DNA from: Chiloscyllium plagiosum | Lineage: Eukaryota | Direction: 5' to 3' | Assembly: GCF_004010195.1 (NCBI RefSeq) | Contig: NC_057718.1 | Span: 4,701,219-4,721,218 of the forward strand | DNA: 20,000 nt | In this document: piece by piece, positions 1 to 20,000 of the stretch | How positions within the stretch are numbered: the stretch's first letter is position 1 | Layout of the letters: each line of letters starts with the position of its first letter | Notes under the pieces: model-generated | Told to the model about the DNA's origin: nothing | Seen by the model: only the letters and a program-made list of their open reading frames with translations | The model's database searches: none | Position numbers and translations under genes: made by a program

Positions 1-310
1 AGTGCTGTAGGGAGAGCAACTCATGGCAAGCTAATTACCCATTGAACATCTTGCTCTCAAAGAAATTAGAAAAACACTCTCTTTCAAAGGTACCTTTTCA
101 TGCGAAACATACTCACAGCAAAAAGAAAGAAGATGACCCAGGGAGATCATGAGCTGAAAGAGGGAAGACACAGAAGAAGACAGAGACTGTGTGGTTTTGA
201 AATTAAGTTGATGTAATTTTAATTAGTGCCTTATTGGAATAGTATATTGTGATGAAGTTGGAGGCAGGTAATAAGCAGTTATGAGAAAAGGGGACTTAGA
301 GTTGTCTAGG

Positions 311-357
311 TGGTACAGGTTCATAGCTCCTTGAAAGTGGGGTCTCAGGTAGACAGG
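311..357 (+). mobile_element. Tiny CR1/HER1-type LINE fragment
   Basis: GGTACAGGTTCATAGCTCCTTGAAAGTGGGGTCTCAGGTAGACAGG resembles 18944-18987 of the HER1-like copy in this window. Confidence 0.5.
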
Positions 358-1156
358 TGATTCAATTGATCAAATTACTAGGCTTCAGCAAAATACATTT
401 CATGCTTACACCACATTGAAAATAAAAACAAAAAGATGGCATAACTTTTTAATTCTGTTGAAATATTTCATAAAATAATATATTATGTAACTACTTCTCA
501 TCAGCTGTTTCACTCGTAGAAGTAGCCCATAAACATTATCTTGGCAAAAGCAAATTCAGTAAACAGTTCTATTTTCACATGAGGTCATCACACTCTAATC
601 CAGTGGAATGAAATACTGACAGAAACGGTTGAGTCCAGCAGCAGAGAGAGATCATGAGTTTTTCTGCAGCAGCAGAGGGAGAGCTGTATCTAGCAGCTTC
701 AACTCCAAAAGCACAACATCAACAACTGAAAGCAAAAGCTAAAAGCCTGGCTCCATCCATCCATGTTTCTTTCATCGAATTTTGCTTTTAAACCCCAAAG
801 CTATTTCTCCTGCTTTCCATGGAGCAGCCATCCCAGTACCAGCTTTACAACACCCCTCTTCAAGAGAAATAGCATGGAACAATTCACACTGAAAGGCACA
901 TTTCATCACCAGTTGCTAAGAAATCAATATCAATGTCTGTAGAGCAATGCATCATCCATTAACTGCTTCAGTAATCTGGCCAGTTTGGTTATTTCTCTTT
1001 TTTGATTTATCCCTTCACTGTTAATTTGTATCTGTTGTATGAATGGATCTCGAAACAAATGTTCTTGGGTTTAAATCGTAGACATCATGTCAGGAATCTA
1101 TTATTCTCAAAGTCTGGATTGACCATTCAAAAATTTGGACACTAAACCATTGTGGT

Positions 1157-1251
1157 TCCTGAAGAAAGGCTTATGCCCGAAACATCGATTCTCCTGCTCC
1201 TCGGATGCTGCCTGGCCTGCTGTGTTTTTCCAGCACCACATTTTTCAACAT
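1157..1251 (+). mobile_element. Short Penelope-like (PLE-derived) element with hammerhead-like core and flanking direct repeat
   Basis: CTGAAGA-A-AGGC-TTAT-GCCC-GAAAC-ATC at 1159-1186, followed by GATGCTGCCTGGCCTGCTGTGTTTTTCCAGC shared with other copies. TAAACCATTGTGGT is repeated at 1143-1156 and 1252-1265. Confidence 0.75.
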
Positions 1252-1529
1252 TAAACCATTGTGGTCAATTTTGAGGGTCTTTGAAGGTTGTAATTTTACT
1301 GTGCTGCAAATACAGATCTAGAAAGGCAGATTTGATTTGGCTGTCTGTCTGTCGTAAGAAAATAAGTGAAGGAAATAAAGTTTGAACTGTTTAGAAATAT
1401 TTAACATGATTGTCTAAGTTTAACAACATTGATAATGCCAGCAGATGTGCGAGATACAAGAATAATGCTCAATGATAATTCCTGATCTATCATGTGGTCT
1501 CAGTTAATAGGACAGTATCATATACAGAA

Positions 1530-1704
1530 ATGGAATCTCCAATGCCCCTGGTTTTAAATCCACTGGATGGGAAACTGTCAGTGCATCCACCTGCTGTGGA
1601 CTTGTTAAAGACCATTGATCAGCCTTTGGTGGTTATTGCTCTGATTGGGAAATATCGTACAGGAAAATCATATCTGCTGAACTATCTTGCTGGAAAAAGG
1701 AAAG
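1530..1704 (+). CDS. GBP: Guanylate-binding protein (GBP1-like large GTPase), first coding exon
   Basis: Translation [58 protein letters not shown](G) resembles the vertebrate GBP N-terminus (human GBP1 [31 protein letters not shown]), with the G1 P-loop. Strong donor AAAG|GTAAGT at 1704/1705, phase 1. ATG at 1530; the upstream acceptor is ambiguous (AG ending at 1503, 1510, 1515 or 1527). Confidence 0.93.
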
Positions 1705-2029
1705 GTAAGTGTTGGAATGTGAAAGAACGTCGACTCACTGTCTACTTTGGAAATGATTCTGACAGTGTGTATCGGGAGAACTGAGCACCGATGGAAGCTT
1801 GCTGATTGAAGATCGATTGTTTGAGCGATGATGGCCCAGCAACAAACAGGAGTAAGTTTTCATGAAGTAGAAATATCCAAATCAATGTGATCGGTGACAA
1901 TGGGGATCACTGACCATTGGTTGAGAAGTCTAGGAATATTTGTGAATATCTCCCATAAACATCATCACCCAATTAGAATAGATGTAAAAACACAGAATTA
2001 AAGCATTAATTCATAGGACATTGCATTGT

Positions 2030-3023
2030 GATAAGTGACACACCTAAAAATGAGGTGTCAAACTGTTGAAGTTATGAAACAGGACTCTTTCTGTGCTAAA
2101 TGGCATAGACAGCATGTGACAGACAGAGCACAGCGATCCCAAAACCAAAGGATCAGATCCAATCTCTGCAATCCTACCACAGTCAGTGTGCAATGGTGGT
2201 GGATAATTAAACAACTCACGAAAGGCAGAGACTACACAAAGACCCCCCACCCTTAATGATGGGGGAGCCCAGTTCCTCAGTCCAAAATATAAAAAGGCTT
2301 AAGCATTTGCAACAGTGTTCAGCAAGATATGCCAAGTGACTGAACCATTACAGCTTCCTTTGGAGCTCCCCAGCATCCCAGAAGCCAGTCTTCAGCCAAT
2401 TTGAATCACATCACATGATGTCAGGAAATGGCTGAAGGTACTGGATACTGCAAAGGCTATAGGCCCTGACAATATTCTAGCAGAACACATGAGCTGCAGA
2501 ATTTGTAACACACCTAGCCAAGCTGTTCCTGTACAGCTGCAGCACTAGAATCTGGCCAACAATGTGAGAACTTGCCCAGGTGTGTGCTGTGCATAAAAAG
2601 CAGGACAAATTCTACCTGGTTTCTCATAAATCTCCTCTCATCATCAGTAACATGATGGAAGGTGTCATCAACAGTGCTATCAAACAACACTAACTCAGCA
2701 ATAACGTGCTTAGCGATGCCCAGTTTGGGTTCTGCCAGGGTCACTCAGCTCCTGCCCTCATTAGAAAGCCTTGGTTCAAACATGGACAAAAGAGCTGAAT
2801 TCTAGAGGGGAGGTGAGTGTGGCATCAAGGAGTCAGAGCAAAACTGGAATCAATGGGTATCAGGAGGAAGGCAGTCTGCTGGTTAGAGTCATATCTGGCA
2901 TATAAGAAGATGGCTATGATTGAGGTCAGTCATTTGCAGAGATGTTGTGGAGCTGAGGAGTTCCTCAGTAGTGTCCTAGGCTCAACCATCTTCAGCTGCT
3001 TCATCAATGACCTTCCCTCCATC
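2030..3023 (+). mobile_element. Decayed CR1-clade LINE (family A), ORF2/RT region, part 1
   Basis: Broken translations WWWIIKQLT, LDTAKAIGPDNI, AQFGFCQG, WHQGVRAKLESMGIR...SVLGSTIFSCFINDLPS; many stops and frameshifts. Confidence 0.8.
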
Positions 3024-3950
3024 TCCCAGTAAGATGGAGGCAGAGTAGGGCTTTTTGAGCCCTGGGCTTGTCTTCTGTCTGTATTTCTTTTCATTTCTTC
3101 CACTTTTTTCTCACTCCTTTCTCCTTTTTCTCTTTAATTTTGCTTTATTTACCTCTTGGTGAAGAGCTTGGTCACGGTGATAGCAGTGAGTAGGCCCGGC
3201 AGCACAGACTCAAGTGGGCCCAGCTGTGTGTCCTCACAGCAGTGACATTGGAAATGAGTCTGGGTTGCCCGCAGCTTCTGCATTACTGAGGCGGCCCTAG
3301 TGCCGACTCAACATCAAGTTCATCTTCCCTTCATTTGGCGGCTTTGGGTGAGGAGAGAGGTTCTAGGAGGTTGCCGTAGCGGAGCATGTGATGTGGATCC
3401 AGCTGTTCCTTGTGGCTGCTTCAGCAGACGCTGAAGACAAGGTAACAATGGGCATGGGATTCCAGTGGTCCGCATTTTCCTTGAGGCTTCTGCAGCATCT
3501 TTGCAGCAGCATGGTTGGTCTGGCCTAGCCTGGGACTCCTTTAGGTGGCTTCAGTGGCTCTCTACGTTCGTGTGGGTCTGGGTCTCCACATGGAGATTTC
3601 AGTCGGTCTGTGACACTTTATTTTCACCATCGTGGAGATCTGGCCTGAGATTCCAATGAGGGATTGGGTCTGGCCAACCCAGACCAGGAAAATGGATGAA
3701 ACAGACTCTATCTTAAATTCTCTTTTTTCTATTTTTTTTCATTATTACATTTTCATGGAAGGATTGTTATTCTGCTATATCCTTACTTTTCTAATTTATT
3801 AGAATGATTTTGTAGTTTTGAAGGTGTGTAATGTGTTTTTTTTCCTAATAATGTGTCATGAAGGTTTTGTACCTAGGTACCTTTGTCCCTCAGATGGCAC
3901 CCCGTAAGTGGTGACTTTAAACTTTTCACTGCACTCAAAGCTAATTCAAT
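3024..3950 (+). mobile_element. Unclassified non-autonomous retroposon-like insertion interrupting LINE family A
   Basis: Splits the RT between FINDLPSI and the GMFxxxC segment. Starts AAGATGG and ends in a TTTTCACTGCAC...AATTCAATTC tail like LINE/SINE 3' ends. No meaningful ORF. Confidence 0.5.
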
Positions 3951-4243
3951 TCCATTCAGAAGAGGGGATGTTCACCAGTTATTGCTATTGTTCAGCACCA
4001 GTCATGACTCCTCAGAAACTGAAGCAGTCCATATTGAAATGCAGCCAGACCTGGAAAATATCCAGGCTCATGCTGAAAGGTGGCAAGTAACATTCACATG
4101 TCACAAATTCCAGGCAATGACCATCTCCACGAACAGACCATCTAACGAGTGCCCCTTGGTGTTCAATGTTGTTACCATCACCGAATCTCCCTCTGTTGAC
4201 CTTCTTTGGGTTTCTATTGACCAGAAGTTGAGTTGGATTCACT
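3951..4243 (+). mobile_element. CR1-clade LINE family A, part 2
   Basis: FSTSHDSSETEAVHIEMQPDLENIQAHAERWQVTFTCHKFQAMTIS...SIDQKLSW, the RT C-terminal continuation of 2030-3023. Confidence 0.8.
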
Positions 4244-4931
4244 TAATGACAGGAGACAGAGACAGAGACTGATGATGGAGGCCAGTGGTGTTCCCCAGGG
4301 ATCGGTACTGGATCTACTTGTTTGTCACTTGTATAAATGATTTAGATCAGATTACAGAAAGCATGGTTACTAAGTTTGCAGATAACACCAAAATTGGTGT
4401 TGTAATGGACAGAGATCTTGATCGTTTGGAACAATTGTCTGAGGATTGGTATATGGAGTTTAATTTGGGTAAATGCAAGGTTTTGCATTTTAATAGAACA
4501 TATAAATAAGGCGAAGACGTATGCAATTAATGACTGGGCATTGGGTACTGTTGTAGAACAGAGAGCCAGGGTTTGGGTACAAATTCATTGACATCTGCAT
4601 GGTATTTGAGAAAGTGGTTAAGAAGGTGTTTAACATACTTGCCTTCATTGCTCAATCTTTTGAGTATAGGAGTTGGGACATGTTGTTGAGGTTGTACAGG
4701 ATATTGGTGAGGTGTCCAGTTCTGGCCACCCTGTTATTGGAAGGCTTTTATTAACCTGGAGAGGATGCAGAAGAGATTTACCAGGATGCTGATGGGTATG
4801 GAGGGTTTGGCACTTTTCTCAGTGGAGCATAGGAGGTTGAGCGATGACCACATCGAGATTTATAAAACAATAAGCGGTATAGACAAGGTGAATGGCAGGT
4901 GTCTTTACCTAAGGGTGAGGCATTTCAAGAC
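4244..4931 (+). mobile_element. CR1/HER1-type LINE fragment (family B) nested in family A
   Basis: INDLD...KFADNTKIG...WYMEFNLGKCKVLHF and MQKRFTRML, homologous to 18549-19640. Confidence 0.85.
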
Positions 4932-5017
4932 TGGGTGGGTACAACTCCAACTACACTCAGGAAGATCCACACCATCCAGGACAAAGAAGCCCACTTGATT
5001 GGCACCACATCCATCAC
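4932..5017 (+). mobile_element. CR1-clade LINE family A, part 3
   Basis: Encodes GTTPTTLRKIHTIQDKEAHLIGTTS, matching GAAPTTLKKLDTIQDKVAHLTGTTST at 16050-16161 (-). Confidence 0.7.
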
Positions 5018-5302
5018 ATACAGGAGCAGAATTAGTCGAATTGGTTAATTGAGTAAACTTCACCATTCTATTGTGGCTATCATGTCTCCCTGTAACCTTT
5101 GATTCCCTTACTAATTAAGAACCTCATATGACCACTACTCACATGACAAGCCTTTCATCTGCAGGGTCATTCTTGTAAACCTCCTCTGGGCCTCCTCCAA
5201 AGCCAACATGTCCTACTTTAGATATGGGACCAAAAACTGTTCTCAATATTCAGAATGCGGTCTGACGACAGCCTTATACAGTTTCAGTGGACATCTCTGC
5301 TC

Positions 5303-5518
5303 ACAAACAAAAGGAGAAATTGCTGGAAAAACTCAACAGGGCTGGCAACATCATGGAGAGAAAACAGAGTTCACAGTTCAGATCTAGTGACCCTTCTTCA
5401 TAACTGGTTGTGAAATGTTAACTTTGTTTCCTCTCTATAAATGCTGCAGATCTGCTGAGTTTTTCCAATATTTTCTGGTTTTGATCCTGTTTCCAACATC
5501 TGCCTTTCTTTGGATTTT
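5303..5518. mobile_element. Inverted (hairpin) PLE-like element with degenerate hammerhead core on the - strand
   Basis: Arms TTGCTGGAAAAACTCAACAG...GAGAGAAAACAGAGTT and AACTTTGTTTCCTCTC...CTGCTGAGTTTTTCCAATA are imperfectly complementary. Minus-strand 5401-5373 reads ATGAAGA-A-GGGTC-ACTA-GATCT-GAAC. Confidence 0.65.
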
Positions 5519-6687
5519 CTTCTTTAGTATATCCCTGTCCTTGCGCTCTAGCCCTCTTGAAATGAATGCTAACACTACATTTGCCTTCCTAACCAGGAAC
5601 TGAACCTGCAGGTTAACCTTAACAGAAATTAGCATCGGACCCTAATTCTCTTGATGCATCAGATTTACAAACCCTTTCTCTGTTTGGAAAGTAAACTGTG
5701 CCTCTATTCTTCCAACCAAAGTACATAACCTCCCATTTTCCCGCATTGTATTTCATCTGTTACTTCTTTGCCCACTCTCCCAGTCTGACCAAGTCCTCCT
5801 GTAACTTCTCCACATCTTCAACATTAGCTGTCTCTCCACCTGTCTTTGTCATCTGCAAACACAGCAACAATGTCCTCCGTTCCTTCATCCAGATTGTTAA
5901 TGTATAATGTAAATAGTTGTGACACTGACCCCTGTGGAACTCCAGCAGTCACCGGCTGCCATGCTGACAAAGATCCCTTTATCCCATTCTCTGCCTCTGC
6001 CTCTTCCTTTATCTAACCTGCCCATTACCACCCCAAAGAATTGTAAACAGGTTGGTCAGGCATGATCTTCCCTTGATGAAGCCATGCTGACTCAGCCCTA
6101 TTTTCACACACACTATTCTACAATTTCATTCTTAATAACAGACTCTAAAATCTTACCAGCAAATATGGTCAGGCTAACCAGCCTATAATTTCCTGTCTTC
6201 TCTCTCCCTCCTTAAGCAGGAGCGTTACATCAGCTATTTTCCAATCCACTGGGTCCATCCAGTGATTCCTGAACGATCACCACCAATGCCTGTATAATCG
6301 CCTCAGCTTTTCCCTCCAGAATCCTGGGGTGTAGTTCATCTGGTCCAGGTGGTTTATTCACCTTCAGCCCTTTCAGCTTCCTCAGCACCTTCCCCTCAGC
6401 GATAGTCACCTCTGCTCTCCTGACTCTCTTGAAGTTCTGGTGTGTGGCAGACTATGTCTCTAGCTTCATTTCCCACTACCTTGCTTCTTGTACCTTTTTA
6501 TATATCTAAAAGAACACCTGCAATCTTACATTGTCAGCTATCCTACACTCATATTTAATCTTCTCCCTTGTTATTGCTTTTTTGGTTATCATCAGCTGGT
6601 TTTTAAAGGCTGCCCCATCTTTTAGCTTCCTACGAATCTTCATAACATTGTATGCCTTTTCTGTTGCTTTATTCTGTCTTTAGTGAT

Positions 6688-6892
6688 TGTAATGAGGTCA
6701 GCCAGCTGGACCTCAAAGAATATGAGTTCCCTGATTGAGGCTGTTAATCTGGTGAATAAAAGGGGTGAGTGTCAGAGACACTGATCCTCTGGTGCCTGTC
6801 TCTGTATGAGGTATTGTTTTAGTCAAGGACTGTTCATGTGTAACTAAAGGGTGACTTGGCAATGGGATACCAACCTCTGTGAAGTTAGTCCA
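6688..6892 (+). mobile_element. Probable solo LTR
   Basis: About 205-bp insert in the CR1 copy, TGTAAT...CA ends, internal AATAAA. No clean TSD. Confidence 0.45.
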
Positions 6893-7010
6893 CTGTCCCT
6901 GACATCCCTTGATAGCCATTGTTGCTTCATCCTCCCCTTAGTTTGTTTCTTCCTCCTTGGAATGAATTTCTGTTTTTCCTTCTAAATTACTCCCAGAAGC
7001 CTTGCCACTA

Positions 7011-7949
7011 CTTTTTCTTCTAATTTCAAACCTATACTTTATTCGTAAAACATATCTTTATATACATACATAGTCATGAACCCAGTTCAGTTCTGTATGT
7101 AAGGAATAAAACTAACATTGGAGTTTGACTCTATTCAAACAAACCAAAGGCATTTCTTATTTGATCCAGACTATATTTATATGCGTTGAGGCACTAGGGG
7201 GAGTCTGATAACTGAATGGACTCCCATGTACCTTCAGCAGGAAGACCTTAGACATTGGCCTTTCCCCACTGCTCCTTGGCAGCAGCTGCCCCAAGATTTA
7301 GTGCGTCCCTCAGCACGTACTCCTGGACCTTGGAATGTTCAGGGCCAACTCATTGCTTAGGAAGACCAACAAGTTACCGACAAACCAAAGGGCATCTTTC
7401 ACCAAGTTGATGGTCCTCCAGTTGATGCTTGTCTCGGCGTGCGCACAGTTCATTTTTATCAAGATGGATTATTTTTTGACCAGTAAAGGAATTAAGGGTG
7501 AGAGTGAGAGGGCGGGTAAGTGAAGCTGAGGCCATGAAAAGATCAGCCATGATCTTATTGAATGGTGGAGCGGGATCAAAGACCCAGTTGGCCTACTCCT
7601 GCTTCTGTTTCTTATATCCCTCTGAACAGACCTTAGAGCAGAGAGTCCCGTGTCACAGAGCTGCTCGGGATGAACCTTCACACCAACCAGTGCATCTTCC
7701 TCTAGACTTCCTTTACAAAGGTGCACTCCAGCAGGAGATGTGTGATAATCCACGAACCCCCACCCCCCACAGCCACTTTGAGGGCAACGTGTGGTGGTGC
7801 AGACTGACCAGGCGTATATGAAGGATCTGATGGCAGTGTCAGATCCACCAGCCAAGCAATGTCTTGTTGACAGGTGATACGGAATGGTCCAACTACTTGG
7901 GGCGTTCCATTTTAGTGAGGCTACTCCCATCCTTCGCAACACTGGGGAC
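7011..7949 (-). mobile_element. Older 3' fragment of a Tx1/L1-clade non-LTR retrotransposon
   Basis: SPVLRRMGVASLKWNAPSSWTIPYHLS and TTTRCPQSGCGG are homologous to the 7965-9850 element. Shares the 3' terminal TATACTTTATTC (7033-7044 vs 7975-7986), with a T-rich tail at about 7012-7027. Confidence 0.8.
7447..7617 (+). mobile_element. CR1-type LINE 3' end nested in the older Tx1 fragment
   Basis: GATCAGCCATGATCTTATTGAATGGTGGAGC...GGCCTACTCCTGCTTCTGTTTCTTAT is the reverse complement of the CR1 termini near 5018 and 16955. Confidence 0.75.
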
Positions 7950-7964
7950 ATCCCCTGAAGTATC

Positions 7965-9850
7965 TTTTTTTTTATATACTTTATTCATAAAATAATTTGA
8001 TGGTCTGTACAGTTGGTCATGCCATACATATGTAAACATGTACATACAGAGATCAGAATTTATCATTTTTATACAGGTCTGTACATTTTTCCAATCATAT
8101 GCCCATATAATTAGCTGAGGCGTCAGCAGAGCCCAAATGACTGCATGGGCCCCCTGTTCTTCTTTAGGCAGGCAGACTTTACAATAGTTCTGTTAATGTT
8201 AATGTTCAAGTTCCATGAGTTGTTGATCCTCCAGGCACAGTTGATGTTCGTCTCGGTGTGCGTCTCAGAGAACAGGCCGTAGAGCTCGGAGTCCCGTGTC
8301 ATGGCGCTGCTCGGGACGAACCTCGACAGACACCACTGCATTCCTCTCCAGACTTCTTCTGCATTGGCACATTCCAGAAGGAGGTGTGTGACCGTCTTGT
8401 CCCCCCCGCAGCCGCTTTGAGGGCAGCGTGTGGTGCGGCTGAGAGTCCTGGCGTCCATAAAGGATCTCACAGGCAGAGCCCTTCTCACCACCAGCCAAGC
8501 TGTCTTGGTGCTTGTTGGAAAGTTCTGGTGATGAGGCATTCTGCCAAATGGCTTTGACAGTCTGCTCAGGGAACCGCTCGATAGGATCCGCCCTCTCCTT
8601 TTCCCGAAGGGTCTCAAGGACACTACGTGCTGACCACTTCCAGATGGACTTGTGGTCCACGAAGGACAGGTGATACGAAACACTCCAACTACTCGGAGCG
8701 TTCCGCGGCAGCGAGGCCAGGCCCATCCTTCGCAACACCAGGGACAGGTAGAACCTCAGTACGTAGTGACACTTGGTGTTTGCGTACCGGGGATCCACGC
8801 ACAGCTTGATGCAGCCACACACAAACATGGCCATCAGGGTGAGGGTGGCATTGGGTGTATTTTTTCCCCCGTTGCCCAGATCTTTAGACAGCGAGTCCCT
8901 TTGGACCCGGTCCATCTTTGACCTCCATATAAACTGGAAGATGGCCCGGGTGACTGCAGCGGCACAGGTTCTGGGAATAGGCCAGACCTGTGCCACGTAT
9001 AATAGCAATGACAGTGCCTCACACCTGATGACCAGGTTTTTTCCCATGATGGAGAGTGACCGTAGCTTCCATCTACCCAGTTTCTGCCTCACTTTGCTGA
9101 TACGCTCCTCCCAAGACCCGACGCACGCCCCAGCCCCCCCGAACCAAATACCCAGCACCTTCAGGTGGTTGGTCCTGAAGGTGAAGGGGATCGAGGATTG
9201 GTCGGCCCAGTTCCTGAAGAGCATGGCCTCGCTCTTGCCTCGGTTTACCTTGGCCCCCGAGGCCCGTTCGAACTGGTCACATATGCACATGAGTCTGTGC
9301 ACAGATAGTGGATCCGAGCAGAAAACGGCGACATCATCCATGTACAGGGAGGCCTTAACCTGCAGGCCCCCGCTGCCAGGAATAGTCACCCCTCTCAGGC
9401 TCGCATCCTTCCTGATGGACTCGGCAAATGGCTCTATGCAGCACACAAACAAGGCAGGAGAGAGAGGGCAGCCCTGCCTGACTCCAGATCTGACTGGGAA
9501 GCTATCTGATTCCCACCCATTGATTGAGACTGCACTGACAATGTTGGTGTAGAGCAGTCTGATCCAATTGCAGATTCCCTCCCCAAAGCCCATTTTGGAA
9601 AGAACATCTCTCATGTACCTGTGTGATATCCTGTCAAAGGCTTTCTCCTGGTCCAGGCTGATCAGGCAGGTGTCCAACCCTCTGTCCTGCACGTAGGCGA
9701 TCGTATCCCTGAGGTGTGCGAGACTCTCAGCGATCTTCCTGCCGGGAAAACACAGGTTTGGTCGGGGTGAATCACCGACCCAGAGCAGACCTGACCCGGT
9801 TGGCGATTACCTTTGACAGAATTTTGTAATCCGCATTCAACAGTGAGAGT
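7965..9850 (-). mobile_element. 5'-truncated Tx1/L1-clade non-LTR retrotransposon with poly(A) and 15-bp TSD
   Basis: Perfect TSD ATCCCCTGAAGTATC at 7950-7964 and 9851-9865; A9 tail (T run 7965-7973); AATAAA at 7985-7980; RT and CCHC-type motifs. Confidence 0.93.
8214..9850 (-). pseudogene. Tx1-like ORF2: reverse transcriptase plus C-terminal Cys/His motif, frameshifted
   Basis: LSLLNADYKILSKVIANR (frameshift) IHPDQT (frameshift) LDQEKAFDRISH, SGVRQGCPLSPALF, LYMDDV, LKVLGIWF (ORF 8265-9692). After a further frameshift, CPQSGCGGDKTVTHLLLEC. Endonuclease absent. Confidence 0.9.
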
Positions 9851-9977
9851 ATCCCCTGAAGTATCCCCCTTTCTCCTCAAGTACCTTCAGTAGAAGCTAC
9901 CTTCATGAAGCAGGGCGAGTCGACTGGCACTGTCCCTGCACCTTCTTCACTGTCAGCCTGACTGTATTGTGGGTCTG

Positions 9978-10064
9978 GAAATGTGTTGCTGGAAAAGTGC
10001 AGCAGGTCGGGCAGCATCCAGGGAACAGGAGAATCGACGTTTCGGGCATAAGCCCTTCTTCAGG
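9978..10064 (-). mobile_element. Short PLE-like element, best-preserved copy
   Basis: The reverse complement aligns along its length with 1158-1245. Confidence 0.8.
10036..10063 (-). ncRNA. Minimal hammerhead ribozyme-like motif (PLE type)
   Basis: CUGAAGA-A-GGGC-UUAU-GCCC-GAAAC-GUC: both conserved core boxes, a 4-bp stem II, a palindromic ACGU at stem III and a GUC triplet. Activity is not demonstrated. Confidence 0.65.
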
Positions 10065-10889
10065 ACCCTGGTCTGAGAATCAGGCACTAGCCCAGGTTAT
10101 AGCTCTGGTTGGCTGCTCACTGAATGGGTGTTAGGCCAATATAGCAAAGTAAACACCAATTGCAACTCAGTTAAACTGACAATCCACCACGTTCTGCTCT
10201 CAATCACAATCCAGAAAATTTCAACTGGTCTTTTAGTTTGTAACCTGTAAACATTTCCCCTATTTTCCTTCAACCTGAATGTAACCAATAATAGTCCAAT
10301 TCGTTGCACACACCAAACCATAAGGTTTGTGATATGACTCTTTTGTGCTGTGCCCCTTATCCTGGGCTTCCATTTATCCCATTGGATTCTCCCATTCTCC
10401 GCCAAATTCCCCAAACTATATATTCACTCAGACTGTGTCTAGCTCAGGATGTGATCTCTCCTTCTTGACTGTGTGAAGCATTCCACTTGGACTTTGAGAA
10501 ATCAAATCCATTCACTCAGCCTCTTCCTGTCCCCCATTCTCACAAACTTTCTCCAACCAGGTCCCCACTGTCCCCATACTCAGAGGTTTCTTTGTCCTCT
10601 CTCTCTGAATCCCTGATTCAGTTTCTTCATCATAATATTTGTCATCTCCCTCCTGAAACTCCCTTTAAACTGTGGAAAATCATCAAGCTGAGAGTTAATC
10701 AAACAATTTCTTCACAGAACATTTTCACTCTCTTTAAAACCATTTCTAGATCACAATCTCTTCCACCATGATGTAATGTGCTCAAGGAACTAGAAAGACT
10801 CTCTACATGGAGATGAACTTTGCAAGTTCCTGAATAATGTGGGTAACCATGGGGGAAAGAAGGTGAGATTCTGAAAGTCAAGGCAATAA

Positions 10890-11196
10890 TAGAATAAAAT
10901 CCCTACAGTTTGGGGACAGGCCATTCGGCCGAACAAGTCCACACTGACCCTCTGAACAGCACCCAGCCCTAACCAAGCCCCCTTCCTTATCCTTACAACC
11001 CTGCATTTCCTATGGTTAACCCACTGAACCGACTTATCCCTGGACACTATGGCCACTCCATCTAACCTGCATATCTTTATCCTGTGGGAGGAAACCCATG
11101 GGGAGGATGTGTAAACTCCACACAGTCACCTGGGGGTGGAATCAAACCTGGGGTCCCTGGTGCTGTGAGACAGTAGTGCTAGCCCCCTTGCCGCCC
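10890..11196 (-). mobile_element. HE1-like V-SINE, diverged
   Basis: Reverse complement of the 11444-11750 SINE (AAACTCCACACAG, CTAACCTGCA, ACAGGCCATTCGGCCGAACAAGTCCACAC). Confidence 0.8.
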
Positions 11197-11295
11197 TCAT
11201 CAGATTTTATAGTGAAGGCTTTAACACTGAGATGAAAATCTCGCTCATGAGGAGTGAGGTACTTATTTGTACCCATTTACAGCTCATCATTACCA

Positions 11296-11482
11296 ACTAT
11301 CACCGCTATGCTGATTGTTTATTCTTCCATATGGGAGAGAGGAATTGGCCTGCAACAGTTTCCCACAGTGAAACCAGAGCGTTACTCTGCCAGGTGTAGC
11401 TAACTGGTCTTTTCATAAAGTCTTCATCTTCACCAACATCCATGGGTGGCACGGTGGCAGAGTGGTTAGCACTGCTGCCTCA
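11296..11482 (+). repeat. 187-bp direct repeat, copy 1
   Basis: Matches 12010-12196 with 4 substitutions by manual count. Confidence 0.95.
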
Positions 11483-11750
11483 CAGTGTCAGAGACCCGGG
11501 TTCAATTCCTCAGGCGACTCTCTGTGTGGAGTTTGCACATTCTCCCCGTGTCTGTGTGGGTTTGCTCCAGTTTCCTCCCACAATCCAAAAATGTGCAGGT
11601 TAGGTGAATTGGCCAGGCTAAATTGCCCGTAGTGTTGGGTGAAGGGGTAAATGTAGGGGAATGGATCTGGGTGGGTTACACTTCGGCGGGTCGGTGTGGA
11701 CTTGTTGGGCCGAAGGGCCTGTTTCCACACTGTAACTAATCTAATCTAAT
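11444..11750 (+). mobile_element. HE1-like tRNA-derived V-SINE, full length
   Basis: Box A TGGCAGAGTGG (11455-11465), box B GGTTCAATTCC (11499-11509), V-domain TCTGTGTGGAGTTTGCACATTCTCCCCGTGTCTG, HER1-like 3' tail GGGCCGAAGGGCCTGTTTCC and (CTAAT)3. Confidence 0.9.
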
Positions 11751-12009
11751 AATCCCTCAACCTCTCTGGGAATGCTCCAAGGAAACCGAGCTGTCTACTT
11801 GGTCCATACAATAGGGCATCAGTGGGATACCAGTCTCCCAGAATCAGTCTCATAGCTGACCCCCCACTCACTGAGAATACACTTCTGAAGTTTGCATTTC
11901 ACTGCTCACTTTGCATCCTGACACCCCCATCTCCCACTCCTCAACAGGGGGCCTCTCAGCTTGATTCACTTGCTCTCTTTGCGCTCACTCACTTACTGTT
12001 TGCTTGGAG

Positions 12010-12196
12010 ACTATCACCGCTATGCTGATTGTTTATTCTTCCATGTGGGAGAGAGGAATTGGCCTGCAACAGTTTCCCACAGTGAAACCAGAGCGTTACT
12101 CTGCCAGGTGTAGCTAACTGGTCTTTTTATAAAGTCTTCATCTTCACCAACATCCATGGGTGGCACGGTGGCACAGTGGTTAGCACTGCTGCTTCA
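12010..12196 (+). repeat. 187-bp direct repeat, copy 2 (includes the first ~39 nt of the SINE head)
   Basis: Offset of 714 bp from copy 1. Confidence 0.95.
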
Positions 12197-12552
12197 TTGA
12201 GAGCCTGTAGATTTACTGCACCTCTGCCTTGGCTCACCTTTTAGCACAGAGCCCAGCAGCTTGTTATACCTGCTCACCCTCCACATCCTGGGTATAGACA
12301 GGTTACTATCCAGCATAGTGTTATCTCATTGGAAAACCTAGAGTGTATGTGAGTGACATTCTTGGAGTAGAAAGGGCGAGGAAGCCTCTCAGTGACCTGT
12401 GTACATTTCTCTGTGGGTATCTGGTTACCCAGTGATACCATCCTGGCTCCATGTAACAGGACAGTAGTTCAGTGTGGACTGATGGTCTTTTCACAGGAGG
12501 AGAGGGAATAAGTTCTGCAATAAGGCTCGAACCTGCACATGTTAAGAATCAG

Positions 12553-12670
12553 GAGAAAGTGAGGACTGCAGATGCTGGAGGTGAGAGTCGAGAGTGTGTT
12601 GCTGGAAAATCTCCTGTCCCTCAGATGCTGTCTGACATGCTGTGCTTTTCCAGCACCACACTCGCGACAG
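12553..12670. mobile_element. Internally deleted hairpin PLE-like element with 12-bp TSD
   Basis: GTTAAGAATCAG at 12541-12552 and 12671-12682. Arms GTCGAGAGTGTGTTGCTGGAAAA and TTTTCCAGCACCACACTCGCGAC. No hammerhead core left. Confidence 0.8.
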
Positions 12671-13334
12671 GTTAAGAATCAGTTGACAGCAGTGGGAATG
12701 GGACAGCAGCAAAGCAGAGCCCAATGCAGATTGTTGGGTTGCCTGAACATGGAGCTTTTTGGTGTCTCCAATTGAGCAGCCATGATCCTGTCCAGCTCCT
12801 CATCGCTGCTGAGCACATGATTACACAAGAGTGGTGCCACAGAAGTGTGGTGCATCCCTAATAATGTGAGCAGGCTGAGGTTGTGAGAGAACTCCCTGCA
12901 GCTCTACATGAAGCGGAACTCTGCATGAAACTCCCTGAAACTGACACTGAGCCAATTTCTTGTGAAATTGCATCGTGAAACCAATGTCCCTGTCCTCATG
13001 GTGAACAATCCATACATTTATACAAAGAAGTTAGCATTATTCCCATCTCCAGGTCAACTTTCCCTTGACCACGCCATCATGAACAATTGTGTAAAACCCT
13101 GTGATCTTCCTGTGCTACATAAATAGAACTGTTTTCTTCCTTTCCTCTTGCTTTATTTCTATCTGCTTTGTCCCATTTTCTCTGTTCAATCTCTCTGCTG
13201 ACCCTCTTCTTCATAACTAACCATCTCCTTAAATCCATCTTCTCCTGGGTCTCGACTTCCCTACACCTGTCTACCATTCCAATGGTGGGGCAGTCCCTGA
13301 TCAGAGAAACTGTTCTGTTTCAAAACCATCATGA

Positions 13335-13433
13335 GCCTGAAACATTAACCCTGGCCCCCTCCTCCCAGACACTGTCAGACTTGCTGAGGTTTGATGTTTT
13401 TTTCTCTGGTTTCCATTGTCTGGAATATCCTGC
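13335..13433 (+). mobile_element. Highly degenerate PLE-like copy
   Basis: CCTGAAACATTAACCCTG...CAGACACTGTCAGACTTGCTGAG resembles the family 3' part; preceded by a pyrimidine-rich tract. Confidence 0.4.
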
Positions 13434-13798
13434 TGCTGTGTCGAAGTTGTCAGGAGTGGCTCCTCCTGGATGTCAATCCAAATCTCACAGCCAGCCTCCC
13501 CTGTCCTGAACAGCCTGGAGCAAGGTTTGAAAACTCCTCAAGTATGTCCCAAATTCTCACTCCGAATATCCTGTTCTCACTGACTACAACAATAACACAG
13601 CTATTCAACTGATCAAAGCAACCAGCATATGTCTATTTGGATGGTACTGATTCAGGAGAATTGCTGTTGAGGGGCATGAGCATCTAGCTGAACTGGAAAG
13701 TGAGAGCTTTATTTTAAAATCCCATCTGGAAGATTCTGTGTGAAAGGCCATCATTCCTGTCGGAGTGTACATCCCAGTCTAGGTGCTGGGTATAAACA

Positions 13799-14001
13799 GG
13801 AGACAGTGAGGACTGCAGATGCTGGAGATCAGAGTTGAAAAGTGTGGCACTGGAAAAGCACAGCAGGTCAGGCAGCATCCAAGGAACAGGAGAGTCAATG
13901 TTTTGAGCATAAAGCCTTTCATCTGTGCTTGAAATGTCAACCCTCCTGCTCTTCAGATGCTGCCTGACCTGCTGTGTTATTCCAGCATCACACTTCATCG
14001 A
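13799..14001. mobile_element. Hairpin PLE-like element with 15-bp TSD
   Basis: TGCTGGGTATAAACA (13784-13798) vs TGCTGTGTATAAACA (14002-14016). About 70-bp inverted arms with a perfect 21-bp core (13859-13879 / 13956-13976). Confidence 0.85.
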
Positions 14002-14098
14002 TGCTGTGTATAAACACTTTCCCCAAAAAGCAAGATGTTATTCACTGAATAAACTTTACACTGAATAACACGGGTGATTATTTATTTGGTTTCACCAG

Positions 14099-14226
14099 GG
14101 TTTCAAGTTGGAGGCAGCATACAGTCAGAGACAAAGGGAATCTGGATGTGGTGTCTCCCACATCCCCAGAAGAAAGTTTGCTGCCTGCTGCTGCTGGACA
14201 CTGATGGGCTTGGAGATGTGGGAAAG
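14099..14226 (+). CDS. GBP: Guanylate-binding protein, second coding exon (switch I/G2 and G3 motifs)
   Basis: Acceptor TTTGGTTTCACCAG|GG at 14098/14099; donor AAG|GTAAAA at 14226/14227; 128 nt. G1704+GG completes a Gly codon, then [42 protein letters not shown], matching GBP [43 protein letters not shown]. Confidence 0.93.
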
Positions 14227-14789
14227 GTAAAACTGTTTCTTTTCACAGCCACATGAAGAACAGCATTAACACATGGAATGTCCTGTTAATGAATGGTCAT
14301 CCATTCCCTGGGCAGGAATACGATCAGTCAGGGCCTGTATTCACTATGTTCAGACAATGAGGACAGTGCACCTGAATTTGCTCCATTATTCCCATTCCAG
14401 AGCCCACACCATTGCTCGGACTAAAGGCTATTTAAATACTCCGGGTGGACAGCCATGTCATTGCAAACACTGGGGGATGCCTGACTCTGGGTAAGGTGAG
14501 GAAAAGTGATCAGGTAATTTTGAAAAGTGCGATTCCTTCATGGAATTGATCAAAAGCAAGTCAGACATTCACAGTTTCAATGTAATTCTTCATCAATACA
14601 GTGAATGCCTCTGGATAACAGGATTGTACAGGGCTCTTATTGAATTAGAGATATTGTGTATTGCCAAAGCTGTGTATAATACCCCTTTTTATAGAGTTCT
14701 ATTCCATGATCTGTGCTGAGATACCCCATACCTCCCTGTTCCTGGGAAACATTTGTTGGTACTCTCTCCATGACCAGATCATTGTTCCT

Positions 14790-15155
14790 CAGATAAGGAA
14801 ACCAGAATCCACGTCCCTTGGATAGATGCAGCGAGGTACCTCTGCTCTTTTACTCGAATCCTCTCACTTGGAAGGCCAATATACCACTAGCCTCCTTCAC
14901 TACCTGCTGCACCCATGTGCTTACTTTCAGTGACTGATGTACAAGGACACCCAGGACTCTGCATATTCCCCTGCCTCAGTTTGTAGTCATTCAGATAATA
15001 AGTTGCCTTCCTGTTTTTGTTCCCAAAGTGGATATCCTCATATTTATCCCCATTATAATGTATTTGCCACTCCCTCAGCTTGTCCAAATCACTTGAATCT
15101 CTACATTGTCCTCACAGCTCACCCTCCCACCCAGCTTTGTCATCTGTAAACTTGG
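14790..15155 (-). mobile_element. CR1-type LINE RT fragment
   Basis: DKLREWQIHYNGDKYEDIHFGNKNRKATYYLNDYKL, with an upstream SKFTDDTKLGG-like segment. Confidence 0.75.
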
Positions 15156-15217
15156 AGAGATTAAATTTTGGGTGACTCCATGAAAAGAGCAAGCTGAAGT
15201 TGTGAGTATGGACAATG

Positions 15218-15325
15218 CTTCATCAAGGTTTTGATGAAGAGTCAACTAGACTCCAAACGTTAGCATGCTGTCCCTCTGTGGATGCTGCCTGACCTGCTGT
15301 GATCTCTGGCAAATAGTTTTGTTCA
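15218..15325 (+). mobile_element. PLE-like element of a second subfamily with mutated hammerhead core
   Basis: TTGATGA-A-GAGTC-AACTA-GACTC-CAAAC-GTT (15231-15261), then GGATGCTGCCTGACCTGCTGTG. Small inverted head CTTCATCAA-GGTT-TTGATGAAG. Confidence 0.7.
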
Positions 15326-15334
15326 CTCAAGTCA

Positions 15335-16465
15335 TGTGGACATCGTTGGCTGGGCCAGCATCTGCTGCTTGTCCCTAGTTGCTCCTTGAGCTGCCATCTT
15401 GAATTACTGCAGTCCATCTGCTGGAGATAGTCCCACAATGCCCTTAGGGAGGGAATTCCAGGGTTTGACCCAGTCACACTGATGGAACAGCGATAAATTT
15501 CCAAGTCAGGATGGTAAGTAGCTTGGAGGGGAACTTGAAGGAGGTGGAGTTCCCATGTATCTGCTTCTTCTAGATGGGATTGGTCATGGGTTTGGAAGGT
15601 GCTACCTGAGGATCTTTGCTGAATTTCTGAAATGTATCTTGGGAATAATACACTCTGCTACCACTGAGTGTCAGTATTGGGGAGGCTGGATAGAATAATA
15701 AGAGATGTACAGCATGGAAACAGACCCTTTAGTCCAATTTGTCCATGCCAACCATCAATCCTAAATTAATCTAGTTCCATTGCCAAACCCTTCCTACTCA
15801 TACACTCATCCAGAAGCCTCTTAAATGGTACCAGTCTTCACAACTACCTCTGGAGTTCATTCCATACATGCATCACCTTCTGCGGAAAAAATGTATCTAT
15901 TAGATCCCTTCAAATCTTTCCCCTCCCATCTTAAGCCGGTGACCTCGAGTTTTGGACTCCCCTACCTGGGGAAAAAACTTGGCTATTCACTCTATCCATG
16001 TCCTTCATGATTTTATAAACTTCTGTAAGGTCATTCCTCAGCCTCTGACTGTTTGTGGATGTGGTGCCAGTCAAATGGGCTACTTTGTCCTGGATGGTGT
16101 CAAGCTTTTTGAGTGTTGTTGGAGCTGCCCCCATCCATGCGAGTGGGGAGTATTCCATCACACTCCTGACTTGTGCCTTGTGGATAGTGGATAGGCTTTG
16201 GGAAGTCAGAAGGTGAGTTATTCATTGCAATATTCCCATTCTCCGAACTGATCTTGCAGAGACAGGACATACGACTAATCCAGTTTCTGATCTGAGAAAT
16301 GGTAATCCCCAGGATGTTGATCGTGGAGGATTCAGTCCCATTGAATGTTGTCAGTGATGGTAAGATTGTATCTTGTTTGAGATGGTTATTGCCTGGAATT
16401 ATATAGCATGAATGTTACTTGCCACTTGTCAGCCCAAGTTTCAATATTGTCTGGATATTGTCACA
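15335..16465 (-). mobile_element. CR1-clade LINE family A, 3' portion, interrupted at ~15691-16044
   Basis: MEYSPLAWMGAAPTTLKKLDTIQDKVAHL and EIYRCSISVTGS; homologous to 3951-4243 and 4932-5017. Confidence 0.8.
15691..16044 (-). mobile_element. HER1-like LINE 3' fragment
   Basis: QRLRNDLTEVYKIMKDMDRVN; 3' end GATGTACAGCATGGAAACAGACCCTT is the reverse complement of the tails at about 17800 and 19600. Confidence 0.8.
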
Positions 16466-16599
16466 CTTAGGATAAAAAGAGGAAAAGAAATCAGAAAAGG
16501 AACAGACTGTGGTAAAATGCAACTGTAGACTGGTTATTCAAGGGCAAGTAGCAAATAGGGCCACAGTCCAAGGAAAAAATACAATGATTAAAAATGGGA

Positions 16600-16950
16600 T
16601 AAAAACAAGCTTAAAGACTATCTGTCTGAATGCACGAAACATTAGGAATATGATCGATGAACTAATGATACAACTTGTAGTAAATGGATATGATCTCATA
16701 GCCCTTATGGAGACGTGATTACAAGGAGATCAGACTGAGATCTGAACATTCAGGGATGTTTGATCTTTTGGAAAGACAGGAGGGATGGAAATGCTTGTGG
16801 GATAGCACTATTGGTGAAGGATGAAATGAGGATAGCTGTGAGAGTTGATTGAGCCGCAGGTAATATAGAGTCCATTTGGATAGAGGTAAATAACACTAAG
16901 AACAAGAAGACATTTGTTGACATATGTATGGAGCCTCAAACAATAACCAC
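16600..16950 (+). mobile_element. CR1-type LINE AP-endonuclease N-terminal fragment
   Basis: LKTICLNARNIRNMIDEL...GYDLIALMET* matches the APE NxRS...DxxxxxETW pattern, with a stop in place of Trp. Confidence 0.75.
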
Positions 16951-16954
16951 AAGT

Positions 16955-18370
16955 TCGTAGGATGTAGCAGCAGAATTAGACCATTCAGCCCATCAATTCT
17001 GCTCTACTATTCAATCATGGCTGATACGTTTCTCAATTCCATTCTCCTGCTTTCTCCCCACAATGCTTGATGCCCTTACTCATCAAGAGCCTATTTATCT
17101 CTGTCTTAAACACATCAATAACTTGACCCCCACAGCTTTCTGTGGCCATGAGTTCCATAGAGTCACCTCTGGCTGAAGACATTCCTCCTTATTTCGGTTC
17201 TAGATGGTCATCCCTTCACCCTGAGGCTGCACCCTTGGGTCCTAGTTTCTCCTACCTGTGGAAACACTGTATCCAGGTCTCTCAGTATCCTGTGAATTTA
17301 AATGATATTCCCCTCTCAACCTTCCAAACACAGCTTCCTCTGAACCCCTTCCAACATAAGCACATACTGCTATAGATACGGGGCCAAAAACTGCTCACAA
17401 TATTCCAAACTCCAATAGTCTTACTAGAGCCTTGTCCAGCCTCAGCAGTCCATCTCTGCTCAAATTTCCCTTCCTAGCTGCCGACTGAACCACATCTTAA
17501 CCTGAAGAGAATTCTGAACTAAGCAGCTGAGGTGGGGGAGTCTAGAACTAGAGGGCACAGGTTCAAGGTGAGATGGGATAGATATAAAAGAGACCTAAAG
17601 GGCAACGTTTTCACATAGAGGGTGGTATGTGTATTGAATGAGCTGCCAGAGGAAGTTGTGGAGACCAATACAATTGCAACATTTAAGAGTCATTTGGATG
17701 GGTATATGAATAGGAAGGGTTTGGATGGATATGGGCCGGGTGCTGGCAGGTGGGACTAGATTGGGTTGGAATATCTGGGTTGGCATAGACGGGTTGGACC
17801 GAAGGGTCTGTTTCTGTGCTGTACATCTCTACGAATCTAAGACTTCCAAGTCCCTTTATAGTTCAGATTTCCAAAGCCTTTCCCCATTTATGAAATAGTC
17901 TGCACCTCTATTCTTCATACCAAATTGTGTAATCTCACATTTTCCCACATTGTATTCCATCTGTCACGTCTTTGCCCCATCTCCGAGCCTGTCCAAGTCC
18001 TTCTGCAGCCTCTGGTGTCCTCAACATGATTTGTCTCTCCACCAATCTTTGTGTCACCTGAAAACTTAGCAACAATTGCCTCAGTTCCTTTTTCCAGATC
18101 ATGAATATGTAATGTGAATAGATGTAGTCCCAGTACTGACCCCTACAGAACTCCACTAGTCACCAGCTGCTGTTGTGAAAAAGGCCCCTTTGTCCTGACT
18201 CACTGCCTTCTGCCAGACAACTAACCCTGTCTCCATGCCAGTCCCACAGGGTCTAATACCACGGGCTCTTATCTTTACTTTGCAGCTGCCTATGTGACAC
18301 TTTGTCAAAGGCCTTCTGGAAATCCAAACAGAGCACACCAACTGTCTCTTCTTTAGCTAACTTACTCAGT
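16955..18370 (-). mobile_element. Decayed CR1-type LINE, continuing at 19799-20000
   Basis: 3' end GTAGCAGCAGAATTAGACCATTCAGCCC; minus-strand LDFQKAFDKVSH (about 18295-18330) and GVLxGSVLG; parallels 5018-7010. Confidence 0.8.
17528..17838 (+). mobile_element. HER1-like LINE 3' fragment nested in the CR1 copy
   Basis: Aligns with 19330-19630 (AATGAGCTGCCAGA, GGATGGGTATATGAATAGGAAGGGTTT, GAAGGGTCTGTTTCTGTGCTGTA). Confidence 0.85.
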
Positions 18371-18371
18371 A

Positions 18372-18548
18372 TTTTTCATTCATTGGATGAAGGTGTCATT
18401 GGCTAGGCCAGTATTTATTGCCCAGAGAGCAGTTAAGAGTCAACCACGTTGCTGTGGGTCTGGTGTCACATGTAGGCCAGACCAGATAAGGATGGCAGTT
18501 TCCTTCCCTGAAGGAACCAGATGGATTTTTCGAACAATCAACAACAGG
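18372..18548 (-). mobile_element. SINE 3' half, with a tail similar to the LINE family A 3' end
   Basis: GTCATTGGCTAGGCCAGTATTTATTGCCC resembles CATCGTTGGCTGGGCCAGCAT at about 15341. The 5' half lies at 19641-19798. Confidence 0.55.
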
Positions 18549-19640
18549 TTAGATCTCATGGAATACAGGGAGTGGCTCGAATGTAGAAGACAGAGGGTGA
18601 TGGTGGCAAGTTGCTTTTCGGATTGGAGGTCCATGGGGAGTAGTGTACCACAAGGATCGGTGCTGGGTCCACTGCTTTTCATCATTTATATAAATGTTTT
18701 TGGATGTGAACATAGGAGGTATAGTTAGTAAGTTTGCAGATGACACCAAAATTGGAGGTGTAGTGGACAGCGAAGAAAGTTACCTCAGATTACAATGGCA
18801 TCTTAATCAGAAGAGCCAATGGGCTGAGGAGTGGCAGATAGAGTTTAATTTAGATAAATGTGAGGCCTGCATTCTGGAAAGGCAAATTAGAGCAGGACTC
18901 CTACCCTTAATGGTAAGGTCTGAGCTGAACAGAGACCTTGAAATGCAGGTTCATTGTTCCTTGGAAGTAGAGTCGCAGGTAGATAGGATAGTGAAGAAGG
19001 TGTTTGGTATGCTTTCCTTTATTGGTCAGAGCATTGAGTAAAGGAGTTGGGAGGTGATGTTGCGTCTGCACAGGACTTTGGTTAGGCTGCTTTTGAAATA
19101 TTGCATGCAGTTCTGGTCTCCTTCCTACTGGAAGGATGTTGTGAAACTTGAAATGGTTCAGAAAAGATTTACAAGGATGTTGCCAGAATTGGAGGATTTG
19201 AACTATAGGGAGAGAATGTATAGGCTGGGACTGTTTTCCCTGGACCATCGGAAGCTGAGGATGACCTTATAGAGGTTTATAAAATCATGAGGGGCATGGA
19301 TAGGGTAAATAGAGAAAGTCTTTTCCCTGGGGTGGGGGAGACCAGAACGAGAAGTCATAGGCTTAGGATGAGAGGGAAAAGATATAGAAGATACCTAAGG
19401 GGCAATTGTTTCATGCAGAGTGTAGTGTGTGAATGAAATGAGCTGCCAGATGAAGTGGTGGAGGTGAGTGCAATTACAGCATTTAAAAGGCATTCGGATG
19501 GGTATATGAATAGGAAGGGTTTAAGAGGGATATGGGCCAAGTGCTGGCAATTGGGACTAGATTAGATTAGCATTACTGGGCAGCATGGATGAGTTGGACT
19601 GAAGGGTCTGTTTCTGTGCTGTATATCTCCATGACACTAT
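18549..19640 (+). mobile_element. 5'-truncated HER1-like (CR1 clade) LINE
   Basis: VPQGSVLGPLLFIIYIN, SKFADDTKIGG, YCMQFWSP, VQKRFTRMLP, and a 3' tail shared with the HE1 SINE; frameshifted. Confidence 0.9.
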
Positions 19641-19798
19641 AATAACAGATAATTGCCATCATTAAACTCCCAACTCCAGATTCTTATTGCATTCAAATTT
19701 CACTGAATGCCAATGTGGACTTCAACAGGGTTCCCAGAACAGCACCTGGGTCTCTGGATTAATAGTTCAGTGATAAGATCACTAGGCTCTCACCTCCC
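19641..19798 (-). mobile_element. SINE 5' half (degenerate tRNA-like head)
   Basis: Minus strand GGGAGGTGAGAGCCTAGTGAT...TAATCCAGAGACCCAGG...CTGTTGAAGTCC, with degenerate A/B boxes. Confidence 0.5.
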
Positions 19799-20000
19799 TA
19801 GTTAGCTCCTCAAAGAATTTCAACACATTTGTCAAACATCACCACTCTTGACGAAGCTGTGCTGACTTCACCCCATTTTACCATAACTGGCCAATAGTTT
19901 CCTGCATTCTGCCTCCCCCACTTCTTCAACAGGATTGTTACATTAACCATTTTTCAGTCCTCTGGGCCCTTCTGTGACTTCAGTGATTCCTGAAAGTTCC
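19799..20000 (-). mobile_element. CR1-type LINE continuation
   Basis: CAAAGAATT...TTGTCAAACAT, GCCAATAGTTTCCTG and CAGTGATTCCTGAA match 6034-6273. Confidence 0.75.

Follow-up and report, generated by a model that had tools for sequence, protein, structure and literature searches.

Short hammerhead-bearing repeats in a shark genomic window resemble terminal-repeat stubs of Penelope-like elements

What are the short related elements that recur along a 20,000-nucleotide stretch of the Chiloscyllium plagiosum genome (NC_057718.1, positions 4,701,219 to 4,721,218; hereafter the window), and which process left them there? An earlier note, made from the sequence alone, had placed members of the group at 1157, 5303, 9978, 12553, 13799, 15218 and 13335. 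All seven loci are present at these positions, and each was found by a leave-one-out profile, with E values of 1.5e-20 (1157), 7.9e-19 (9978), 3.8e-8 (15218), 4.8e-19 and 1.7e-16 (the two 13799 arms), 1.8e-7 and 2.1e-5 (the two 5303 arms), 1.5e-6 (13335) and 2.8e-10 (12553 right arm). They comprise 10 arms and 4.5% of the window, and belong to 3 lineages (A, B and C); a full-profile search of the window gave no extra loci at E <1. The density of stubs is approximately 1 per 3 kb. A strict descriptor of core plus stem, allowing at most 1 mismatch, finds 2 sites against a shuffle mean of 0.04 (2 reached in 0/300 shuffles), and a relaxed one finds 3 against 0.31, a value reached in 1/300 shuffles.

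The note had described a ribozyme motif for the whole group. This stands for four arms, which keep a near-complete hammerhead core (1159+, 5401-, 10063- and 15231+), and not for the remaining loci, since the 13799 core is decayed and 5'-cut and the 12553 and 13335 loci are coreless. Only 10063- is fully intact, with all core bases, G10.1-C11.1 and a palindromic GUC site. It belongs to a solo lineage-A stub on the minus strand (9975..10065), and the 38 nt of the minimal hammerhead (10031..10068, minus strand; core 10063-10036, predicted cut 10036/10035) have the hammerhead fold as their minimum free energy structure, at -10.3 kcal/mol. The other solo lineage-A stub (1157..1251, plus strand) has a tail-less end and starts 2 nt before hammerhead C3; in its core (1159..1186, plus strand, predicted cut 1186/1187) both boxes are intact and the palindrome is broken, the changes being G10.1>A and G16.2>A. 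The lineage-B left arm at 5308..5406 (minus strand) carries a damaged core (5401-5372) with C3>A, A15.1>C and a G at 17, and the core of the lineage-C stub at 15218..15325 (plus strand), at 15231-15261, has U3 and G12>C.

The four helix II stems listed in the note are confirmed: GGGC/GCCC in 10063-, GGGUC/GAUCU in 5401-, GAGUC/GACUC in 15231+ and, with one mismatch, AGGC/GCCC in 1159+. The AGGC mismatch at 1167 is damage private to the 1157 copy, as G makes up approximately 96% of the depth in both DNA runs; G is also the majority letter at 1184, against the changed letter in this copy. Helix II is 4-5 bp long (5 bp in 5401- and 15231+), and helix I, which the note did not mention, has 2 contiguous pairs in 1159+, 5 in 10063-, 4 in 5401- and 3 in 15231+, some outer pairs possibly being formed with flank letters (3 of the 5 in 10063-). 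The sequence of helix I varies between lineages, and both helices are paired in all three. The CUGANGA box, followed by one additional unpaired base ahead of helix II, is exact in two of the four cores and has a single change, at position 3, in the other two. The pair closing helix II, 10.1-11.1, is G-C in 10063- and 15231+ and G-U in 5401-, with an A in 1159+. GAAAN is followed by a palindromic 15.1-16.1 region and an NUH site, with no helix III stem; the ACGU palindrome is present in 2/4 cores, and single-copy changes break the rest.

Judged by their sequences, these features (box, G10.1-C11.1, GAAAN with palindrome, short helix I) fit the minimal hammerheads of metazoan Penelope-like elements (PLEs), for which self-cleavage, as a dimer or with the help of a protein, would be predicted. 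The published consensus has an extra base after A9, a helix I of 2-5 bp, GUU or GUC sites and a UUGA variant (PMC4209133). Like the window cores, the motifs compiled by Cervera and De la Pena in 2014 (PMC4209133) combine CUGANGA plus one base, G10.1-C11.1 and a short helix I with GAAA followed by a palindromic ACGU and no helix III stem. They too form several covarying families per genome; most occur singly and are ascribed to truncated PLEs, while some are opposite-strand pairs 100-700 bp apart. Differences are that helix II is short here and that a shark entry is absent from the two supplementary files searched (PMC4209133). The match to this consensus, together with PLE insertion anatomy described below, bears out the proposed link to PLE-type hammerheads. 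None of the 5 Rfam matches with E not above 5 is to a hammerhead family or reaches the gathering score; as Rfam evidently does not catch minimal motifs, this is no counter-evidence.

The claim of subfamily-level covariation holds in part: covariation is seen between the 3 source lineages, across which pairing is kept, and not among copies. Across lineages, 31/34 helix cells pair and both sides have changed in 3/8 pairs, values reached by 10 to 96 of 500 shuffles in a count whose structure was derived from the same sequences and covers three lineages only. Covariation is not decisive as proof of selection on structure. Helix pairing may be under selection in active source elements, and not in the genomic copies.

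PLE insertions are characterised by a tail of 30-40 bp on one side only and an inverted partner copy that is truncated at its 5' end (Craig 2021, PMC8557442), and by 8-10 bp duplications and 5' palindromes (Arkhipova 2013, PMC3846280). Target duplications of 9-15 bp flank 3 of the 7 loci, at sites that are 64-78% AT compared to 55% for the window; none was found at the other four, the 5303 and 9978 loci included (for 9978, none that is significant). The solo arm at 1157 lies between exact 14-bp copies (1143..1156 and 1252..1265), whereas 0/1000 random window pairs share 14 exact bases. At 12553 the copies (12541..12552 and 12671-12682) are 12 bp and exact, or 9 bp if the final 3 letters belong to the tail, and at 13799 (13784..13798 and 14002-14016) they are 15 bp with one mismatch, 9 of them exact. 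Among random pairs, at least 9 exact bases occur in 21/1000 and at least 12 in 2/1000.

A head-to-head, inverted, 5'-truncated partner is found at 4/7 loci. At 5303, the lineage-B right arm (5403..5502, plus strand) begins in loop II, has a partial tail and overlaps the left arm by approximately 4 nt. The coreless lineage-A fold-back at 12553..12670 has a left arm with tail on the minus strand (12553-12609) and a right arm on the plus strand (12610-12670) that begins approximately 3 nt past the predicted cut position. In the lineage-A fold-back at 13799..14001, the left arm (minus strand, to approximately 13923) has a decayed core and the right arm (plus strand) starts from loop II; at 15218, the partner is a 9-bp inverted stub at the 5' end (15218-15226). 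A tail of 37 nt is carried by the left arm only at 13799 (13797..13833, minus strand; 3 nt shared with the duplication), and a similar one by the left arm at 12553, giving a one-sided tail of 34-37 nt that is absent from 1157. There are accordingly two 3' end points, approximately 35 nt apart. All four fold-back centres in the window differ, and the centres also vary over 9 opposite-strand joint rows among the 15 listed of 26. The seventh locus (13332..13410, plus strand) is an old decayed stub that begins in the 3' strand of helix II and lacks the first box; it is probably lineage B, a call read by eye at pairwise identities of 54-73%.

Mutator-like DNA transposons have long inverted repeats and duplications of approximately 9 bp. 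A miniature transposon of this or a similar kind, with a chance likeness to a hammerhead, would suit the long fold-backs at 3 loci (z -8.6, -6.7, -2.1) and the exact duplications of 9 bp at minimum at 2 loci. It is nevertheless an extremely improbable explanation, already largely refuted by the solo arm that owns a 14-bp duplication. Moreover, duplication length is not fixed (14, 9-12 and 9-15), the tail makes the arms asymmetric, the centres vary, and the pairing of helices I and II, in the register of published hammerheads, is kept in three lineages. Neither a fixed duplication length nor symmetric terminal inverted repeats on every insertion are seen, and a DNA-transposon origin, one of the outcomes that the note named as refuting it, is not borne out. 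The arms of 13799 differ at 18 of approximately 74 positions, 17 of them transitions and 8 at CpG sites; 4 CpG sites differ, all decayed in both arms. An ADAR-edited hairpin template for this locus was rejected because the differences consist of CpG decay and mixed transitions.

Among the options left by the note, truncated pLTR ends fit best, given the one-arm tail, variable target duplications and variable fold-back centres. The elements are very probably PLE stubs. The whole best explanation, which we regard as probable, is that they are dead-on-arrival, neutrally decaying pLTR insertions of 3 endonuclease-positive Penelope-like lineages. With insertions of such PLEs (PMC3846280; PMC8557442; Frangieh 2024, PMC11167929, for the Anolis Poseidon element PAc) they share head-to-head arms, a tail of 34-37 nt on one side, duplications that vary from 9 to 15 bp, AT-rich sites, a core kept uncleaved and distances of approximately 90-125 nt from core to 3' ends. 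In contrast to endonuclease-positive PLEs, only the terminal 80-200 bp are present here and no attached ORF was seen, so the assignment stops above the level of clade (Poseidon, Neptune or other). In the window, none of the copies is joined to a reverse transcriptase or GIY-YIG sequence (ORF list; 7 frames scanned). Three protein searches with the arm reading frames did not find a PLE protein, but have little power, as the arms may not code for protein. Two frames considered as PLE ORFs were rejected: one returned a single host gene model among 1,178 candidates and 4 repetitive chance proteins from a representative library, the other 4 of 335, all shark host gene models. An Atlas search gave only scores <0.8.

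In PAc, the tail is delimited by two internal start sites, cutting and extension take place on both strands, and uncleaved RNA is the main template; copying begins at +111-118, and RNA is required up to +172 (PMC11167929). By analogy, a PLE protein would nick both strands of an AT-rich target, and reverse transcription would start inside the RNA at either of two sites, approximately 90 or 125 nt downstream of the core, pass through the uncleaved hammerhead, and halt at or short of the 5' end of the RNA, which would lie several bases ahead of the core. A single priming event would yield a solo stub, and priming from both strands at two sites a head-to-head pair with a tail on one arm. We give the run-off and double-priming details, drawn from PAc, about an even chance. 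For head-to-head junctions, Arkhipova 2013 (PMC3846280) prefers self-priming on an antisense template as the source. The 4-nt overlap at the 5303 centre is equally compatible with snap-back. It is possible, if unlikely, that insertion geometry in vivo is set by the hammerhead region, with stubs being run-off products of the first 100-130 nt (approximately) of either a PLE transcript or a stub-only RNA, and with some fold-back junctions arising at the cut site or by helix I snap-back; if so, some 10^5-10^6 shark insertions would record the start point of PLE RNA and whether the hammerhead acts during transposition. What the hammerhead does in PLE transposition, and how head-to-head pLTRs arise, are described as open questions (PMC11167929, PMC8557442, PMC3846280), and the value of the family lies in its material: a genome with approximately 1 stub per 3 kb offers junctions enough for tests of cut-site, RNA-start and double-priming models by statistics alone.

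Penelope-like terminal-repeat stubs are known as a kind from other animals; the present family is very abundant, in a shark-like genome. In each DNA run, approximately 50,000 contigs align to one copy, which is a tally of contigs and not of copies, and on this basis abundance looks far higher than the 4,000-9,000 motifs of coelacanth and Xenopus (PMC4209133). An expansion of Penelope-like elements has been reported in whale shark (10.1101/443036). Around the 1157 copy, elevated depth is limited to 1148-1255, with background on either side; at the loose ends, upstream agreement is low (0.33-0.44) and the tail is visible downstream. The loose-end peak at 1156 marks the end of the reference copy only, because the family extends at least 5 nt further upstream. 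No empty site for this insertion was seen in contigs; a skip from 1085 to 1254 in one contig was rejected as such, since it mismatches the duplication and touches another repeat. The insertion is shared with another organism (B), a contig of which covers the element together with its flank.

Such copy numbers, the uniform size and the background depth on both sides of the unit could also be produced by a self-standing non-autonomous family, a SINE-like partner whose 95-130-nt unit is transcribed and recopied in trans by a PLE protein, with stubs giving rise to further stubs. Rotifer pLTRs alone have moved foreign DNA (PMC3846280), and the repeat is found in 2,203 of the 12,955,460 records covered from RNA run X21. 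We nonetheless consider this family quite improbable. The reads come from both strands and 2,200/2,203 are partial fits, like passengers of longer transcripts, the fold-back centres are particular to each copy, and PAc insertion needs RNA past the copied part (PMC11167929), which implies that some of the binding site would be missing from a stub. For window positions 900-1800 no RNA match is listed, which carries no weight on expression.

A third possibility, that the dispersed copies are monomers of a retrozyme whose tandem copies yield circular RNA by hammerhead cleavage, resembles one of the options offered in the note. Non-LTR retrozymes (PMC7229834; Li et al. 2026, 10.64898/2026.07.22.740005) are likewise non-coding, PLE-related and dispersed as monomers, with a type I hammerhead; there are reports of them from one chondrichthyan, and of pLTR derivatives among them (10.64898/2026.07.22.740005). 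In the contigs, 3 of the 15 joint rows listed (26 in total; 3 contigs in X10 and 1 in X15) step back 90 nt, head to tail. Retrozymes are, however, defined by head-to-tail tandems with at least 2 complete hammerheads and by circular RNA. Copies in the window stand alone or head to head; they are minimal, and most are damaged. Of the loci, 0/7 are head-to-tail, and TRF detects no array of the unit in the window. The motif is minimal here, against canonical type I in tandems of approximately 300 nt (PMC7229834); the helix III stem is lacking, as are contacts of loop 1 with loop 2, the window cores having no helix III loop. This weighs less than the tandem arrangement, because Li et al. 2026 (10.64898/2026.07.22.740005) admit minimal motifs. 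The ends of the copies lie at the tail sites and ahead of the core rather than where the hammerhead would cut. In run X21, a polyA single-cell library that is ill-suited to the question and of which approximately 2% was read, no begin/end pile-up was seen and no back-joints occur among the matches listed. With no array, a minimal hammerhead and mostly decayed cores, a retrozyme-like family is very improbable.

For the unlikely reading in which the hammerhead region sets the insertion geometry, the joints offer a further observation. In 14/21 contigs with opposite-strand joints among the rows listed (15 of 26), and in 4 RNA reads, the start of the second arm falls 2-6 nt beyond the predicted cut, between 1188 and 1192, as does that of the 12553 right arm; this cluster may reflect no more than the detection edge of the joint caller. 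A hammerhead pattern scan of viral contigs gave 0 matches. Matches in metagenome contigs (7) and prokaryote genomes (10) were attributed to chance, because the likeness of these 17 loci to the window copies covers the pattern alone (best 31.9 bits). No printed occurrence of a 19-nt arm core was found in the literature searched, nor did any title or abstract start name the family in sharks; Repbase and Dfam lay outside this search, and we do not claim absence from print. The whale shark repeat library (PMC8455134), the PAc consensus file or bioRxiv supplements may already classify the family. Some shark gene models also contain stubs, either at an end or internally, which makes the stubs relevant to annotation.

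The short repeats form a group of seven loci and ten arms (single oriented copies), delimited by blastn and profile searches, that together cover 4.5% of the window (890 bp). Leave-one-out profiles searched against the window recover every locus (E 2e-5 to 2e-20), confirming that the short elements picked out in the earlier note are real, and the profile search of the window gave no further locus below E 1. Lineage A comprises the arms of the loci starting at 1157, 9978, 12553 and 13799, with a mutual likeness of 76-87% downstream of helix II; over the same part, the loci at 5303 (lineage B) and 15218 (lineage C) have 61-74% likeness to lineage A arms. The locus at 13335 is an older copy, with 54-73% likeness to other arms. 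Chiloscyllium and Hemiscyllium have gene models that contain the repeat (best E 3e-11), which makes a carpet-shark-like host likely. These repeats are probably a further example of an already described kind of Penelope-like element (PLE) hammerhead: in PMC4209133, from 2014, single minimal hammerheads from truncated PLEs are described as widespread, and a Penelope-like expansion is mentioned for the whale shark in 10.1101/443036. A literature search, with repeat databases and several supplements outside its reach, returned no paper describing this shark repeat family.

In the published consensus of metazoan PLE minimal hammerheads (PMC4209133, including Fig. S3), CUGANGA plus one extra base is followed by a helix II closed by G-C, GAAAN, a palindrome that has no helix III stem, and NUH; helix I is short. 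With one mismatch allowed, a strict descriptor finds 2 sites in the window, a number reached by 0 of 300 shuffles; looser descriptors find 3 sites (1 of 300 shuffles) and 6 sites (3 of 300), 2 of the 6 being non-family sites. An Rfam search did not catch the motif of the window copies. Only the 10063- core is intact, and the hammerhead fold is the minimum free energy structure of its 38-nt stretch. The 1159+ core has two changes, 5401- has three, and 15231+ lacks G12; the core is decayed at locus 13799 and absent at 12553 and 13335. At 15218-15239, a 9-bp fold-back has U at hammerhead position 3 in both arms, so this variant was already in the template; a UUGA core also occurs in one published PLE-linked motif (Fig. 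S3 of PMC4209133).

The four stem II sequences quoted in the earlier note are exact, and in the published register helix II is 4 pairs long in lineage A and 5 in each of lineages B and C. Helix I pairs too: the four cores have 2, 5, 4 and 3 uninterrupted pairs, in letters that differ per lineage. Across five arms, 31 of 34 cells are paired and both members have changed in 3 of 8 pairs; with the partner shifted by 1-3 columns, pairing falls to 15-46%. The stem pairing that the earlier note took as a sign of selection is kept in three lineages, but the observed measures are matched or exceeded by 10 to 96 of 500 shuffles. Since, in addition, the structure was drawn from the tested sequences themselves and only three lineages are independent, the covariation is not decisive alone; it is consistent with selection in the source elements.

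Target duplications were found at three of the seven loci: 14 bp exact at 1157, 12 bp exact at 12553, or 9 with three letters assigned to the tail, and, at 13799, either 9 bp exact or 15 with one mismatch. Under the null, at least 9, 12 and 14 exact bases occur 21, 2 and 0 times per 1,000, and a closer search at the remaining four loci gave zero duplications. At four loci the arms face each other head-to-head, and no two of these loci have the same centre. Arm lengths are near equal at 5303 (99 and 100 nt) and 12553 (about 57-60 and 61 nt) and unequal at 13799. At 13799 and 12553, a one-sided tail extends 34-37 nt past the stop point of the other arm and of solo 1157, with hardly any difference in sequence between these two tails. 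The described signature of PLE insertions is an inverted, 5'-truncated neighbouring copy plus a one-sided tail of 30-40 bp (PMC8557442 and PMC3846280). Between the two 13799 arms there are 18 differences; 17 are transitions, and 8 fall at four CpG sites that have decayed in each arm. The arms have 3 letters in common that are absent from 1157 and 9978. This pattern fits a single template copied twice, with neutral decay afterwards.

The arm asymmetry, and a solo arm that has a target duplication to itself, rule out a miniature inverted-repeat DNA transposon, which the earlier note had named as an outcome that would overturn its reading. The retrozyme-like option of the earlier note is not supported: retrozymes consist of head-to-tail tandems and have circular RNA (PMC7229834 and bioRxiv 10.64898/2026.07.22.740005), and the window contains no head-to-tail tandem array of the repeat unit. 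A PLE origin is favoured by the motif and the insertion anatomy, but three protein searches with the arm reading frames returned host gene models or chance matches and no RT+GIY-YIG gene. A pattern search of microbial and viral collections likewise gave chance matches only. No RT+GIY-YIG gene was found tied to any window copy, so PLE membership rests on motif and anatomy.

According to PMC11167929, the protein of the Anolis PLE PAc cuts and extends both strands, and reverse transcription begins internally, 111-118 nt into the ORF, at two positions that delimit the tail. The template is mainly uncleaved RNA, and RNA is needed out to +172; the ORF begins at helix II, and the ribozyme cleaves only with protein present. 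The window copies have an alike geometry, as their 3' ends lie some 90 and 125 nt away from the core. By analogy, a transcript that begins shortly before the hammerhead would yield a copy of only 95-130 nt, priming from both strands would give a head-to-head pair with a single tail, and such stubs, lacking part of the binding site, would be dead. Copy 5' ends would mark the RNA start, a prediction partly tested by three window copies that start 2-5 nt upstream of C3. The mirror arm would be made anew at each insertion, as partly tested by the varying centres; snap-back or antisense self-priming is a live alternative source of the inverted arm.

We compared 4 of 24 listed sequencing runs with window positions 1040-1370 at 80% likeness. 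Two DNA runs (organisms A and B) gave 47,506 and 50,539 matching contigs and a probable RNA run (organism C) 9,790, nearly all on 1148-1255. Summed depth there, which is not a copy number, reaches 6.3 million versus 3-13 in the left flank; run abundance is of the same order as the density in the window, where one locus occurs every 3 kb. G predominates at 1167 (96%) and 1184 (about 60%), showing that the defects of copy 1157 are private to it; no other helix II changes occur among the matches listed (40 of 75 rows). Upstream loose ends agree poorly past about five further family letters, and downstream the tail is visible in some records. Among the joint rows listed (15 of 26), 9 join opposite strands at varied centres, 5 step back (3 of these, seen in 4 contigs, by 90 nt) and 1 skips. 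In 7 of the 9 listed opposite-strand rows (1156-1235), arm 5' ends lie 32-37 nt apart, approximately the tail length, an offset that may be the detection limit of joint calling. From 1254 to 1350, a second, lower-copy repeat starts right where the 1157 insertion stops (depth about 1,000 in one run).

In a raw polyA single-cell run, 2,203 of 12,955,460 records matched, on both strands and 2,200 only in part. The reads have no pile-up of begins or ends, in a library that cannot test cleavage. RNA read depth is continuous across the predicted cut position, and the reads suggest repeat passengers in longer transcripts.

The window is vertebrate DNA with abundant retroelement remains. Copy 1157 lies about 280 bp upstream of a plus-strand guanylate-binding protein exon (1530-1704; Pfam PF02263, E 3e-13; GT donor at 1705), and other copies may lie within an intron of this gene. 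A LINE-type RT open frame of 513 aa occupies 8265-9806 on the minus strand (PF00078, E 3e-26); its 3' part recurs just beside it, at about 7470-7950, as an older copy with 75-80% identity. A 187-bp direct duplication (11296-11482 and 12010-12196; 98% identity, 714 bp apart) is too long for an ordinary target duplication; it includes the head of an element at about 11437-11750 that we take to be SINE-like, although ARAGORN found no tRNA. Several gene models of sharks and other vertebrates (FUBP3-like, BTBD6-B, MRVI1-type) contain or end in repeat-derived peptide. At 12553 and 13799, a CpG-type change has produced a pyrimidine tract plus AG on the plus strand (near 12624 and 13957) that may act as a cryptic splice acceptor.

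Follow-up and report, generated by a model that had tools for sequence, protein, structure and literature searches.

Minimal hammerhead ribozymes (min-HHRs) were described in 2014 by Cervera and De la Pena in the pLTRs of metazoan Penelope-like elements (PLEs), where most are isolated, scattered motifs or pairs on opposite strands (PMC4209133). They combine a CUGANGA box followed by one extra base, a G10.1-C11.1 pair, a short stem II and a short stem I with a GAAA box that leads into a palindrome where helix III would be, and in the assays reported there monomers showed zero cleavage and dimers a low level. None of the species rows of Fig. S3 in that paper that we compared is a cartilaginous fish. 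EN-bearing PLEs leave characteristic marks of integration, namely an inverted arm, an optional tail of 30-40 nt and a target duplication, which some insertions lack (Arkhipova et al. 2013, PMC3846280; PMC8557442). PAc Poseidon of Anolis carolinensis, an autonomous and assayed element, carries a hammerhead near the 3' end of the insertion and has two 3' end points that give an optional tail of the same 30-40 nt; its hammerhead cuts only with the element's protein and is dispensable for insertion in vitro, and RNA-seq ends are absent at the cut site in the data presented with it (Frangieh et al. 2024, PMC11167929). Also related to PLE pLTRs are the non-LTR retrozymes, small non-coding repeats with a type I hammerhead whose monomers are dispersed, many of them in introns, and whose active forms are tandem arrays of at least two units (PMC7229834; bioRxiv 10.64898/2026.07.22.740005). 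The second of these sources, a preprint of 2026, traces the animal retrozymes back to PLE pLTRs, and its supplements may cover the family described below under the one cartilaginous fish that it includes. Our search of the shark literature on hammerhead retrotransposons and Penelope elements found nothing on this family.

The hammerhead considered here lies on the minus strand of a 20-kb stretch of DNA, which we analysed as a whole and call the window. Positions 10069-10030 read AGGGUC-CUGAAGA-A-GGGC-UUAU-GCCC-GAAAC-GUC-GAUUCU on that strand; our re-reading agrees with the first-pass annotation, which had claimed an intact minimal core at 10030..10069, and both boxes, stem II, the GUC triplet and the ACGU palindrome are all as it described them. 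They form a complete minimal type I hammerhead (10063-10036), the sole one in the window, and its core (10036..10063, minus strand) consists of the CUGANGA box, an extra A, a 4-bp stem II with a 4-nt loop, the GAAA box, ACGU and GUC. In hammerhead numbering, C3 to A9 are 10063-10057 and the extra A between 9 and 10.1 is 10056; stem II pairs 10055-10052 with 10047-10044, 4 bp closed by G10.1-C11.1 around the loop UUAU; G12 to A15.1 are 10043-10040, the palindrome that replaces stem III is 10040-10037, and C17 is 10036. This numbering places the predicted scissile bond between C17 and G1.1 (10035..10036, minus strand), in agreement with the first-pass annotation. The motif thus agrees with the published min-HHR consensus in its CUGANGA and GAAA boxes with an NUH triplet, the extra base, the G10.1-C11.1 pair, the palindromic 15.2-16.2, the lack of helix III and a helix I that, counting only its 2 element-derived bp, falls in the short range of 2-5 bp. 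It differs from the described motifs in that its 4-bp stem II is at the short end and in that the 6-bp stem I that can be drawn here is not native (PMC4209133).

Could such a motif arise by chance? The catalytic-box pattern has one match in the window and matches in 1 of 200 shuffles, and the full descriptor (boxes, both stems and palindrome) also has one match in the window, with 7 of 2000 shuffles yielding one. Folded by itself, the 40-mer adopts stems I and II as drawn, at -11.9 kcal/mol, and this energy taken alone is not unusual, since 28 of 200 shuffles fold equally well (z -1.1). The first-pass annotation had proposed a check against the Rfam hammerhead models, and these gave no match at E up to 5 in the window or up to 10 in 9960-10120; such a miss is expected of a motif without helix III and hence carries no weight against hammerhead identity. 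The ordinary folding energy and the absent Rfam match are what a chance resemblance would have in its favor, but the rarity of the descriptor among shuffles and the pairing of stem II in three subfamilies argue against it and the family-wide variation on free positions, described below, refutes it, leaving chance with next to no probability. A pattern scan for the motif found 0 matches in viral contigs and 0 in GTDB genomes; the 14 metagenome loci that the same scan returned share no BLAST similarity with the window and were all rejected as unrelated chance hits.

The motif is situated in a gene for a guanylate-binding protein (GBP) on the plus strand, with PF02263 recognized on both flanking exons (1530-1704 and 14099-14226), which splice together in frame once the GT-AG intron between them (1705..14098, plus strand) is removed. 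Because the motif is on the minus strand, it lies antisense within this intron, as had been proposed. To define the insert we rely on contigs and reads from 4 of 24 sequencing runs, placed on 9871-10170 at a likeness of at least 82%, chiefly a DNA run of organism A (X1) and a DNA run of a related species, organism B (X14). One X14 contig (record 9) passes from 9871-9975 straight to 10066-10170, 105 + 105 letters with nothing between, and represents an empty site, known from this one contig of one run, two of whose four differences probably lie beside the joint. An X1 contig spans 10042-10170 with zero differences, which shows that the X1 sample carries the filled junction. The empty-site joint 9975|10066, the limits of the family pile-up and the kin in the window together delimit a 90-bp insert at 9976..10065 (minus strand), a 5'-truncated pLTR stub without tail whose 5' end (10065) is 2 nt before C3 of the hammerhead. 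Its downstream body (9976..10034, minus strand), up to the short tail-less 3' end, is common to all related arms in the window. No letters are shared at the empty-site joint, and there is accordingly no target duplication at this insert; a 6-nt duplication, the best match in the window, was considered and dropped, as the 105 + 105 letters on the two sides of 9975|10066 are retained in the empty-site contig.

That a related species joins 9975 directly to 10066 indicates that the insert is young. At 3 of its 90 positions (9978, 9998 and 10009) the copy departs from the letter most common in the family, and its flanks differ between the organisms by only 2-4 letters per 210; from these two figures it may instead be an older polymorphic insertion or a member of a minor subfamily. 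The boundary also bears on stem I. Since the insert ends at 10065, four of the six stem I pairs have no origin in the element: the element-derived 5' strand is 10064..10065 (minus strand), which forms 2 bp with 10034-10035, and the next four letters (10066..10069, minus strand), on the retained side of the empty-site joint, are host flank or junction filler. Their pairing, which lengthens stem I to 6 bp, is a coincidence and includes two G-U pairs, the chance of four such flank pairs being about 0.04, and family copies that run beyond 10065 carry other letters there. The warning in the first-pass annotation that stem I came partly from flank and might be coincidental was therefore well placed. 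The family's own stem I, read by eye from a loose-end consensus, has 2 bp followed by U-U and A-U, or 4 bp with a variant at 10033. An intact hammerhead in an intron might also suggest domestication, with a conserved host role like that of the amniote intronic hammerheads. Those ribozymes, however, have a helix III and loop contacts (PMC6155905), both of which this one lacks; no Rfam hammerhead covariance model matches it, it is antisense to the gene, and the orthologous site of a close relative is empty, which brings this possibility close to refutation and makes it scarcely credible.

The intron holds several other repeats. On the same strand, about 120 bp downstream of the hammerhead stub and separated from it by near single-copy DNA, begins a 5'-truncated non-LTR retroelement (7469-9855, minus strand), presumably Tx1/L1-like, with an open RT frame of 513 aa (PF00078), a zf-RVT in a shifted frame and a second partial copy at 7469-7984. 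Nesting of the hammerhead insert in this adjacent RT element was ruled out by the near single-copy depth of the flanks. A direct repeat (11296-11482 / 12010-12196; 187 nt, 98% identical, spaced 714 nt) contains the head of a tRNA-like SINE and suggests a recent local duplication, and two SINE copies in opposite orientation (10881-11195, minus strand, and 11445-11757, plus strand), which we take to be HE1-like, could pair with each other as a long hairpin within the GBP intron. Elsewhere in the window, a candidate U6 at 19119-19227 was discarded as a weak chance Rfam match (E 0.32) within a LINE RT fragment.

The stub is one member of a large repeat family, in keeping with the earlier claim that the motif belongs to a short interspersed repeat. 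The 20 kb hold nine related arms, including this one, and the core is intact in one of the nine. BLAST and repeat searches recover kin at 1154-1243 (87%), 13837-13923, 13931-13996, 12610-12660, 15279-15299 and 5320-5352, and a profile built from the nine arms recovers those nine at E < 1e-11, as it must by construction, together with three weak extras. The closest relative is a solo copy of the same subfamily (1157..1247, plus strand; 87% identical) with a damaged core (G10.1 to A, G16.2 to A) and an 18-nt target duplication. Also of this subfamily is a head-to-head copy at 13807..14001 with damaged cores, a tail on the inverted arm only and a 15-nt target duplication. Another head-to-head copy (12553..12666) is truncated below the ribozyme, with a tail on the inverted arm and a 16-nt target duplication; in its part 12589-12666 the entire ribozyme was lost at the inversion joint, with the tail and the 16-nt duplication retained. 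Each of the three duplications has 1 mismatch. An older head-to-head copy (5308..5500) belongs to a second subfamily, in which stem II is 5 bp long and of another sequence, and its core has decayed; a third-subfamily copy (15229..15305, plus strand) has a perfect 5-bp stem II, with A-U at 10.2-11.2 (read by eye) where the hammerhead studied here has G-C, and changes at C3 and G12; a further related copy (13308..13410, plus strand) is strongly decayed. The three subfamilies in the window thus have different stem II sequences, all of which pair.

The architecture of these neighbors is that of EN-bearing PLE insertions. The head-to-head pairs represent three insertions, and in two of them the inverted arm outruns every direct arm by about 35 nt, a tail within the 30-40 nt of PAc Poseidon; inverted, 5'-truncated arms with a tail at one end are present at 13807-14001 and 12553-12666, and joints to the opposite strand are found across the family contigs. 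Target duplications (18, 16 and 15 nt) accompany 3 of 5 other insertions tested and are missing at two old ones, and the insert carrying the intact hammerhead is itself a solo arm with no tail. There are also differences from the described elements: the copies here are stubs of 60-200 bp without an ORF, the duplications of 15-18 nt exceed the 8-10 nt given for rotifers (PMC3846280; PMC8557442), and, whereas PAc is autonomous and assayed (PMC11167929), this family is known from its sequence, with no RT/GIY-YIG ORF seen joined to the repeat. Judged by its sequence, the motif very probably belongs to the PLE min-HHRs, and its derivation from a PLE, which the first-pass annotation had advanced, is well supported by the fit to the min-HHR consensus (PMC4209133) together with the insertion architecture; a link to a PLE ORF would follow from this ancestry.

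Family contigs placed on 9871-10170 number 27,888 in X1 and 22,730 in X14, figures that reflect contig depth and are not copy numbers; nearly all fall at 9971-10070, with flank depths of about 10-65. Such abundance of short copies, and the fact that two solo copies here start just before C3, could point to an independent non-autonomous element, a hammerhead SINE or a monomer of a non-LTR retrozyme, with its own short RNA and no part for PLE truncation. Head-to-tail joints, from 10065 back to 9982, would fit such an element, and are rare, with one contig each in X1 and X14; the derivation of retrozymes from PLE pLTRs, mentioned above, would also suit it. However, the window has no tandem array, being the setting of a solo 90-bp copy and a single intact core where active retrozymes are tandem, and the tail, the inverted arms and the variable inversion points are marks of PLE integration. 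Moreover, many copies extend beyond 10065 and agree there in their first letters (826 contigs in X1, 884 in X14 and 658 reads in X21, an RNA library described below), which implies that the unit is a cut-down longer element. We consider an independent element unlikely.

The common start deserves comment. Both solo copies begin about 2 nt before C3 (10064-10065 and 1157-1158), and 10065 is also where one arm stops in many of the family's fold-back joints. This is partly an artefact of the reference and partly a matter of short microhomology at 10055/56. Inversion at the cleavage site was considered as a source of the joints but found no support, since the second-arm starts scatter (10065, 10056, 10055, 10043, 10036, 10033 and 10017), with the largest group at 10055/56.

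Variation across family copies indicates where selection has acted. We set position classes from the hammerhead numbering and put CpG transitions aside; variant places were covered at 21 of 21 in X14 and at 27 of 28 in X1, the remaining one being A>G. Non-CpG variants that reach at least 5% in a DNA run (X1 or X14) occur at 4 of 6 free positions versus none of the 22 positions of the core and stem II (Fisher p 7e-4), in contig depth shares that under-count private variants, leave out copies less than 82% alike and are subject to edge effects near 10060-10065. The common free-position variants are at N7 (18.5% and 25%) and at three of the four loop II positions (up to 21%), whereas the core letters in CpG, namely G12, C11.1, C15.2, G16.2, C17 and G1.1, have decayed by 5-14%. 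The family thus behaves as a min-HHR family, with a conserved core, variable free positions and a covarying stem II. Variants on free positions, with CpG decay alone in the core, imply that the lineage giving rise to new copies was under selection and that copies decayed neutrally once inserted: selection acted on the source elements, not on this copy. The 3' core is intact in 58-68% of the family copies placed, a rough product of the CpG losses and an upper bound, which makes the intactness of this copy ordinary. The first-pass annotation had named a lack of preferential conservation of CUGANGA/GAAAC across genomic copies as a refuting sign; the outcome is split, in that free positions vary while the core is stable, but the core still decays at CpG and intactness does not set this copy apart. 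Two positions shift between organisms: the stem-I-perfecting variant at position 1.3 (window 10033) has a share of 8% in X1, 0.1% in X14 and 30% in run X17, and at 10021 the letter found in our copy makes up about 54% of the depth in X1 and 2% in X14. These subfamily shifts suggest recent lineage-specific bursts.

Taken together, we think it highly probable that the insert is a young, dead-on-arrival pLTR stub of an EN-bearing PLE, carrying the family's ordinary hammerhead and most likely silent where it stands. Copying by the element's RT would have begun at the tail-less start point and ended 2 nt upstream of C3, covering just the final 90 nt of the RNA, and the product would have landed antisense in the GBP intron with no target duplication. 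The hammerhead would be the minimal type I motif usual in the family, with a core still intact on account of the copy's youth. By analogy with the described systems, weak cleavage is probable in the source elements, where the motif, dimerized via the ACGU palindrome or aided by the element's protein, may process a tandem precursor RNA. The GBP pre-mRNA would carry the reverse complement, with no intact partner nearby, and the 6-bp stem I would be a lucky pairing with the flank.

Whether this copy could cleave is a question that folding calculations address in part. For the 40-mer alone, the active dimer comes to -22.7 kcal/mol, two monomers to -23.8 and the best dimer, which is inactive, to -26.4; with only the 2-bp element-derived stem I, the active dimer comes to -11.7 versus -16.4 kcal/mol. 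As the active dimer is near two monomers in energy, cleavage in vitro is plausible according to these models. When the wider flank is folded too, stem II stays at about 0.9 or more, whereas stem I drops from 0.76 to at most 0.02 in three contexts. Dimer cleavage is also the subject of Lunse et al. 2017. The proposal that the ribozyme may still cleave as a dimer accordingly survives for the sequence in vitro, as modeled, but such cleavage is unlikely at this locus, where there is a single copy, antisense to GBP, and none of the 8 other arms is intact to serve as a partner (the two same-strand arms that reach the ribozyme, at 13923 and 5408, have broken cores); published monomers are also inactive and dimers weak. 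We conclude that this copy is most likely inert as a ribozyme.

One could also accept the same origin and hold that the locus is active in vivo, an antisense transcript with the 6-bp stem I being cut at 10036/10035 with the help of RNA in trans or of a PLE protein. The core is fully intact, and adding the flank takes the active dimer from -11.7 kcal/mol, with its 2-bp stem I, to -22.7. Both strands of the family are abundantly represented in RNA: in X21, a poly(A) 3' single-cell RNA library of organism A of which about 2% was read, 1,928 of 12,955,460 records fall on the repeat, in both directions. Protein-assisted cleavage has been demonstrated for the Anolis PLE (PMC11167929). Against this, X21 reads are absent from both flanks (depth 0-0.1), and their ends do not accumulate at the cut, a weak argument given that one 3' single-cell library at such sampling is poorly suited to such ends. 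Furthermore, when more surrounding sequence is included the flank finds other pairing partners and stem I disappears, the best dimer fold differs from the active one, and a dimer in trans would be held by 4 bp and short stems. An active locus therefore seems to us very unlikely. If the copy affects its host, ribozyme action is a less likely route than a role as an inverted-repeat arm of double-stranded RNA within the GBP pre-mRNA: its plus-strand RNA can pair with plus-strand copies in the intron at -99 kcal/mol (13924-14001) and -81 kcal/mol (12610-12666), and these two also have fold-back partners of their own.

The family RNA carries a signal that resembles A-to-I editing. A>G / T>C places number 11 / 9 in X21, 5 / 4 in X1 and 3 / 2 in X14, while G>A / C>T places are level, at 11 / 4 in X21 versus 10 / 4 in DNA, with the caution that shares of DNA contigs cannot be set against shares of RNA reads and that individuals differ. 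Among the rows shown with a share below 1% in X1, 8 of 10 are A>G or T>C changes, of which 7 lean in the A-to-I direction. In the GAAA box, G replaces A at A13, A14 and A15.1 in 8-11% of the reads of one direction versus 1-2% of the other. Counter to editing, G>A at 10006 and 10011 is equally direction-biased, and 10016 leans the opposite way. We take this as a lead that family transcripts may undergo A-to-I-like editing, catalytic box included; it concerns the family and not this locus. Penelope repeats are heavily edited in a lizard, and hyper-editing is reported in the elephant shark (PMC5625713); we found no literature joining Penelope hammerheads with ADAR RNA editing. One might go further and speculate that the family is an equivalent of Alu with a catalytic twist, in which partners in trans let intact solo copies cut RNA and ADAR acts as an off switch. 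A large transcribed pool would then provide solo copies with partners, a stem I donated by the flank would help, host or antisense transcripts would be cut at a low rate, and ADAR editing of fold-back copies at A13, A14 and A15.1 would disable the ribozymes. We regard this idea as a long shot.

The single locus is of little weight, being a young passenger copy with a known class of motif. The pair of filled and empty sites nevertheless shows that a good-looking stem I can derive from the insertion site, which is a warning for ribozyme scans. The possibility that family transcripts are A-to-I edited within the catalytic box is a lead. Of wider interest is the family itself, a very abundant vertebrate PLE family in whose sources the hammerhead core is under selection, and which would make a fair substrate for the question of what hammerheads do for PLEs.
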